Assembly (NCBI GenBank): GCA_000092065.1 | Contig: CP000582.1 | Strand: one strand, 5' to 3' | DNA length: 64,000 bases | DNA from: Ostreococcus lucimarinus | Lineage: Eukaryota | Shown here: positions 1 through 64,000 of the stretch, piece after piece | How positions within the stretch are numbered: the first letter of the stretch is position 1 | Layout of the letters: every line of letters starts with the position of its first letter | Position numbers and translations under genes: made by a program | The notes under the pieces: generated by a model | What the model saw: the letters and a program-made list of their open reading frames with translations, nothing else | Told to the model about the DNA's origin: nothing | The model's database searches: none

Positions 1-480
1 TTTCTTGGCATCCTTCTTCTCCCCCTTGCTCGGCGACGATGCGCCTCGCTTTTTCCCCTCTCCTTTTCCGTTTGATTTACCCCCCTTTGACGCTTTCGGC
101 GTCGACGGCTTCGCCACTCGATTCGCCTTCGCGTGTCTCCTATTATCTCTCACCCCACACGCGTTACACAGCGTTTTCGGGCCATCCGGGCCGTTTCGCC
201 ACAACGGCGTCGTCTGCGTGTTGCAGTGCGCGCACCGCTTCCCAGCCACTCCCGGCAGACCTTGCGCCGACGTCGCGGCGTCCATCACCTTATCGCGCAC
301 GAAAAGTTCACCGAAGTCAGTTTCATCGCACGCGCGACGGATAACGCGACAATTTCGCGCGTGAAAACAAGCGCGCGCGCGCGTCGTCGCGTCCCGCGCG
401 TATTGAGGCTCCAGAAACCCCAACCGTTCGCCGTCGCGCGTTCTCGTCGTCTCGACAACCCGCGGACGCACCTTCGCCAT
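1..480 (-). CDS. GATA-type zinc-finger transcription factor (plant-like C-X2-C-X18-C-X2-C); 3' end lies beyond the left window edge
   Basis: My own minus-strand translation (codon tops at multiples of 3) reads ...GKRCAHCNTQTTPLWRNGPDGPKTLCNACGVRDNRRHAKANRVAKPSTPKASKGGKSNGKGEGKKRGASSPSKGEKKDAKK. The finger is encoded by nt 234..157. The basic tail runs to nt 1 without a stop, so the ORF is absent from the supplied track. In-frame ATGs lie at 480 (MAK) and 285 (MDAATS). Start and exon structure are uncertain. Confidence 0.75.
   Translation of the reverse strand, partial: MAKVRPRVVETTRTRDGERLGFLEPQYARDATTRARACFHARNCRVIRRACDETDFGELFVRDKVMDAATSAQGLPGVAGKRCAHCNTQTTPLWRNGPDGPKTLCNACGVRDNRRHAKANRVAKPSTPKASKGGKSNGKGEGKKRGASSPSKGEKKDAKK
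289..471 (-). other. Candidate intron in the GATA gene (183 nt)
   Basis: ATG GCG AAG|GTGCGTCC gives a donor at 471. An exact ACTGAC sits at 321..316, 27 nt before the acceptor GATAAG| at 289. The downstream exon starts on a codon boundary (VMDAATS...). The acceptor is AAG rather than the CAG seen in the other introns, and the frame stays open across the segment, so splicing is not proven. A second ACTGAC at 574..569 suggests a 5'-leader intron ending at 545 or 526. Confidence 0.4.
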
Positions 481-1395
481 CTCCCGCGCGCTCGTTCCGC
501 GCCAAACACCCCCCCGCACCGAACACTGCGCGCACGAACGCTCGCTAGCGCGCGCGACACATCGCTTCGTCAGTCTCCGCGCGTCGTCATCGCGGCATCG
601 AAACACCGACACGCCACCATCGGCGCGCGCGCGTCGCCCTCCCGCGCGTTTCCGCGTCTCCCGCGCGCGCGAACGACGCGTCTTAATCCCATCCACCATC
701 GCGCGCGCGCGCGCGCCGCACCGCGCGCGGGCGACGACGCCCGCGCGCGCTTCGTTCGCGCCATCGAGCGCCCGCGCGCATCCAGCCCCCGAAACCGCAA
801 CGCGACTTCGCGCAAAATCTAGCCCCCAACGCCCGCGCGCGCGCGTTCCCATCGCGCCGCGACGGCCGAGCGACGTCGATAATTTCACTCGATCCCTCGC
901 GCGCGTCGAGCGTCGAGCGCACGCACCGCGTCGTCGAAAAACCGGCGTTCGATTCGCGCGCGCGAACAATCAATCGGTCGCGCGATTGACGGAAATCGCT
1001 CGCGTTCGCGCGCGTCGACGGCTTCGTTCGTCGTCTGCGCCGAGGCGGGCGGTCAAGAAGACGCGCGTGCGTCGCGCCCGCGCTTCGCGGGACCTTCGGC
1101 TCGACGCTCGCGCCACCGACTGCGGGGGGGCCGGCGGGGCGTGCGGGCAGGACAGAATCACACGCCACCAAAGTTTTGTGCGTGGGATTAGTGACGGTTC
1201 GCGAACGGTAAATAAAAAATCTTGCGCGTAATTTTTTATGTGGTATAAGGGCTCGTATTCGAGCTATAAGATTCGCTATGTTTAATGAACGGCGGAGACG
1301 ACGCCACGTCGATCGCGCGGCGCCGCGCGGCGCCGCGCGAGTCGCGCGACGAAGGTTGGTTGCGCTTGAAAAAACGATGCTTGGGTATTACGTAG

Positions 1396-3104
1396 CTAGG
1401 GTGACGACGCGGGGTCAGTGAAAGAGACGCACCACATCTCGGCGGTGCCGCCTCGGGTCGCGCGCGTCGCGCCGCGGCGGAGGACGTCAGCGGCGAGGAC
1501 GCTCGCGCACGCCTCGCGTAGACACTCCGCGCACCAAGGTTCGGGATGGGACACCGCGCTCGAGAGCGCGGCGTGGTTTGCGTCAAATTTTAACGCTGGG
1601 ACTCGATCGATGTCGCCGAGGGTGAGGAGAACGTCGTCTCGGCGTTCGCCGCGCGCCGCGTCGACGAAGACGGCGGCGCGCGGGCTCGGGACGCTCGCGA
1701 GCGGGACGAATCGGCCTCCGGCTTTGCGTATCTTCGCACCGGAGACGAAGTGGTCGAGAGGACACGTTCCTGGAAGGTAGTTCTCGTCGTTCGCGCCCGG
1801 ATATCGACACTTTGCGCTGAACACGTCGTCATGGCCGCTCCAAACTTTGTCGCACCGACACGGCAGTGGGGGAATCGCAAGCGTGCGGTTGAGGGATACG
1901 GCGTACGCGAACGCCTTCACGAGCGCGCGAACGTTCGCGCTCGCGACAATGAGGTGGTCCTCAATCGTCGGTTCCTCGCTCGTCAAGTTTTGAGGCGCGA
2001 GTTCAAACGTGAGGAACTTTTCGTCCTCGCCCGCGGCGTCGTGCAGCGCCCACAAGCCAACCTCTTGAAACCTATACCGCTTCGCCTCTCCACCACTACC
2101 GTCGAACGTGTACGTCGCGTGCACGGCGTACGGTTTAACGTCATCCCAGACGCCGTCTTTTCGATTCACCCACTGCATGAAGTATCCGTGACCGTTCACG
2201 AAGAGTCGAAGCGGCAACGCGCCAATCGCGAACGGCGAACCGGTCGACGGCAACGGCGAACCCGATTGCAGCACTCGCGTCTTCGCCGACGCTCCCGGGG
2301 CAACATCTAGTCCCGGCCACGCATTTTCCTCGCGCACCATCTTGTTAAACACTTGTTGGTGCGTCGTGAGCTTTGAGTACGCCCCGTCCTTTGCCTGTAA
2401 ATTTCGCGCCCAGTCGCTCAAGAAATCCTTCCCCGCGCGCGTGTTCCTGATGAACATCATCCCAGTGTTGAAGATCCCGCGCATCGCGTATCTCGCTCCT
2501 AATTCCCAATCCATCGTCGGGCTTAAATTATCGCTGCTAATCATCACGTCCGCCCCGCGAATCTCCTCGCACCCGTCCACGTCGCCGCTCTCGCACTTGA
2601 AGTACGGCGCCGCGTCTCGAAGCCACACGACGTCGACGTCGGATAAAATCACGTCAAACCCGGCGTCGAGCACCGCGCGCAATTCCTTCACCATCAACGC
2701 GCAAAACTTCTTCCAACTCTCGCTCGCGTGATCCGCGGCGTCGTTCAAATCGCCGTACTCGGCGCGATACGTCGCCACGCCCAGCGCGCGCGCCGCGTCA
2801 TGCGTCTCCGCGTCCAACGCCACGAGCACCGGCCGCACGCGCGCGCGCGACGCCTCCGCGCCGCTCCCATCCCCCCCCTCGCCCGCGCGCGCCCGCATCG
2901 CGTGCGTCGCCCAATTCTTCGCCACGTCGAGCACCTTCGCGTCGGCGAACGCGACGACGACGACGTCCTCCCCCTCCCGCGCGCCGACGTCGCGCAGCGT
3001 CGCCGCCGCGCCCGCGACCTCGACCGCCGGCGTCGTCCTCGCCGCGCGCGCGTCGCCGATCGCGCCCGCGTCGCCGATCGCGTCCGTCGCCGCGTCCGTC
3101 GTCC

Positions 3105-3137
<33 letters not shown>

Positions 3138-3255
3138 GCGCGCCTCCCGCGCGCGTCCGCGTCGCCGCGACCGCGCACGCCGCGACGACGACGCACGCGA
3201 GCGCCCTGCGCGCGCGCCGCGCGCGCGACGCGCCCTCGCGCGCGCCCGCGCGCAT
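1396..3255 (-). CDS. GT77-family glycosyltransferase (nucleotide-diphospho-sugar transferase, XEG113/RRA/RGXT-like), type II membrane protein
   Basis: The track ORF is 1396..3432, but its start is TTG; the first real ATG is at 3255 (MRAGAREG...). A signal anchor ALACVVVAACAVAA is followed by a transferase domain with FDVILSDVDVVWLRD (DxD), GIFNTGMMFIRN and a Cys-containing C-terminal module (PPLPCRCDKVW...CRYPG...GTCPLDHF). Confidence 0.8.
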
Positions 3256-3422
3256 CGCGCCGCGCGCGCGCGTCTCGCGCGTCGGCGTCGTCGCGCGTCG
3301 CGCGCGCGCGTCCTCGCGTCGCGCGCGTCGCGCGAGACGCGCGCGACGTCCCCGCGGGCTCGCCGCGCGTCGCGCGCCGCGAGACGCGCGCGCGCGACGC
3401 CGCGAGACGCGACGAAGCGACG

Positions 3423-6400
3423 ATGGATTCAAACGCGTCGCGGCTGTCGCGACACATCGCGACGACGATGCGACGCGCGGCGCGCGCGAACGACGACGAC
3501 GCGACGAAGCGACGAAAGAGTGATCCCGATGACGACGCGCTGCTGCGCGACGCCGAGGACGCGCGCGACGACGACGACGACGGCGCGACGACGGGAGGCG
3601 CGCGCGCGACGGGGGACGACGGCGCGGAGGAGTACGCCGACGACGTCGATTACGACGAGGAGGAGGTGTACGCGCGGACGACGAACGGCGAGGGCGAAGG
3701 ATTGATCGATGTGCGAGCGGCGGATCGCGCGAATTGGGTGCGACGACCGCTGGCGCGGGCGGTGGACGCGACGCGGGACGCGCTGCTGTTTCAACAGTTG
3801 GACATCGATTACGCGGTGGAGAAGCCGCACGAGGGACTGGGGGCGCGACGGGCGAAAGGTGACGCCGCGGTGGTGCGGATGTTCGGGGTGACGAAAGAGG
3901 GACACAGCGTGTGCGCGCACGTGCACGGGTTCGAGCCGTATTTTTACGCGTCGGTGCCGGAAAATTTCGGCGAGGCGGATTGCGCGGCGTTCAGGCGACG
4001 TTTGAACGAGGAGGTGAGCGCGGCGAGGAAGAACGCGCCGGGAGTGCACGTCGTGGACGTGTCGCTCGAGAGGAAGCAGAGTTTGATGCATTATAGCGAC
4101 GTGAAGGATCGCTTGTTCGCCAAGATCACGATGGGGCTGCCGAATATGGTGAGCGCGGCGCGAGGGATTTTGGAAAAGGGATTCAGCGTGCCGGGGGTTC
4201 GGGACGGGGCGTTCACGACGTACCCGACGTTTGAGTCCAACATCGTGTACGCCTTGCGGTTTATGGTGGACTGCGCCGTGGTCGGTGGGAACTGGATCGA
4301 GTTTCCGGTGAATTCGTACACGGTTCGTGCGAAGAAGGCGTCGCACTGTCAAATCGAAGTGGACATCATGTACGACAAGCTCATCTCGCACCCGGCGGAG
4401 GGTGAGTACTCCAAGCTCGCCCCGTTTCGCATCTTATCCGTGGATATCGAGTGTGCGGGGCGTAAAGGCCACTTTCCCGACGCACAATTGGATCCGGTGA
4501 TTCAGATCGCGACTCTAGTCACCGAGCAAGGGAGCGATAAACCGATTATTCGAGCCGTGTGGACGCTCGATACGTGCGCTCCGATCGTCGGCGCTGACGT
4601 CTTGAGTTTTAAGGATGAGCGGGAACTGCTTCGGAACTGGGGTAATTTTCTTCGCGGGTGCGACCCGGATTTGTTGATCGGCTATAACATCGTCAATTTC
4701 GATTTCCCGTACTTGTTGGAGCGCGCCGAGAAGCTCGGCGTCGCCGACTTTCCGTACTGGGGACGCTTGATCGGCACCAAGGTGCGCATGCGCGACACGG
4801 TTTTCTCGTCCAAGGCGTACGGTACGCACGAAAGTAAAGAAATATCTTGCGAGGGACGCGTGCAATTCGACATGCTTCGCGCTATTCAGCGCGATTACAA
4901 GTTGTCTTCATATTCGCTCAACGCAGTTTCTGCGCATTTTTTGGGCGAGCAAAAAGAAGACGTGCACTACAGCGCTATCTCGGAGCTGCAAAACGGTACG
5001 CCCGAGACGAGACGGCGTTTAGCGGTGTACTGTTTGAAGGATGCGTATCTTCCGCAGAGATTGCTGGACAAGTTGATGTACATGTACAACTACATCGAAA
5101 TGGCTCGCGTCACCGGCGTGCCGCTGAATTACCTGTTGACTCGCGGTCAGTCCATCAAGGTCATGTCGCAGCTTTTGCGCAAGGCGAGGCAGCGAAACAT
5201 GCTGATTCCTCACCATGTGAAGCAGGGCGGTGGCAACGTTCAAGCGGAGGGTGGTGTCGCGTACGAAGGTGCGACGGTCTTAGACGCCAAGGCTGGTTAC
5301 TACGAGATGCCCATCGCGACGCTCGATTTCGCTTCGCTGTATCCATCCATCATGATGGCTCACAATCTGTGCTACTCGACTTTAGTGCCAAAGGATAAGG
5401 TGGGTAAGCTCAACCCGGATGATTACGGGACATCGCCATCGGGAGATACGTTCGTGAAGGCATCCAAGGTGAAGGGGATTTTGCCAGAAATTTTAGAGGA
5501 ACTCTTGGGGGCGCGTAAACGCGCCAAGGCTGATCTTAAAAAAGCCACTGATCCGTTGCAAAAAGCGGTCTTAGACGGTCGCCAGCTCGCGCTGAAAGTC
5601 TCAGCAAACTCTGTGTACGGTTTCACCGGTGCCATGGTCGGACAGCTGCCTTGCCTCGAAATTTCTTCTTCAACGACGGCGTACGGCCGTACGATGATTG
5701 ATCACACGAAGAAAATGGTGGAAGAGAAGTATCGAACCGTGAATGGATACACTGGAAATGCCGAGGTCATTTATGGTGATACCGACTCCGTGATGATCAA
5801 GTTCAATACGCCGGATTTGGCGGAGTCTATGAAACTCGGTGAAGAAGCCGCGGTGTACGTCTCTGAGACGTTCTTGAAGCCTATCAAACTCGAATTCGAA
5901 AAGGTGTACTGGCCATATCTCTTGATTAGCAAGAAGCGCTACGCTGGTTTACTCTGGACGAACACTGAAAATTACGACAAGATGGACACCAAAGGTATCG
6001 AGACCGTGCGTCGCGATAACTGTTTGCTCGTGCGACAAGTCATCGAGACGGTTTTGGAGAAGATTTTGAAGCAGCGAGATGTGCAGGGCGCGGTGAAATA
6101 CGTGCAGAGTACGATCGCAGACTTGCTCATGAATAGATTAGATTTCTCACAGCTCGTGATCACGAAGGGTTTCACAAAAGAAGCAGACTCGTATGGGGTC
6201 AAGATGGCACACATAGAGCTCGCGCAGCGCATGCGCCAGCGCGATCCCGCCACCGCGCCGGTAGTCGGCGATCGTATCGCGTACGTCATCATTAAAGCGG
6301 CGAAGAACGCAAAGGCGTATGAAAAGTCAGAGGATCCGATTTTTGCTTTGGACAACAACTTACCCATCGATACGAAGCACTATTTGGATCACTACTTGAC

Positions 6401-6827
6401 CAAGCCTCTGCTGCGTATTTTCGAGCCCATCTTGCACAACGCGCAATCCGTACTGTTGCACGGCGAGCACACGCGTCGCATCGCGCAGCCGACGCCGACT
6501 GCGAAAGCTGGCGGAATCATGCAGTTTGCCAAGATTCGTTTAAGCTGTATCGGTTGCCGCGCACCGATATCGGATGAGAAAATGTCCAAGTCGCTGTGCA
6601 AGAATTGCCTCAACGACGAATCGCAGCACCTGAGAAAAGCGCTCGCCTCCGTGAACAACCTCGAGGGAGACTTCAACCGGCTTTGGACGCAGTGTCAGCG
6701 GTGCCAAGGCTCACTTCACCAGGACGTCCTCTGCACATCGCGGGATTGTCCCATTTTCTACCGTCGCAAAAAAGTCCAAAAAGATTTAACCGAAGCCACG
6801 GCGCAGCTGCGACGTTTCGATTGGTGA
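3423..6827 (+). CDS. POLD1: DNA polymerase delta catalytic subunit (family B)
   Basis: A single 1134-aa ORF starts at a real ATG at 3423. Exonuclease motifs are SVDIECAG and GYNIVNFDFPYL. Polymerase motifs are DFASLYPSIMMAHNLCYST, KVSANSVYGFTG and IYGDTDSVM. C-terminal CysA/CysB zinc modules are present (CIGCRAP..CKNC and CQRCQGSLHQDVLCTSRDCPIFY). Confidence 0.97.
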   Translation: MDSNASRLSRHIATTMRRAARANDDDATKRRKSDPDDDALLRDAEDARDDDDDGATTGGARATGDDGAEEYADDVDYDEEEVYARTTNGEGEGLIDVRAADRANWVRRPLARAVDATRDALLFQQLDIDYAVEKPHEGLGARRAKGDAAVVRMFGVTKEGHSVCAHVHGFEPYFYASVPENFGEADCAAFRRRLNEEVSAARKNAPGVHVVDVSLERKQSLMHYSDVKDRLFAKITMGLPNMVSAARGILEKGFSVPGVRDGAFTTYPTFESNIVYALRFMVDCAVVGGNWIEFPVNSYTVRAKKASHCQIEVDIMYDKLISHPAEGEYSKLAPFRILSVDIECAGRKGHFPDAQLDPVIQIATLVTEQGSDKPIIRAVWTLDTCAPIVGADVLSFKDERELLRNWGNFLRGCDPDLLIGYNIVNFDFPYLLERAEKLGVADFPYWGRLIGTKVRMRDTVFSSKAYGTHESKEISCEGRVQFDMLRAIQRDYKLSSYSLNAVSAHFLGEQKEDVHYSAISELQNGTPETRRRLAVYCLKDAYLPQRLLDKLMYMYNYIEMARVTGVPLNYLLTRGQSIKVMSQLLRKARQRNMLIPHHVKQGGGNVQAEGGVAYEGATVLDAKAGYYEMPIATLDFASLYPSIMMAHNLCYSTLVPKDKVGKLNPDDYGTSPSGDTFVKASKVKGILPEILEELLGARKRAKADLKKATDPLQKAVLDGRQLALKVSANSVYGFTGAMVGQLPCLEISSSTTAYGRTMIDHTKKMVEEKYRTVNGYTGNAEVIYGDTDSVMIKFNTPDLAESMKLGEEAAVYVSETFLKPIKLEFEKVYWPYLLISKKRYAGLLWTNTENYDKMDTKGIETVRRDNCLLVRQVIETVLEKILKQRDVQGAVKYVQSTIADLLMNRLDFSQLVITKGFTKEADSYGVKMAHIELAQRMRQRDPATAPVVGDRIAYVIIKAAKNAKAYEKSEDPIFALDNNLPIDTKHYLDHYLTKPLLRIFEPILHNAQSVLLHGEHTRRIAQPTPTAKAGGIMQFAKIRLSCIGCRAPISDEKMSKSLCKNCLNDESQHLRKALASVNNLEGDFNRLWTQCQRCQGSLHQDVLCTSRDCPIFYRRKKVQKDLTEATAQLRRFDW

Positions 6828-6837
6828 GCGCGACGAA

Positions 6838-6885
6838 GATTCCCGACGCGATAGTCGAGTCGATTCCCGACGCGATAGCCAAGTC
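6838..6885. repeat. Two tandem 24-nt units just 3' of the POLD1 stop
   Basis: GATTCCCGACGCGATAGTCGAGTC (6838..6861) is followed by GATTCCCGACGCGATAGCCAAGTC (6862..6885). The first 17 nt are identical and there are 2 mismatches overall. The repeat begins 11 nt after the TGA at 6825..6827. Confidence 0.8.
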
Positions 6886-7037
6886 TGCATTGAAAACCAC
6901 TCACCGCGCGCACAGCAACGAACGAACCGCGACGTAGGTCTCGACGAGCGAATCGCCGCGCGCTCGCCGCTTTTCGCGTCGCCGCCTCGCTCCAATCCAA
7001 AATCCAATTCGCCCGCACACCCCCCCGCGTCGCCGCG

Positions 7038-8660
7038 ATGTCCGCGCCGCGCTCGCCCGACGCGCCGATGATCGACGACCGTTACGTCTTGCTCGCCAAG
7101 GTCGGTCGCGGCGCCACGGGCGAGGTGTACAAGGCGCGCGACGTCCGCACCGACGCAACCGTCGCGGTGAAACTCGTCGACCTGGAAGACGCCGAGGACG
7201 ACGTCGCGGACATCCAGCGCGAGATATCCACGCTCGCGCAGTGCGCGAGCCCGTACGTGACGAAATATCTCGCGAGCGCGCTGGTGCGAGGGACGAGCAA
7301 GCTGGCGATCGTGATGGAGTACATGGCGGGAGGGAGCGCGCGACACCTCGCGGACGAGGCGGCGAAAGGAGAGGGCGAGACGACGGCGATCGAGGACGAA
7401 GCGAAGGTTGGATTGGAAGAGGGAGAGATATCGTACATCACCAGGGACGTGCTGCGGGCGTTGGAGTACTTGCACGAGGAGGGGAAGATTCATCGAGACG
7501 TGAAGGCGGCGAACGTGTTGCTGACGGAGGGCGGCGAGGCGCGATTGGCGGATTTCGGTGTGAGCGGACAGATGACGCACACGTTAGGAGCGCGGAGGAA
7601 AACGTTCACGGGGACGCCGTTTTGGATGGCGCCCGAGGTGATTCAAGGTGGGGAAGGGTACGATGAGAAGGCGGATATTTGGAGCTTGGGCATTACGTGT
7701 TACGAGTTGGCGTTGGGCGCCGCGCCGCACGCGGATTTACATCCGATGCGCGTGTTGTTCGTGATCCCTAAAAATGACGCTCCTCGACTGCCAGATGATG
7801 GGAGATTTAGCGCAGATTTTCAAGACTTCGTGGCTAAGTGCTTACAAAAAGATGCGAAAGCGAGGCCGAGTGCGAGAGAGTTGTTGAACCATCCATTCGC
7901 GAAACAATTCGATGGCGCGGCTGTGGACACGTTGAAGGCTCGAGTTGAAAAACATATTTCTTTGACGGAAGGAGATGCGTCGCAAGCCAGCGGCGCGGAG
8001 ACCGCGTTAGCACAAAAGCAGACGAGTAAAGCTGCGCCGACTTGGGACTTCGGCGAAGATTCGCTCGGGAGGAAGTTTTCGAAGCAGCAACTGGAACAGC
8101 AACAGGCGCAAACGCAAGATGTTGAAATCGCTTCCGATCACGGCGGAAGTTCGATTTATCAATCCATGGGCGGGACGATTCGCATGGCGAGTCGCCCTTC
8201 GATGGAGGGTACGGACGACGATGCGGATGCTAGCTCCATGGGAACCGCCACGGTTGGCACGGAGAGCTCTCGAGGCGCTCAAACGCGTTACAAGCTCGAC
8301 GATATCCTCGACAGTGGCACGGTGTACACACCTCTGATGCAGAGTCTGATCGCGCCGGCGTTCGAGCGGGTACAAACGAGCAACGACGCTGGTGCTGCCG
8401 CAGCTCTGGCCGCCGCCGAAGCTTTGGACAAGCTTGAAATCGTCTCGCCAGGCTCGCTCGCGTCCTTCGTACAAGCCGTCATGTACGAGCTGTCGACGAG
8501 TCAGGACGAGTCGATGCGAGGTTTGAAGTCGCGCGCGTCTAAGTTGTTCGGTGGTACGAGCGAAGATTCAGTTGCGGTCTCTAACGGCGGTCGATCCGTC
8601 GTGGCCAATTACCTGCTGCAGCGTTGGCAAGCAGACGTGCGCAAACAAGCGCAGAAATAG
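7038..8660 (+). CDS. STE20-family Ser/Thr kinase, GCK-III (MST3/MST4/SOK1)-like
   Basis: ATG at 7038. The N-terminal kinase domain reads VGRGATGEVYKARD..VAVKLVDLEDAEDDVADIQREISTLAQCASPYVTKY, HRDVKAANVLL, DFGVSGQ and GTPFWMAPEV. It closely parallels the GCK-III signature ...IDLEEAEDEIEDIQQEI..LSQCDSPYVTKY, recalled from memory. Confidence 0.9.
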   Translation: MSAPRSPDAPMIDDRYVLLAKVGRGATGEVYKARDVRTDATVAVKLVDLEDAEDDVADIQREISTLAQCASPYVTKYLASALVRGTSKLAIVMEYMAGGSARHLADEAAKGEGETTAIEDEAKVGLEEGEISYITRDVLRALEYLHEEGKIHRDVKAANVLLTEGGEARLADFGVSGQMTHTLGARRKTFTGTPFWMAPEVIQGGEGYDEKADIWSLGITCYELALGAAPHADLHPMRVLFVIPKNDAPRLPDDGRFSADFQDFVAKCLQKDAKARPSARELLNHPFAKQFDGAAVDTLKARVEKHISLTEGDASQASGAETALAQKQTSKAAPTWDFGEDSLGRKFSKQQLEQQQAQTQDVEIASDHGGSSIYQSMGGTIRMASRPSMEGTDDDADASSMGTATVGTESSRGAQTRYKLDDILDSGTVYTPLMQSLIAPAFERVQTSNDAGAAAALAAAEALDKLEIVSPGSLASFVQAVMYELSTSQDESMRGLKSRASKLFGGTSEDSVAVSNGGRSVVANYLLQRWQADVRKQAQK

Positions 8661-8717
8661 CCCATTCTAGTACAAGTAGTACATCATACTGTTGCAACGC
8701 TACTTCTAACGCTATAG

Positions 8718-11516
8718 CTAAGTTCGTCGAAACTTTTGATACATTTCCAACAGTTCGCGGTGCGGCGGAGGGCTCGGACGCACGCGCGTCATCGCCGTGG
8801 CGACGTGACGGGCAAAGACTCTGTCGGCGTCGATGCTCTCCTCCAGCGCCGCCAGCGCAGCCTCTCGGGATATCGCGGACAGGTCTGCACCCGTATAACC
8901 ATGAGTCGACATCGCGGCCAAGCTCAAATCGACGTCATCCGCAAGCGGCGTATTCTTAAATTGCACTCGCAGAATAGCCATTCGATCTTCGGACGACTGC
9001 GGCGGCGGCACGTAGAGCAGGCGATCGAATCGGCCGGGGCGCAACAGTGCGCCGTCGACTAAGTCGGGACGGTTAGTCGCCGCGACAACAGTCACGTTCG
9101 TCGTCGGGGATAAGCCATCCATCTCTCCAAGGAGCTGCGTGATGACGCGGTCCTGCACGGAGGGCGCGCCGCCTTGTTCGCCACCGCCGCGTGTGCCGGC
9201 CAATCCGTCTACCTCATCTATGAATATCACTGAAGGAGCGGATGTCCTGGCGCGGGAAAACACCGCGCGCACGGCTTTTTCAGAGTCTCCTACCCATTTT
9301 GAAAACAGCTCAGATCCCTTAATGGAGATGAAATTGCGTCCCGACGCGCTCGCCACCGCTCGCGCCAGCATTGTCTTGCTACACCCGGGAGGGCCGTATA
9401 GCAGAATACCTTTAGGCGGCGAAGCTCCGACGCGCTTCATTGCGTCTGGATGCTTCTCCGCCCACTCAACGGCTTCTTTCAAGCGATCCTTTACTTCGTC
9501 AAGACCTCCGACGTCGTCCCAAGCGACGTTTGGAACTTCGATGGCTACTTCGCGCAACGCGCTCGGCCGGACTTTCACGCGCGCGTGCTCGAAATCGTCC
9601 ATAATCACTCGCTCGTCACGAGATGATATGTCGATGTCGCCAATCGCACGTGCGACGCCGTCGACATCATCGCTGACGCCGGATGACCGCTTGGACGTTT
9701 TTTCGATCACGCGAGTCAGCGCGCGCATCGCCGCGTTTTGGCACAGCGACGCGATGTCGGCGCCGACGAACCCGTGCGCTCGTCGCGCGAGATCCACGAT
9801 GTATTCCTCAGTCAAATCGTGATTTAAACCACGAAGATGCGTTTGAAGAATTTCTAATCGATCGCTGGGCGTGGGCACGCCCACTTCGAGCTCGCGATCG
9901 AATCTTCCAGGGCGCCGAAGAGAGCGTTCGATTGCGTCCGGTCTATTCGTCGTCGCGATGACGACGACGCGATCGAGCTCGGGAACGTTCGATGATGTAC
10001 CGTCAAATATGGCGAGCATCGTGGCGACGATTCGCGACGACATCATATCGTCTCCCCCCGAGGACTGATTGCGCGCGGGAGCGATGGCGTCGAGTTCGTC
10101 GAGCAGCACCACGCTCGGGGCTGCTTTCACCGCGGCGAGAAAGACGCCGCGAAGCGCCTCTTCGCTCTCTCCCATGTGCGCGCTCACGAGCTCTGGACCG
10201 TTCACGACGAACAATTTTGCGTTCGATGCTTGCGCGGCGGCGCGCGCGAGACGCGTTTTCCCCGAACCCGGCGGTCCGTAAAGTAACACTCCCCGAGGCG
10301 GCTTCACTCCGCATCGCGTGAACACCTCTGGGCTTTCGAGTGGCAGCGTCACGAGCTCGCGCAGCGCCGCTTCGTGGTCAGCCACGCCACCGAGACTATC
10401 GAACGAGACATCTTGCGACATCGCCACTCGAGACGCGCGCTTCACCGCGGACGCGACAACGTCGTCGTCGTCGTCATCTGACTCGCTCGCTCCGTCGCTC
10501 GACGACGCGTCGTCGCCGCCTTCCTCGCGCGGGTACAAAACGATGCGCGTCCTCGCCGAAATCTCCACGCCCCTGTCACCGACATCGGGCTCGAGCCGAA
10601 TCACTTTGAACATCGCGCTCGTCCCGAGCAATGGCAAGCGCACGAGATTCCCGACCAACAGTCCGCGGCCGTCCAGCGCGCGTCTGGCGAGCGCTTCCAA
10701 AATACCGCGCTGCCGCGCCGCCGTTCGCCCACCGCCTCCCGCGCGTAGTCCACGCTCGAGCCACACCGCGGCCTCTCCGCCGACGTCCAACTCGAGCGCC
10801 CAAAGCTTCAAATGGGCCACGATTTCACCCTCCGCCTCGAACGCGTCAATCGGTCCAGCCGCGTCCCGTCGCGTCTGCGCGCTCAAAATCGTCCCGCCCG
10901 ACGGGCACCCCATCGATAACCAAACCTTCCGCGAAAGCGACACGCCGTCGTCCCCTAAACCCGCGGTCGGCCACGCGCGCGCCAACACCACGCGCGCGCC
11001 GCACGTCTCGTCTTCGTCGTCTTCATCGCGATCCGCGTCGACGTCCAAGTTTAACGCGCGCCGCGCCGCCGCCGCGTGCGTCGTCGCGCGCGTCGCCCTC
11101 TCATCACCATTCTCCACCATTTCCACCCGCGTCGCCGCCCGCGCGTCGCCCGCGTCGCTGGTTTTCGTTTTCCCTCTCCCTCGCTTCGGCGTCGCGAGCG
11201 TCGCGCCGTCGTTTCCGTCTTCTCGCCGCGCGTAGCTTCGCAACTCGACCCACGCGCCCGCGCGAGCGCCGACCGCCCGCGCGAGCTTCGCCGACATCAC
11301 GCAGTGCGCGTGCGCGCCCGCGCCCTGCGCCACGGGCTCGCGCGCGTCGACGCGCATCGCGCGAACGCCGTCGGGGAGGTAGACGACGCCATCGTCGCTC
11401 GTCAAAGACGCCGACGCGACCGCCGCCGGGACGCATTCGTCGGGAGAATCGTCGCGGTGTCGCCCGCGCGCGCGACGCGCGGGCGAACGCGCGCGTCTGG
11501 ACGCGCGCGACGCCAT
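8718..11516 (-). CDS. Type II AAA+ ATPase of the CDC48 family (AFG2/SPATA5/CIP111-like)
   Basis: The track start at 11603 is TTG; the first ATG is at 11516 (MASRASRR...). There are two AAA cassettes with Walker A motifs LLYGPPGSGKT and LLYGPPGCSKT, Walker B motifs VVLLDELD and VIFIDEVD, and second-region-of-homology segments (ATNRPD twice). Confidence 0.9.
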   Translation of the reverse strand: MASRASRRARSPARRARGRHRDDSPDECVPAAVASASLTSDDGVVYLPDGVRAMRVDAREPVAQGAGAHAHCVMSAKLARAVGARAGAWVELRSYARREDGNDGATLATPKRGRGKTKTSDAGDARAATRVEMVENGDERATRATTHAAAARRALNLDVDADRDEDDEDETCGARVVLARAWPTAGLGDDGVSLSRKVWLSMGCPSGGTILSAQTRRDAAGPIDAFEAEGEIVAHLKLWALELDVGGEAAVWLERGLRAGGGGRTAARQRGILEALARRALDGRGLLVGNLVRLPLLGTSAMFKVIRLEPDVGDRGVEISARTRIVLYPREEGGDDASSSDGASESDDDDDDVVASAVKRASRVAMSQDVSFDSLGGVADHEAALRELVTLPLESPEVFTRCGVKPPRGVLLYGPPGSGKTRLARAAAQASNAKLFVVNGPELVSAHMGESEEALRGVFLAAVKAAPSVVLLDELDAIAPARNQSSGGDDMMSSRIVATMLAIFDGTSSNVPELDRVVVIATTNRPDAIERSLRRPGRFDRELEVGVPTPSDRLEILQTHLRGLNHDLTEEYIVDLARRAHGFVGADIASLCQNAAMRALTRVIEKTSKRSSGVSDDVDGVARAIGDIDISSRDERVIMDDFEHARVKVRPSALREVAIEVPNVAWDDVGGLDEVKDRLKEAVEWAEKHPDAMKRVGASPPKGILLYGPPGCSKTMLARAVASASGRNFISIKGSELFSKWVGDSEKAVRAVFSRARTSAPSVIFIDEVDGLAGTRGGGEQGGAPSVQDRVITQLLGEMDGLSPTTNVTVVAATNRPDLVDGALLRPGRFDRLLYVPPPQSSEDRMAILRVQFKNTPLADDVDLSLAAMSTHGYTGADLSAISREAALAALEESIDADRVFARHVATAMTRVRPSPPPHRELLEMYQKFRRT

Positions 11517-11681
11517 CGCGCACGTCGTGCGCGCGCGCGCGCGGTCGTTCGCGGGCGCGCGCGGCGGTGTGCAGCTCGAAATCGATGGACGATTGAGATA
11601 CAAAAAGAAAAGCGTCGTTACAACAAAATGCGCGTACGCGCGGCGCTTAAAGGCGCGACGATCGACGATGACGACGATCTA

Positions 11682-12539
11682 TCACGCTCGTAAAGTTTGA
11701 TCAAAGTGCCAGGCCGCCATGCCGTCGCCCGGCGGACCCATGCGCAGGAGCGTGGCGACCATCTCGCTCACCTCGCGAACGCTCTCCACCTGCGGCGCGA
11801 GCATCTCGCCCTCGAGAAAATCGCACATGTGCGCGTCCCCGGCGTCGTCCGCCACGCGATGCAGCTCGCACAGCTTATCGTTGTTTAACTTTTCCAAGCT
11901 CAGGCTCAGTTCGAGCGCGTACAGCGCGCATCCCTTCTCCGGATGATCGTACTCGCTCTGCGGCGGCAACAGTTGCTGCAGCTCGACGCGCCCGCCGCGC
12001 AGATTCATGTATTCCATCAACTGTTCCGCGTGCTCGCGCTCCTCCAGCGCCTCGCGCTTGAAGTGTTCCGCGAATCCCTTCAGCGCGACGTTATCTCTCG
12101 AGAAATACGCCCACATCGCGTGATAGATGTACGACACGTTGTACTCGACGTTGATTTGCGCGTTGAGCGCGAGCTCGCACTCGTTGGCGAATCCGCTCCT
12201 CGCGAACGAGTACTCCACCGATTGCGTCTTCACCGGGTGCGTCGTCTGCGCCTCGACGATCGCTCGACTCTGCGTCGTTTCGTTCGCCGCGTCCGCGTCG
12301 GTCGCGTTCGCGCGCGCGCGCGCGCGTTCGATCGGTCGACGTCGATCGCGATTCGAATTCGATCGCCGCGCGGCGTTCGATCGTCGCGCCATCGTCGCGC
12401 GCGTCGCCGTCTCGGCGCGCATCGCGCGGGCGAATCGAGCGGTCGTCGTCGTCGTCGTCGTCGCGGTCGTCGTCGCGGTCAAAGTCGCGCCGCGCGTCGC
12501 GGTCGGCGTCGCGAAGTGCGAATTCGTGACGTCGCACAT
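11682..12539 (-). CDS. Ferritin with organellar (plastid-type) presequence
   Basis: The ferritin four-helix core reads NVEYNVSYIYHAMWAYFSRDNVALKGFAEHFKREALEEREHAEQLMEYMNLRGGRV...ALELSLSLEKL..DFLEGEML. The N-terminal part is T/A/R-rich. The track start (12596) is GTG; the first ATG is at 12539, and later in-frame ATGs are possible starts. Confidence 0.9.
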   Translation of the reverse strand: MCDVTNSHFATPTATRGATLTATTTATTTTTTTARFARAMRAETATRATMARRSNAARRSNSNRDRRRPIERARARANATDADAANETTQSRAIVEAQTTHPVKTQSVEYSFARSGFANECELALNAQINVEYNVSYIYHAMWAYFSRDNVALKGFAEHFKREALEEREHAEQLMEYMNLRGGRVELQQLLPPQSEYDHPEKGCALYALELSLSLEKLNNDKLCELHRVADDAGDAHMCDFLEGEMLAPQVESVREVSEMVATLLRMGPPGDGMAAWHFDQTLRA

Positions 12540-12601
12540 CGCGACGACGCGCGACGACCGCGCGGGCGCGACGATCGAGCGCGGCGAAATATTCACCGTC
12601 G

Positions 12602-12847
12602 ATGGAGACGGCGCGCGCGATGGAGACGGCTCGAGACGCGCGCGACGCGAAGCCGCGTGCGGTGCGACGCGCGTACGCGGTGGCGCACGGGTGGGAGCAC
12701 GCGAGCGCGCTGCGCGAGACGCAGCGCGCGGCGATCGGAGCGCTCGGGACGCGCGCGCGCGACGGTCGCGGACGCGCGCTCGGGACGCGGGCGGCGCGGG
12801 ACGGGACGGAGACGGCGACGCGCGAGGGAGGGGAAGGGGAGGCGGGA

Positions 12848-12880
<33 letters not shown>

Positions 12881-15040
12881 ACGACGAGCGGGAAGGGGCG
12901 CGAAGACGCGATGAAAGGGCTGACGACGGCGCACGCGTTTTACGCGTGGTACGCGGACGTGGAGGAGACGATGGACGAGGCGCGGAGGCGAGCGAGACGA
13001 CGGGAGGCGGACGCGCTGCGCGCGGAGATTGAGAGGCGAGACGACGCGTTACGAAAATTGGAGGAGGTGGAGACGGGGGTTAAAACGCTCGTCGACGCGC
13101 AGGCGGCGCTGAAGCTGAGGGCGAGGCGGACGCAGGAGGAAAGCGAGCGGTTGATCGCGGAGAAGGATCGTCTGCTTGAGTTCGCGGACGCGCTGCGGGG
13201 AAAGCTGGATTATTTCGACCAGTTGGAAAAGGTGGCGGAGCAGTTTCAGGCTGGGGTTATCATCTCGGGCGCGAGCGATGCGAGTGGGGCGAGCTTGGCG
13301 CCGCGCGAGCAGGTGATGCCGATGCTGAAGCGTCTGGACGATTGCCTGGATTTTGTGGCGTCGCATCCGCAATACGCCGACGGCGGAAGTTACGGGACCA
13401 AGTTTCGACAGTTGCAAAATCGAGCGATGAGCACAGTGCGCGAATATTACGTCTCAGCCTTGCGCAAGGCGACGAAACACGTGCAAGATGTAGCGAAGGG
13501 TAAGACTGGTGTGAGCGGCGGCGAGGATGAGTACGACGAGCTCGTGGTCGAGGAGGGGAGTGCGACGACTTTGTTGTACGTTCGCTTTCGCGCCGCCGCG
13601 GCGGAACTGCGCGATCTCACCGAGGAGCTCGAAAAGCGAGGGCATCACGAAGAGTACGCCGCGCTTCTCTCGGACTGCCACGTGTTATACTGCGAGCAGC
13701 GTGCTCTTCTCCTCGCCGGGTCGGTTCGGACGAAGATGCGCGCCATAGCGACAGCCGAGCGTGGAGCGGATGTCATAGCTCTCGCGAGAATCGGCACTGC
13801 CTATCTCGTCGAAGTTTGTCAGGCAGAGTTCGCTCTGTTCAAACACTTTTTCCCGCAAACCGATCCCACGGGGGCCTTGTCCGCGCTCATGATTCCGCTC
13901 GGAACGTACTTGAGCGACATTTTGCGGCCAAAGTACATTTCAATCACCGAGTTGGCTTTATTGGCTGAGCTCGTCGAGGCGCTCAAGGGCGAGATCATCG
14001 AGGACGTAACCTCGAAGATTGACAATGCGCTAGCCTTGGAGCCGGCGATGCGAAGAATCCTGTCAGATGTTCAAGAGAGACTGATCTTCCGCGCGCAGAC
14101 TTACGTGAAGGATCAGGTGGGCAACTATCGAGCCACCGCGGCTGATTTGGACTTTCCCGCCAAACTCGTGCGCGCACTGCAAGCGAAGTCGTCTGGCGGC
14201 GACTCGGAGGACGACATTAAAAATTGGTACCCTCCACTCGAGCGCACACTGACGTGCTTATCTAAACTATATCGCTGCGTGGAGATCAAAACATTCGCGG
14301 GATTGGCGCAAGAGGCGGTGTCGCTGTGCGCGGACAATATCGCCGCCGCTGCGCGCGCAGTGGCGTCGAAAGCGACTCCGGTAGACGGTCAGCTCTTCCT
14401 CATCAAGCACTTGATCATCTTGCGCGAACAAATCGCGCCATTCAACGCCGAGTTTGCGGTTTCCATCAAGGATTTGGACTTTACCCATATGCGCGGGCAA
14501 ATGCGCCGAATGCTCGGCGGAGAGATGTCCTTCTTTTCGCTGACGCAAGACAACGCATTCTACCAGCTCGCTTCTGAAGGTCGACCGCGCGTCGTCGAGA
14601 GCAAAATCGACTCCAAGAGAGAGCTCGAGAAGCAACTTCAAGCCGCGTGTGAAGCGTACATCATGAGTATCACGAAACTCATCGTCGATCCAATGCTCAG
14701 TTTCATCACCAAGGTGACCGCGTTTCGCGTGTCGACGACGTCGCAGGGGAAATCCATCAAAGACGCAGCCTTTGCTTCGGAAGAAAAACTCGCAGCCATC
14801 GCGAAACAAGTCAAAACCTCGCTCGCAGACGAGCTCCCGAAGGCCGTCTACACCATGAAGTTGTACTTGCACGCGGAAAATACCCGCGAGGCGTTGCTCA
14901 AGCCCATCAAGAGCAACGTCGCCGAAGCCTTCGCGCAAATCGCCGCCATCATCGACGCCGACTTTCCTCCCGGCACCGCCGCGCGCGTCGGCCTTCTCGA
15001 CCCCGCGCAGCTCGCCGCCGCGATTGAGGACGCGAGTTAG
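12602..15040 (+). CDS. COG3: Conserved oligomeric Golgi complex subunit 3 (Sec34)
   Basis: The ORF is 812 aa. Sec34-type region: FYAWYADVEE..., LEFADALRGKLDYFDQLEKVAEQF, CLDFVASHPQYADGGSYGTKFRQLQNRA. ATGs lie at 12602 and 12620 (duplicated METARA/METARD). An Asp10 tract is encoded by (GAC)10. Confidence 0.88.
12848..12877. repeat. (GAC)10 trinucleotide repeat inside COG3 (poly-Asp)
   Basis: Ten perfect GAC units counted by hand. They are in frame with COG3 (AGDDDDDDDDDDATT). Confidence 0.95.
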
Positions 15041-15105
15041 CGTCGCGACGCGCGCGCCAGATTAGAATCGCTCCGTGTAACACCCCACACTGCGCCGATC
15101 GCTCG

Positions 15106-16572
15106 ATGCCCTCGGACGACGACGACGACGTCCCGGAGCAGACCGCCGGAAATCGACGCCTGCTCGCGTCGGAGGAGGACGCGCGCCGTCGTAAGCGCGA
15201 GCGCCCGCGCGCGGTGTCGGTTTGGAAACTTTGCGGAATCAATGCGTTTTTCCTCGCCTACGGCGCGTGGATATCCTCGTTCGCCATCGTGACGCTGCCG
15301 TACGAGTCGACGAGGTTTTTCCCGGACGCCGACGCGGTGGCGCTGGGAGGGTTCATGTTCATCGCCGGCGCGAGTCAGATGTCGGGGCCGTGGGCGGGAT
15401 ACGTGAGCGATCGCACGCGGAGCGCGTACGGTAGACGGCGCCCGGTGCTCGTCAAAGGCGCCGTCGTCGCGGCGCCGTCGTTGGTGATGTTACTCGTGGC
15501 GCGAACGTACTACGGCTCGCTGGGGGGGTGGGCGCCGACGCTGTATTACGTCGCGTTCACGGCGACGATGCTGGCGCTGAACGTGATGTACACGGCGGCG
15601 AGCGGCATCGTGCCGGATATGATTCCGGACGATCAGACGGGACAGTCGAATGGGGTGCTGGCGGCGATGAGTGCGGCGGGGGCGTGCATGGGATTCGTGT
15701 ACACGATGGTGTATCCAGACGTGGGGAGCTTGTATTGGTTTTATCTCGCGCTGTTGGCGACGTGCGTGCCGATTACGTGTTATTGCGCCACGGAAGAGTC
15801 TTCGCTCGGTGGTGTAGCATCGTCAGATGACGTAGAGAGCAGTGCGAGGGAAGGTTCGACTTCTGCGACGGTCGACTCGGCGTTTTCGTGGCGCGAGCTG
15901 GCGTCGATGTACACGATTTCGCCTTTTGTTCCGGAACAAAAATCATTCTTTTGGCTCTTCGTTTGCCGCACGTTGTACTATACCGGCATCAGCGCTCAAG
16001 TGTTTTTGCTGTACTTGCTCAGAGATACCGCCGTGAAAGAAGATGGAAGTGGGCTCGAGGGACACGAGCCACAGCAAACGGTTGCACGCTTGTCCTTCAT
16101 CGGCCAAGTCGGCGGCATGATCGCCGCCTATCCCGCTGGTTTGCTGAGCGACGTCTTCGGTCGAAAGCCATTGATCGTCATCGCGTGCGCGGGCATTATA
16201 TCTGTGTACATCATGTTTATGTACATCCACCGATTGACGTCGATCATGTACATTGGCGTGTATTACGGCGCGTTGAACGGCATGTTCCTCTCGGTCGATT
16301 ACGCGCTCGCCATCGACTGTTTACCGAGCCGAGAAAACGCCGCGCGATGGCTCGCGGTTTGGGGTGTCGCCAGTTTCATCGGCACCTCCATCGGTCCGAC
16401 TGTGTTCGCCTTGATTCTTCACTTTTCTCCGCAGCCCGCCGACGGACGAGCGTACGGTTCGTCTCAAGAAGGGTACGACGTCATGCTCGTCGTCGGCGCC
16501 GTGTGGATGGCCCTCTGCGCCTCGTTCCTGTGCTTGGTCGACTCGAAGAAGCCCCGCGCGCGCGAACTGTAG
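15106..16572 (+). CDS. Major-facilitator/GPH-type membrane transporter (SLC45/sucrose-transporter-like motif)
   Basis: ATG at 15106. The protein is multi-pass and hydrophobic, with the loop motif GPWAGYVSDRTRSAYGRRRP (G..SDR....GRRRP), characteristic of GPH/SUT-type MFS carriers. The substrate is unknown. Confidence 0.7.
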   Translation: MPSDDDDDVPEQTAGNRRLLASEEDARRRKRERPRAVSVWKLCGINAFFLAYGAWISSFAIVTLPYESTRFFPDADAVALGGFMFIAGASQMSGPWAGYVSDRTRSAYGRRRPVLVKGAVVAAPSLVMLLVARTYYGSLGGWAPTLYYVAFTATMLALNVMYTAASGIVPDMIPDDQTGQSNGVLAAMSAAGACMGFVYTMVYPDVGSLYWFYLALLATCVPITCYCATEESSLGGVASSDDVESSAREGSTSATVDSAFSWRELASMYTISPFVPEQKSFFWLFVCRTLYYTGISAQVFLLYLLRDTAVKEDGSGLEGHEPQQTVARLSFIGQVGGMIAAYPAGLLSDVFGRKPLIVIACAGIISVYIMFMYIHRLTSIMYIGVYYGALNGMFLSVDYALAIDCLPSRENAARWLAVWGVASFIGTSIGPTVFALILHFSPQPADGRAYGSSQEGYDVMLVVGAVWMALCASFLCLVDSKKPRAREL

Positions 16573-16777
16573 AACTGTAAGCCACGCCTAGATCGAGTCA
16601 GCTCTCGTCGCGCCCTGCGCACCGCGCCGCGTCGACGTCGCGCGTCCAATCGAATCGGAACATCGCGCCGTTCCTTTTTTCGGAAATGAAAAGGGAGACG
16701 AAGAGTCGCCGAAACGCTCGCGCGCGCGCGGGGTGCGCGGCCGCACGTCGACGCGCGCGGCGTCGCGAGCGCGCGGG

Positions 16778-19609
16778 ATGGGATGCCTGAAAGGTTGCAT
16801 GTTCTCGCGCGACGTGCTCACCGCCGCGTCGTGGGACGCCTTCGCCAAGGACGCCCTCGACGTCGATTTGGATTCCAAACCGACGCTCGACGATGGCGCG
16901 CGCGCGGGGACGAAACGCGCGCGCGCGCGCAAGCGCCTCGCCGTCGGAGAGGCGCTCGGGGATGAAAACGAATCGAAACAGACGAATCTCGACGCGCGAG
17001 AGGCGGCAAACGAGCGAACGGAGGGGTCGCTGCGGGCGATGGAATCAGCGATGGATGGGAATTTGCTCTTCGTCGAGCTGGACGCGCGAGCGCGACGACG
17101 GGTGATGGACGCCATGACGCCCTCGTACGTCGACGAGGGCGAGATCGTGATCGCGCAGGGCGATACGAATTGCGATCGATTCTACGTGATCGAAATCGGG
17201 GAGGTGCGGGTGATGAAGAATGAAAATTCGAAGCGGTCGAGCTTGTCGAACGATAGCGCGAACGAAGAGGGATCGCCGCGCGCTGCGCGGCTGGCGACGT
17301 CAAAGCGTTCGTTTGAAGGGTGTGCGTACCATCCCGAGACCGCCAAGCAAGTGGCAACGCTTGGCCCGGGTCGGGGATTCGGCGAGCTCGCGCTGCTGTA
17401 CGCCTGCCCGCGATCGGCGACGGTCGTGGCGGCGACGCCGTTGAAACTGTGGACGCTGCACGCGAGCGCGTTCAAGGCGATAAAGCGTTCCATCGCGACG
17501 AAGGATGCATCTTGTATGCTCGAACTTCTGGAGAGCGTGGAGCTATTCAACGCTCTGTCAGAGCAACAGCTGATTGCGATATGTACCGCGGCGAGAAGAG
17601 AGGTGTACGAGACGAATGACGTTGTATTCAATCAAGGCGATCCCGGAAATTGCTTCTACATCGTGGAACGCGGCGAGGTGAGCGTTCGAGTCCATGGTGG
17701 CGAAGTCGCGAAACTCTCGCGTGGCGATTTCTTCGGTGAGCGCGCACTGATAAATAATGAACCTCGTGCGGCGACGATCGTCGCCGCAACCGACATTTCG
17801 TGTTTGGTGCTTAATCGCCAAACTTTTGTCTCCATGCTCGGTTCCATTGAAGAGGCGCGATGTTTTGCCGGTTTGGCCGAATGCCCGATTCTCGCCGCTT
17901 TGAGCGACGCACAGTTGACGGATATCTCAAGTTTGATGAAAATGCAAACGTTCGTCAAAGATGAAGTCGTGTTTCAACAGAACTCTCTCGGAGATGCTTT
18001 TTACGTCATCATCGACGGGGAATTCGTGGTTACGAAATCATCCGTTGACGAACCGTTGGCCAAACTCACTCGAGGTCAGTACTTCGGCGAACTCGCACTG
18101 CTGCGTAAAGATAAGCGTGCAGGCACAGTCACATGCGTGAGCCAACACGCGAAGGTCGCGTGCATGACGAAGACGGCGTTCGAGAAGAAATTGGGCAACT
18201 TGGAAGTCTTGCGCAAGGCTTGGCGACTCGAGACGTTGAGAAAGGTGCCGATTCTCTCAAAGCTCTCTCCTGACGAAGCTCGAGCGTTATCGGACGAACT
18301 CACCGATGTGTCTTTTCGAGAGAATGAAACGATCGTTCGTCAAGGCGACAAAGGTGACGCCATGTTTATTTTGGAATCTGGCGAAGTTGAAGTCGTGGAC
18401 GAAAAGACGCTCGACGCCGAAGGAGCGCCGAAACTGTTATGCAAGCTCGGTCCGAGCTCCTACTTTGGCGAGCTTGGACTACTAAATTCTGAAACTAGAG
18501 CCGCTACCGTACGTGTTCCGCATCGAGCGACTGTTTTGATCATCACCCGTCGCACCTTCGAGCAACATCTCGGCAACTTGAAGGACATCCTGAAGAGAAA
18601 CGCCGAGGAAATGTACGCTAAGAGCGGTAGCGGCTCGTACAAGAAACCGGTGACAGCTGAGCTCGAGGAGCTCCAAACCATCGGTTTCTTAGGCGTTGGA
18701 TCGTTCGGTCGAGTGACGCTTGTGGCTCACGATGGAGAGACGTACGCGCTGAAGGAAATTGGCAAAGCACAAGTTGTCGCTCGCGGGTTGGTCGAGCACG
18801 TGTGGCGCGAAAAGCAAACCATGGCGCAATGTGACTCACCGTTCTTGGTAAACCTTCGGCGTACCTACGTCAGCGAAAGATCGATTTACATGCTCATGGA
18901 CAAAGTTCTTGGTGGAGAGCTTTTTACGTACTTGCAAACTCGAAACTCGCCGCTGCCCGAGGCGCACGCCAAATTTTATGCGGCGTGCGTGGTGCTGGCA
19001 TTCGAGTATCTGCACGACCGGCAGATCACTTACCGCGATTTAAAGCCAGAGAACCTTCTGATTTGTACAAATGGTTATCTCAAAGTCACGGACTTTTCGT
19101 TCGCGAAGAAACTTCCGAAGGGCGCGAAAACTTTTACGCTGTGCGGCACGCCACAATACTTGGCGCCCGAGCAAGTACAACAAGTCGGCCACAATCGCGC
19201 CGTCGATTGGTGGGCGGTTGGCGTTTTGGTGTACGAACTCGTCAACGGCGTCCCACCTTTCAATCAAGACGACCACTACCAAATGTACAAGGCGATCAAC
19301 GAGGTCAAATTCCACTTTTCGCCTCGCAACGGCCCCAAATTCCGCGCCGTCGTCTCCGGCCTCCTTCGCCGCATGCCCGCGAGTCGACTCGGCATGGGCA
19401 AAACCGGCGCACGCGAAATCAAGCAGCACGAGTGGTTTGCAGACATAAACTGGAGCGCTCTCGCGCAGCAACGCGCGCGCGCGCCGTACGTGCCGCTCGT
19501 CGAAGACGTTCGCGATTTAAGGCACTTTGTGGACACCGGCGACGACGTCCCGGGACTCTCCGCGAAGTGGGGCACCTACGCCTCCATCGGGCGATTTACC
19601 GACTTTTAA
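16778..19609 (+). CDS. cGMP-dependent protein kinase with four cyclic-nucleotide-binding domains
   Basis: The track start at 16733 is GTG; the real ATG at 16778 gives MGCLKGCMF. Four CNB domains are present (FGELALLYACPRSATV, FGERALINNEPRAATI, FGELALLRKDKRAGTV, FGELGLLNSETRAATV). An AGC kinase domain follows (GVGSFGRV, YALKE, YRDLKPENLL, DFSFAK, GTPQYLAPE). Confidence 0.92.
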   Translation: MGCLKGCMFSRDVLTAASWDAFAKDALDVDLDSKPTLDDGARAGTKRARARKRLAVGEALGDENESKQTNLDAREAANERTEGSLRAMESAMDGNLLFVELDARARRRVMDAMTPSYVDEGEIVIAQGDTNCDRFYVIEIGEVRVMKNENSKRSSLSNDSANEEGSPRAARLATSKRSFEGCAYHPETAKQVATLGPGRGFGELALLYACPRSATVVAATPLKLWTLHASAFKAIKRSIATKDASCMLELLESVELFNALSEQQLIAICTAARREVYETNDVVFNQGDPGNCFYIVERGEVSVRVHGGEVAKLSRGDFFGERALINNEPRAATIVAATDISCLVLNRQTFVSMLGSIEEARCFAGLAECPILAALSDAQLTDISSLMKMQTFVKDEVVFQQNSLGDAFYVIIDGEFVVTKSSVDEPLAKLTRGQYFGELALLRKDKRAGTVTCVSQHAKVACMTKTAFEKKLGNLEVLRKAWRLETLRKVPILSKLSPDEARALSDELTDVSFRENETIVRQGDKGDAMFILESGEVEVVDEKTLDAEGAPKLLCKLGPSSYFGELGLLNSETRAATVRVPHRATVLIITRRTFEQHLGNLKDILKRNAEEMYAKSGSGSYKKPVTAELEELQTIGFLGVGSFGRVTLVAHDGETYALKEIGKAQVVARGLVEHVWREKQTMAQCDSPFLVNLRRTYVSERSIYMLMDKVLGGELFTYLQTRNSPLPEAHAKFYAACVVLAFEYLHDRQITYRDLKPENLLICTNGYLKVTDFSFAKKLPKGAKTFTLCGTPQYLAPEQVQQVGHNRAVDWWAVGVLVYELVNGVPPFNQDDHYQMYKAINEVKFHFSPRNGPKFRAVVSGLLRRMPASRLGMGKTGAREIKQHEWFADINWSALAQQRARAPYVPLVEDVRDLRHFVDTGDDVPGLSAKWGTYASIGRFTDF

Positions 19610-19775
19610 ACCCCCCTTAAATAATTTGTGTAATAATTTACGAGCGCGTGCGACTGCGCCGTCGCGTCCGTCGAAGAAATTCCGCTCGCCGCCGCGCTCG
19701 ATATCCAGTACTGGCAGCGCTGTTCAAACGCGTTGCCCGTCCGCGCGTGCCGCACACACGCGCGCGACGCACGAC

Positions 19776-21575
19776 ATGCTCGTCGCGCGCGCGCGCGCGA
19801 CGACGCGCGCATCGCCGCGCGCATCGCGCGCGCGCGCGTCTTCCGCACCTCGCGTCGCCCGTCGCGTGGCCGCGCGCGCGACAAAGTTGACGATGGGTCC
19901 GGTGGGACAACCTGTCCCGAATGGATACGGCGATTATTACCCCACCCCGCGCGACGATCGCCGCGCGGGCGTGATCATGCACCCCACGAGTCTGCCCGGA
20001 GCGTACGGGATCGGCGACGCGGGCCCGGAGGCGCGCGCGTTCGTGGATTGGATGGCGAAAGGAAAGATGAGTATCTGGCAGGTGCTGCCGCTCGTGCCGC
20101 CGGGACGTCCGATACCGGGCGTGCGGGAAGACTATTGGTCGCCCTACAGCGGACGCGACGCGCACTGTGGAAATACGCTCGTGATATCGCTGGATGATTT
20201 GGTCGCGGACGGGCTGCTCGAGACGAAAGATTTGCCGAAGGCGTACGGCGGAAGCGAAAACGTGGATTTCGGACGCGTCGCGGCGACGAATGAGCCGCTG
20301 ATTGCAAAGGCGGCGGAAAAGTTGCTCGCGATGGCGAGTGGTAGTGGACTAAAGGGGGAGTATGATGCGTTCTGCGCGCGCGCGGATGTGAAGGCGTGGT
20401 TAGATCCCGCCGCGACGTTCGACGCCATCGATTCGACGCCGGAACTCTTGGGTAAATATTGGTGGGATTGGCCCGCGGAATATCGCGATCGCGATCCAGG
20501 CGCGCTCGCGGCGATCGAAAGCGAAAAAGCGAGTTCGATTGAACTCTTCAAGGCGACGCAATTTCTGTTCCATGTGCAGTGGATGCGTTTGAAAAAGTAC
20601 GCCAACGATAGAGGCGTTTCTCTGGTGGGCGACATGCCTATCTACGTCGGCGGTCACAGCGCCGACGTGTGGGCGAATCAAAACTTATTCTTGCTCGGTG
20701 ACGATAAACGCCCGTCGGCGTTGGCGGGTGTACCACCCGACGCGTTCTCCGAGGACGGTCAGTTGTGGGGTAACCCGTTGTTTGATTGGGGCGAGCACGC
20801 GCGAACGGATTACGCGTGGTGGGCTCAGCGATTGAAGCGCACGCTCGAACTTCACGACGAGGTGCGCATCGATCACTTCCGCGCCTTTGCGGCGTACTGG
20901 GAAGTCGAAGCCGGCGCGCCGACGGCGAAGAGCGGTCGATGGATGGTCGGTCCGGGGGTGGATATGTTCAACAAGCTCAAGCCGGCGCTCGGCGACGCGA
21001 AAATCGTCGCGGAAGATCTCGGGGTCATCACCGCCGACGTCGTCGATTTGCGTCAAGAGTGCGGTTTCCCGGGTATGGTTGTCCTTCAGTTCGCGTGGGG
21101 TGGTAACGGGCGCAACCCGCACTTGCTGCACAACCACTACGAAAATTCATTTTGCTACCCGGGCACGCACGACAACGAAACGTCGCAAGGCTGGTACGCG
21201 CAACAGGACGAGGACACCAAGCGCCGCTTGGAGGCGTACGCCGGCATCGCCTACGGCGACGGCGCGTGGGGCATGATCAAGGCTGGGATGTCCAGCGTGA
21301 GCAAGGCGTGCGTATTCACCATGCAAGACGTCCTCGCCCTCGGCAACGAGGCGCGCATGAACACCCCCGGCGTCGCCGACGGCAACTGGTCCTGGCGCAT
21401 CGGTGAACCGGGCGTTTTCGCCACCCTCGACGCCGAGGCGCACAAGCTCGCGAGTTTAGCCACCGTCTACGATCGCGTCGCCGACCCGGACGCGCAGTCC
21501 ATGCGCGAATCCTGTCAATCCGTCGCCGGCGGCGGTCGAGGCGGCTTATTCGGTTTAGGCTTCTGGATCTTCTAG
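19776..21575 (+). CDS. DPE1: 4-alpha-glucanotransferase (disproportionating enzyme, GH77), plastid-targeted
   Basis: The first real ATG is at 19776 (MLVARARATT..., R/A/S-rich presequence). GH77 blocks are RRAGVIMHPTSLPGAYGIGD, WSPYSGRDAHCGNTLVISLD, VSLVGDMPIYV, VRIDHFRAF, IVAEDLGVIT and YPGTHDNET. Confidence 0.93.
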   Translation: MLVARARATTRASPRASRARASSAPRVARRVAARATKLTMGPVGQPVPNGYGDYYPTPRDDRRAGVIMHPTSLPGAYGIGDAGPEARAFVDWMAKGKMSIWQVLPLVPPGRPIPGVREDYWSPYSGRDAHCGNTLVISLDDLVADGLLETKDLPKAYGGSENVDFGRVAATNEPLIAKAAEKLLAMASGSGLKGEYDAFCARADVKAWLDPAATFDAIDSTPELLGKYWWDWPAEYRDRDPGALAAIESEKASSIELFKATQFLFHVQWMRLKKYANDRGVSLVGDMPIYVGGHSADVWANQNLFLLGDDKRPSALAGVPPDAFSEDGQLWGNPLFDWGEHARTDYAWWAQRLKRTLELHDEVRIDHFRAFAAYWEVEAGAPTAKSGRWMVGPGVDMFNKLKPALGDAKIVAEDLGVITADVVDLRQECGFPGMVVLQFAWGGNGRNPHLLHNHYENSFCYPGTHDNETSQGWYAQQDEDTKRRLEAYAGIAYGDGAWGMIKAGMSSVSKACVFTMQDVLALGNEARMNTPGVADGNWSWRIGEPGVFATLDAEAHKLASLATVYDRVADPDAQSMRESCQSVAGGGRGGLFGLGFWIF

Positions 21576-21797
21576 CCGCGCGTTCGCGACGATCACCGAC
21601 GTCCCGTCCGATCCGCGCGCGCGCGATCGACGCCCGCGCACCACCCTCTCACTTCCCATCGCGTTCTTCGCTACGTCCGTGCGGATTGAATTACAAAAAG
21701 AAACCTACGAGCCTTCGCGCGTCGTCTCGCGCGTCCCGCTCGCGTCCCTTAGGGGTATCCTCGCCGTCCCGTCTCTCGTCGTCTCTTCGCTCTTCGC

Positions 21798-22118
21798 TCA
21801 CGTCTCCTCGAGTTCGCTCTCGTCCAGGTGCGCGATGAAATCTTTCCCGCCGTTCGGGTTCGGGATCGCCACCTTGACCGCGAGCGTCGCGCTCGTCGTC
21901 GCGCCCTCGTGCGCGTCCGCGCGCGAATCGACGACGCCCGTCATGCCGATGAGATCCGTCGCCGCGCCCTTTGATTTCGGGACGTGGTACACGACGACGG
22001 ATGATTTCACGCGAACCTTCGCGCCGACGCCGAGCGCGGCGCGGGCGACGACGGCGGCGCGGGCGGGAGGGCGCGCGACGGCGCGCGCGAGGGGGGCGCG
22101 CGAGGACGACGCGAACAT
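21798..22118 (-). CDS. Ferredoxin-thioredoxin reductase variable chain, plastid precursor
   Basis: ATG at 22118; 106 aa. The sequence KVRVKSSVVVYHVPKSK..DLIGMTGVV.....DFIAHLDESELEE parallels the plant FTR variable-subunit pattern ..VRV...LKVYHV.....DL.GMEG......F.AHLKEDEFE, recalled from memory. Confidence 0.72.
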   Translation of the reverse strand: MFASSSRAPLARAVARPPARAAVVARAALGVGAKVRVKSSVVVYHVPKSKGAATDLIGMTGVVDSRADAHEGATTSATLAVKVAIPNPNGGKDFIAHLDESELEET

Positions 22119-22232
22119 CGCGGCGAGAGGCGCGAAGTGCGGACGAAGGGGCGAAGTCGAAAGCTACGATGCGACGGGGTGCGTGTTGAAAAGAATCGAT
22201 TCGACGAGGCGATCGGTGGGGCGACAGGACGG

Positions 22233-23394
22233 TCACGCGTCGGCGTCGTCGCGGTCGGCGCGGTCGGTGTGGTCGCGAAGCGACATCGCGAGCGCGGCGC
22301 GAAGCTCGGCGTCGTCGTCGTCCTCGGCGGTCGCCGTCGCGGCGTCGGCGATTTCGGCGCTCGGACGCTGACCCATGCTCAGCGCGAGGGCTTGTTGGAG
22401 TAAAGCGTCGTCGTCGAGCATCATGGGATCGGCGGTGGCGTCGACGGGGGAGGTGTCGGCGCTGCCGGCGCCCTCGCTCGCGGCGACGCCCTCCTCGGCG
22501 GCGGCGGGCGCGGACGCGCCGGCGGCGGCGGCGGCTTCCTGACGCGCGCGCTCTTCTTCGAGCGAAATTCGCAGCGCCATCATCAACGCTGGATCGTCTC
22601 CCATGTCTCCCATGTCTCCCATGCCCTCGAGGCCCTGCATCGCCGCCTGCGACTGCGCCGCCGCCGCCGCCGCCGCGAATCCGCTCCCCGACGCCGCTCC
22701 GTCTTGATTGAAAATCGCCGTCCCGCACAAGACATCGCTCAGATTCGCCCCCGGCTCGACGACGACCAGATTCGAGTTATTATTCTTATTCACGCTCGTC
22801 ACGAACGCGTCCAACTTCTCTCGATTCGCCTCGACGTCGCCGAACGACACCACGTCCACCGCCACGTTGCACTTGCGCAATTTTTTCCCCACCGCTCGCA
22901 GCGCCTCGATCTCATCCCTCAGCGGGCTTCCGACGAACAGCACGATCCGCATTCGCTGGTGTTTATTCTGTCTGTGTTTCAGCGCCAAGTGCGCCACCTG
23001 GACGCCGACGCAGACGTTGATCTCGCCCTCGATCTTCACCCCGTGCACCGAGTTGAGCACCGCGCCCAGGTCCTGCGTCGGCGTCGTGAGCACGCGCGGC
23101 GTCTTTCCCGCCAGCGACAGCACGCCGACCGCGTTCTCGGGGTTGCTCTGCGTCTTCGCCCCGGCGAGCAGGTTCAATGCGTCCGCCTCGGCCTGCGATC
23201 GCGCGGCGCGCGTCAGTCGTCGCGTCGCGCGCGTCGTCGGTCGTCGGTCGTCGCCGCGGTCGTTGGGCGATCTGCGCGCGAGAAAAACGTCGCGCGCGGC
23301 GCGGCGCGCGCACCTGAAGACGCGAGGGGGCGTAGTCGGAGTTGCGAACGTGTTCGCTGTTATCGAGACACAGGATCGTGGCCTCGAGGACCAT
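22233..23394 (-). CDS. RPN10: 26S proteasome regulatory subunit RPN10/S5a, two exons: join(22233..23192,23314..23394)
   Basis: Exon 1 is MVLEATILCLDNSEHVRNSDYAPSRLQ (ATG 23394) and ends CAG|GTGCGCG. Exon 2 follows GATCGCAG| and begins AEADALNLLAGAKTQSNPENAVGVL. A VWA domain is followed by UIM-like motifs (DPALMMALRISLEEE, ALLQQALALSM, ELRAALAMSL). Splicing restores the conserved SRLQ..A.NLL.GAKTQ block. Confidence 0.92.
23193..23313 (-). other. RPN10 intron (121 nt)
   Basis: Donor GTGCGCG at 23313. ACTGAC at 23217..23212 lies 19 nt before the acceptor CAG ending at 23193. Phase 0. Confidence 0.88.
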
Positions 23395-23525
23395 GACGCG
23401 CGCGCGGGGGGGGGTGTGACGCGATCGAGCGCGGAGGCGCGGCGACGCCGAGGCGAAGCGGCGAAGCGGCGCGCGGATTACAAAAGCTCGAGACGCGAGC
23501 GTGGGGCGCGCGAAGCGCTGGGTGA

Positions 23526-24530
23526 CTAGACGACGCCGACGAAATCTTCGCCCTCCCAATCGTCGTATATGGAGCGGCGCGCGAGGTCGGGAACGGGGGC
23601 GTCGCAGTCCATCGCGTCCGTCGCGTCCGTCGCGTCCGTCGCGCGCGCCGCGTCGGACGACGGCGCGAATCCCGGACGCTTGCGAGGCGTCGGGGTGACG
23701 GCGTCCCAACCGGGGCTCATGTCCGCGCGCGATGGAAGCGTGGAGCGCGTCGCGACGTCGGCGGCGCGCAGCGGCGCGAGGCGGACCACGGGAAGGCGTC
23801 GACCGTCGCGCGCGGCGGCTTCGGCTTCGGCTTTGGCGCGCGCGCGCGCCTCGGCGGCCTCGGCCAACTCTCGCGGCACGTACTCTCCGGGTTTCAGCGT
23901 CCCGTTCGGTCTCGCGAGTGGATCCACGGGCACGCGAACCATCTCCTCGTCGTCCTCCACCGGCGGATCGTACGCGTGCAACAACCGTCGCCACTTGCGC
24001 ACCGCGCCGTCGAACGCGCGTTTCGACATTCCCGCGCGAATGTTCGGCGTCCACGCATCGCTCGATCTCCTCGCGCTCTTCGCCACGAGCTCGCGATATC
24101 GCGCGTACCCGAGCGTGTTCTTCCCGTAATCGATCTGTCGCTGTCGTTGTCGCAGCTTGTGCGGATCCGTCTCCTCGCGCGTCGTCGCGTCGTCGCCCGA
24201 GCCGCGCCGCGCGTCGCCCGCCGCGGCGTTCGTCAGGTCGTACACGTCCTCGATCTCCCCGTCTTCGATCGCGCGCTTGACGTCGATTCGTTTGCGTTCG
24301 TTCGAGCGCCTCGCGCGCGCGCCCTCGCGCGATCGCGCGACGAGGCCGCGCGAGACGTCGCCGTCGCGCGTCGCTTTTCGCGCGCTCGCGGGCTTGACGA
24401 TCGCGCGCGCGGGCGCGGTGCGCTTGACGTTGGCGTCGTGCTTGCGCGCGAACGGACGGTGCGATGGCGATTCGTCGTCGCGCGCGGCGCGCGGCGCGCG
24501 CGAGGGCGACGGACGCGGACGAGGCGTCAT
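23526..24530 (-). CDS. SLBP: Histone mRNA stem-loop binding protein (SLBP)
   Basis: ATG at 24530. The SLBP RNA-binding domain reads HKLRQRQRQIDYGKNTLGYARYRELVAKSARRSSDAWTPNIRAGMSKRAFDGAVRKWRRLLHAYDPP. Confidence 0.85.
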   Translation of the reverse strand: MTPRPRPSPSRAPRAARDDESPSHRPFARKHDANVKRTAPARAIVKPASARKATRDGDVSRGLVARSREGARARRSNERKRIDVKRAIEDGEIEDVYDLTNAAAGDARRGSGDDATTREETDPHKLRQRQRQIDYGKNTLGYARYRELVAKSARRSSDAWTPNIRAGMSKRAFDGAVRKWRRLLHAYDPPVEDDEEMVRVPVDPLARPNGTLKPGEYVPRELAEAAEARARAKAEAEAAARDGRRLPVVRLAPLRAADVATRSTLPSRADMSPGWDAVTPTPRKRPGFAPSSDAARATDATDATDAMDCDAPVPDLARRSIYDDWEGEDFVGVV

Positions 24531-24655
24531 GGAGTGGGGCGTCTGTCGCGACGCGATTTAAATAAAGTCGACGCGGCGGAGCTGATGTCGCGTCGGGCCG
24601 TTACAATGGCTCTACTAGGAAGCTAAGTTCGCGTTCGACAGATAAAAACGATCGA

Positions 24656-25854
24656 TTAGAAGCCGATGAACTTGGCGGCGAACACGTTGTTGTGCGCGGG
24701 ATCCGCCATGTGGGACACCAAGTTGGCCACCGGGCCGACGCCGGTGTGGTCGTATTGCACCATGATGCCGGCGAAGGCGACCATCGCGAGACGACCGTTG
24801 GCGATCTCCTTCGCCTTCAAGGTCTTCAAGTCACCCTTGGCGTAGCCGAGCGGGTCGAAGATGCCACCCGGGTAACCCACAACGCCAGCCGGGAGCTTGG
24901 CGTTGGAGAACGGCGTCGGATCTTCGCTCACCGAACCCGGCTTGCGAATGTCTTGCCATCTGCGCACTTCGGCCCAGTTCATCATGAGCATTTGCACCCA
25001 GAACAAAGTCGTGGCGTCGGTGAAGTAGCCGTCGTACGACGGGGCCTCGTGCCAGTTCGGCAAGTTGCTGATGCCCATGTTGGTGAGGATCTCCGGCGCC
25101 GCGGCGCCGGCGACGCCGAGCATCGCCCAGCGGCCGTGTTGAAGCTCGGCTTGCACGTACCACTTCAAATCCTCCGGATCCTTGCCGAGTTCGAGCGGAT
25201 CGAAGCCGTAATCACCCGGCAACTCGTTCTTCAAGTGCGCCGGCGCGGTCGCACCCGGCATCCACATCGGTTGCGTCGCGGCGCTCGCGCGCGTCTTCAA
25301 GCTTTGACGCTTTTGCGCCTTCGCCGCGCGCAAACTGCATTCGCGAAATCGCGCGTTCGTCGTCAGTCGCCCGTTCGTCGCGTTCGCGTCCCGTCCATCC
25401 CATCCCTCCCTCGCGCCGCGCGTCTCGCCGCGCCGCCTCGCCGCGCGCCGTCGCTCCCTCGCGTCGCTCGCGCGCCCGCGGCGGCGCCGCGGACGGCGTC
25501 GAGTCCGAAGCCCCGCGCGCGTCGCCGCGCGCGTCCCGCCCCGTCCCGCCGCGCCCGATCGCCGCTCGAACGTCCGCCCCCCCCGCGCCCTCGCGCGCGC
25601 TTCCGCGCCGCTCGATCGCCGCGCGCGACGCGCGAAATTCCCTCGAATCGAAATCCCCGTTCGAAGACGCGCGTCCGCGCGCGCGCGCCGCGTCCGCGCG
25701 CGCGCGAGCCCGTCGCCGTATCTCCCTCGCGCGATACGATACGATCGCGATACGACGCGCGCGATCCGTTCGCGGCGCGTCTCCGAGCGCGCGACGTCGC
25801 GTCGAGCGCGCACCTGGCGACGGCGGTGGAAGAGAATTGAACGGCGGCGGACAT
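24656..25854 (-). CDS. LHCA2: Chlorophyll a/b-binding protein of photosystem I antenna (Lhca2-like), two exons: join(24656..25334,25814..25854)
   Basis: Exon 1 is ATG(25854) MSAAVQFSSTAVA + AG|GTGCGCG. Exon 2 follows AATGCAG| and completes the Ser codon AG+T, giving MSAAVQFSSTAVASLRAAKAQKRQSLKTRASAATQPMWMPGATAPAHL.. LHC core blocks are GDYGFDPL, WYVQAELQHGRWAMLGVAG, RRWQDIRKPGSV, GYPGGIFDPL and KEIANGRLAMVAF. The rest of the 443-aa track ORF upstream is intron and non-coding sequence. Confidence 0.9.
25335..25813 (-). other. LHCA intron (479 nt)
   Basis: Donor GTGCGCG at 25813. ACTGAC at 25367..25362 lies 27 nt before the acceptor GCAG ending at 25335. Phase 2. The interior is CG-rich and low-complexity. 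Confidence 0.8.
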
Positions 25855-26085
25855 GACGACGGGTGTGCGTTTCGCGCGCGGGTGTGTCGCCGGCGCGCGA
25901 TCGGCGCGCGCGGCGATGGTTGGTGTTTATGTCACACATCGTTTGTGTGGGTTTGTAGTGACAGATATAATATAGCATGTCGGACATTCGGTATGTATTT
26001 AAGGGATTCGTAACGGTTTTATTTCACGCGCTCGATATATCCGTTCGGCGCGCCATCGCCCGCACAGCGCGACGCGGGCGGCGCG
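25855..26085. promoter_or_regulatory. Putative bidirectional promoter spacer between LHCA and the coiled-coil gene
   Basis: A 231-bp spacer separates divergent ATGs (25854 minus, 26086 plus). It contains the only AT-rich block nearby (about 25921..26040), with TATA-like strings GATATAATATAGC (25964..25976) and GATATAT (26034..26040). No TSS data are available. Confidence 0.35.
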
Positions 26086-27958
26086 ATGACGCGACGCGTC
26101 GACGCGAACGCGCGCGCCGTCGACGCGCGCGAGCGCGAGTGCGGTGAACTCAGGGTGCGTCGGAAGCGCGAACGCGACGCGAGATGGCGCGGACGCGACG
26201 CGAACGCGAACGATGAATGAATTCGAGTGACCGTTCGACCGTTCGACCGTTCGCGCGACCGTCGACGCGTCGACGGCGCGCGACGGCGACGCGGAGGCGC
26301 GCGCGACGGCGCGAAACGGTGATGCGAAACGCGTCGAACGCGCGCGAGCGAGCGCGAGGCGCGAGGACGGGCGCGGGAGACGCGAGGGGACGCGAGCGCG
26401 GACGGGGGACTGACGGCGAGGCGAGACGCGCGCGCGACAGGGATTTTCGCACTCGTTGCTCGGGAAATTGGACGCCGCGAGACAGGCTGGGAGGTTCGGT
26501 GAGGCGGAGATCGCGTTGTTGAAGGAAAAGCTCGCGATCGTGGTGAGCGCGTTTCAGAGCGAGCGGGAGAAGAGGGAGAAGGAATTGGAGGCGCTCGGGA
26601 GCGCGGCGCGCGTGGAGCTGAGCGAGCGAGAGTTCGCGTTGTCGAGCGCGAGATTGGAGCTCGCGGAGGCGAGACGGTTGATAAAGATTTTGGAAGCGAG
26701 AGAGGATAGTACGAGAGATGATCTCGACGAGGCTTTGACGGCGAATGAGATTTTGAAGGCGCAGTTGCTGGACGAACACGAGTGCGCTTCGACGCTTCGA
26801 CGCGAGTGCGCGCGGTTGCGCGAGGCGCTGCGAGATGCGGGCGAGGCGTTGGCGTACGCGGCGGAAAGAGAAGAAGAACTCACGAATAAGCCGGCGGGAA
26901 TGGATGACGTGGAGGTGAGACTCGAGCGTGAGGCGCAAAACGCAAAGATTGCGCGCTTGGAAGAAAAGCTCGTCGAGACGAGGGACGAAAACAAATTGCT
27001 CAGACGAGACTTGGTGGAGCGCGACGGAGAAAACTCAGAGTTACATCGCGCGGTTGCCGAGCGCGATGGTGCGCAGCGGTTCCTCAAAACGCAACTCGCG
27101 GACTGGAATCAGCGTTTGTACGCTCGCGCCGAAGGAAGCGACTCCCAACTCGCCGGTACGACGACGAGCGCGAGCGAAGGTTCGGCGACTGAACTGCGAA
27201 CGAGGTTGGATCAAGTCGAGATCGAACTCGGTGCGAAGACTGGCGCGGTTATCGCGTTGGAGCGTCGCGTGAAAGATCAAGACAAGGCACTCGAACGCGC
27301 GCGTGCGGAGATCGAAAAGATGCGCGAGAAGCTCTTCGCGCGCGAGACGACGGATGTCCGCGCCACGGCACCGAAGCAGCGATCCAAGTACGTCGAGGAC
27401 GCCGAGAATACCGCGGCGCAGGTTATGGAGACGCTTCGCGCGACGCGCGACAGACATGCAGAGAAGCGTAGTCGCGACGCTCGCGCGGCACGACGCGTCG
27501 GTGGCCCCAAGAGCGCGCAGAGCCGACCGGCGACGAAGAAACGCGAGCGAGCGCCGCCGTCATCCGTGGTCATTGACGCGAACGCCCCGTACCAACCGCC
27601 GCGAGCGAATGACGACGAGGACGAGGACGACGATGGCGATGATGACAGCGAGTACGAAGAAATTGACGTGCCGATCAAGCGCACGACGAAGAAGGGAATG
27701 TCGAAGAAGAAGTCAATCGCGCCCGCCGCCGCCAAGGAAAATGCCGCGACGGACGCCGCGCCGGCGAACGACGGTCCGCGCATGCCTCTCGGCATGCTTC
27801 AGATGCCCAAACTAGGCGCAAAGAAAGACAAGGGCGCGGTCGACGATGTCGCGCAGAAGAAGCGCCGATTGAATCGTCAATCGGCGATTCCCGAAGCGTT
27901 GCCGTCTTTAATGTTCGGCGTCGCCGACGGCGATTTTCAAGTCGCCCCGGCAAAGTGA
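26086..27958 (+). CDS. Coiled-coil protein of unknown function, two exons: join(26086..26154,26441..27958)
   Basis: The track ORF starts with TTG (26456) and has no nearby in-frame ATG. Upstream, ATG(26086) MTRRVDANARAVDARERECGELR ends AGG|GTGCGTC, and the segment has ACTGAC and a CGACAG| acceptor at 26440. Exon 2 stays in frame (GFSHSLLGKLDAARQ...). It contains long heptad-like E/R/L/A-rich stretches and an acidic/basic tail. Confidence 0.6.
26155..26440 (+). other. Intron of the coiled-coil gene (286 nt)
   Basis: Donor GTGCGTC at 26155. ACTGAC at 26409..26414 lies 26 nt before the acceptor ACAG ending at 26440. Phase 0. It contains a GACCGTTC x3 micro-repeat (about 26229..26252). Confidence 0.6.
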
Positions 27959-28272
27959 GCCACCCGAGAATTACCCTCGTTCGCGTCCTTTGCACGATGA
28001 AACACCACACGAGCTAAATACTATCACGCATCGCTGCGTCCTACGCGTCCCTCCCGCGCCGCGTCGCCCCCTCGCCGCCGCCTTCGCCGCGTCGACTCAA
28101 ACGTCCCGCGTCTCTCGCGCCGTCCCATCGCCACCAACCGCACCAACAGCCCCCCCACGACGAGCGCGCTCACCACGCACACCCCCACCAGCGCCTCGCG
28201 CGCGCGCGCCCCCCCCCTCGCGTCGTCTTTCCACCGCCAGTCCTCGAACATGCCCGCACACCGCGCCTCGCA

Positions 28273-29307
28273 ATGGCGTCCGTCGCCCCGCGCGCGCGCG
28301 CGTCGACCGCCTCGCGCGCGCGCGCGCGCGTCGCGTCGTCCGCGTCGGCGTCGTCGACCGCGCGTCGGCGCGCGTCGCGCTCGAAACACGGCGACGCGCG
28401 CGGCGTCGACGTCAACCGACGCGCGGTCGCGGTCGCGCTCGCGGTCGCGCTCGCGACGCGCGCGGCGCCGCGCGCGCGCGCGACGGCGACGACGACGACG
28501 GATGAATTCAACGCGCTCGAGCGACGGGCGAAGCGGGCGTACTACGCGCGCGATTTGAAGCGGGCGCGCGAGGACTTGACAGCCATCATCGCGATGGAGC
28601 CCGAGACGCCCGAGTGGCGCGAGCGCCGCGCGCAGGTGCTCGTCGACATGAAATTGTTCGAAGAAGCCATCGCGGATTACGACGAGGCGGAGCGAATGTA
28701 TCGAGCGATGTACGACGACGCGACGACGACGTACAAGTCGCTCGGGATGCTGAGTAATCGCGCGTTGGCGTACGAAGGGTTGAGTCGCTGGGACGCGGCG
28801 ATCGCGGATTACTCGGAGGCGTTGAAGTACTCGTCGATGATGGGAGCGACGCCGCCGTACGTGCTGAATTCGCGTGGGAATTGTTATAACTCGATCGGGG
28901 AGTACGAGAAGGCGCTGGATGATTACTCGCGCGCGGCGGGCATTTTTCAGCAGTCTCGAAATCTTAGCGGAGCGATCTACGCGCAGAGCAACGCGGCGTT
29001 GATGCTCGCCGAACTCGGCCGAATCGACGAGGCGATAGAGGACATGGAAAAGGTTAAAAGACGAGCCGCCGGGAGCGTTGACATGCGCGCCGCGCTCGCG
29101 GCTCTCTATTGGTCGCGAGGGGAGGAGCAGCGCGCGGAGGATAATTGGAATTGGAGCTGCACGGCGATCAACAGTGGCCAAATGGTCGAAGGTGGTCCAG
29201 TGCTCGACGGCTGCGAGCTTTATCGCGATTACGATTGGCTCGGTCGCATTCGACGTTGGCCCCCGTCAATGGTGCAAAAGTTTAAAAGATTCATTGAGTT
29301 GAGTTGA
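28273..29307 (+). CDS. Tetratricopeptide-repeat protein with organellar-type presequence
   Basis: ATG at 28273. An R/A/S-rich N-terminus carries RRAVAVALAVALA. TPR-like repeats follow (..AIADYDEAERMY.., WDAAIADYSEALKY.., YEKALDDYSRAAGIF.., IDEAIEDMEKV..). Confidence 0.7.
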   Translation: MASVAPRARASTASRARARVASSASASSTARRRASRSKHGDARGVDVNRRAVAVALAVALATRAAPRARATATTTTDEFNALERRAKRAYYARDLKRAREDLTAIIAMEPETPEWRERRAQVLVDMKLFEEAIADYDEAERMYRAMYDDATTTYKSLGMLSNRALAYEGLSRWDAAIADYSEALKYSSMMGATPPYVLNSRGNCYNSIGEYEKALDDYSRAAGIFQQSRNLSGAIYAQSNAALMLAELGRIDEAIEDMEKVKRRAAGSVDMRAALAALYWSRGEEQRAEDNWNWSCTAINSGQMVEGGPVLDGCELYRDYDWLGRIRRWPPSMVQKFKRFIELS

Positions 29308-29341
29308 AAACAATGATTTAGTGATACAATAGTCGTTAGAT

Positions 29342-31963
29342 CTAGTTGAAATACCACAGCGTCGTTCCCTCGATGAGCCCGAGCGTGTCTACGTTTGATT
29401 CCAAGTCGCCGCTATCGCCAGAACCTTTGCGGCGCTTTGCCACGCACACGACGACGGGAAGCCCTCTCGGCGCCTTTGAGAAGTGCACGATAGGCACTGG
29501 CGCTTGGTCGGGTGCTTGCGAATTCGTGTACTGACGTCCCGTTTTTCTGGGATCAATGTCAATCATCGCTTCTACGCGTGCTCTCGCGGCGGGCGAAATT
29601 TCATTCATGAAATTTTTCGCGTCACGCCCTGCGCCCCACACGATGAATTTCTCCCACGACTTCATGGGAAGAATGCGTTCCTCGAACGCTTGCGCGCGAA
29701 CCTGCAACAGCCGACGGCGACTACACCGTGCTGATGCGCTCTGTGGACTCCAGCGATACAACAGCACCGGGTTATGCGGGTAGTCCCCGGCGCGTAAAAG
29801 CGATGGCAAGCCCTTTTTCAAGTTCTGCTCGTAATTTAACGCCAAGTGCCGTTGGAAGAAAATTAAATCTTCCGCCTCGCCCGAACCAGGCGGTGCCTCA
29901 ACAAAACCGCCTACGGTTTCTGCGACCGTTCGCGCCATGCACCACGTCGGCAAGAGTACCGTGCACTCTCGGAATTGTTCGAGGTGAAGCTCGTTTTGCG
30001 TCATCATGTTCGCCCAGGCTTCGTAATGCTCCGTTGAACCGCTTGGATACCGTTTCCAGCACCCTCCAACGATGGCCGTCCGATTTTCCGCGGCGAGTGG
30101 CACTTGTAGCTCGAGTCGCTGTGGCATCATGACGTCGTCAGAGTCCAGGAAGACTAAAATGTCTCCGTGACTCTGCTCGATGCAACGATTTCGACAGAAC
30201 CCGATACCAAAGTTGGGCGCGTCTTCCGCGACAAACTTCGAGCTCTCTGGCCACCTGCTTCCGTTCACCACAACGGCGATGCCCACTCGGGTAAACGCCT
30301 CGCGCCAGATTTTGATGATGTCTGGCGACCCATCCGTACTGCTGTCGTCGAAGATGCTCACCTCGATTGGACCTCGGTACGTTTGAGCGCATATAGAGCT
30401 CAAAGTCTCATCTAACCAACGAGATGCGTTATACACGGGAACAATGATACTGACGCTCGGCAAAGTAGTATCCACCGGAGGTCGAACGGGTTGCTCCTTG
30501 GGCGACGTCGACACTAGGAAATCGAGCACGCGCTTGAGCTTCGGCTTGGCGGATACGACTTCTTTGAGGATGGGAATCCCAACCTGCTCATACGATTCTT
30601 GCTTCACTCGAGCCATGCCATTCGCCAAAAGGCGTACTGACGAAGTCAAGTTACTCGTTCCACTATGAATCATCCACGGGTGTAACAACGCCACGGTCCC
30701 AGCCTTCCCGACAAGTTGCTCGATGACGCCATCGATGTCGTCTCGTCGAATCGCATTTTCAGCTTCGTGCGCATCTAGCTCGTACGAAAGCGGGAGACGT
30801 CCTTCGGTCGACAATTCGCTCACTAGATCAATAGCCCATGAGTTCAAATCTTGGTGAATGATGCCGCCCTTTGAGCGCAAATGCGACGCGATCCACTTGT
30901 GTGAACCCTTGATGAACGCCGTACCGCCGCCGCCCGGGACGCAGTCGGATAAAAATACCAAAATAATCACGCCTTGGTACGGATGTCCGTCCGGTGTGCG
31001 CTGCGCATCCGTGCTGAATCCCGCGCCAATGTCTAAGTGCCAGCCTCGGTTGAGCATACGCCTTCGATTGACCGGATGCCACGACCTGGCCGCCTCGAGC
31101 TCCTCCGCCTTTGGCTCTGGAGATCCCTCCCTGACTTGTCTGTCTACGATATTTGCCGACCTTTCGTCTAAAAGCATCATCGCCCGCCCTCGCACTTGTT
31201 TTTTCGTGCACGAAGGGCGTACTCTCTGCATCAACTGCGTGATGTACTGCCACTTCTCCCCGTGCTCCGTAACAGCCGCCAGAAGCGCGGCGTCGTGCTC
31301 GGGCGCCCATGCGCTTTCATAATGCTCCTCACACTGCTTCGCCGTCCACGTCAACTCACTCGTGCTCATCATCTTCGCGATGGCATCCCAATTGTGACCG
31401 CCCTCCTTCAACTTTCTCACGTTCCCGCTGTCGCACTCTGTCCATCTCGCAGGCGCCGGCGCGCACGCCCCGCTCTCGTCGCTCACTTTCCTTCGCTTCT
31501 CGCTCTGTTCCGCCCTCGCCGCCCTCGCTTTGGCTTCCTCCGCCACGAGCATCGCTTGTTCACTATCCTTTTCCGGAAACGTCACCGGGCAGTACCAATG
31601 CCGCACGTCGCACGCGCGTCGCCGTTCGTCCACCGCGTTCAGTTCTATGTCCCACGCCGCGCGCCCGAGCACTTCGTCCAGCGCTTTCGCGAGCTCGGGC
31701 GAGTTCCTCAGCGCGTCCCACGGCGCGCCGTCGCTCGGGGCGACGACTTCGATCACCCTTCGCGCGTTCCCGCGCGGCCACGTCGAGGGGTCGTCCAAAG
31801 CGAGCGGCGTCGACGCATTTCTTTCGCGACCGCTCTCGGCGGTGACGCACGGGTCGGCGAGTTCGCGACGCAACTGCGCGCGTATACCGTCGACGACGGA
31901 CGCGGAGACGGCGTCGGGGATGAGAACGATGCCGTCGGCGATGAATCGCTCGCGGAGCGACAT
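29342..31963 (-). CDS. Fusion protein: PhyH-like 2OG/Fe(II) dioxygenase with inserted SANT/Myb repeats + C-terminal GT2 glycosyltransferase of the B3GNTL1 type
   Basis: The track start (32176) is TTG; the real ATG at 31963 gives MSLRERFIADGIVLIPDAV. There are two Myb/SANT-like repeats (..HNWDAIAKMM..WTAKQCEEHY; WAPEHDAALLAAVTEHGEKWQYITQLM...KKQVRGR). The oxygenase core has GWHLDIG (HxD), GGGGTAFIKGSH and LLHPWMIHSGTSN. The GT2 half reads VSIIVPVYNASRWLDETL..IFDDSSTDGS..LVFLDSDDVMMPQRLELQ..LLPTW..AEDLIFF..LLYRWSP..VWGAGRDAK..IVHFSKA..PVVVCV, matching human B3GNTL1 blocks recalled from memory. Confidence 0.85.
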   Translation of the reverse strand: MSLRERFIADGIVLIPDAVSASVVDGIRAQLRRELADPCVTAESGRERNASTPLALDDPSTWPRGNARRVIEVVAPSDGAPWDALRNSPELAKALDEVLGRAAWDIELNAVDERRRACDVRHWYCPVTFPEKDSEQAMLVAEEAKARAARAEQSEKRRKVSDESGACAPAPARWTECDSGNVRKLKEGGHNWDAIAKMMSTSELTWTAKQCEEHYESAWAPEHDAALLAAVTEHGEKWQYITQLMQRVRPSCTKKQVRGRAMMLLDERSANIVDRQVREGSPEPKAEELEAARSWHPVNRRRMLNRGWHLDIGAGFSTDAQRTPDGHPYQGVIILVFLSDCVPGGGGTAFIKGSHKWIASHLRSKGGIIHQDLNSWAIDLVSELSTEGRLPLSYELDAHEAENAIRRDDIDGVIEQLVGKAGTVALLHPWMIHSGTSNLTSSVRLLANGMARVKQESYEQVGIPILKEVVSAKPKLKRVLDFLVSTSPKEQPVRPPVDTTLPSVSIIVPVYNASRWLDETLSSICAQTYRGPIEVSIFDDSSTDGSPDIIKIWREAFTRVGIAVVVNGSRWPESSKFVAEDAPNFGIGFCRNRCIEQSHGDILVFLDSDDVMMPQRLELQVPLAAENRTAIVGGCWKRYPSGSTEHYEAWANMMTQNELHLEQFRECTVLLPTWCMARTVAETVGGFVEAPPGSGEAEDLIFFQRHLALNYEQNLKKGLPSLLRAGDYPHNPVLLYRWSPQSASARCSRRRLLQVRAQAFEERILPMKSWEKFIVWGAGRDAKNFMNEISPAARARVEAMIDIDPRKTGRQYTNSQAPDQAPVPIVHFSKAPRGLPVVVCVAKRRKGSGDSGDLESNVDTLGLIEGTTLWYFN

Positions 31964-32045
31964 GGCCGCGACGGGCGCGGCGCGCGCTGCGGGACGAAGT
32001 CGAAATTGAAATTGCCAAACCTTTGCTGCAACAAAAAGTGCACAC

Positions 32046-32081
32046 GACCGGGACGGCGACCGGGACGGCGACCGGGACGGC
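32046..32081. repeat. Three perfect tandem 12-mers (GACCGGGACGGC) in the 5' leader/promoter of the fusion gene
   Basis: Hand-indexed copies at 32046..32057, 32058..32069 and 32070..32081. They lie 83-118 nt upstream of the minus-strand ATG at 31963. Confidence 0.9.
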
Positions 32082-32189
32082 GACGAGAACGAAGAATCGA
32101 CCGAGGCGCGCGATCGGACGTGTCGTGACGTCGTGAAGTCGTGATTGAACGACGATGAAAGAATGTGATGGTACAACGCGAAGTGGAGC

Positions 32190-33305
32190 TCACACTTCGG
32201 ATCGGTCGTCGGCGTTCGCGGCGGCGGCTAGGAGGGCGTCGGATCGCTTGGCCAAACGCGTGGCCAGCGGCGCGTCCATGAAGAGCTGTGTGATGTGACA
32301 CACGATGCATGGGATTGCTATCAGACCGCCTGAGCCAAAGACATCTTCGGGGAGGTAAGATATGATGGTCATGGCCACGGGGAGGGTCTTTTGGCTGGAC
32401 ATCATCACGCACGCCACGCGTTCGGGGCCGGAGAGGCCGAGCGCGTGCGTGGCGGCGTAATTGATGGCTAGGAATACGACGTGAACCAGGACGGCGGCGA
32501 AAAGCACGGCGAATATCGTGCCTACGTTTGTGTCGATGAGCTCTTTGGCGCTCTTGGAGATGGACATCCAAACGACGATGATGAGACACGAATTATTTGT
32601 CAACGTGAGCTCCGCTTTGCGCGCGTTCGCAAACGCCGCCACTGCTGGAATCATCTCTCGCGCAACCTTCCCGAGCACGATCGGAAGCAGAATCGTGAAC
32701 AACAACTTAACCAAAAGTTTCACCGCCTGCGTCGACATGTCGTTCGCCGCCCCATTCACCGCGCTCGCCATCTCTCTCGGCCCGCTCGCCACGACGGCGT
32801 TGAAGTAAAACGGCACGGTAAACACCCCGATCAGATTCGTGCTCACCGTCAGCATCAGCGCCAGCGCGACGTTCCCTTTCGCGTTTCGCACGAGCGTCAC
32901 ACCACTCGTCAGCGTCGTCGGCACGCAGCAAAACAGCGCTAATCCGTATCGAAATTCTATCGGTTTGTACGGCACGCGTACTAGGATAAACCCGAGCAGC
33001 GGCGTCAAGCCTAATATGGCCACCCATCCGTACCCGAGCGCGCCTCGTCCAGCCTTGAGCGCTTGCGTGATTTCCTCCGTCTTCAGCGTGGCGCCGGATA
33101 TGACGAAGATGATCACCACGCACACCGTTTGGATGACGCTCCAGCCGCTCACTGACACCTTGGCGAGCGCCTTGCCGGCGGCCGGGACGGAGAGCCCGAA
33201 TAAAAGCGCGAGGCAGAAGCCGCAGACGAGAAAATTGTCGAGCAAGAAGGCGCGCGCGCGCGCGTGCATCGGTTTGGGCTCAGGCTTCACGACATCAGCG
33301 AGCAT
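32190..33305 (-). CDS. SBF-like / SLC10A7 (sodium-bile acid cotransporter 7 family) membrane protein
   Basis: ATG at 33305; 371 aa; about 10 hydrophobic segments. Family-typical blocks are FLLDNFLVCGFCLALLFGL, IIFVISGATLKTEEI, FCCVPTTLTSGVTLV and MSSQKTLPVAMTII. Confidence 0.82.
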   Translation of the reverse strand: MLADVVKPEPKPMHARARAFLLDNFLVCGFCLALLFGLSVPAAGKALAKVSVSGWSVIQTVCVVIIFVISGATLKTEEITQALKAGRGALGYGWVAILGLTPLLGFILVRVPYKPIEFRYGLALFCCVPTTLTSGVTLVRNAKGNVALALMLTVSTNLIGVFTVPFYFNAVVASGPREMASAVNGAANDMSTQAVKLLVKLLFTILLPIVLGKVAREMIPAVAAFANARKAELTLTNNSCLIIVVWMSISKSAKELIDTNVGTIFAVLFAAVLVHVVFLAINYAATHALGLSGPERVACVMMSSQKTLPVAMTIISYLPEDVFGSGGLIAIPCIVCHITQLFMDAPLATRLAKRSDALLAAAANADDRSEV

Positions 33306-33449
33306 CGCGCGCGAGGCGCGGTGTGAGACGCGGACGAATGGCGAGCTAGTGAAGAAAAAGTGAAACGACGCGCTTTGGCGGCGATGTGTCTACGCGTTGG
33401 TGGTTTCACTACAACCAAACTAAAGCTTTGGTGTCGGTCGGGGTCGCGC

Positions 33450-34789
33450 TCACAGTCGATCATCGCCTCGGTGAGGCTTGACGTTGCTCATGTCTCGCGG
33501 CTCGTTTCGGTAGCTCGCCGTCGAGAGGCCGGTGATGGGCTCTTTGCGAGCTTGAAATCGCGAGAGTTTTTGCGTGACGCTCAAACCGTGCAATCTGTCT
33601 TCCTTGCCGAATGGCGCGCGGTGGATATCGAATCGATCGTCGTACTCGTCGTAATCCAAATCCGTGTAGTAGTACCCGTCGTCCTCCGTCATGCAAGAAA
33701 TGATGGTTAAGATGCCCATGGAGAGCGCGGCGACGAGGACGACGGTGGTGAGGATGACATAGAGCACCCCGTTCACGTCACTCATGTGATGGTGCGGAGC
33801 CCAGTCGATGTAATCATTCATCCCGGCGACGTATGTCGGATCAGTGTACGTCAGGTTGCTGAGTTTCAACGGCGCGACAGCCTCGATGAGCAAACCGCAC
33901 GTCGCGTTGAGCTCGCCGCCTTGCAACGCGATGCGCGCGTAACCATTTTCACCCCACTGCGTGCCCCAAGAGTTCTTTATCACGACGTACTCCATATCCA
34001 GCGTTTTATCGTAGCCGAAACCGACGGCGACGACGGCGTGATTGATCAAGTTTGGATGGTTGGCCCAATCCGGTTGACACTGATCGTACGTGAGGATGCC
34101 GCCAGAGTAGAATCTAAAGTGCTCGCCCATCGCGTTGACGGCGACGGACACCGGTTGCATGTAAATTGCCGATTTCAAGTCGTCCCACGTGTTTTCGAGG
34201 ACGATATAGTCGTCGATCGACGCTGCGTGTTTGCGAGCCGTGTTCGATCTGCAAGGCCCTACTTCGCTCGTCTTGATCGTGTACGGATGCACTGGATAAT
34301 CTTCCGCGGCGCTGATGCCCCCCTTCATCACCGCGTACTGATACCCCGTCACCATGTTACCCCCCGTGCAATCTTGATCGATCGGATCGCACTCTAACAA
34401 CATTTGAGGCGACAGCGTCACCGCCTCTCTTGTCCAAATATAGTGCACGCCCTCCACCGCGGCGGCCGTAGTAAAAGCCCAGCACCCACCGCACGCACCC
34501 TGCTCCCAAACCTTACTCAAGCCACCGAACTTGCGCCAATCCCAACTCGTTGGAAGATTATTGGCGTCGTATAACTCGCCATCCTTCCCGCGCTCGTTGG
34601 CCCAAATATCCGCGTTTCTCCGCAGAAACTCGTCGTGCATCTCGCGCCAGCTATCTTTCTTCGTCCTGCTACGGTCCCGTTCGCCATCGGGTGTCGGTAC
34701 TAACCGTCCCGTGCGCGCTACAAACTCCTCTCGCGTCCTATCGCTCCACAGCGTCGGCCCGAACGTCGCTCGCGAGTCCTCCTCCTCCT

Positions 34790-34825
<36 letters not shown>

Positions 34826-35276
34826 AGCGCTTCGACCGTCGACCCTTCGACCGATGCCCCAGCGCCGCCGAGTCGTCCTCCGCGTCGCGCAGCGCCCGCA
34901 CCACGCGCATATTCTCATAAAAAATAGCCTCCCGCCGTCGACTCTCCTCGCAAGGATACGCGTCGGCGTCGTCGCCGCAGTACTCGCGCGCGCGTCCGCC
35001 CTCGCGCGCGAACGCCTCGAACGCCTCCCGCATCGTCCGCGCGTCTTCCTCCCTCGCCAGCGTCGTCAACAGCGCGGTCTCCATCGCCGTCGCCGTCGTC
35101 GCCGGTCTCCCGTCGCCGTCGCGCGCGTCGTCGCGCGTCGTCGGCGCTTGTTGGGTGTTGCGCGTTCGATCGTCGTCGTCGTCGTCGCCGCGCGCGACGC
35201 CCGCGCGCGTCAGCGCGAGCGCCAGCGCGCACGCGACGAGCGCGACGCGCGTCGTCGACGCGCGCGCGCGCGCCAT
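33450..35276 (-). CDS. Papain-family (C1A) cysteine protease with signal peptide and C-terminal transmembrane anchor
   Basis: The first ATG at 35276 gives MARARASTTRVALVACALALALTRAGVARG. Catalytic blocks are QGACGGCWAFTTAAAVEG (Cys), NHAVVAVGFG (His) and IKNSWGTQWGENGY (Asn). The C-terminal TM segment is VLYVILTTVVLVAALSMGILTIISCM, followed by an acidic Tyr-rich tail. Track residues 1-207 (35277..35897) are a shadow extension. Confidence 0.9.
34791..34825. repeat. (GCC)n trinucleotide repeat (about 11.7 units) preceded by (CCT)4, inside the protease gene
   Basis: Counted by hand. On the minus strand it encodes SAAAAAAAAAAAEEEED in the pro-region. Confidence 0.9.
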
Positions 35277-35511
35277 CGCGCGTCGCCGTGTGCGCGCGCG
35301 CCGGTCGGTCCGCGACGACGGCCGTCGAGTGTTCACGCGTATAACGCGCGCGAAAACGCTATGAAATCGAGTACGTATAAAGCGCACGAAAACACCATGA
35401 AACCGTTTTGACGACCGAGGGGGACGAGGCGCGCGCGACGGCGACGCGCGGCGCGCGACACCGCGACGCGACGCGCGCGCGACGGCGCGACGACGGCGCG
35501 ACGACGCGAGG

Positions 35512-36723
35512 ATGGTTTTTTGGGACAGTCCCGAGAGCGCGGACGAGGACGCGCGACGACCGCGCGCGCGGTGCGACGGCGAGGACATCAACCGACGCGC
35601 GACGGCGACGACGCGCGCGCGCGCGTGGTTGCGAGACGCGCTCGAGCGAGGGACGACGGCGACGGCGCGCGCGACGGCGACGAAGGAGACGTTAGTTCTG
35701 GACGACGCCGCGCGCGAAGCGCGCGAGGGAGCGACGAGCGAGGAGGAATCGAGGCACCTGCGTCGACACGTGGACGCGCTGACGAGGGAGTGCGCGGACG
35801 CCGTCGCCAGGGCGAACGCGAGCGAGATCGCGAGGGAACGATTTGAACAACTGCGGCGCGAAAATGCGGCGTTGAAAAACGCGGACGCGCTGTGCAAGAA
35901 GGCGGAGACGCGAGCGAAGGCGGCGGAGGCGAGGGCGAACGCGGCGCGGGACGCGATGGTGAGCGCGAAGCTTCGTCACGAGGCGGCGCTCAAGAAGGCG
36001 TACGAGGAAAAGGATGGCGTCGTGGAGCGCATGCGGATAGACATCGAGATGTTGCGATCGGAACTCGCGTGCGTGGAGGCCAAGGTGTCGACGCTGGAGG
36101 ATCAAAACGCGGAGATGGAGGAGGATTTGAACGAATACCGCGAAGAAACGGCGCACTTGGACGAAATCATCGCGCAGGCGGAGAGCGAGATGGTGAGAAT
36201 GCTCGAGGAGAAACGCGCGATCGAGCGTGAACTCGCGGCAAAGAGTGCGATGAACATCAAGTCGCTCATCATGAGTCCTTTCTCGCCGTCATCCAGTTCG
36301 CCGCTCGGCACGCCGCGTCTCGCCGCCGCCATGCGTTGGTTCGACACCGCCGTCGTCTCGCCAATGCGTTCGCCGTTCGCGGACATCACGAACGCCGATG
36401 ACGCCGACAACGACACCATGGGTACGAAAACACCGACCGCGCGTAAATCTCGCCTCGGACCGGGGATGAGTCCTTTACCCAAGACGCCCGGCGCCGTCGT
36501 CGAGGATTCGGCGGAGGACGTCGAGCAATACGAGAGCGACGACGAAAGCGTCGGCGTCGAGACTGTTCGAGAACGAACGTGCGAAGTCAAACGTTGGCGA
36601 TTGGTTCTTTCCAAAGTTCCCGAATCGAGACTTTACGGCAGACGTTGGAGCGACGTCGGCGTGCGCTTGCGCGTCGTCGGCGCGGTGTCGCTGTGCAACC
36701 TCGCGTCGGCGGCGTCGACGTAG
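35512..36723 (+). CDS. Coiled-coil protein of unknown function
   Basis: ATG at 35512; 403 aa. A central heptad-rich region reads LRRENAALKNADALCKKAETRAKAAEARANAARD...LEDQNAEMEEDLNEYREE. The C-terminal half is S/P-rich. I recognise no family. Confidence 0.6.
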   Translation: MVFWDSPESADEDARRPRARCDGEDINRRATATTRARAWLRDALERGTTATARATATKETLVLDDAAREAREGATSEEESRHLRRHVDALTRECADAVARANASEIARERFEQLRRENAALKNADALCKKAETRAKAAEARANAARDAMVSAKLRHEAALKKAYEEKDGVVERMRIDIEMLRSELACVEAKVSTLEDQNAEMEEDLNEYREETAHLDEIIAQAESEMVRMLEEKRAIERELAAKSAMNIKSLIMSPFSPSSSSPLGTPRLAAAMRWFDTAVVSPMRSPFADITNADDADNDTMGTKTPTARKSRLGPGMSPLPKTPGAVVEDSAEDVEQYESDDESVGVETVRERTCEVKRWRLVLSKVPESRLYGRRWSDVGVRLRVVGAVSLCNLASAAST

Positions 36724-36918
36724 TTTCGCCCGGCGCGCGATCTCGAAAGCTTGTCATCATCATGTATGTTTATACCGTCATGGCATCGCGCCCCGCGAGC
36801 ACCTCGCGCGAGCGCCGCGCGTGAACGTCGTGTCGAAGCGAAGCGAGAGCGCGGCGCGGCGCGTGATTCGAAAATGATTCTCCTCTCATTACCTTCGCTA
36901 GAGTTATGTCTACGACGC

Positions 36919-37740
36919 CTACAAACGACGACCACGGCGACCACCCTTTCTACGAGTAGAATCCGTCGGCGTCGGCGTGACGTCTTCGATTCGGCCAATC
37001 TTCAACCCGGAGCGCGACAACGCGCGAAGCGCGCTTTGCCCGCCCGGACCCGGCGACTTCGTCTTATTACCCCCGGTCGCGCGCATCTTAATGTGCAGCG
37101 CCGTGATACCGAGCTCTTTGCATCGCGCGGCGACGTCTTGCGCCGCGAGCATCGCCGCATACGGCGAGGATTCATCGCGATCAGCCTTCACCTTCATCCC
37201 GCCGGTGCATCGGCTCAGGGTTTCCTTGCCCGACAAATCCGTCACGTGCTGCGTCGTCGAACGCGCGCGTCGGTCAGTCTCTCGCAATCGTCGTTCGGCG
37301 CGTCGCACGGCGCGCGCGAAAACGAAAACGAATGTCATCGCGCACGGCGTCGACGTCCTTCATCGCCGCGTCGCGCGCGCGTCGTCATCGCCATCGTGCG
37401 CGCGACGATCGCACTAGGGCTTTCATCGCGCCATCGCCATCGCCATCGTCATCGCGCGTCCCTCGCGCGCGTCGCGTCGCATCGCTCGTTCGAGCACGCA
37501 CCACGAAAGTATCGTTAAACGACGCGTAGATGTGCGCGACGCCGAAGACGAGCTCGCCCTCGCGCGCGTTGGGACCGACGTACGTAGCCTGCGCGCGGCG
37601 TCGATCGCGGTCGGGTCAGTCGGGCGTTCGCGTCGTCGTCGTCGCGCGCGCGCGCTCGGTCGCGCGCGCTCGGTCGCGCGCGCTCGACGCGATAGGCGCG
37701 CGCGTCGCGGCGTCGCGGCGTCGGTCGAGTCGCGCACCAT
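36919..37740 (-). CDS. RPS14: Cytosolic 40S ribosomal protein S14 (uS11), three exons: join(36919..37248,37502..37588,37738..37740)
   Basis: The last exon is [109 protein letters not shown]. The middle exon, from my own translation, is [29 protein letters not shown]. The first coding exon appears to be the ATG alone (ATG|GTGCGCG). The product is 139 aa, comparable to yeast Rps14 (137 aa as I recall). Confidence 0.85.
37249..37501 (-). other. RPS14 intron 2 (253 nt)
   Basis: The donor follows GTG| as GTGCGTG at 37501. ACTGAC at 37278..37273 lies 24 nt before the acceptor CGCAG ending at 37249. Phase 0. It restores FNDTFV|HVTDLSG. Confidence 0.9.
37589..37737 (-). other. RPS14 intron 1 (149 nt), immediately after the start codon
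   Basis: Donor GTGCGCG at 37737, directly after ATG 37740..37738. ACTGAC at 37620..37615 lies 26 nt before the acceptor GCGCAG ending at 37589. It contains a GCGCGCGCTCGGTC repeat. Confidence 0.65.
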
Positions 37741-37933
37741 GTCGCGGTGCGGCGCGTCGTCGAAAGACGGCGCGCGCGCGCCGCGCGCCCGCGGTCTCGC
37801 GGCGGGCGCGCGGATGGACGGTGTCGTCGATGTTGGCGTTTTCGGGCGTACTCTACGTGCGTTACTGAATACGCATACGGAGCGGTCGGTCGCCGCGGGG
37901 CCCGGCCGTTACACCGACGCGCGCGGCGTCGCG

Positions 37934-39712
37934 ATGACGGCGCGGCGCGAGCGCGCGCGCGCGCGGCGACGGCGCCGCGTCGCCCTCATCGCGTGCGCGT
38001 GCGCGCTCGCGGTGATCTGCGCGCGCGCGGTGACGCCGCGACGCGCGCGCGAGCGGCGCGCGGACGCGCGAACGCCGCGAGAACTCACGCTCGCGTCGCA
38101 CGGTGCGTTTCTGGCGCTGGACGTCGAGTCGAAGGCGGCGCGCGTGATACATCGCGGCCGGGGGGTGTATTACGGCACGTTCGAGGACGGATCGTCGTCG
38201 TCGGACGCGGTGTGGGTGGCGTCGAGGCCGGATAACGCGAAGACGCGGACGCGGACGGCGACGCGCGGGGACGCGTTGCTCAGAATAGACGCGAAGCGGG
38301 GGGAGATTTTAGAGGAAAGGGCGATCGATGCGGCGTTCACGCACGACGTCGTGCGACGAGGTGACTCGGTGTTCGTCGCCGACACTGGGAACGGGCGGAT
38401 TTTGGAGTTGGAGTATCCGTCGATGAGGACGCTTCGGGCGGTGGAGTTGTCGGTGAAGGCGCACGTGAATACGCTCGCGCCGGCGGACGCGAGCGAGTAC
38501 GGCGAGCACGCGGTGTGGGCGGTGCTTCATAATTTAGGTCCGAGCGAGGTGGCGTTGATCGACTTGGAAACTGGGCGCGAGTTGCGACCGAGGTTGACCA
38601 GAGTGGGCACGAAGTCGCACGGGTTGGTCATATACGAAGATCGATTCATCATGCTGAACAGTGGAGAGGGGCAATTGATTTCCGTGGACCCGTCGGGTGT
38701 CGAAGATTACGAGATTTTATGGACCGATGATTCGCGGACGTTCATGAAAGGGTTGTGCGTGATCGATGACGTGGCGTTTTTCGGCGTTTCGGCGTTCGGA
38801 AGAAGAGAAGACCGAGGCGATCCAAACAAGTCGAGCGACGTGGTGGCTTTCGATCTCGTTCGTAAGCGCGAGCTCTGGCGACAGACCGTGATGACGCACG
38901 GATTGCTCAACGTCATCGCCGCGCCGCAAATAGAGTCGAGCACTTGGTCGCACGCACATTGGAATGCAAACTCGCCGTCGTTGTACGCCGAATGGATTCC
39001 TCTGGCGGCGAAGCAAACGAACAATTGTGAAGCGACCGATCGGAATTCCTTGCTGTTGACGTACGACGACGTCGATGTACATCTGCTTCGTGATTACATT
39101 CAAGGCCTCCCTCGCGACGTGTTCAAAGAGTCTGGCAAAAACGGAAACGCTTTGTTGGGTGGGAGAGACGGCAACATGCAAAAGTTCAAGCCAAACGTCG
39201 ATGGCATGCTCTTGTTTTTCTCAGATCGAGGTGGCGAACACGTTTTTGAGTTTCCATTTTGGAAACGTCTCGAGCCGTACGTGCAACCTGTGCTGATTGA
39301 TTTGTTCACCGATCAACTCGGCGTCTCGGATCCGTTACGACACGTGATACGGCTACAGCTGGCGGTGATGAATCCTGGTTCTGAAATTTTGCCACACGTG
39401 GATACGGGCGACTGGGCGAGAAGACACCATCGATTTCACGTTCCAATCATAGTCCCGCAAAACGCTGGAGCGGTGGAATTCGTCATGATGCCAGAATCCG
39501 GTCAGGAAATCGCCGTTCCGCTCATCGAAGGTCGTCCATTTGAGATAAACAACGCGGTGACGCATCGAGTACGGAACAGCGCCTCGTCTTGGCGCATCCA
39601 CTTACTCGTCGACTTTAGCGAGCAACCGACGGCGAAGAGGCACGTGCTCAAGCCTGGGGACGTTTGTGACTACGCCAAAATGGGCAGCGGTCGGTGTGTG
39701 GCTGTCACTTAG
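37934..39712 (+). CDS. Membrane-anchored protein with C-terminal aspartyl/asparaginyl beta-hydroxylase-like (cupin, 2OG oxygenase) domain
   Basis: The C-terminus reads ILPHVDTGDWARRHHRFHVPIIVPQNAGAVEFVMMP..IAVPLIEGRPFEINNAVTHRVRNSASSWRIHLLVDF, the AspH-family pattern. The middle part has NHL/beta-propeller-like strings (VFVADTGNGRILELEYP). My best start is ATG 37934 ([30 protein letters not shown], a signal anchor). Alternative ATGs lie at 37814 and 37739. The track start 37532 is GTG. Confidence 0.7.
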   Translation: MTARRERARARRRRRVALIACACALAVICARAVTPRRARERRADARTPRELTLASHGAFLALDVESKAARVIHRGRGVYYGTFEDGSSSSDAVWVASRPDNAKTRTRTATRGDALLRIDAKRGEILEERAIDAAFTHDVVRRGDSVFVADTGNGRILELEYPSMRTLRAVELSVKAHVNTLAPADASEYGEHAVWAVLHNLGPSEVALIDLETGRELRPRLTRVGTKSHGLVIYEDRFIMLNSGEGQLISVDPSGVEDYEILWTDDSRTFMKGLCVIDDVAFFGVSAFGRREDRGDPNKSSDVVAFDLVRKRELWRQTVMTHGLLNVIAAPQIESSTWSHAHWNANSPSLYAEWIPLAAKQTNNCEATDRNSLLLTYDDVDVHLLRDYIQGLPRDVFKESGKNGNALLGGRDGNMQKFKPNVDGMLLFFSDRGGEHVFEFPFWKRLEPYVQPVLIDLFTDQLGVSDPLRHVIRLQLAVMNPGSEILPHVDTGDWARRHHRFHVPIIVPQNAGAVEFVMMPESGQEIAVPLIEGRPFEINNAVTHRVRNSASSWRIHLLVDFSEQPTAKRHVLKPGDVCDYAKMGSGRCVAVT

Positions 39713-39783
39713 CGTGTGAGTAGGTCATCTTAGTCAACTTTGTATTGGTTTGATTACACATTCTTTCTTTCACATTTGCTTTC

Positions 39784-42700
39784 TCACATGATTTTGATCG
39801 CTCGCTCAAATCCAGCCGGCTTCCCCTGACGGCTAGCCGGCCTTCGCGGACCTCTAACTTCGCGCTCGATCCCCAGCGTCGATTCGCAAAAGCCCTCTTT
39901 GGCGATGCGAACCAATTTACTCGATATAACCAACTCGTCGTCGTCCAAGATTTCATACCGCGGCGGGTGGCCGATGTAGAACTTCCATTTTGCGAAGTCC
40001 TCATCCGTCGCTTCGAGCCTCGTCTTGATCCGAGCCTTCACTTCCCCGAGCGTCTCACCTTCACACGTGCGAAGTAACATCGGTTCATCGTAGGCATAGA
40101 ACTGGTTAGGATTGGACAAGTCTTTGGAAATGTTGTACACACGCAAGAGTCTGTCTTCCTCTGACTCGTCATCGGGAACTTCCTCCGCACGAAGCGTCCA
40201 ATATTGGTCGTTGATATCTGCGATATCCTTTTCCTCCTCGAAAACTTTGTAGATTTGCGAGTAGAAAAGTTCAAGCAGACGTAATTTGCGACCGCCGACT
40301 CGAGTACCGAGCCTAGATCTGACCTCTTCGAGGACATCCTTCACCGCTGCGCTCTTCGACAGACGCAGTTGGAATTCTTCAACGAGCTTTGTGTTCAGTC
40401 CATGGAAGAAAACTTTTAGCGTCTTCAATTCCTGGAGTTCGGGCAGCGGCATGTCTAAGACTTCGTAATAGAGCACGTCGCTTTGCTGGTTTTCCAGCAT
40501 TTTTATCAAAGTATCCGCGCCTCTAAATTGGAAGCTTGCACTCTTTGGACCGTTCGTGTACACGTGATGCGCGGTGAAGCGCAATCGAAGAGGATCGTCC
40601 AAACCGATCGCCGAAGCCAAAACATCAGCGACTTGATCGTAACTCATCATTTTCGTCAACTCCAGAGTCACTTTGTCCACCTTAGGGGCCTCCAGCTCTC
40701 TGAAGTGAACGATTTGATGATTGTGTCTGAAGTCCGCATATTGAACCACGTTGGGGAACTTTAGTGAATCTTCCATGTCTTCAGTGATTTCTGGTTGAAT
40801 AAGCAAGATATCACCGTTACCGAGCTGCAACGTCTTGCTACCGTCATCGGGGTCGCTCAACGGATATGTTTTCACTTGTTTGTCCGATAATTGATCAATT
40901 TGAATCTTACTTTCGCGAACGAACGCAATTTCCTCAAACATGAGCGTTGACGCGGTACTGGCAAACCCTGCCATGGATTTGATCTTCGGCATGTAGGTAC
41001 TGAGCGTCTCCTCGGGACTCGCGTAAAGCGTGCCACAGTAACTCAACCGCGCCTCATGCGGATTGTAAAGCTTGACGTGCAACCAAATGTCTCTTTCTGG
41101 GTCACTGTTCGCGAACGCATCATCGTCAAGCTCTTCCAGGTAGAGTCTGAATTCGCCTGATGAAGCATGCTGTGAGTTAGGCACCGTGTATTTCAGCCGT
41201 GTTTTTTCAACCGTCCAGGTCGGTGGGGTATTTGCGTGGTCTGGAAGCGCGGTGGCTGGCCGAGATGTTTTGTTGCGTCGTGGCGAGTAAGTCCAGTACC
41301 GCTGCCTCTCAGCTGGTATTCCGAGCTTCTCGGAAACGAGCTCCCTAAACTTTGTAAATGTCGACTTTTTATGCAGTCGGAACCTTTGCGCGCTCTCAAA
41401 ATTGCCCAGATCAAAAAACTTCTCCGAAGCGATCTGCCGCTCTAAATCTTGCCTGGTCAAAACCTTGATGATGGTGTACAGATGCGCCTCCTTCTTTTCC
41501 TGCGCCTCTTTCTCCTTTGCCTTCTGCTCCTCAGCGAAGCGGGCCTGGAGGTATTCCGTGAGATGAGACTTATTGGCGACGCACATGATTTGATCCATGT
41601 CATCCTCTCGAATGTACACGAGCATGTAGGCGCTACTCACTTTTTGGAACCGCAAGTTCGGCGCCACGCGGACGTTTGTCGAGTCATCGTCTGCATCCAT
41701 ATCGCTATCGACCGCGGCTGCGCCGCCGCTTCCGTACTGTTCCACCACCGACTTTTCTGCGGTTTCTTTCGTCACGTGTTCGTCATCAAACTTGAACCAC
41801 TGCGCATCTTCCGCCTGCAAATTGGGCTTGACAAACGCGTAATAATGTCCACCATTTATCCCCCCGCTGTGTACTAAGACGCTATGAAGCTTATACTTGT
41901 TGCGAACACTCTTGTCGGACTCGGGAACGAGGTACTTACGATCACCCACGTCGAGATCGAGCTCTTCGGGGAACTCATATCTATCATGGATCTTCACCAT
42001 GGTGTCTCGTTGGTAATCGTACTCAAAACGCTTCAGCTGAATCTGCAACACGGGAGGAAAGTCGTGGAACAGCGTGCCTTTGCGAGCGTCTTGCAATCCG
42101 TGTCCCTCGGCGCGATACTTGTTCTCGCCATCAAGTTTTTCAATCTCAGTGTAACGATCAAAGGACGCATAAATATCTTTGCATCCCTTGACGTCTAACT
42201 GAAGATCGAGAAACTCCTCCTTGCGTTCGCTCTTGTAATCAACGTTGATGCACTCGATGAAGTTCGTCGTGTGCCCTTCGAAGAGCTTCTGAATCGTGCC
42301 CTCGACGCACGTTTGTTTCATGGCCTCTTCAAGCTTATCCTGAAGTACACGGTTGAGTTCCTGTACGTCGTGTTGCATGAAGGAATCGTAAGAGTCCCAT
42401 CCAAACGATCGCGTCAAATCCTCCGTGCTCACGTCGCCTTCTTTGGCGTACTGAAGACAGTAGAACACCGATTGTAACGCTAATGGCATCGATGTGTGCG
42501 CCTCTTCCGTTTCGTTCGTAGGCATGTGATAGACCGCGCGACGAAAGGAGGGAATGTGATAGAGCGTCTGCAAGAGCGAGTTCATGTAACACGTCGCCCC
42601 TTGATTCTTCAGACCGATCAGCCCTGTCTCTTTGCGCGAGTCGTATTCGCTATAAAACGCACTCTGCATCGGTCGGTCGACTTCGTGCTCCTCAATCGGC

Positions 42701-43413
42701 GTCACATGCACTCGGAAATTCACACAGCCTTCGGCGTCAACGTAGCCCTTTTCAAAAACGTCTTCGCGCGTGATGAACGACGCGAACCCCCAATCCGCTT
42801 CGCGTCTGTCGAACGTGTGCGACGTTTCCTTCGATTCTACCACCGACGCATCCGTCGGATGAAGCAGCTGCAATTCGAACTTCGCGTGCCTTCTCCACTC
42901 TCTACTCATGTCGTCCTCGATTCGGCGCGGCTTTGTCGCCCCCGTGTCCAAGAACAAGCTCACCTGCGCCGGCGTCTCCGATTTCGAGTTCAAATTACTC
43001 CCGAACGGATACATCGCCAACCGAAAGAGTGTATCTCCGCACTCAAACGTTTGACTCACCACCTTCGCGTCTCGTTTCTTCCATCGCGAGAACTCGGCGC
43101 GCCACGAGAACGTCGTCGGCTCCGCCGTCGAGAACGCCAACTCGCTATCTTCCGAACCGCTCGACATCGATCGATCGTCGTCTTCCGCGTCCGACGCGTT
43201 GCCGTCGTCGGCATCTAACGACCGCATCTCCACTGCTCGCGCGGGCGTCGTTCGTCCGGACGCGTCGTCGTCAGTCGTCGAGGCGGGTGCGGATTCCAGA
43301 TCGATTGCCGTCGCGATTCTCCGTCGGTTTCGTCGCGCGCGAAGCGCGCGCGCCCGATCGAGCGCCCGCGAGCGATGCGCACCGTCTTGCGAGGCGATAT
43401 CATCGCCTGACAT
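39784..43413 (-). CDS. USP7: Ubiquitin carboxyl-terminal hydrolase 7 (USP7/HAUSP, plant UBP12/13-like) with MATH domain
   Basis: ATG at 43413; 1209 aa. MATH region: FSWRAEFSRW..FECGDTLFRLAMYPFG. USP Cys box: GLKNQGATCYMNSLLQTLYH. His box: YKLHSVLVHSGGINGGHYYAFVKP. A long USP7-type UBL-repeat C-terminus follows. Confidence 0.95.
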   Translation of the reverse strand: MSGDDIASQDGAHRSRALDRARALRARRNRRRIATAIDLESAPASTTDDDASGRTTPARAVEMRSLDADDGNASDAEDDDRSMSSGSEDSELAFSTAEPTTFSWRAEFSRWKKRDAKVVSQTFECGDTLFRLAMYPFGSNLNSKSETPAQVSLFLDTGATKPRRIEDDMSREWRRHAKFELQLLHPTDASVVESKETSHTFDRREADWGFASFITREDVFEKGYVDAEGCVNFRVHVTPIEEHEVDRPMQSAFYSEYDSRKETGLIGLKNQGATCYMNSLLQTLYHIPSFRRAVYHMPTNETEEAHTSMPLALQSVFYCLQYAKEGDVSTEDLTRSFGWDSYDSFMQHDVQELNRVLQDKLEEAMKQTCVEGTIQKLFEGHTTNFIECINVDYKSERKEEFLDLQLDVKGCKDIYASFDRYTEIEKLDGENKYRAEGHGLQDARKGTLFHDFPPVLQIQLKRFEYDYQRDTMVKIHDRYEFPEELDLDVGDRKYLVPESDKSVRNKYKLHSVLVHSGGINGGHYYAFVKPNLQAEDAQWFKFDDEHVTKETAEKSVVEQYGSGGAAAVDSDMDADDDSTNVRVAPNLRFQKVSSAYMLVYIREDDMDQIMCVANKSHLTEYLQARFAEEQKAKEKEAQEKKEAHLYTIIKVLTRQDLERQIASEKFFDLGNFESAQRFRLHKKSTFTKFRELVSEKLGIPAERQRYWTYSPRRNKTSRPATALPDHANTPPTWTVEKTRLKYTVPNSQHASSGEFRLYLEELDDDAFANSDPERDIWLHVKLYNPHEARLSYCGTLYASPEETLSTYMPKIKSMAGFASTASTLMFEEIAFVRESKIQIDQLSDKQVKTYPLSDPDDGSKTLQLGNGDILLIQPEITEDMEDSLKFPNVVQYADFRHNHQIVHFRELEAPKVDKVTLELTKMMSYDQVADVLASAIGLDDPLRLRFTAHHVYTNGPKSASFQFRGADTLIKMLENQQSDVLYYEVLDMPLPELQELKTLKVFFHGLNTKLVEEFQLRLSKSAAVKDVLEEVRSRLGTRVGGRKLRLLELFYSQIYKVFEEEKDIADINDQYWTLRAEEVPDDESEEDRLLRVYNISKDLSNPNQFYAYDEPMLLRTCEGETLGEVKARIKTRLEATDEDFAKWKFYIGHPPRYEILDDDELVISSKLVRIAKEGFCESTLGIEREVRGPRRPASRQGKPAGFERAIKIM

Positions 43414-43621
43414 CAGCGCCGGTGAGGCGCGTCACCGTGTGGGGAGGTGGAGAGAGTGCGAGCGGAGATTAGACAGTTGCACTCGGGACGACGGTTGAAC
43501 CGACGGCGAGCGGCGAGCGGCGGATGTTTCATCATTCATTCATGCCTTTGCGACGACGCGTTTCGACGAGCGGTGAGCTAGATGCTAAAGTTGAGGAATC
43601 GTTCGGTGCGCGCGGAGGGCG

Positions 43622-44581
43622 TCATCGCGCGCGCGCGGCGGCGCCGACGCGAGATTTGACGTGCTGCTGCTGCTGCGCTCGAGCCGTCGGGCGGGTGTCC
43701 TCGGGAACGAACGGGTCGCCGATGGCGCCGTGCACGGATCTTCGGAACGCGGGAAACACGACTGGGTCGCGAATTTTGCTCGCGATGAATTTTTCGAGCT
43801 CTGACTTTTCGGGTGAGGACTTTTCGGCGTCGCGAGCGGCTTTGGCGTACGAATCAGCCTTGCGTTTTTCTCGCTTCTGCTGCGAAAGCAGCGGCCCGAG
43901 ATTTCTACCGCCGCCGCCGCCGCCGCCGCCGGTCGAGGAAGTTCCCGACGATTTTCCCGTTCCCGTCCGTTCGCTCAAGTTGGCCGACGCCTTCCCGGCG
44001 TACGTCGCCGAGCTCGTCGCCGATTTCTCGGGCGATTTCTCCGCCGACGATATCGGACGCGGCACTTTCTGTGACTCCTGCGTCGCACCCTCGGTTTTCT
44101 TCCCCTGCTCCTTCCCGAAGCTCTGCGTCTCGTTCTCACTCGCTCGCTTCGCCCCGTTCCCAGCCTTTCGCTCTCGTTTTCGCTCCTACTTCGACAATCT
44201 ACGATGCGCCGAGAAGAAGGCCGTCTTGGGCGAGTGACGAGAGAGCACCTGCCCAAAATTCGTCCCATCGTCCACGCTCAGCCGCTTCCGCTCGCCTCGA
44301 TCGCCGTCATCGTACACCAAACACACGTGGATCTTCTCCTTCAGCGCGTTGTCCCCCGTCTTGGCCAGTTCTTTGGAGAACGCCGCGTTCGATTTATGCG
44401 CCGCCGCCGCGCGCGCCACGTCTCGCAGAAATTGGTTCAACCGCTGTCCGTTGTGCACTCCCACGCGTCCGACGCGCGCGAGCCCACCGGAACCGGCGCG
44501 CGATTTATCCCCACCGCCCTCGCCGCCGTAGAACGATCGCTCGTCCACGCGCAGGTCGAACGGCGTCTTGTACTTTTCCAT
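43622..44581 (-). CDS. Hypothetical K/E/S-rich protein; two collinear in-frame ORFs separated by one TAG (44188..44186), probably join(43622..44185,44249..44581)
   Basis: ATG at 44581 (MEKYKTPFDLRVDERSFYGG...IHVCLVYDDGDRGERKRLSVDDGTNFGQ). The downstream ORF (ERKRERKAGNG...FIASKIRDPVVFPAFRRSVHGAIGDPFVPED..) is in the same frame. It has G/C-rich third codon positions and contains no Met, so it cannot be an independent gene. I recognise no family. Confidence 0.5.
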
Positions 44582-44634
44582 GTCTCGGCGCGCGGCGTTA
44601 GTTGGCGCGCGCGCGGTCCGCAGACCGCGGCGCG

Positions 44635-45447
44635 ATGTCGCGCGCGCCGTCGATCGCCGCGCGGCGGTGCGCGAGCGTCGCGTCGACCGTCCCGACGCGC
44701 GCGCGACGGACGAATCGCGCGCGCGGCGCGGCGGCGTCGAGGAATGCGGACGCCGAGACGAACGCCGAGACGGACGACCGTCGCGACTCTCGACGCGCGT
44801 TTCTCGCGCGGGCGTGCGCGGGGACGGCGTGCGCGCGCGCGTCGTCGTCTCAAGCGTCGGAAGCGCGCGCGCCGAGCGGATACGACGCGCCGACGGTGGC
44901 GCCGAGCGGGTCGACGACGCGCGCGAACGCGTTCGAGTCGTCGCGCGCCGGCGGCGAATCCATCTCGCCGTACGCGTATCGCCTCCGATGGCCGAGCGGA
45001 TGGTGCGCGCTGCGCGACCTCGCGAGCGCGCGAACCGTGGGCGTCGACGCGTCGTTTAAGGATCCGCTGGACGAGGCGAGCACGCTCGCGGTGTTCGTGA
45101 CGCGCGGCGTTCGCGAACGCGACGTCGCGTCGCGATACGGAACGCTCGATGAAGACGCGAGACGACGCGCGGACGCCGCGCCGAATCAAAAAACCATAGG
45201 CAAGAGGACCGTGCGCGTGTCCGTGCCGCGCGGCGACGGCGCCGGTCGCGTCGTCGTCGAGGCGCACGAGATCGAAACCGAAGTCGGCGGCGGCACCGCC
45301 GGCAGGTTCGGCGCCGCCGTCGAGCTCATCCGCGTCTGGGTAGCGGACGGCTCCGAGTGGTGCGTTCGCGCCACGGCGAGTAAATCCGCGTGGCCGCGCG
45401 TTCGCGGCGAGCTTCGTCGCGCCGTCGATAGCTTTGAGTTCGCGTGA
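44635..45447 (+). CDS. PsbP-domain-like thylakoid lumen protein with twin-arginine signal (tentative)
   Basis: The track start 44602 is TTG; the real ATG is at 44635. The presequence is followed by DDRRDSRRAFLARACAGTACA (RR motif plus hydrophobic core). The mature part includes YAYRLRWPSGW...ASFKDP...STLAVFVT, reminiscent of PsbP/PPD proteins. Similarity was judged by eye only. Confidence 0.5.
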   Translation: MSRAPSIAARRCASVASTVPTRARRTNRARGAAASRNADAETNAETDDRRDSRRAFLARACAGTACARASSSQASEARAPSGYDAPTVAPSGSTTRANAFESSRAGGESISPYAYRLRWPSGWCALRDLASARTVGVDASFKDPLDEASTLAVFVTRGVRERDVASRYGTLDEDARRRADAAPNQKTIGKRTVRVSVPRGDGAGRVVVEAHEIETEVGGGTAGRFGAAVELIRVWVADGSEWCVRATASKSAWPRVRGELRRAVDSFEFA

Positions 45448-45677
45448 CCGTCGCGCGGCGTTAGACGTTCGTAGTCGAGAGTCGCGTGACTTTTTGGGGT
45501 GGGTTGAATGACTTGGGCACGCGATTCAACGACGGGTAGGGTCGTTTGCGTTTCTTAGTTTTTATAGTAAAAGTGGTGACTTGGGCGTCGGTAGATCCAA
45601 ATCCGCGCGCGCGCGGAGACGCCGCGGAGACGCCGCGGGGACGCTCGAATTCCGCAATCATCACACCCCGACGCGCG

Positions 45678-46238
45678 ATGCCGACGTCGGCGACGCCCTA
45701 CCCCGACCCTCCCGCGTTCTTCACGCTTTACGGCGCGCCCGACGTCGTCCCTCCGGCGCCGCCGACGCCTCCCACGAACGCGGCGTACGCATCTTTCGGC
45801 GCCAATCATCACACCGCGCCCTGGCACGACCCCGACCACGGGTACGCCGCGTCCGGTGGGTTCGTCTACCCGATCTGCGTCGACGAGCGCGGGAAAACGG
45901 ACGCGCGAGAGGAGATGTGCGCGCTGACGCGACACGCGACGGCGAGGTTCGTGGAGGCGATGGAGAGGTGCGTGGACGCGCCGACGCGCGCGGAGGAGGC
46001 GACGGGGGCGCTGCACGCGCTGTTCAACAACGCGCATAAATTGATCAACGAAACGATACGACCGAGTCAAGCGATGACGGATTTTGAGTATCAGATAGAA
46101 CGGATGATTGAGGAGAAACGAACGAGCGTGGAGGCGCTGGAACGGGCGCTGGAACGGGCGAAAGCGGTCAAGGCGAACGCGGCCGAGGCGAGCGAGGATT
46201 TGGGAGTCGAGGCGCTGAAGAGAGCGCTGGAGGGGTAG
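45678..46238 (+). CDS. MED7: Mediator of RNA polymerase II transcription subunit 7
   Basis: The real ATG at 45678 gives MPTSATPYPDPPAFFTLYG. The MED7 hallmark LFNNAHKLINETIRPSQAMTDFEYQIERMIEEKR matches the pattern ..H.LINEYRPHQAR.... Confidence 0.8.
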   Translation: MPTSATPYPDPPAFFTLYGAPDVVPPAPPTPPTNAAYASFGANHHTAPWHDPDHGYAASGGFVYPICVDERGKTDAREEMCALTRHATARFVEAMERCVDAPTRAEEATGALHALFNNAHKLINETIRPSQAMTDFEYQIERMIEEKRTSVEALERALERAKAVKANAAEASEDLGVEALKRALEG

Positions 46239-46303
46239 ATGCATAGATAGATAGAATTACAACGCAATGCGCGAGTGATGATGATACATCGTGTCGGTGA
46301 CGA

Positions 46304-47611
46304 TCACGTCCACGGGTAGAAATTGGCGAAGAGCGCGGCGCCGACGAGGGCGTAGGAGACGTGGTACGTCGCGATGAAGCGTCTCCACGCTTTGCTGTGG
46401 CGACCGAGGTGGGCCAGACCCCAATACATCGCCGGCGAGGTGCTCAAAAATCGCGTGGCGACTTGCACGTGCATGTACGTCGCCGCTATGACGGTCATCA
46501 CCCCGAGTTTGACGAAGTACGCGCCGACGAAGAAGCGCTGCTCCTCCTTGACGAAGACGCGCGCGTCTCGCGACCAAGCAAAGCGCTTCGTGAGGTAAAA
46601 CCCGAGCGCGATGGCGGGCGCGCCGAGCAAGACGTTCCCGAGGTTTCGCGCGCGATAGGACGACATGAAGCCTAGATTCCAGTAATGCCTCTGAATGAAA
46701 GAATACATCCCGCTCGGAACGTATCCGTACAGGTTGCGCCACGACTTTGGGCGACAATACGGTCGCTCCGCGCCGTCGAATACGGCGCCGTTGCAATATC
46801 GCATGTCCCCGAACTGAGCGAACGCGTAGTGCGGCGCGACGGTCAGCGCGATCGCGATCATCGCTCGCTTCAAGTGTCGCGCCGCGCGACGATGGCGCGT
46901 CTCGTCGTTCGCGTCGCGCAGTAAACGAAACATCTCTCGCCCGGCGTGTCCGAGCAACAAGACGACGCACAGCACCCCGTTCGAGCGGAACATCGTCGCG
47001 ACGCCGAACAACACGCCGCTGTGCAGCACCTTATTTTCTTGCAACAGCGACCCCGCGGCGAACTGCGCGTACGCGAATCCCGCCTCGGCGTACGCGCTTC
47101 CGTAAAACACATTCGCCGGATTCATCGCGTACAGCGTCGCCGCGGCTTCCGCCAGCGCCTCATCCCTCAGCAACTGCGTCGACAGCGCGTACATCGCCTC
47201 CACGCTCCGCGCGAACGCGTACGCGTTAATCGCCACCGCCGCCGCGCCCGCCGCGCACTCCTCCCGCGCGTCGTCCCGCGTCGTCCTCGCCCCCGCCAGC
47301 CTCGCCGCGCGTCCCACCGCGGCCGTCGTCGCCCGCGTCGCCATCGCGAGCCCCGGATAAAACGCGTGCTGATGCTCGAACTCGTACCCTCGCACCGCGA
47401 TCCCGACGTGATGTTCGCCGTCCCACGACGTCGCCGCGCGCACGCCCTCGCACGCGACGTCCGCGAGTCCGCCTCGCCGCGTCGCGTCGCGTCGCGTCGT
47501 CGACGCGCGCGCGAGCCCTCGCGAGGCGTCGTACGCCGGCATCGCGAGCCGCGTCGCGAGCACGACGCACAGCGCGACCGCGCGCGTCCGCGCGCCGCGT
47601 CGAAACATCAT
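46304..47611 (-). CDS. PIGV: GPI mannosyltransferase 2 (PIG-V/Gpi18)
   Basis: Multi-pass membrane protein with PIG-V-like blocks (WDGEHHVGIAVRGYEFEHQHAFYPGL, NPANVFYGSAYAEAGF, YWNLGFMSSY). The start is uncertain: ATG 47611 (MMFRRGARTRAVALCVVLA, immediately before TM1) is my preference. ATGs at 47731 and 47767 are also in frame. The track start 47890 is GTG. Confidence 0.8.
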   Translation of the reverse strand: MMFRRGARTRAVALCVVLATRLAMPAYDASRGLARASTTRRDATRRGGLADVACEGVRAATSWDGEHHVGIAVRGYEFEHQHAFYPGLAMATRATTAAVGRAARLAGARTTRDDAREECAAGAAAVAINAYAFARSVEAMYALSTQLLRDEALAEAAATLYAMNPANVFYGSAYAEAGFAYAQFAAGSLLQENKVLHSGVLFGVATMFRSNGVLCVVLLLGHAGREMFRLLRDANDETRHRRAARHLKRAMIAIALTVAPHYAFAQFGDMRYCNGAVFDGAERPYCRPKSWRNLYGYVPSGMYSFIQRHYWNLGFMSSYRARNLGNVLLGAPAIALGFYLTKRFAWSRDARVFVKEEQRFFVGAYFVKLGVMTVIAATYMHVQVATRFLSTSPAMYWGLAHLGRHSKAWRRFIATYHVSYALVGAALFANFYPWT

Positions 47612-47776
47612 CGCCCGCGTCGTCGTCGTCGTCGCGCCGCCGTCGCGCCGTCGCGAGGCGTCGCGCAGGAACGTCCCGAACGCCGCGCGCGTCGCGCGCC
47701 CGTCGGTCGCGCCGTCGCCGTCGCGCGGCATCGCGGCGCGCCCGCGCGTCACTCTGCGGCGACGCATCGACCGACG

Positions 47777-49480
47777 ATGTCTCGACGCGCCGACGCGCGC
47801 GCCGACGCCGCGCTCGGCGCGTACGCGTACGTCGACCTCGCGGGCGCGACGCAGGGGCCGTTCGCCGCGCGCGCGCTCGCGCGGTGGCACGAGGACGGGT
47901 TTCTCGAGCGCGCGCTCGCGCTGCGGCGCGACGGCGACGGACGCGAGACGACGGTCGGCGACGTCGTCGACGCGCTGCGCGCGCGCGATCGCGCGCGCGA
48001 CGAAGAGGACGACGACGCCGACGACGCGCGCGCGCGCGAGGGCGAGGGCGCGAGCGACGGCGTCGCCGATGACGATCGCGACGACGGCGGCGCGCGCGGC
48101 GACGACGCGAGGGCGAGCGCGTTGGACGATCGACTGTCGCGGTTGCTCGCGATCGGCGGCGGCGAGCTCCCGCGCGCGCGCGCGGTGACGCCGGACGTCG
48201 CGGAGGAGGGCGGGTGCGAGGACGCGGCGGCGCGGGATGCGATGGGATCGGAGACGGCGGGCGACGACGCGCGCGCGAGGGCGTACAGACGGCCGAGAGG
48301 GTGGCGGGACATCCTGCGCGCGACGCGGGAGAGGGTGCGGCGAGGACGGGCGGCGATGGGGGAACCGCTGGGCGAGGAGGACGAGACGGGGACGTGGAGC
48401 GCGGCGGTGAACGCGCGGTTGCGGGATCCGCGGCCGGACGGGCGCGCGCGGGGGACGGAACCGGACGAGGAGGGCGCGCTGCCGGAGGAACCCGCGCCGA
48501 TCGATCTTCGCGAGCCGTTTTGGGTGATTGAAGATCGCGCGCGAATGGACGGTGAGCTCGACGCCGAGCGTTTGAACGCCGCGGTGGCGGAGCAGTTGCG
48601 AAATACGTCAAAGCCGCCGGCGAGCGGCGACGCGAGGAGCGACGATTCAGACGTGAGTTGGAGCGGGAAGCCGGGAGGCTTGGAACGACAGGCTGCGCGC
48701 GCGGCGGAGCGCGCGGCGCTCGAAGCGGCGCAGCGCAACGCGCGCGAGGCTGCGGCGAGGACGGAGCGGGCGGAAGACGCCGCGGCGGTCGAAGAAGACG
48801 AAGCCGCGCGCGCGCGAGCGGCGACGGAGGAAGCGCGACGAAGACGACACGAAATGGAGCAATACTTTGCCGCAAATCCTTACGCCGGCGAGTGGTGGTT
48901 GACGGAACAAGAAAACGACGGAAAGTTTACGCTCGGACCGTTTGCGTACCACGAGCTGCTGGAAAGGCTTCCTCACGTCGCGGTGGCGCATCGCAGGGAC
49001 GACGACGCGTGGCGCGTGGTGGGTCCGTACGCGGCGCGCGAACGCGTCGAGGGTTACGGACGCAACATGGACGGCGCGGTGCTTTCGTTCGACCGTGATG
49101 AGGCTGATGCGGACGCGGCGGCGTCGCGCGATATGGAGACGGAAGCGTGGTTCGACGTCGTCACGTCTGTCATTGACGTAGAGGGCGAAGTACAAAATGC
49201 GCTCTCGCGAAACGTCGGCGACGAAAAGGATGTAAACGCGTGGTTCGATAGAGAAATGTCGAAAGTGAAACTTCCACCGGGAATCGCACCGATGAAATCG
49301 GTGAAGTCGACGCAACGAAAGCGTCGTCGCGGCTTTGAAACGCGCGTCGTCGCCAACGAAACTCAAAACCTTGCGTCGGCTCGCGTACTCGGCGATCTGT
49401 ACCAAGCGGTGACGAGGAATCGAAAACGACTTTTCGCGGCGATCATCGAGCCCGTGTTGGACGAGTGGGAACGCGAATAG
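47777..49480 (+). CDS. GYF-domain protein with extreme R/A/D/E low-complexity linkers
   Basis: ATG at 47777 (MSRRADARADAALGAYAYVDLAGATQGPFAARALARWHEDGFL = GYF-like). A second GYF-like segment is EWWLTEQENDGKFTLGPFAYHELLERL. Track residues encoded by 46946..47776 are antisense of PIGV and were rejected. Confidence 0.65.
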   Translation: MSRRADARADAALGAYAYVDLAGATQGPFAARALARWHEDGFLERALALRRDGDGRETTVGDVVDALRARDRARDEEDDDADDARAREGEGASDGVADDDRDDGGARGDDARASALDDRLSRLLAIGGGELPRARAVTPDVAEEGGCEDAAARDAMGSETAGDDARARAYRRPRGWRDILRATRERVRRGRAAMGEPLGEEDETGTWSAAVNARLRDPRPDGRARGTEPDEEGALPEEPAPIDLREPFWVIEDRARMDGELDAERLNAAVAEQLRNTSKPPASGDARSDDSDVSWSGKPGGLERQAARAAERAALEAAQRNAREAAARTERAEDAAAVEEDEAARARAATEEARRRRHEMEQYFAANPYAGEWWLTEQENDGKFTLGPFAYHELLERLPHVAVAHRRDDDAWRVVGPYAARERVEGYGRNMDGAVLSFDRDEADADAAASRDMETEAWFDVVTSVIDVEGEVQNALSRNVGDEKDVNAWFDREMSKVKLPPGIAPMKSVKSTQRKRRRGFETRVVANETQNLASARVLGDLYQAVTRNRKRLFAAIIEPVLDEWERE

Positions 49481-49533
49481 CTCATCTAGTATACTGTAGA
49501 TTTCAACTCAATGCTCTAAATGTCTGCTATAAG

Positions 49534-52017
49534 TTACTCGGGGTCGGATGGCGTCGTCGCCTTCGCCTTCACCGTGAAACGCGGCGTTTCGCGTCCAGGT
49601 GGACGGGGACGAGGTAACAGCGCTTTTCGACTCCATTTGATGCTTCCACGCGCGTCCTTCTTGACGCACTTCACCTCGACTTGATCGCCCACCGAATAAA
49701 CGTCGGATACATTTTCGGTGTGCTCGTGCGCAATTTCGCTCACGTGCAACAGCCCATCGTCGCCGGAAGCGGTAGTGAGCACGCAACCGAAAGGTAGCAC
49801 TTCTTTCACCGTGGTGGCGTACGTCTTGCCGACTTCTACGATGGAATTCTTCAAGTTTTCGATGTGCGCGATGGCGGCGTCGTACGACGCTTTATTTTGT
49901 CCAAACACAGCCAAGTCACCATCGTCGTTAACGACGGAAACCTTTGCCCCGGTTTCTTTTTCTAAAGCCTTAATATTCGAACCTTGAGGGCCGATAAGTT
50001 TCCCGATCAACGCCGGCGGCAGCGTCGCTCTGCCATAGCGAGGCGCGGAGTCCTTCATCACAGATTTTGGCTCGCTCACGGCGCGCTCCATTACGTCGAT
50101 GACTTTCTGCCTCGCCGCTGACGCGCGATCGAGCGCTTCGATGAGAATATCCAACGGAATGCCCGCAGGCTTACAATCGAGTTGAATGCCAGTGACGCCC
50201 GAACGTGTGCCCGCAATTTTAAAATCCATATCCCCTAAAACATCTTCGAGACCCATGATGTCGTCCATGAGCGCGTACCGCTTGACCTCGCCCGTTTCCT
50301 CGTCTTCGTCCATGACGAGACCGATCGAAATTGCGCCGACGTGCTCGGTGAGCGGCACGCCTGCATCCATGAGCGCCATGGATCCCGAGCACACGGCAGC
50401 CATAGAAGACGAACCGTTGCTCTCGAGAGTCTCGGTGTTCACGCGCACCGCAAATGGGAAAGCGTCCTCATCCGGAAAGACTCCCAAAAGCGACTTCTCC
50501 GCGAGTGCGCCGTGTCCAACCTCGCGCCGTGAAAGCCCCCTCGCACCGGTTTCGTTCACAGAAAACGAAGGGAACGAGTAGTGCAACATCAGACGCTTGG
50601 ACGTTGGACCCGTTAAATTGTCCAACCGCTGCGAGTCTTCGAGCGAGCCCAAGGTGACGGTGGCCAGCGCCTGCGTGTTCCCGCGCTCAAATAGTGCGCT
50701 GCCGTGCACGATGGGCATCGTTCCAGTGACACCGTCGAGATTGCGAAGTTCGTACACACCGCGTCCGTCGACGCGCACGCCCTCGTCGAGAACTCGTTCG
50801 CGAAGCACGCGACCGCACACGGCGAAGTACGCCGAACCCAACATGGCTTCGCTCACCTCACCACTCTCCATCCACTCCGGATGGCTATCCATGAGTTCGC
50901 GCACGACTTCGCTTTGTAGCTCCGCCATTTTACGCCCACGCTCGTGTTTATCCTGAATGTGCTCTTCGTAGAGCGCGACTAATCGCGCCTTGGCGACGTC
51001 GTAGCACGCGCGTTTCATCTCCGCCGTCACGGGAGCCGCCGCGAGCTCTTGCTTGGGCTTACCTATCTCGTTTGCGAGCGCGATTTGAGGAGGTATCAAC
51101 TCACGCACGGCTTCGTGCGCTTTTCGCAGCGCATCGGCGACTAAAGTTTCCTCCAAGCCCCCAGATTTATTACTCTGCGCCTCGATCATCAACGCTCGCG
51201 CTTCGTTCCCGGCGTAAAACAGAGTGAAATCTGAACTCTCCACCACCTCATCCGACGGCGAAACTATGATTGCTTTATTCACCACCGCCACTCGGACCGC
51301 GCCGATGGGTCCATTCCATGGAATGCTCGACGCCGTCAACGCCGCGCTCGCTCCGTTCACCGCCAACACCGCCGGATCCTCCACGCCGTCGCTCGCCATG
51401 ACGACGCACTGCAACATCACCTCCTTGGCGAAATTCTTCTCAAAAAGCGGCCGAGTCGCCCTATCGATCACCCGCATCGCCAGTATCTCCCTCTCTTTCG
51501 GCGCGCCCTCGCGTCGCGTGAACGTCGACGGAATCTTCCCCTTCGCGTACGACCGCTCGCGATAATCCACCATCAACGGCGCGAACCCTTTAATCAACGA
51601 CCCGTGATCGAGCTCTCGACTCGCCGTCGCCGCGCACAGCGCCACCGTTTCCCCACTGTACGCCAGCACCGCCCCATCCGTCAGCCGCGCGAGTCGTCCG
51701 CTTTCAAACGTGACTCGTCTCGGCGTCGCCGCGTTCGCGTCGCCGTCCTCGCGGCTCGTCGTCGCGCGCGCCGTCGCGCCCGGAAACTTTCCCTCCGTCG
51801 ACGACGACGCGCTCGCCGCGAACGCGCGCGTTCGTCCGCGCGTCTCCGTCTTCGCCGCGGCCGCGCCGTGCGTTCTTCCGCGCGTCGTCGTCGTCGATCG
51901 CGTCGCGCCGTCCGCCGCCACCGCGACGAGCGTCTTCGTCGCGTCCGCGCGCGCGCGAAGCGTCGCGTCGCGGCCGAACGCGCGCGCGAGCGCTCGCAGG
52001 GCGTTCGCGCGCGGCAT
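49534..52017 (-). CDS. PNP: Polyribonucleotide nucleotidyltransferase (PNPase), organellar
   Basis: Two RNase PH domains are present, plus KH (IGKLIGPQGSNIKALEKETGAKV) and S1 (VGKTYATTVKEVLPFGCVLT..GLLHVSEIA). My best start is ATG 52017 (MPRANALRALARAF..); the alternative is 52098. Track residues above that are antisense of the neighbouring NMO gene. Confidence 0.93.
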   Translation of the reverse strand: MPRANALRALARAFGRDATLRARADATKTLVAVAADGATRSTTTTRGRTHGAAAAKTETRGRTRAFAASASSSTEGKFPGATARATTSREDGDANAATPRRVTFESGRLARLTDGAVLAYSGETVALCAATASRELDHGSLIKGFAPLMVDYRERSYAKGKIPSTFTRREGAPKEREILAMRVIDRATRPLFEKNFAKEVMLQCVVMASDGVEDPAVLAVNGASAALTASSIPWNGPIGAVRVAVVNKAIIVSPSDEVVESSDFTLFYAGNEARALMIEAQSNKSGGLEETLVADALRKAHEAVRELIPPQIALANEIGKPKQELAAAPVTAEMKRACYDVAKARLVALYEEHIQDKHERGRKMAELQSEVVRELMDSHPEWMESGEVSEAMLGSAYFAVCGRVLRERVLDEGVRVDGRGVYELRNLDGVTGTMPIVHGSALFERGNTQALATVTLGSLEDSQRLDNLTGPTSKRLMLHYSFPSFSVNETGARGLSRREVGHGALAEKSLLGVFPDEDAFPFAVRVNTETLESNGSSSMAAVCSGSMALMDAGVPLTEHVGAISIGLVMDEDEETGEVKRYALMDDIMGLEDVLGDMDFKIAGTRSGVTGIQLDCKPAGIPLDILIEALDRASAARQKVIDVMERAVSEPKSVMKDSAPRYGRATLPPALIGKLIGPQGSNIKALEKETGAKVSVVNDDGDLAVFGQNKASYDAAIAHIENLKNSIVEVGKTYATTVKEVLPFGCVLTTASGDDGLLHVSEIAHEHTENVSDVYSVGDQVEVKCVKKDARGSIKWSRKALLPRPRPPGRETPRFTVKAKATTPSDPE

Positions 52018-52101
52018 CGGACGGCGCGTCGAGGTGTGCGGACGCGTCGCGCGCGTCGTCGTCACTCGTCGACGCGTTCGCATCGCATCGCGACGCATCG
52101 G

Positions 52102-53142
52102 ATGGCGCGACGCGCGCGCCTGCGCACGCGGCTCACCGATCTCGTTCCCGGACTCGAGCATCCCGTGACGCAGGGCGGCATGCACCACGTCGCGTACGCC
52201 GCGCTCGTCGCCGCGGTGTCGAACGCCGGCGCGCTCGGCACGCTCACGGCGCTGACGCAGCCGACGCCCGAGGATCTGCGACGAGAGATCGCGCGAACGC
52301 GCGCGATGATCACGCGGAGGAGCGAAAAGAGTAAGAGCGGATACGCGCCGTTCGCGGTGAACTTCACGCTGCTGCCGGCGCTGCGACCGCCGGATTACGA
52401 ATCGTACGCGAGGGTGATTTGCGAGAGCGACGTCGAGGTGGTGGAGACGGCGGGAGCGAATCCGGGGAAATTCATCGAGATGTTCAAGAAAAAGGGGATA
52501 ATAGTGATACATAAGTGCACGACGCTGCGACACGCGCTGGCGGCGGAGCGGTTGGGGGTGGACGCGGTGAGCGTGGACGGGTTCGAGTGCGCGGGACATC
52601 CGGGGACGAACGACGTGGGGGCGATGGTTTTGTTGGCCAAGGCGCGAGACGTGCTGACGGTACCGTTTCTAGCGTGCGGGGGGATAGGAACTGGGAGGCA
52701 ACTCGCGGCGGCGCTGGCTTTGGGCGCGGATGGGGTGTGCATGGGGACGAGATTTATGGCGACGCGCGAGGCGCCGATTAAGGATGGCATCAAACGCGCG
52801 TTAATCGCCGCCGACGAGAACCAAACCACGCTCGTCATGACGACGGTGAAGAATCACGAGCGGGTGTATAAGAATAAAGTCGCCGAAGAAGTGCGCGCGA
52901 TCGAGGCGGTGAAGCCCGGAGACTTTGGCGCGATTCACCATTTAGTGCGCGGGGAAAACTATCGCGTATCGTTTCAGGAAACCGGCGACGCCGAATCGAG
53001 CGTCTGGAGCGCCGGATGCGTCATGGGTCTCATCGACGACGCCCCATCGTGCGACGAACTCCTCACGCGCATCATCGACGAGGCTGTGGACGTGATGACG
53101 ACGCGACTACATCGCATGATTGTCGTAGACGCCGCGCTCTGA
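52102..53142 (+). CDS. Nitronate monooxygenase / 2-nitropropane dioxygenase family (FabK-like FMN oxidoreductase)
   Basis: ATG at 52102 (MARRARLRTRLTDLVPGLEHPVTQGGMHHVAYAALVAAVSNAGALGTL). NMO blocks are VNFTLLP, VVETAGANPG, GVDAVSVDGFECAGHPG, FLACGGIGTGRQLAAALALGADGVCMGTRF. Confidence 0.88.
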   Translation: MARRARLRTRLTDLVPGLEHPVTQGGMHHVAYAALVAAVSNAGALGTLTALTQPTPEDLRREIARTRAMITRRSEKSKSGYAPFAVNFTLLPALRPPDYESYARVICESDVEVVETAGANPGKFIEMFKKKGIIVIHKCTTLRHALAAERLGVDAVSVDGFECAGHPGTNDVGAMVLLAKARDVLTVPFLACGGIGTGRQLAAALALGADGVCMGTRFMATREAPIKDGIKRALIAADENQTTLVMTTVKNHERVYKNKVAEEVRAIEAVKPGDFGAIHHLVRGENYRVSFQETGDAESSVWSAGCVMGLIDDAPSCDELLTRIIDEAVDVMTTRLHRMIVVDAAL

Positions 53143-53242
53143 GCCGCGTTTCGCCGTAGAAGCTCCTTCTTCTCTCCTTCTCTTGTAGTTGACTTCATTT
53201 TCCCGCGCTCGGTCCTCGTCGTTCGCGCGCGCGCGCGCGAGC

Positions 53243-54379
53243 ATGTCGACCAAACCTTTCGACTACTCCAAATGGGACGCCATCGAGCTCAGCGACGACG
53301 AAGACAGCCATCCCGGGGCGCAATTCATCGAAGCTCAAACGCTGCGAAGGATCAAACGCGAGGCGCACGAGCACAAGGAGCGCGAGCGCATCGCGCGCGT
53401 GGACGCGCTGAAGACGAAAAAGAAGGCGCTGAAGCGCGAGATTAAAAGCGAGGAAGAGACGCTGGTGAGGACGGTGGAAACGCTGACGCCCGAAGCGGAC
53501 GGGAACGGGGACGGGGACGCGGCGAGACGCGCCGCGGAGACGGCGCGAGCGACGATCGAAGCGAAACGGACGGAACTCGCCGACGTTGAGCGTCAAATAG
53601 AGGCGTTGGAGCATCAAAAGAAGTTCAACGCGGAGGAGATGTGTTACGTGGCGAGTGAGAAGACATTGGTCGGCGCGGCGTGCAAGCCGGAGGAAGTGGC
53701 TCGAGCGCAAACGATGTCGTACGAAGAGTACGTGAAGACATACGGGGAGGATTTGGATGAAATTGCGAGCGGTAACGCGTCGATGTCGTACGGTGAGCTC
53801 GGAGAATGGTTCGCGAACGGCAAGTTGCACCTATTTTGTGAACACTCCACGGGATACTTGCTCTTGAAATCGCTTTACTTGGAGATGGAGAAGAAGACGC
53901 GCGAGGCGAGGACGTGCGCTCGGGTCGCTTTCGCTTGCAAATCCATCGGCGAATTCGCCGAGGCTGGTAAAAAGAGCGAGCGAGACGCGGCGGAACCATT
54001 TTTTAGACGACTAGACACCAACCCGGACGTCGCTCGCGAGTACGAAAAGTCCTTCGACGAGTACTTTGAAAAGCTCCGCGAGCGCGCCGAGGTCAAGCTT
54101 CGCGAGGAAGCCGCGTCGGCGTCCGCCGCCGAGCCCACGTCGCTCGAAGAAGTCCCTTTAGAAGACCGTCTCGGTCCCGGCGGTCTCGACCCGGTCGCCG
54201 TGTACGACGCCCTCCCTCGCGAGATGCGCGAAGCCTTCGATTCCGGCTCCGTCGACGCGTTGAAAAAATTTGTCAACTCCCTCCCCATGGACGAGGCTCG
54301 CGCGCACATGCGCGCGATGGTGGACAGCGGTCTTTGGGTTCCGACCCCGGGCGAGGATCCAGGCGAGGCTCTGCGCTGA
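53243..54379 (+). CDS. CDC37: Hsp90 co-chaperone Cdc37
   Basis: The real ATG at 53243 gives MSTKPFDYSKWDAIELSDDEDSHPGAQFIEAQTLRRIKREAHEHKERER, the canonical Cdc37 N-terminus. Middle and C-terminal domains follow. Confidence 0.9.
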   Translation: MSTKPFDYSKWDAIELSDDEDSHPGAQFIEAQTLRRIKREAHEHKERERIARVDALKTKKKALKREIKSEEETLVRTVETLTPEADGNGDGDAARRAAETARATIEAKRTELADVERQIEALEHQKKFNAEEMCYVASEKTLVGAACKPEEVARAQTMSYEEYVKTYGEDLDEIASGNASMSYGELGEWFANGKLHLFCEHSTGYLLLKSLYLEMEKKTREARTCARVAFACKSIGEFAEAGKKSERDAAEPFFRRLDTNPDVAREYEKSFDEYFEKLRERAEVKLREEAASASAAEPTSLEEVPLEDRLGPGGLDPVAVYDALPREMREAFDSGSVDALKKFVNSLPMDEARAHMRAMVDSGLWVPTPGEDPGEALR

Positions 54380-54494
54380 GCTCGGTCGTGTCGTCGCGAT
54401 TCCCTCGACGCGCGCGCGACCGCCTGATTTTTCAACTGTAACATCTGACCCTTCGTTTCCTCTTTCCCCTCACGCGCTCCCGCACACGCCGACG

Positions 54495-57400
54495 ATGCCC
54501 GCCGCCGACGCGGACGCGCCCGCGCGCGACGACGACGCGGGATTCGTCGTGCGCACCATCTCGAGGCGTCCGTGCGTGACCTGCGTCGCGACGCTCTTGT
54601 TCGCCGCGATAATTTCCGCCGTCGGTTTGGTGACGGGGACGCTCGAGGTGCAGACCGAAGGCTGGGAAACGCGCGGCACGCCGATCGCGAATCGCCAGGT
54701 GCCGTACAGCCTGTACAGCGAGAGCACGTTCGACGACGGCACGACGAACAACGCGTACCTGAGCGAACCGAACGCGCGACGAAAGTTGTTGTCTGGGACG
54801 CCCGACTGCGGAACGGGGGGGCAGTACGACTCGGAGAGCAACAGTAACATGGAGGACGACAACAATTTTCACTTGATATTCGAATCGACGGGGGGGGATT
54901 TGTTCACGCCGGAAGCGTTCGCGGATATGTGCAAGGCGACGGAGTCTTTCATGGATCACGCCAACGGGGGCGGCGACGGCGACGACTTTGGAAGCCTGTG
55001 CGAGCGACAGAGCGTATGCTCGAGCGCCAGCGATCCGCCGGGGACGACGTCGTCGGATTGGTCGTCGGGTGGGACGTATAAAGGAACGTGGCAGAACTGG
55101 CAGATCGAAACTTCGGGCTCGCCTTCGACGTACAGGCGATGCTCGCGGGCCTTTTCGTACCCCACGTATCTGTACATGAACACCGCCGGGGCCTCGAGCT
55201 GCGACGACTACTTAACAAACTCTGCGTTGCAAACGGCTCTGACGAATTTGAAGACATACTTACTCGCCTGCGCCCCCGTGAAGGCTGCTGATTCTGAGGC
55301 GGCTTGTTCGGGAACTTCGCCTGTGCCTTGGAAGTCGGCGGCGCTCGGTGAAGCTTTCGGCTTAAATGGCGTCACCGATTTATCGCTCACCCGCTCCATC
55401 ATCCCAACGACTGGCAACAGCGATATGATCGCAACATGGGGTTTGAACACGTGGGAAGGCGGTTGGACGTACTCGAGTTCGTATTTCAACGTGTACTATG
55501 ACACCGCTAGTTCGGACGTAAAAGACGCGTATGTCGACGAACAGCTGTTCAAAGACTTGGCGCTCGCCGTCAGCGCCATCTCCATCATTATCATCTTGAT
55601 GTGGGTGCACATGGGTTCGGTGCTATTGACCGTGGGTGGAATCGTACAAGTGCTACTGGCGTTCCCGTCGGCCATTTTCTTCACCAAGACGCTCTGTCAA
55701 CTCGACTTCTTTCCGTTTCTCAACTTCATCGGTCTTTTTGTGATCGCCGGCATCGGCGCCGACGATTGCTTCGTGATGTACGACAAGTTCCAACAGTCCA
55801 AGTGTCGGTGCGTCCCCGGGGCGAACGCTACGGAAGTCATGAAACGCGCGTATTGGGATTCCGCGTGGGCCATGTTTTTGACGTCGATGACTACGGCTGC
55901 AGCGTTCTACTCGAACGCAATCATACCCATCGCTCCCATTCGCGTCTTCGCAATTTTCATGGGCACGATGGTCATATTTGACTATCTGTATGATATCACG
56001 ATATTTGCCGCTTTGCTGGCATGGCAGCACGACGTCATCGTTGGGTACGAAAACACTGGCAAGAACACGTTTGGGTCGTGGTTTCTGGATTTTTATGGCT
56101 CAATCGCACGCTTTCGAGCCAACTGCAAGAAAGGACCACCAAAAACCCGCGACGCTGACGATGTCATCGATTCCAACCGCGAACGAAGATCGGTGGCTGA
56201 AGCTATGCTCGCAGACAAAGTGTTCCCCATCATTCACACACTCCGGTGGTTCCTCGTGGTGGCTCTCATCGGTGCTTTTGCGGGCGGCATGGTCGGCACT
56301 TTGAAGCTGTCGACTCCGCGTGACTCGGAAGTCCAATTGCTCCCTGACGACCACATGTTCACGAAATTTTCGTTCCTCAGGCGTTCAGGCTTCAAGAGCT
56401 CAACGGAGTCTCAGGTGTGGACGAAAGTTCTGTGGGGGGTTACTCCGTCGGACAATGGCGATCACTTCAACCCCGCGAGCCGAGCTTCGATTGAATGGGA
56501 CACGTCGTTCGATCTTTCACCCACTGCGAATCAAAACTGGTTGAAGACTTTTTGCAGTGACACAAAGTCGAACATGGCGAACGATAACGCAGCGTATTGT
56601 TGGTTCGAATACTTTGAAACTTGGCTCGGCTCGGCGGGTGGCCCGACCGAGTGTGGCGGCTACAAATTCATTCCAGTCCCTCAGGCCAACTTTTACAGTT
56701 GCGTCAAGTATTACGCCGATCAGAATCCAAGTGTACAGATGATGTCTCGCCCACTCTCGAACGCGTTCTACACTAGTAATGGCCAAACAAGGATGAAAAT
56801 CATGTCGGTGCAGTTCGCCACAAACGTATTGTGGACCGCGCCTACGGAAGACCTTGAAAAAGTCTGGCAAACTTGGGAGAACTATTTCGCGGCCAAGATG
56901 GCGACAGCACCAGCTGGACTTAAGAACGGGTTTCAAACGTCTGACGCATGGGCTTGGATGGATACCGTCGCTCAGATGCGAGACGGTGCGTACATCGCGG
57001 CCGGGACGACGCTCGCAATCGCTGCGGTGACGACGATGATCTCCACGCAAAACGTCATCATCACCTTGTACTCACTGTTGTGCATCTTGACGATTCTCGT
57101 CGTCACGGTCGCCGGGGTCGTTTCCATGGGCTGGAATCTCGGGTTCCTCGAAGGGATCTGTCTCGTCATCTTAATCGGGCTTTCGGTTGATTACGTCGTT
57201 CACATCGGGCACGCGTACGCGCACGCTGCTCGCCACGAAGGCGTCAGTCGTCGGGAATGCGCTCGCTCGGCGCTCAGTGTCATGGGTTTCCCCGTCCTCG
57301 GTGCGGCGTTCACAACTCTGTGCGCTGCGCTTGCGTTACTTCAAGCCGTGATCGTCTTTTTCACAAAGTTCGGCACCATCGTCGTGCTCTCCGCCGTCTT

Positions 57401-57530
57401 CTCGTCCATCGTCTCCGTCGTGTTGTTCATCGGCCTGCTCGCGGCGGCGGGTCCGGTCAACGGTATGGGCGACGTCACGCGCCTCTGTGGACGAAAAGCG
57501 TTGTCCAAGAGCAAGAGCATTGCGTACTAA
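54495..57530 (+). CDS. Patched/Dispatched-like RND-superfamily membrane protein with sterol-sensing-domain-type TM bundles
   Basis: The real ATG is at 54495 (MPAADADAP...). The layout is two times (large loop plus 5-6 TM bundle). Motifs are FVIAGIGADDCFVMYD and ILIGLSVDYVVHIGHAY (GxxxD-type RND motifs). Track residues 54270..54494 overlap the CDC37 end and were rejected. Confidence 0.8.
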   Translation: MPAADADAPARDDDAGFVVRTISRRPCVTCVATLLFAAIISAVGLVTGTLEVQTEGWETRGTPIANRQVPYSLYSESTFDDGTTNNAYLSEPNARRKLLSGTPDCGTGGQYDSESNSNMEDDNNFHLIFESTGGDLFTPEAFADMCKATESFMDHANGGGDGDDFGSLCERQSVCSSASDPPGTTSSDWSSGGTYKGTWQNWQIETSGSPSTYRRCSRAFSYPTYLYMNTAGASSCDDYLTNSALQTALTNLKTYLLACAPVKAADSEAACSGTSPVPWKSAALGEAFGLNGVTDLSLTRSIIPTTGNSDMIATWGLNTWEGGWTYSSSYFNVYYDTASSDVKDAYVDEQLFKDLALAVSAISIIIILMWVHMGSVLLTVGGIVQVLLAFPSAIFFTKTLCQLDFFPFLNFIGLFVIAGIGADDCFVMYDKFQQSKCRCVPGANATEVMKRAYWDSAWAMFLTSMTTAAAFYSNAIIPIAPIRVFAIFMGTMVIFDYLYDITIFAALLAWQHDVIVGYENTGKNTFGSWFLDFYGSIARFRANCKKGPPKTRDADDVIDSNRERRSVAEAMLADKVFPIIHTLRWFLVVALIGAFAGGMVGTLKLSTPRDSEVQLLPDDHMFTKFSFLRRSGFKSSTESQVWTKVLWGVTPSDNGDHFNPASRASIEWDTSFDLSPTANQNWLKTFCSDTKSNMANDNAAYCWFEYFETWLGSAGGPTECGGYKFIPVPQANFYSCVKYYADQNPSVQMMSRPLSNAFYTSNGQTRMKIMSVQFATNVLWTAPTEDLEKVWQTWENYFAAKMATAPAGLKNGFQTSDAWAWMDTVAQMRDGAYIAAGTTLAIAAVTTMISTQNVIITLYSLLCILTILVVTVAGVVSMGWNLGFLEGICLVILIGLSVDYVVHIGHAYAHAARHEGVSRRECARSALSVMGFPVLGAAFTTLCAALALLQAVIVFFTKFGTIVVLSAVFSSIVSVVLFIGLLAAAGPVNGMGDVTRLCGRKALSKSKSIAY

Positions 57531-57593
57531 TCGGTGCAACTTGTACGGCTTTTTACAAATTTTTCACTTTACTGTAATTTATTACAACACTCT

Positions 57594-58529
57594 TCACACG
57601 CCGGCCTGCGCGACGCGTTGAAGAAACATCTCAAACGAATCCACGTACGCCCGCTTCCCCTCTCCCACGCGCGCCTCCTGGTAAAGCGCGCACGACGTCT
57701 CCTGGTAAAGCGCGCACGACGTCTCGACCGCATCGCCTGAATATCCTCGCAATGTCGCGCGGGCGAATACTAAACTCGGCCGCGACGCGCCTTCGTGGTC
57801 GAACACATCCGTCGCGCGCACGGCGTCGTCGCCGAATGCCGCCACCATCGCCGCCAACAACCGCGCGCGGCCAAGACTGGGGTAGACGACAAAAAATTCT
57901 CCATCCTCTCTCAGCGCCTCCTTTGCGAACCCGATAAAGTCGTGAATCGTCGCCGCGCCTCCATCCTCCAGTATGCCAAACCGAGCGCCTTTTTTCTCTT
58001 TATTCTTCGGCGGCGTCCCGCGCGTCGCCTCGAAAAACGGTGGGTTCGTCAGCACCACATCGAACGCCCGCCGCATTTTACGATCGTCCAGCAGCGCCCG
58101 CGCGTCTTCCACGACATCCCCCGGCACGACGTCGAACGCATCGCTCGCTCGCGCGTTCGTCTCGACGCTTCGTCGAAGCCTCTCGCAGCTGTCCCGCTGC
58201 GCCTCGACGAACGTCGCGCGCGCGGGCCGCGCTCCCGACAGCGCGTACGCGAGCCCGACCGCCCCGCTCGAGCCCGCCCCGAGGTCGCACGCGCGATCGG
58301 CGAAACTCTCGACGTCGCCGCGGCTTCGTCTCGCGAACCACGCGAGGGCGAGGGCGTCGACGCCCGTGCGGTAGCCGACTTTGCTTTGCACCACGCGAAG
58401 CTTCGAGGCGCCGAGCACGTCGAGAGTTTCGCCGTCGGCGACGCGCGGCGCGCGCGGAGCGGTCGAAAGCGCGCGGACGATCGTCGTCGCGGGACGAGCG
58501 GCGCGAGGGGACGCGAGCGCGGCGCGCAT
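57594..58529 (-). CDS. N6-adenine methyltransferase of the bacterial TrmN6/YfiC type (SAM-dependent, NPPF motif), probable organellar
   Basis: The real ATG is at 58529 (MRAALASPRAARPATT...). Blocks: LRVVQSKVGYRTGVDALALAWFA, DLGAGSSGAVGL (SAM-binding motif) and VLTNPPFFE. A C-terminal tandem duplication reads ETSCALYQ ETSCALYQ. Confidence 0.7.
   Translation of the reverse strand: MRAALASPRAARPATTIVRALSTAPRAPRVADGETLDVLGASKLRVVQSKVGYRTGVDALALAWFARRSRGDVESFADRACDLGAGSSGAVGLAYALSGARPARATFVEAQRDSCERLRRSVETNARASDAFDVVPGDVVEDARALLDDRKMRRAFDVVLTNPPFFEATRGTPPKNKEKKGARFGILEDGGAATIHDFIGFAKEALREDGEFFVVYPSLGRARLLAAMVAAFGDDAVRATDVFDHEGASRPSLVFARATLRGYSGDAVETSCALYQETSCALYQEARVGEGKRAYVDSFEMFLQRVAQAGV
57674..57721. 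repeat. Perfect 2 x 24-bp tandem duplication inside the methyltransferase CDS
   Basis: CTCCTGGTAAAGCGCGCACGACGT occurs at 57674..57697 and again at 57698..57721. It is in frame and duplicates 8 codons. Confidence 0.95.
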
Positions 58530-58737
58530 GGGTGGGGAGTCGCGCGCGCGAGGCGGCGACTGCCGTCGCGCGCGTCTTCGGTAGCCGCGTCGTCGTCGTC
58601 GTTGGGTCACAAACGTCTACGTGGGCGCGCGTCGCCAGTTCTTCTAATTAATCGTTGATCACGTACACACAATACACTCTCACGCCTCCCGCCTATCGTT
58701 GTCGAATAAAGAATTGTATTCTTCTCGCCGAGCGCGT

Positions 58738-59459
58738 TTACGCCGTCAAGAGACCCTTGTCCCGTCGCAACTCTTGCTTGTACTTGGACATGCGCGCCTT
58801 GCGTCGAGCGCCGGTGTTCTTGTGCAAGATCCCCCGCGCCACGGCCTTATCCACGGACTTTGTCGCTTCCGAGATCAACGTTTCCAAACCGCTAATATCC
58901 GCCTCCGTGCACGCGTCCGCCGCCATGAGTTCGCTCGCGTTGACGAAAACCTTCTTCATTCGCGTCGTGATTTCAGACTTTCGCGCCTTGTTATACAAGC
59001 GTTCCTTTTGCGACAATCGCGTGCGCGCAACCTTGTTTTGCGCCGCGCGCACGATGAAAGCCCCTCGAGCCGGCGACGCCGTCGTCGAGCCTGCGCGCGC
59101 GCGACCCCGCGTTTAGGGTTCCAGGTCAGTCACCGCCCCGTCCGCGCGCTTCTTATCTCCCCCTTCCTCCCGCGCGCGCGACGCGCGTTCGCCCGTCGCG
59201 CGCCGTCGAGCGATCGTCGAGAAACGCATCGTCCTCTTCCCGCGATCGCGCGACGCGTCGCGCCGCGCGCGCGCGCCCGCGACCCCTCATCGCCGCGCGC
59301 GCGCCTCCCACCGCGTCGCGCGCCGTCGCGCGCGCGTCGTCGCGCGTCGCGCGTCGCGCGTCGCGCGTCGCCCGGAGCGCGTCCGATTCGACGATTCGTA
59401 CCTCGAGCGAGCGCGGTCTTGGACGCGACGGCGTTGGAGAACGTGAGCGCGGCGTGCAT
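58738..59459 (-). CDS. PRPS20: Bacterial-type ribosomal protein bS20, organellar (plastid-type transit peptide), two exons: join(58738..59090,59402..59459)
   Basis: The track ORF starts with GTG and has no in-frame ATG before the upstream TAA at 59115..59113. Exon 1 is ATG(59459) MHAALTFSNAVASKTALAR + G|GTACGA. Exon 2 follows GCGCGCAG| and supplies GC, completing Gly. The result is ...ARGSTTASPARGAFIVRAAQNKVARTRLSQKERLYNKARKSEITTRMKKV...HKNTGARRKARMSK (S20 family). Confidence 0.85.
59091..59401 (-). other. bS20 intron (311 nt)
   Basis: Donor GTACGAA at 59401. ACTGAC at 59130..59125 lies 34 nt before the acceptor GCAG ending at 59091. Phase 1. It contains (GCGCGTCG)x4 around 59331..59370. Confidence 0.82.
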
Positions 59460-59651
59460 GGCGCGTCGATGTGTGCGGCGTCGCGCGCGCGGCGACGTCG
59501 CCGCGCCGGCGCGCGCGAAAAGAGCCTTAAATATGAGATTTGATGGCGCGACGGCGGTGTCGTTCGTACGTTCGTGTGTTTATCACTGTTTACACATACA
59601 CAGATTGCGCGGTCGGTCGCGCCCGTCGGTCGCGCGCGCGCGCGCGTCCGC

Positions 59652-60368
59652 ATGGCGCCGCGCGCGCTCGCCGCGCGCGCGCGTCCGGCGCCGATTCGCG
59701 CGCGCGCTCGAAGAGAACGTCGTCGCGCTCTCGCGTCGTCGTCGAGCGCGAGCGACGAGCTGTGCGCGCGCGTGGACGAGCTGAATGCATTCGTCGGCTG
59801 CGAGACGCGCGCGGTGACGGTGCGCGAGCGCGCGCTCGGCCGCGGCGCGTTCGGCGTCGTCCTGCGCGCGTCTCGCGACGGCGGCGTCGGCGCGCTCGAC
59901 GCGCTGGTGACGCGGCGGAGCGAGACGAAGGACGTGTGGCCGGGCGGGACGGACGCGGCGACGAGCGGCGTGGTGCGCGCGACGCGAGGGCGCGACGGCG
60001 AGGCGGCGGCGGCGGAGACGTACGAGGAAACGATGCGACGGGAGCTGGAGGAAGAGCTCGGGAGCGATGCGGCGAGAGGCGCGAGCGTGCGGGAGTTGTT
60101 CACGTTTCCGTACGAGGACGCGTACATGCGAGTGTTCGGCGCGTGCTTTGAAATCGTGCTCAGGGACGACGCCGAAATCGAATTCGCGGACGGCGAAGTG
60201 GCGGCGGCGAGATTCGTGAGTCTGGATGAGTTGGCGAGGAGCCTGAGAGAGGGGCGGGAGAATTTCACGCCGATCGGGAAGTACGTGCTGGAGTCGTACT
60301 TGGCCTTCGTCGAGACGGGCGCGCGGCCGCCCTCGGCGTGGGCCGAGCGGCGCGTCGAACCTTCGTGA
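59652..60368 (+). CDS. NUDIX hydrolase with presequence
   Basis: ATG at 59652 (MAPRALAARARPAPIR...). The Nudix box is GG..(x)..ETYEETMRRELEEELG (E-x7-REUxEExGU). Confidence 0.75.
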   Translation: MAPRALAARARPAPIRARARRERRRALASSSSASDELCARVDELNAFVGCETRAVTVRERALGRGAFGVVLRASRDGGVGALDALVTRRSETKDVWPGGTDAATSGVVRATRGRDGEAAAAETYEETMRRELEEELGSDAARGASVRELFTFPYEDAYMRVFGACFEIVLRDDAEIEFADGEVAAARFVSLDELARSLREGRENFTPIGKYVLESYLAFVETGARPPSAWAERRVEPS

Positions 60369-60437
60369 GAGACGAGTGCTTTGCATTTAAAAATAATCGC
60401 GCTAGTGTAGAGTGTAGTATAATTCGTTTGGATGTAG

Positions 60438-61472
60438 TCAGTTCTCTAAGCCGTCCGTGCGGGTGGCCGGTCCCACGGCTTTTTCCATGCGCTCGTACCA
60501 GGGGCGGATCGAAGTGTTCGCCATGACGTCCGCGAACGTCTCAAACGTCTTCACGGCGCGCAAGACACCGAACACGCACAAATCTGCGTTATTCGGCGCA
60601 TCGCCGCCGCAGAATTTACGAGAGCCGACCGCTTCGTCGACGAACTTGTCGCACTCGGCGTATAAATCGGCGCGCTCGTCCTCGATTCCGTGTCGCTTCT
60701 TCAGCACGCGATGGGCGATGACGTACATGGACGCCGCCCCCACCCATCTCGCGCTCTCGCGCTCAAAGTACCCAAAATTCCCTCTCTTTGTGATGTAATC
60801 GAAAGATTTCACCGCTTCCGCCCACGTGCGGTAGATGTTCGGCGTCAAAACGTGCACGAAGCGTTCGTCGACCCACTTCGTCCACGTCGCCTCGCGTTCG
60901 AGGTACGCCTTCGTCTTCTTCGCCCCGAACCACGCCCCCGCGTTCGCGCTCGACCCGCTCGCGTCGAACCGCTTCGTGAGCTCGGCGATGATCGCGCTCG
61001 AATCGTTCAACTTTTCGTCCCCCACGGTGACGATCGGGACCTTTTTCCATCCATCCTCGACCCATCCCAGTTCGCCCTTCGTCATCGGGTTCACCTCCAC
61101 GACGTCGTACGGCGTCCCGTGATAATCCAAAAACGCCTTCACCTTGTTACAGAACGGGCACACGTCGTACTGATACAGCGTCACGCGCGCGCCTCCGAGC
61201 GCCGCGTCCGCCGGGCTCGTCCTCGGCGCCTCCGCGCTCGCCTCGCGTCCCGCCGTCGTCGCCGCGAGCGCCGCCGCCGCCGCCGCCGCCGCCGTCGCCG
61301 TCGCCGCCGTCCCCGCGCGCGTCCTCGTCGACGCGCGCGCCGTCGTCGCCGCCGTCGACGCGCGATGCGTCATCGCGCGCGTCGTCGTCGCGCGCATCGG
61401 CGTCGCGCGCGTCACCGCGTCGCGCATCAGCGACATCGCCCGTCGACGCGCCGACGCCGTCGTCGTCATCAT
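60438..61472 (-). CDS. PTGES2: Prostaglandin E synthase 2-like protein (glutaredoxin-like N-domain + GST-C-like domain)
   Basis: ATG at 61472. Sequence: VTLYQYDVCPFCNKVKAFLDYHGTPYDVVEVNP....WKKVPIVTVGDEKLNDSSAIIAEL (CPFC thioredoxin fold), then a GST-C-like helix bundle. The N-terminus is T/A-rich. Confidence 0.82.
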   Translation of the reverse strand: MMTTTASARRRAMSLMRDAVTRATPMRATTTRAMTHRASTAATTARASTRTRAGTAATATAAAAAAAALAATTAGREASAEAPRTSPADAALGGARVTLYQYDVCPFCNKVKAFLDYHGTPYDVVEVNPMTKGELGWVEDGWKKVPIVTVGDEKLNDSSAIIAELTKRFDASGSSANAGAWFGAKKTKAYLEREATWTKWVDERFVHVLTPNIYRTWAEAVKSFDYITKRGNFGYFERESARWVGAASMYVIAHRVLKKRHGIEDERADLYAECDKFVDEAVGSRKFCGGDAPNNADLCVFGVLRAVKTFETFADVMANTSIRPWYERMEKAVGPATRTDGLEN

Positions 61473-61687
61473 TCCGAATCGATCGTCCGCGCGTTCGCGC
61501 GCGCGTCGGCGATGCCTCGGCGCGAGACCGCGGCGTCGACGATGCCCTCGCGCGCCGTCGTCGAGCCCGCGCGCGCGTCGTCGTCGCGTCGCGAAGTCTC
61601 GTCGACGCGCCGTCGATGCGCGCGCGACGTCACGTCGCGACGCGCGACGACGACGGCGCGCGACGTCGCGCGCGCCGCGCGAGCGGG

Positions 61688-62770
61688 ATGTCGAGCGACG
61701 ACGCGCCGACGTTCGACGCGCTCGAGACGCGCCGCGCGTGCCGCGCGCTGCTGCCGACGCTCGATTTAGAGCGCGCGACCGAACGCTCGGTGCGCGAGGC
61801 CGTGCGCGACGCCCTGCGCGCGGCGCGCGGCGACGACGGGCGAGACGTCGATCGAATCGTCGTGCAAAACGAGATCGACGCGTTCCTGGGGCGCGCGGAC
61901 GCGGCGGTGGCGGCGAACGAGGACGGCGAGCGCGGGGCGACGACGACGGCGACGACGAAGCGCGAACGCGTCGACGACGAGGGGTCGCCGACGACCGGAG
62001 GGAATAAGAGGGCGAGCGCGACGGCGGAAGAGAGCGCGCTGGATGAAACGCGAGTGTTGGCGGCGCTGGAGGCGATCGGAGAGGACGGGACGGAGGCGAA
62101 GGCGTTGGCGAGCTTTTTGAAGCGCGACAAGACGGCGGTGAACAAGGCGCTGTACGCGATGGCGGCGCGCGGATCGGCGAGGAGAGAAGACGGCGAGGGC
62201 GGGGCGCCGAGGTGGTTCGTGGCGAACGCGAGGGTCGGTGCGAGCGAGGCGGCGACGACGCAGAGCGCGCGGCCGGCGAGCTCGACGGCGGACGCGGCGA
62301 CGACGGACGCGGCGACGAGCGCGGGCGGCGACGACGCGGTGGAGAACGAAGTCGTGGCGCTGTCGAAGACGAAGCGCGTGACGGTGCGAAAGTGGAAGGA
62401 AACGACGCTCGTTGACATTCGCGAGTACTATCAAGCCGGTGGCGAGGGACCGTACAAGCCGGGGAAGAAAGGGATTTCGTTGTCTTCGGCGCAGTGGCGG
62501 GTGCTCGACGCGAACATCGATAAAGTGGCGAGCGCCATCGAGGCGTGCGAGGCGTCGAGCCAAGAGCAGCTGGTGTGCGAGATGTCGAACACGCGACGGT
62601 GCACGGTGAGCAAGTACAAAGGGAAAGTTTTGGTCAACATTCGCGAGTACTACGAAAAAGATGGCGAGATGCGACCGGGAATGAAAGGAGCGTCTCTCGC
62701 GGTCGAAGCAGCGCGACGTCTCGTCGCGCACGCGTCGCAAATTTCTGCGCGCGTGGCTAGCCTCGAGTAG
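61688..62770 (+). CDS. KELP-like transcriptional coactivator: DEK-C domain + Z-alpha-like winged helix + two tandem PC4/Sub1 ssDNA-binding domains
   Basis: ATG at 61688 (MSSDDAPTFDALE...; alternative ATG at 61616). DEK-C-like: TRRACRALLPTLDLERATERSVREAVRDAL..IVVQNEIDAFL. Winged helix: RVLAALEAIGEDGTEAKALASFLKRDKTAVNKALYAMAARG...APRWFV. PC4 copies: LSKTKRVTVRKWKETTLVDIREYYQAG..YKPGKKGISLSSAQW and MSNTRRCTVSKYKGKVLVNIREYYEKDGEMRPGMKGASLAVEAA. Confidence 0.8.
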   Translation: MSSDDAPTFDALETRRACRALLPTLDLERATERSVREAVRDALRAARGDDGRDVDRIVVQNEIDAFLGRADAAVAANEDGERGATTTATTKRERVDDEGSPTTGGNKRASATAEESALDETRVLAALEAIGEDGTEAKALASFLKRDKTAVNKALYAMAARGSARREDGEGGAPRWFVANARVGASEAATTQSARPASSTADAATTDAATSAGGDDAVENEVVALSKTKRVTVRKWKETTLVDIREYYQAGGEGPYKPGKKGISLSSAQWRVLDANIDKVASAIEACEASSQEQLVCEMSNTRRCTVSKYKGKVLVNIREYYEKDGEMRPGMKGASLAVEAARRLVAHASQISARVASLE

Positions 62771-62844
62771 ATTTGGAAGAAGATGTGGAACACCGACGAA
62801 ATGTAAAACGATGAACGAAATGCTTACCAAGGCGCTCGCGATGC

Positions 62845-64000
62845 TCACTCCTCGAACGGTTGTTCGAGTAACTCTTTTCGAATCCACACCGCGTAATCGT
62901 CGCCGTGCGTTGCGAGCTCGAACTCTGCGATTTGAGCGAGTATTTCACCCGGAACGTCGTATCTCGGCCCTAGCTTGACGATGATTTTGTCATCGATGAC
63001 CGCGACGTATAAATCGCTCTCGGCGATTTTGATGTCAACTCTGCTCTCGCAGCACACGTTGGCGAGCTTACGGCAGCTCAACAAAGCTCGAATTTCTGAT
63101 GTTAGCGATTAGGACCAACCCAAGTTTTCGTCGCAGCACCAAATGTGCGGGCCAAACACGCAGGGAATGCCGGGATGCAGAAGCGTGTACGCGTAACCCA
63201 AACCGAGACGATCGAGTGGAAACGGCCAGTGATTCTGCGGGTATCCGGTATCGTGGTTGTCGAGAAATGTCACAGCACTTTGCGGTACCCAGCCGGCAAG
63301 CCCAGGCATGCCGCCTTGCTGGTCTCGTAGCCGCCAAAACTCTACTCGCTTGACTGCTTCTTGTAGAATTCCCTTGGTCACGAAGTCGAACAACGCCGCG
63401 CATTCGTCTGCGGCGTTCAACCAATCCACGAGCACGCGTCTCGGCTTGTCTTGATTGTACTCGAGAAAGCTTCCCGACCACGTCATCCCGACCCAGTTCT
63501 CGCCGACGCAGAATTGCTCAAATCCAACCGTTTTCTCCACATACTCTCTCACGAAATTCGGAGCGTAGCCTTGGACGAAATCGAACCTCCATCCGCTGAA
63601 ACCGATGTCATCTTTCAACCAGTTCAACCACTCGATGATCGCTTCGCGAATCTCGGCGTTTGTGTGGTCGAGATCAGGGGCGATTTCGATCGAGTCGCCA
63701 CTATCGTTGGCTCCTTGACCTTCGCGAAAAAATGGATCGTCGCCGACGATGGCGTAAGCTCCCCAATTTATTCGTCTCCCGCTCGGCGTTACTTCGTCCG
63801 CAAACGAGATGAAGCGGCCATCCGAAGCGTACTCAGCGCAACGATGGTTGATGACGATGTCGCACACGGCTACTATTCCGGCTTTTTTCAGAGCCTGTAC
63901 CAACGATTTAAGCTCCGCTTCATCGCCGTACTCGCTACCGTCCAAGTTGTAAATTTCCGATGGCATGTAACCGTGCTCGTCTACCGATAACGACGGTGGA
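62845..64000 (-). CDS. Plant-type alpha-amylase (GH13), 5'-truncated by the right window edge; interrupted by one in-frame TAA (63111..63109)
   Basis: My own translation to the edge reads ..PPSLSVDEHGYMPSEIYNLDGSEYGDEAELKSLVQALKKAGIVAVCDIVINHRCAEY.., GWRFDFVQGY, FCVGENW, TFLDNHDTG, AYTLLHPGIPCVF. The separate track ORF 62845..63084 (ESRVDIKIAESDLYVAVIDDKIIVKLGPRYDV...HGDDYAVW) is the amylase C-terminal beta-domain in the same frame. It has no ATG of its own (the track start is TTG). Confidence 0.9.

What the first reader, a model, noticed from the sequence alone, without database searches (positions are those of the whole stretch)
29342..31963. Rosetta-stone fusion: PhyH-type 2OG dioxygenase + SANT/Myb repeats + B3GNTL1-type GT2 glycosyltransferase in one cytosolic/nuclear protein
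One uninterrupted 873-codon ORF has no signal peptide or TM segment and combines three parts. The first is a PhyH-like oxygenase core (GWHLDIG HxD motif, distal HPWMIHSG). The second is two Myb/SANT-like repeats inserted into it. The third is a C-terminal GT2 domain whose blocks (FLDSDDVMMPQR, LPTW, EDLIFF, LLYRW.P, VWGAGRDAK, IVHFSKA..VVVCV) match human B3GNTL1 as I recall it; I believe the physiological role of B3GNTL1 is still poorly defined. Hydroxylase-plus-glycosyltransferase pairings are known to act sequentially on proteins, as in Skp1 prolyl hydroxylation and glycosylation in protists, and in collagen LH3. The fusion therefore predicts coupled hydroxylation-glycosylation of a nuclear or chromatin-associated substrate, with SANT as a targeting module. 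It also offers a functional hint for the B3GNTL1 family.
Basis: partly seen in the sequence, partly recalled or inferred. Interest (0 to 1): 0.6.

Follow-up and report, generated by a model that had tools for sequence, protein, structure and literature searches.

The report
Oxygenase fused to queuosine-tRNA glycosyltransferase homologue
A marine picoalga encodes one protein that joins an iron/2-oxoglutarate oxygenase, two Myb repeats and a full-length relative of the animal enzyme that puts galactose on the tRNA base queuosine, which predicts an undescribed oxidised sugar-queuosine tRNA modification in algae.

Summary
A single intron-free 873-codon ORF lies on the minus strand at 29342-31963. 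It encodes a PhyH-type Fe(II)/2OG dioxygenase split by two Myb repeats, followed by a GT2 glycosyltransferase. All catalytic residues are invariant in 13 aligned homologues.

The C-terminal 384 aa are collinear with vertebrate B3GNTL1 (36% identity, E 3e-70), including the family-specific basic C-terminal subdomain.

Since 2023 B3GNTL1 has been known as QTGAL, the UDP-galactose:queuosine-34 tRNA-Tyr galactosyltransferase. The best-supported substrate is therefore a hypermodified tRNA base, not a chromatin protein.

The fusion is not an annotation artefact:
- It recurs in Mamiellophyceae (O. tauri XP_022840794.1).
- It occurs in a haptophyte transcript and in other protists, with or without the Myb insert.
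- All fused oxygenase domains form one clade, next to a large group of uncharacterised standalone oxygenases.
- The AlphaFold model is confident (pLDDT 86.6, pTM 0.72) and has an ordered inter-domain linker.

I read it as a bifunctional tRNA-queuosine glycosylating and oxidising enzyme. The substrate and the order of reactions are inferred, not shown. It is a new variant of a known kind, of moderate-to-high interest.

The parts
29342..31963 (-). Complete CDS: 873 codons plus stop, no introns. The start ATG at 31961-31963 agrees with the N-termini of the orthologues.
   Evidence: An identical 873-aa protein is called on a JGI metagenome contig with the same neighbours.
31565..31963 (-). N-terminal part of the PhyH-type oxygenase (aa 1-133). 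It carries the invariant WP.G..RRV.E and RHWYCP..FPE motifs.
   Evidence: Alignments A1 and A2. AF2 pLDDT is mostly 85-98. The local 'left' HMM is found in both fused and standalone relatives.
31451..31564 (-). Flexible linker 1 (aa 134-171), with a KRRK motif at aa 156-159 that could be a nuclear localisation signal.
   Evidence: pLDDT <50 for aa 134-172. KRRK found. The NLS role is inference only.
31313..31450 (-). Myb/SANT-like repeat 1 (aa 172-217), three helices, acidic (pI about 5).
   Evidence: Pfam Myb hits in 2 stretches. Helices H176-187, H192-199 and H208-213. pI.
31166..31312 (-). Myb/SANT-like repeat 2 (aa 218-266), three helices, basic (pI about 9).
   Evidence: Best Pfam Myb stretch is aa 218-263. 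Helices H221-234, H238-248 and H254-271. Foldseek hit to the T. vaginalis Myb3 DNA-binding domain. pI.
31088..31165 (-). Flexible linker 2 (aa 267-292), acidic.
   Evidence: pLDDT <50 for aa 267-289. Length is variable among homologues.
30554..31087 (-). Catalytic core of the Fe(II)/2OG oxygenase (aa 293-470). It contains PVNRRR, WH309xD311, GGGGTAF, SH355, H428PW, H433 and R444 (distal His +11, the spacing recalled for human PHYH).
   Evidence: These residues are invariant in A1 and 88-100% conserved in 85 representatives. Foldseek matches GriE, proline hydroxylase H11, EctD, KanJ, SnoK/N, HygX and PHYH. Profile search.
31031..31039 (-). Codons for H309-L-D311, the HxD iron ligands.
30632..30667 (-). 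Codons from H433 (distal iron ligand) to R444 (predicted ligand of the 2OG C5-carboxylate).
   Evidence: H433 and R444 are 100% conserved in 85 representatives.
30464..30553 (-). Inter-domain linker (aa 471-500). It is short and predicted to be ordered in this protein. In relatives it is 30-136 aa and always in frame.
   Evidence: pLDDT 84-97. Length variation.
29744..30463 (-). GT-A (GT2) catalytic domain of QTGAL/B3GNTL1 type (aa 501-740), acidic.
   Evidence: Pfam PF00535 at 85 bits. Collinear with vertebrate QTGAL. Foldseek matches TarS, TarP, heparosan synthase, AvpGT and RmlT.
30134..30145 (-). Codons for D607-S-D609-D610, the DxD metal/nucleotide-sugar motif.
   Evidence: Invariant in A1 and in A3, which includes animal QTGAL.
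29867..29872 (-). Codons for E698-D699, the conserved 'ED' motif and candidate catalytic base of inverting GT2 enzymes.
   Evidence: Invariant in A1 and A3. The role as base is inferred from general GT2 knowledge.
29345..29743 (-). QTGAL-family C-terminal alpha/beta subdomain (aa 741-873; WGAGRD...D.D..K...Y...P..HF...P..VCV...EG..WYF). It is basic (pI 9.9, net +7) and is a candidate tRNA-binding module.
   Evidence: Aligned to the last residue with animal QTGAL. Net charge is zero to positive across the family, pI 7.1-10.9. No significant Pfam or PDB sequence match. The tRNA-binding role is inferred.

Best explanation
The gene encodes a soluble, bifunctional enzyme that modifies a hypermodified nucleic-acid base.

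The C-terminal half is a QTGAL-family inverting GT2 glycosyltransferase. By homology, it transfers a hexose from a UDP-sugar to a hydroxyl of the cyclopentenediol ring of queuosine at position 34 of a GUN-anticodon tRNA. Its basic C-terminal subdomain is proposed to hold the tRNA.

The N-terminal half is an active PhyH-type Fe(II)/2-oxoglutarate oxygenase packed against the GT. It performs a coupled oxidative step on the same nucleoside. It either hydroxylates the base or ring so as to create or alter the acceptor, or it tailors the newly attached sugar, as the PhyH-family enzymes KanJ, HygX and SnoK/SnoN do on glycosides.

The Myb pair is a flexibly tethered accessory arm that probably adds nucleic-acid affinity or nuclear (pre-tRNA) targeting.

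Shown here: the architecture, intact active sites, family membership of each part, and conservation and monophyly of the fusion. Inferred: the substrate (tRNA queuosine), the sugar, the order of the two reactions, and the role of Myb.
For: (1) The C-terminal 384 aa are collinear with vertebrate QTGAL/B3GNTL1, E about 1e-55 over 96-100% of the query, and 36% identity with E 3e-70 against frog QTGAL. This includes the family-specific C-terminal subdomain and the invariant DxD and ED motifs.

(2) QTGAL is the queuosine-tRNA galactosyltransferase (PMC11755703; 10.64898/2026.06.28.735034; PMC12313893).

(3) That C-terminal subdomain has zero to positive net charge throughout the family (pI 7.1-10.9), while the GT-A domain is acidic, as expected for a polyanion-binding module.

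(4) The oxygenase has H309xD311, H433 and R444 (+11) invariant, plus a conserved Arg cluster (R68, R69, R121, R300-302, R322) that suits an anionic substrate.

(5) Its structural neighbours are PhyH-family enzymes acting on small moieties, several of them on sugars of glycosides: KanJ, HygX, SnoK/N.

(6) The fusion is conserved in 16 clusters at 35-100% identity and in further lineages (P0219, P0225, P0227, P0234, P0237, P0247, P0252). All fused oxygenase domains form one clade and all fused GT domains fall in one protist clade.

(7) The full-length AF2 model has pLDDT 86.6 and pTM 0.72, with an ordered inter-domain linker, which suggests a fixed two-active-site unit.

(8) The eukaryotic queuine-insertion enzymes QTRT1/QTRT2 and QNG1 are described as ubiquitous, with green-algal orthologues (PMC12301720).

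(9) Nearest GT structures include enzymes that glycosylate poly(ribitol-phosphate) (TarS, TarP, RmlT), and AvpGT, which was crystallised in complex with the nucleoside Ara-A.
Against: - No biochemical or nucleoside data exist for any protist member.
- In the NJ tree the fused GT domains sit in a protist clade separate from the animal QTGAL clade, so strict orthology, and hence the same substrate, is not established.
- C. elegans has a QTGAL gene, yet galQ was not detected there (PMC12313893), so family members may have other substrates.
- I know of no PhyH-family enzyme that acts on a nucleic acid; none of the structural neighbours does. The known nucleic-acid 2OG oxygenases are AlkB, TET/JBP and JmjC (TYW5).
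- I could not verify that this alga has TGT or queuosine.
- The oxygenase assignment rests on modest scores: Pfam 38.5 bits, profile-to-PDB E 1e-3, Foldseek E 1e-4. The motif conservation is strong, however.
- pTM is reported without a PAE map, so the domain packing is only suggestive.
Confidence: 0.45

Rival explanations
1. One reading: the protein sequentially hydroxylates and glycosylates a nuclear or chromatin-associated protein, with the SANT/Myb repeats targeting it. This would be analogous to Skp1 (PhyA + Gnt1/PgtA) or collagen LH3.
For: Hydroxylase-GT coupling on proteins is well established (general knowledge). The protein is soluble, with no TM or signal peptide. It has Myb/SANT repeats and a KRRK motif. 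One distant relative, P0225, carries ankyrin repeats and, by eye only, what looks like a second P4H-like oxygenase region at its N-terminus, which hints at protein-protein contexts.
Against: The oxygenase is PhyH-type. All of its structural neighbours act on free small molecules or sugar moieties, none on proteins. The GT is a full-length QTGAL homologue with the tRNA enzyme's C-terminal domain. It does not match the GT60/GT77 or LH3-type GTs as I recall their family assignments. The Myb insert is absent from fused relatives P0252 and P0237, so it cannot define the substrate.
Confidence: 0.13
2. A DNA base-hypermodification enzyme working like the base J pathway: the oxygenase hydroxylates a DNA base, the GT glycosylates it, and Myb supplies sequence-specific DNA binding.
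For: The three modules (2OG oxygenase, DNA-binding-type domain, GT-A glycosyltransferase) copy the logic of JBP1/2 + JGT in one chain (general knowledge). The Myb pair resembles an R2R3 DNA-binding domain (T. vaginalis Myb3 hit). The conserved Arg cluster and the basic C-terminal domain fit any nucleic acid.
Against: The oxygenase is not TET/JBP-type (PhyH only). The GT's closest characterised relative acts on tRNA, not DNA. Myb is dispensable in some fused relatives, and repeat 1 is acidic. I know of no report of glycosylated DNA bases in Mamiellales, and none surfaced in the literature searches.
Confidence: 0.1
3. A small-molecule pathway enzyme: it hydroxylates and glycosylates a free metabolite (for example free queuine or queuosine, another nucleoside, an amino acid or a lipid head group). 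Myb would be a regulatory or moonlighting module.
For: Every characterised structural neighbour of the oxygenase acts on small molecules: GriE, proline hydroxylase, EctD, KanJ, PHYH. One of the nearest GT structures, AvpGT, was crystallised in complex with the free nucleoside Ara-A. Many relatives of the oxygenase are standalone 340-450 aa enzymes.
Against: The QTGAL-specific basic C-terminal subdomain is retained. A small-molecule GT would not obviously need it. Myb repeats and the Arg cluster are also unexplained by this model.
Confidence: 0.17
4. A gene-model or assembly artefact: two or three adjacent genes are read through as one ORF, or the oxygenase half is an inactive relic.
For: There are no RNA data for this exact organism. 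Long ORFs arise easily in high-GC DNA (many spurious overlapping ORFs).
Against: The same continuous ORF occurs in at least 16 clusters down to 35% identity, with a linker of variable length that stays in frame. O. tauri RefSeq models it as one 876-aa protein. MMETSP transcripts from Pavlovales sp. CCMP2436 span the oxygenase-GT junction. The linker is predicted to be ordered. All catalytic residues of both halves are invariant.
Confidence: 0.02

Closest known systems
Vertebrate QTGAL (formerly B3GNTL1), UDP-galactose:queuosine-34 tRNA-Tyr beta-galactosyltransferase
   Same: The whole C-terminal half (aa about 490-873) is collinear with it at 33-37% identity. It has the same GT2 GT-A domain, with the same DxD and ED motifs, and the same family-specific C-terminal subdomain, aligned to the last residue. 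Both are soluble proteins without a secretory signal.
   Different: Animal QTGAL is a standalone protein of about 330-410 aa. Here it is fused to a roughly 500-aa oxygenase+Myb module. The algal domain belongs to a protist clade distinct from the animal clade. The sugar donor, target tRNA and even the acceptor base are untested.
PhyH-family Fe(II)/2OG oxygenases (PF05721): PHYH, EctD, GriE, proline hydroxylases, KanJ, HygX, SnoK/SnoN
   Same: The double-stranded beta-helix fold, the HxD...H triad and the Arg 11 residues after the distal His. Pfam scores above the gathering threshold and the best structural matches are in this family.
   Different: It is very divergent in sequence (best PDB profile E 1e-3). 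It has a 160-aa Myb-containing insertion between the N-terminal part and the core, an invariant Arg cluster, and a fusion to a GT. It belongs to a large uncharacterised eukaryote-type subfamily (776 hits at E<=1e-3, 79 at E<=1e-30).
Base J synthesis in kinetoplastids (JBP1/JBP2 thymidine hydroxylases + JGT glucosyltransferase)
   Same: The logic is the same: a 2OG oxygenase, a nucleic-acid-binding module and a GT-A glycosyltransferase acting in sequence on a nucleic-acid base.
   Different: The oxygenase family differs (TET/JBP versus PhyH). Base J uses separate polypeptides and targets DNA. This is an analogy only, drawn from general knowledge, not homology.
Skp1 hydroxyproline glycosylation (PhyA, Gnt1, PgtA) and collagen LH3
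   Same: Cytoplasmic (Skp1) or single-chain (LH3) coupling of a 2OG hydroxylase with glycosyltransferase activity.
   Different: From recall, those systems use P4H- or lysyl-hydroxylase-type oxygenases and unrelated GT families, with protein substrates. Only the oxygenase family of the present protein was tested here, and it is PhyH-type.
Ostreococcus tauri XP_022840794.1 / CEG01105.1 (UniProt A0A090N4Q2), 'Glycosyl transferase, family 2'; also OUS42177.1, 'Myb-like domain-containing protein'
   Same: It is the orthologue: 876 aa, a member of the cluster whose representative (P0003) is 74% identical to the window protein, with identical domain order.
   Different: It carries only automatic names. 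I found no functional study or description of the fusion.

Membership tests
QTGAL / B3GNTL1 family | GT2 GT-A catalytic domain with DxD and ED motifs | tested here: met
   PF00535 at 85.2 bits. D607/D609/D610 and E698/D699 are invariant, including in animal QTGAL.
QTGAL / B3GNTL1 family | End-to-end collinearity with vertebrate QTGAL, including the family-specific C-terminal subdomain of about 130 aa | tested here: met
   96-100% query coverage at E about 1e-55. 36% identity, E 3e-70, aligned to the last residue. A3 alignment. The subdomain has no other Pfam or PDB match.
QTGAL / B3GNTL1 family | Orthology with the characterised animal enzymes (same clade) | tested here: inconclusive
   The NJ tree puts all fused proteins in a protist clade, with the animal QTGALs in a separate clade and a third diatom-like clade. 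There are no support values and no outgroup.
QTGAL / B3GNTL1 family | Transfers galactose from UDP-Gal to Q34 of tRNA-Tyr | not testable with these tools
   Needs an enzyme assay or tRNA nucleoside LC-MS.
QTGAL / B3GNTL1 family | The host has queuosine in its tRNA (QTRT1/QTRT2 present) | not tested
   The host genome cannot be searched with these tools. PMC12301720 calls QTRT1/QTRT2/QNG1 'ubiquitous', with green-algal orthologues. There are no tRNA genes in the window.
PhyH-type Fe(II)/2OG dioxygenases (PF05721) | Profile match above the curated threshold | tested here: met
   38.5 bits against a cut-off of 22. Relatives score 29-47 bits.
PhyH-type Fe(II)/2OG dioxygenases (PF05721) | HxD...H iron triad and a 2OG-binding Arg about 11 residues after the distal His | tested here: met
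   H309, D311, H433 and R444 are invariant in 13 fused proteins and 97-100% conserved in 85 representatives.
PhyH-type Fe(II)/2OG dioxygenases (PF05721) | Double-stranded beta-helix fold closest to PhyH-family structures | tested here: met
   AF2 model with pLDDT 78.9 and 86.6. Foldseek top hits are GriE, proline hydroxylase H11, EctD, KanJ, SnoK/N, HygX and PHYH, at E 1e-4 to 2e-3. TM-scores are low because of the insert.
PhyH-type Fe(II)/2OG dioxygenases (PF05721) | 2OG-dependent oxidation of a substrate | not testable with these tools
   Needs a succinate-release or O2-consumption assay.
Myb/SANT domain proteins | Tandem three-helix repeats matching the Myb profile | tested here: met
   PF00249 at 31.9 bits (40.9 bits when isolated), 2 stretches, cut-off 24.4. 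Six helices in two sets of three. Foldseek hit to the Myb3 DNA-binding domain.
Myb/SANT domain proteins | Sequence-specific DNA binding (Myb) or histone-tail binding (SANT) | not testable with these tools
   Repeat 1 is acidic (pI about 5, SANT-like) and repeat 2 is basic (pI about 9, Myb-like). This does not decide between the two.
Skp1-type or LH3-type protein hydroxylation-glycosylation systems | Prolyl- or lysyl-hydroxylase-type (P4H/PLOD) oxygenase domain | tested here: not met
   Only PhyH is detected. The structural neighbours are small-molecule PhyH enzymes.
Base J-type DNA hydroxylation-glycosylation systems | TET/JBP-type oxygenase domain | tested here: not met
   There is no TET_JBP match in Pfam at E<=1. 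The fold matches are PhyH family.

The most novel reading that the evidence does not exclude
Marine green algae (Mamiellophyceae), at least one haptophyte and other protists make a so-far undescribed hypermodified tRNA nucleoside. It would be a queuosine derivative that is both glycosylated and oxidised (hydroxylated, or with an oxidatively tailored sugar), installed by this single bifunctional enzyme. By extension, the large family of standalone PhyH-like oxygenases found here (79 representatives at E<1e-30) would be tRNA or queuosine oxygenases. That would make them the first PhyH-type oxygenases acting on RNA.
Probability: 0.3. Interest if true: 0.8.

Novelty: new variant of a known kind. 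Interest (0 to 1): 0.62.

Why it matters
Glycosylated queuosines (galQ, manQ) are treated in the literature as a vertebrate or animal feature, and their writer enzymes were identified only in 2023.

A conserved fusion of a QTGAL homologue to an intact 2OG oxygenase in globally abundant picophytoplankton leads to three points:
- Queuosine glycosylation, or a related base glycosylation, may be far more widespread among eukaryotes than assumed.
- It predicts a specific new chemistry, oxidation coupled to glycosylation on a tRNA wobble base. This can be tested directly by tRNA LC-MS and gene knockout in the genetically tractable O. tauri.
- It gives a first functional lead for a large, unnamed eukaryotic PhyH-like oxygenase family.

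Because queuine is a bacteria-derived micronutrient and 2OG oxygenases depend on O2, iron and 2OG, such an enzyme could link translation in picoalgae to microbial interactions and to iron and oxygen status.

Tried and rejected
1. Word-indexed homologue searches with each half did not list the fused proteins P0001-P0014, although these must match. Counts from those lists are therefore incomplete. The exhaustive profile search was needed to see the true size of the oxygenase family.

I used the contiguous catalytic core instead (A5).

3. The AFDB50 fold library, which would have given organism names for relatives, was not available.

4. I looked for transcript evidence in a gene-only Logan contig (L002). 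It has no poly(A) tail, so it is inconclusive. MMETSP transcripts from a haptophyte gave junction-spanning evidence instead.

5. I tested whether the standalone halves are neighbours in other organisms. They are not, on the contigs available (L003, L004, L005).

6. I looked for a functional link in the gene neighbourhood. The neighbours are unrelated housekeeping genes (DNA polymerase delta, kinases, COG3, LHC, TPR, SBF-like transporter, papain-type protease, USP7, PNPase, Cdc37). There are no tRNA genes in the window.

7. PHROGs gave only weak generic glycosyltransferase hits. NCBIfam hits are all far below their cut-offs.

8. Sequence searches with the C-terminal subdomain alone gave nothing significant: CoA_binding E 0.05 and a PRTase-like protein E 0.057.

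9. Literature searches linking QTGAL or B3GNTL1 to algae or dioxygenases, or describing this fusion, found nothing relevant. The original Zhao et al. 2023 paper and Zallot et al. 2014 are not held.

10. Cluster look-ups for names of standalone oxygenase relatives returned only 'hypothetical protein'.

Full report
**Observation.** The window is GC-rich (about 0.50-0.70), gene-dense nuclear DNA from a picoalga. The feature is a minus-strand ORF. One search lists 29342..32176, and the first ATG gives 873 codons plus a stop at 29342-31963. This start fits the N-termini of the orthologues, and the stop of the upstream gene is at 32190.

Pfam scores all three parts above their curated cut-offs: PhyH 38.5 bits (cut-off 22), Myb_DNA-binding 31.9 bits in two stretches (cut-off 24.4; 40.9 bits when the insert is scanned alone), and Glycos_transf_2 85.2 bits (cut-off 23.3). 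There is no hydrophobic segment of TM quality.

**Whose gene it is, and whether the fusion is real.** An identical protein sits on a JGI metagenome contig with the same neighbours: an SBF-like transporter upstream and a TPR protein convergent downstream. The closest named relative is Ostreococcus tauri XP_022840794.1/CEG01105.1, 876 aa, 'Glycosyl transferase, family 2'. A second strain's copy is named 'Myb-like domain-containing protein'. Both belong to the cluster of P0003, which is 74% identical to the window protein.

Sixteen clusters at 35-100% identity share the architecture. In a 13-sequence alignment the inter-domain linker varies from 30 to 136 residues but always stays in frame.

MMETSP transcripts P0028 and P0216 match the NCBI gene model of Pavlovales sp. 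CCMP2436 block for block. They span the distal-His part of the oxygenase, the linker, the GT domain and the C-terminal subdomain. A fused mRNA therefore exists in a haptophyte. I found no RNA evidence for this exact organism. A gene-only Logan contig had no poly(A) tail.

**The glycosyltransferase half.** The C-terminal 384 aa, searched alone, hit standalone protist proteins at 45-58% identity. They also hit vertebrate proteins named B3GNTL1 or 'queuosine-tRNA galactosyltransferase' at 33-37% identity over 96-100% of the query, E about 1e-55. Pairwise against a frog QTGAL the alignment runs from the first beta-strand to the last residue (36% identity, E 3e-70).

The alignment with animal and protist members keeps three things: the DxD motif (D607, D609, D610), the ED pair (E698, D699), and a family-specific C-terminal alpha/beta subdomain (WGAGRD...D.D..K...P..HF...P..VCV...EG..WYF). 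That subdomain has no significant Pfam or PDB sequence match. Its net charge is zero to positive across the family (pI 7.1-10.9, and 8.8-10.9 in all but three animal members), while the GT-A domain is acidic. This suits a polyanion-binding module.

The literature in hand states that B3GNTL1 is now QTGAL. It transfers galactose from UDP-galactose to the homoallylic hydroxyl of queuosine-34 of tRNA-Tyr, and it can act on pre-tRNA (PMC11755703; bioRxiv 10.64898/2026.06.28.735034; PMC12313893).

**The oxygenase half.** The PhyH domain is split into aa 1-133 and aa 293-470, with the Myb pair inserted between them. H309-x-D311, H433 and R444 are invariant in the fused proteins and 97-100% conserved in 85 family representatives. 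R444 lies 11 residues after the distal His, which is the spacing I recall for human PHYH (H264, R275). A cluster of arginines is also conserved (R68, R69, R121, R300-302, R322).

By sequence the domain is only remotely related to solved structures (best profile E 1e-3). An AlphaFold model of aa 1-472 (pLDDT 78.9) matches PhyH-family enzymes: GriE, proline hydroxylase H11, EctD, KanJ, SnoK/SnoN, HygX, PrhA and PHYH (E 1e-4 to 2e-3). All of these act on small molecules, and several (KanJ, HygX, SnoK/N) act on sugar moieties of glycosides. None acts on proteins or nucleic acids.

**The Myb insert.** The model shows two sets of three helices (aa 176-213 and 221-271), flanked by disordered linkers at aa 134-172 and 267-289. 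The insert matches the Trichomonas Myb3 DNA-binding domain. Repeat 1 is acidic and repeat 2 is basic.

The insert is not universal. Fused relatives P0252 (719 aa) and P0237 (887 aa) have no detectable Myb. P0252 has essentially no insert at this position, whereas P0237 keeps an insert of about 135 residues there that does not match the Myb profile. Standalone relatives carry a different insert of about 50-80 aa. Myb is therefore an accessory arm, not the defining module.

**Family context.** An exhaustive profile search with the catalytic core found 776 representatives at E<=1e-3 and 79 at E<=1e-30. Domain HMMs that I built locally show about 70 standalone 'N-part + core' proteins of 340-450 aa. 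They also show fused proteins in further lineages (P0219, P0225, P0227, P0234, P0237, P0247, P0252, P0025) and other combinations: oxygenase + pirin (P0264), LRR + oxygenase + Myb (P0350), and ankyrin + oxygenase + Myb + GT (P0225).

In an NJ tree of the core, all GT-fused proteins form one clade next to the standalone proteins. In an NJ tree of the GT part, all fused proteins fall in one protist clade that also holds some standalone proteins (for example P0020 and P0065 from Guillardia). This clade is distinct from the animal QTGAL clade and from a large diatom-like clade. These trees have no support values. They suggest one old fusion and leave strict orthology with animal QTGAL open.

On the contigs available, the standalone halves are not neighbours.

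**Whole-protein model.** With a 37-sequence alignment that mixes fused and standalone homologues, the 873-aa model reaches pLDDT 86.6 and pTM 0.72. The inter-domain linker (aa 471-500) scores pLDDT 84-97, and only the Myb-flanking linkers are disordered. This suggests that the two catalytic domains form a fixed unit with Myb on flexible tethers. No PAE map is available, so this is only suggestive.

Against the PDB, the GT part matches inverting GT2 enzymes. These include TarS, TarP and RmlT, which glycosylate poly(ribitol-phosphate), and AvpGT, which was crystallised with the nucleoside Ara-A.

**Interpretation.** The best-supported reading (confidence about 0.45) is a bifunctional enzyme acting on a hypermodified tRNA base. 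The QTGAL-type half glycosylates queuosine-34. The oxygenase half carries out a coupled oxidation on the same nucleoside, either hydroxylation of the base or ring, or tailoring of the attached sugar. The Myb arm adds nucleic-acid affinity or nuclear targeting.

Shown here: the architecture, the intact active sites, family membership, and the conservation and monophyly of the fusion. Inferred: the substrate, the sugar, the reaction order and the role of Myb.

Supporting context from the literature: QTRT1, QTRT2 and QNG1 are described as ubiquitous, with green-algal orthologues (PMC12301720).

Caveats:
- C. elegans has a QTGAL gene, but galQ was not detected there (PMC12313893).
- I know of no PhyH-type enzyme that acts on RNA.
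- I could not check this alga for TGT.

**Novelty.** The O. tauri orthologue is in public databases under automatic names only. I found no paper that describes the fusion or links QTGAL to algae or to a dioxygenase. I class it as a new variant of a known kind: a QTGAL-family enzyme with a fused PhyH oxygenase and a Myb insert.

It matters for three reasons. It predicts an undescribed oxidised glycosyl-queuosine in abundant marine phytoplankton. It extends queuosine glycosylation beyond animals. And it gives a first lead for a large unnamed oxygenase family. All of this can be tested by tRNA LC-MS and knockout in O. tauri.

Noticed in passing
window 32045-32084: A perfect 12-bp tandem repeat (CGACCGGGACGG, 3.3 copies) lies in the 227-bp gap between the start codon of the gene and the stop of the upstream gene. 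It is in frame with the ORF's upstream extension, where it would read SPSRSPSRSPSRS. It could be a promoter or 5'-UTR element, or a polymorphic microsatellite.
   Followed up: no
window 37532-39709 (+): A 726-aa ORF has a C-terminal Asp/Arg beta-hydroxylase domain (PF05118, 29.4 bits). It is a second 2OG-type oxygenase about 5.5 kb from the fusion gene, and the rest of the protein has no Pfam match.
   Followed up: no
P0225 (1444 aa), P0264 (820 aa), P0350 (740 aa), relatives: The same oxygenase subfamily occurs in other combinations: ankyrin repeats + oxygenase + Myb + QTGAL-like GT (P0225, whose N-terminus also looks by eye like a P4H-type oxygenase), oxygenase + pirin (P0264), and leucine-rich repeats + oxygenase + Myb (P0350).
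   Followed up: partly
P0041 (NCBI, Pavlovales sp. CCMP2436) versus P0216 (MMETSP transcript): The 279-aa NCBI gene model is identical to the transcript in blocks, but it skips internal segments and lacks the oxygenase part. It appears to be a mis-spliced or truncated model of a fused gene.
   Followed up: partly
window 29307-29342: The fusion gene and the convergent TPR-protein gene (28273-29307, +) end only about 35 bp apart, so their 3' UTRs and terminators must overlap. This is typical of the compact Mamiellales genome.
   Followed up: no
window 40001-42000: GC drops to 0.50 locally, against about 0.6-0.7 elsewhere. The dip lies inside the USP7-like gene (39787-43413, -).
   Followed up: no
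window 28024-29181 (-) and many others: Long antisense and overlapping ORFs of 100-385 aa, rich in Arg, Ala and Ser, cover real genes on the opposite strand. They are a by-product of the high GC content and are not genes.
   Followed up: no
(tool behaviour): Searches with each half of the protein did not return the fused proteins P0001-P0014 that the full-length query had found. The word-indexed search is therefore not exhaustive, even for close relatives.
   Followed up: partly
P0026 and P0139 (MMETSP): A standalone QTGAL-like transcript (P0026) and partial oxygenase+Myb transcripts (the P0139 cluster) have similar transcript-number to gene-number ratios (about 3.14 and 3.16). They may come from the same transcriptome, which would make this a possible case of the two halves being encoded separately in one organism.
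   Followed up: no

Follow-up and report, generated by a model that had tools for sequence, protein, structure and literature searches.

We found that a plastid-type GH13 alpha-amylase gene in the sequenced strain of Ostreococcus lucimarinus is interrupted by one in-frame TAA codon, and the comparisons reported below make it very probable that this codon is a strain-private nonsense mutation (CAA to TAA, Q500*) in an otherwise intact, intronless gene. The window referred to throughout is the whole 64,000-nucleotide stretch of contig CP000582.1 (assembly GCA_000092065.1) that was analysed. The event we propose is a single C-to-T transition at position 63111 on the minus strand, which would have converted the Gln codon 500 (CAA) into TAA. 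The premature stop is real and specific, and the GT..AG bracket that surrounds it is not specific. The initial annotation had offered three readings of the interruption, namely an ultra-short intron, a recoding event and a fresh pseudogene. The last of these stood up as a fresh pseudogene or null allele, with one transition set against CAA in all of the 18 environmental contigs compared and with TAA found in three sequencing runs of one and the same genotype, while the intron and the recoding event did not.

The amylase gene and its internal stop codon

The plant-type alpha-amylase frame opens at 63999 on the minus strand, and its translation indicates that the gene reaches past the end of the window. 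The frame opening at 63999 translates as ...GIPCVFGPHIWCCDENLGWS*SLTSEIRALLSCRK...ELLEQPFEE* and contains a single internal stop, TAA at 63111..63109, before the end codon TGA at 62847..62845. The parts of the gene are as follows.

62845..62847, minus strand: normal stop codon of the amylase gene, TGA (translation)
62848..63108, minus strand: in-frame remainder past the TAA, comprising helix alpha8 (LTSEIRALLSCRKL) and the C-terminal beta domain (PF07821, structural model)
63096..63119, minus strand: 24-nt GT..AG segment GTTGGTCCTAATCGCTAACATCAG, proposed as an intron; coding for a clade-specific loop as judged from the comparison with relatives
63109..63111, minus strand: premature TAA stop, named Q500* after the residue numbers of the intact 587-aa allele; position 63111 is T in the window and C in the intact alleles
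63112..64000, minus strand: catalytic (beta/alpha)8-barrel part of the plant-type GH13 alpha-amylase (translation, PF00128, alignment with barley AMY2 1amy_A)

The translation agrees with the description in the initial annotation of collinear catalytic and C-terminal beta domains in the same frame, parted by this one TAA, and recomputing the 24-nt GT..AG segment returned the same coordinates, 63119..63096. Pfam placed the catalytic domain (PF00128) on one half of the split frame and the C-terminal beta domain (PF07821) on a leftover open reading frame (ORF) of 78 aa. The motifs that carry the catalytic Asp, Glu and Asp (GWRFDF, VGENW and NHDTG, respectively) are all present in the window translation. 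Both GH13 domains and the Asp/Glu/Asp triad are encoded, and the ORF of the strain is split by TAA at codon 500; the remainder at 62848..63108 is untranslated if the TAA terminates translation. No second amylase copy was found within the window, and an Rfam search of the whole window gave 0 hits. The convergent neighbour of the amylase gene (61616..62770, plus strand) encodes a 384-aa protein in which Pfam recognizes a z-alpha domain (Z-DNA/Z-RNA-binding type) fused to PC4, an unusual pairing in a green alga.

Intact alleles in nature and the stop in the sequenced strain

A protein search with the "spliced" amylase sequence as query gave as its best match a 587-aa protein from an ENA metagenome (P0001), which reads ...HIWCCDENLGWSQSLTSEIRALL... 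across the stop site. The contig encoding it (L001) aligns without gaps to 2,390 nt of the window at 99.58% identity, and its position matching 63111 is C, giving CAA (Gln), whereas the window has T and hence TAA. In JGI metagenomes, four contigs with lengths of 290-330 kb (L002-L005) match the window at 99.0-99.2% identity across the 12.7-13.6 kb that were compared. The codon is CAA in all five contigs (L001-L005), and in each of them an ORF of 587-589 aa runs without interruption. CAA was also present in four short JGI contigs (L013-L016), which cover the convergent neighbour gene as well and none of which was recognizable as cDNA. The same codon stood in nine of the nine contigs (L017-L025) obtained from JGI metagenomes in a scan for the pattern TTGGGTTGGTCCYAATCGCTAACATCAG, in which Y stands at the site. 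Taking the environmental contigs of 99.0-99.7% identity together (L001-L005 and L013-L025), CAA was found in 18/18 and TAA in 0/18. The intact amylase gene has no introns.

The protein data give the same picture. The 90%-identity protein cluster has 176 members, of which 14 were listed and 40 read. Twelve of the 13 other listed members read through the codon, with GWSQSLTS in eleven and GWSESLPK in one, and the thirteenth (P0132), a protein of 499 aa, ends in ...CDENLGWS. Comparison of the orthologous locus in sister genotypes, a check that the initial annotation had proposed, yielded CAA and a read-through ORF, the stop being private to the sequenced strain among the genotypes compared.

The TAA was reproduced in the strain. 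Three Logan contigs encode the 499-aa protein, one each from SRR1179203 (L008, 13.3 kb), SRR1179204 (L010, 2.9 kb) and SRR23274481 (L009, 8.9 kb). All of them match the window at 100% identity over 1.3-2.7 kb, TAA included, two of the three also match each other at 100% identity over 8.9 kb, and the 78-aa leftover C-terminal ORF occurs on the same three Logan contigs only. The window assembly may itself stem from one of the three runs, in which case these sources may amount to two independent data sets rather than four. A comparison of 12 genes among as many as 10 genotypes gave the amylase Q500* as the sole nonsense difference, and the indels of the window were all multiples of three. On these two observations the window assembly is clean and the stop a true feature of this clone.

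These data bear directly on the possibility that the TAA is a sequencing or assembly error and that the strain actually carries CAA, as the initial annotation had allowed. Such an error would account for a one-base difference from all relatives; nevertheless, we consider it very unlikely, given that three runs, assembled separately and belonging to two accession series, all show TAA on contigs that match the window at 100% identity, and that the 10 other window genes show no frame-breaking differences.

The differences between alleles bear on the age of the mutation. The strain allele differs from the commonest environmental allele (that of L004) by one synonymous change and three replacements (A246V, F537V and L542I), in addition to the stop, and all three replacements lie in the mature enzyme. 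The alleles of L001 and L005 each differ from that of L004 by four synonymous and two replacement changes, and those replacements are all located in the N-terminal extension. The replacement pattern in the strain allele may hint at relaxed constraint, although numbers so low are far from sufficient for a test and the excess is non-significant. The 88 codons past the stop differ from L004 only by F537V and L542I, the second of which is also polymorphic in nature (environmental allele P0124). As the downstream codons differ by these two replacements only, the event is very recent, or the region could still be in use.

Several other differences between the genotypes were recorded around the locus. 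Relative to 50434..64000 of the window, the long JGI contigs (L002-L005) have frame-breaking indels in low-complexity runs of the CDC37, rhodanese, MTS, PC4 and Patched-like genes, which are likely to be long-read errors or microsatellite variation in the metagenome assemblies. The Patched/sterol-sensing gene (~54000..57100, minus strand) has more replacement than synonymous differences among near-identical genotypes (seven synonymous and 13 replacement between the window and L002). In the window it has also lost a net 21 nt in frame, and it is either fast-evolving or endowed with a low-complexity segment. Outside the window, a 747-nt stretch of the strain with a DUF179 ORF (L008 3124..3870, SRR1179203) is absent from L002, and at the start of the L003 locus the place of the L002 CemA gene is taken by a zf-CCHC ORF. 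These differences suggest a polymorphism ~7 kb past the end of the window, in the form of a presence/absence or a break in synteny. The PNPase of the window is 78% identical to that of O. tauri, 83-84% to those of environmental relatives and 54% to that of Bathycoccus, values that place the source of the window with the Ostreococcus-like picoalgae of the Mamiellales.

The proposed 24-nt intron and possible recoding of the stop

An ultra-short intron of 24 nt was one of the possibilities raised in the initial annotation. On this reading the TAA would be removed from the mRNA as part of a spliceosomal intron of 24 nt, or of a cryptic one of 33, 39 or 63 nt, and a full-length enzyme would be produced. 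In its favour, the segment begins with GT, ends with AG and contains CTAAC, and small introns without conserved motifs occur in the same algal order: the big outlier chromosome of Mamiellales carries small AT-rich introns of 40-65 bp (PMC3491373). In addition, deleting the 24 nt gives ...CCDENLEIRALL..., by which a plant-like length is regained, the length in this stretch being the same as in barley, plant and chlorophyte enzymes. The length match to plants noted initially was thus confirmed, but it is coincidental, since the clade carries an 8-residue insertion at this place. Eight relatives of 62-73% identity (P0002-P0009) all have an insertion of 8-14 aa at the stop site in comparison with the plant and chlorophyte enzymes (for example, YCRSNTLKG, MCWPKSLPG and ACWNANLPR). 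The residues aligned to the stop in relatives are Q, E, N, K, A or S, and the loop reads GWSQSLTS in the intact alleles. Because the Mamiellales-type relatives keep the insertion exactly there, the match to Arabidopsis and barley arises from nothing more than the length of a clade-specific loop. As judged from these alignments, the 24-nt GT..AG segment is ordinary coding sequence of a clade-specific surface loop. The Mamiellales-type amylases (P0001-P0009) share, in the region 63085..63140 (minus strand), a Cys-containing beta8-alpha8 insertion of the form W-C-x-D ... C-W/R/P ..., and, following alpha8, a conserved C-C-E-S. Plant and chlorophyte enzymes have neither of these features, which may form a redox or disulfide element.

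The comparative data speak against splicing, as the 24 nt are coding and in frame, with CAA, in the 18 near-identical contigs, and their protein counterpart is kept in all clade relatives. An in-frame GT..AG bracket of <=24 nt is possible by chance around 27% of the codons of the amylase ORF, and one of <=63 nt around 79%. A scan for frame-preserving brackets of <=70 nt gave, besides the 24-nt one, exactly the three alternatives that had been listed before, of 33 nt (63119..63087), 39 nt (63115..63077) and 63 nt (63139..63077), and these would remove the conserved EIRALL helix. At 24 nt, the segment is shorter than the 40-65 bp small introns of Mamiellales and than the 311-nt intron found in the window. 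The latter lies in the gene for a plastid-type ribosomal protein S20 (59401..59091, minus strand); it is GC-rich, with GTACGA as its donor and an ACTGAC element 34 nt ahead of the AG. We verified it by hand, the automated scan keyed on ACTGAC being too noisy in GC-rich DNA, and this one intron, the only one checked, supports the earlier description of a window intron class with ACTGAC. In contrast, the donor of the 24-nt segment is GTTGGT, its CTAAC would place the branch A only ~6 nt from the AG, and a sequence check confirmed the earlier remark that it lacks ACTGAC.

We also looked for predicted products in a collection of 15 billion proteins by an exact look-up, a test of low sensitivity since it demands identity over the full sequence. 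The collection had none of the four hypothetical spliced proteins, nor the one protein with Gln readthrough, nor either of two versions with alternative starts; the spliced junctions had been tried with the N-terminus of P0132, and the 24-nt one also from two other start Met residues. With the segment coding in every intact allele and every clade relative and its termini at chance level, the 24-nt intron of the initial annotation does not hold, and splicing of this or one of the longer brackets is extremely unlikely.

Recoding of the TAA, by programmed readthrough or by a variant code in which TAA specifies Gln, is no easier to sustain, and we regard it as extremely improbable. It would be consistent with the Gln of the relatives, as the intact alleles carry Gln (CAA) exactly at the position of the TAA, and codes with TAA = Gln occur in other eukaryotes. 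However, TAA terminates INO1, S20 and CemA in the same genotypes, where TGA and TAG are used too, by which a variant code with TAA = Gln is ruled out. The stop is present in 0/18 environmental alleles, so there is no conserved recoding site. CARYYA and CUAG are readthrough motifs, and the context TAA-UCG-CUA matches neither of them and is not known to fit any other. No stimulatory RNA structure was found in the 136 nt around and downstream of the stop, which fold no better than shuffled sequences (z = +0.88). The recoding option was therefore abandoned: conservation of the stop and a stimulatory RNA structure are both lacking, and TAA serves as a normal terminator. As a separate observation, the gene for inositol-1-phosphate synthase, outside the window, ends in TAA in an environmental genotype (L004 751..753) and in TAG in the strain (L008 4551..4553).

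We give very little credence to the proposition that the strain still makes full-length or near-full-length amylase, whether by 24-nt splicing or by efficient readthrough of the TAA. In the case of splicing, the segment would be a cryptic micro-intron unmasked de novo by a nonsense mutation, and no shorter intron is known from green algae.

Predicted consequences for the enzyme and comparison with known systems

The position of the stop in the enzyme was deduced from an alignment with barley AMY2 and from a structural model. The intact protein P0001 aligns with residues 2-401 of 1amy_A (E = 2e-110), and its catalytic residues D343, E370 and D453 are invariant in 44 homologues. The AlphaFold2 model of P0001 has a mean pLDDT of 79, with values >90 for most of the barrel, and its elements around the stop are as follows.

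Residues 481-485: strand beta8
Residues 491-501: clade-specific loop
Residues 502-515: helix alpha8
Residues 524-577: C-terminal beta domain

Both the barley alignment and the model place the TAA in the loop that connects beta8 to alpha8. Q500* removes 88 residues, consisting of alpha8 and the whole C-terminal beta domain, which are conserved in all 44 aligned homologues. At the other end of the protein, model confidence is very low over about the first 110 residues of the N-terminal extension, which is taken to include a transit peptide.

With Q500* as a nonsense allele, translation would end at the TAA under the standard code and give a protein of 499 residues, which would keep beta1-beta8 and the three catalytic carboxylates and would lack alpha8 and the C-terminal beta domain. 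Such a product is expected to be unstable, misfolded or inactive. That it is instead a functional, shortened isoform and the allele no null is least likely of all, for although the three catalytic residues and beta1-beta8 all lie upstream of the stop, the part lost is conserved in every aligned homologue and the truncation was seen in no natural genotype compared.

Of several alpha-amylase genes, one would thus be present in the strain as a recent null allele, its loss being tolerated through paralogues. Four alpha-amylase genes have been reported in O. tauri (PMC3056741), so loss of one copy is plausibly tolerated. From this we infer that Q500* is probably a null allele compensated by other alpha-amylase genes. 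The sequenced strain probably lacks one alpha-amylase isoform, which is relevant to work on starch metabolism or the diel cycle. For annotation, the gene should not be rescued with an artificial micro-intron, and the case illustrates that a length match to distant homologues misleads when a closer clade has an insertion exactly at the stop. In other respects Q500* is an ordinary feature and bears on no open biological question.

Ultra-short spliceosomal introns of ~15-30 nt occur as genome-wide populations in chlorarachniophyte nucleomorphs and in ciliates. The candidate studied here shares with them a comparable length and GT..AG ends; however, it is a single case and is contradicted by the comparative data. 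With the small introns of the big outlier chromosome of Mamiellales it has in common that it is short, without conserved motifs and from the same algal order (PMC3491373), but it differs from them in being only 24 nt long and coding in all relatives, the intact gene being intronless.

The enzyme itself is of the barley AMY1/AMY2 type (1amy, 1ht6), with which it shares the PF00128 and PF07821 domains and the invariant catalytic Asp/Glu/Asp. Unlike the barley enzymes, the intact algal allele has an N-terminal extension of ~150 residues and a Cys-containing beta8-alpha8 insertion of 8-14 aa, inside which the stop of the strain falls.

The closest parallel to Q500* is provided by strain-specific nonsense alleles, also called unitary "fresh" pseudogenes. 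As in these, there is one premature stop in an intact, conserved ORF, close relatives have intact alleles and the mutation is fixed in the sequenced clone. In contrast to them, there is almost no downstream decay here, and loss of function is a prediction from the sequence and the model. Q500* would thus mark the earliest stage of pseudogenisation, unless it is no more than a variant of the culture.
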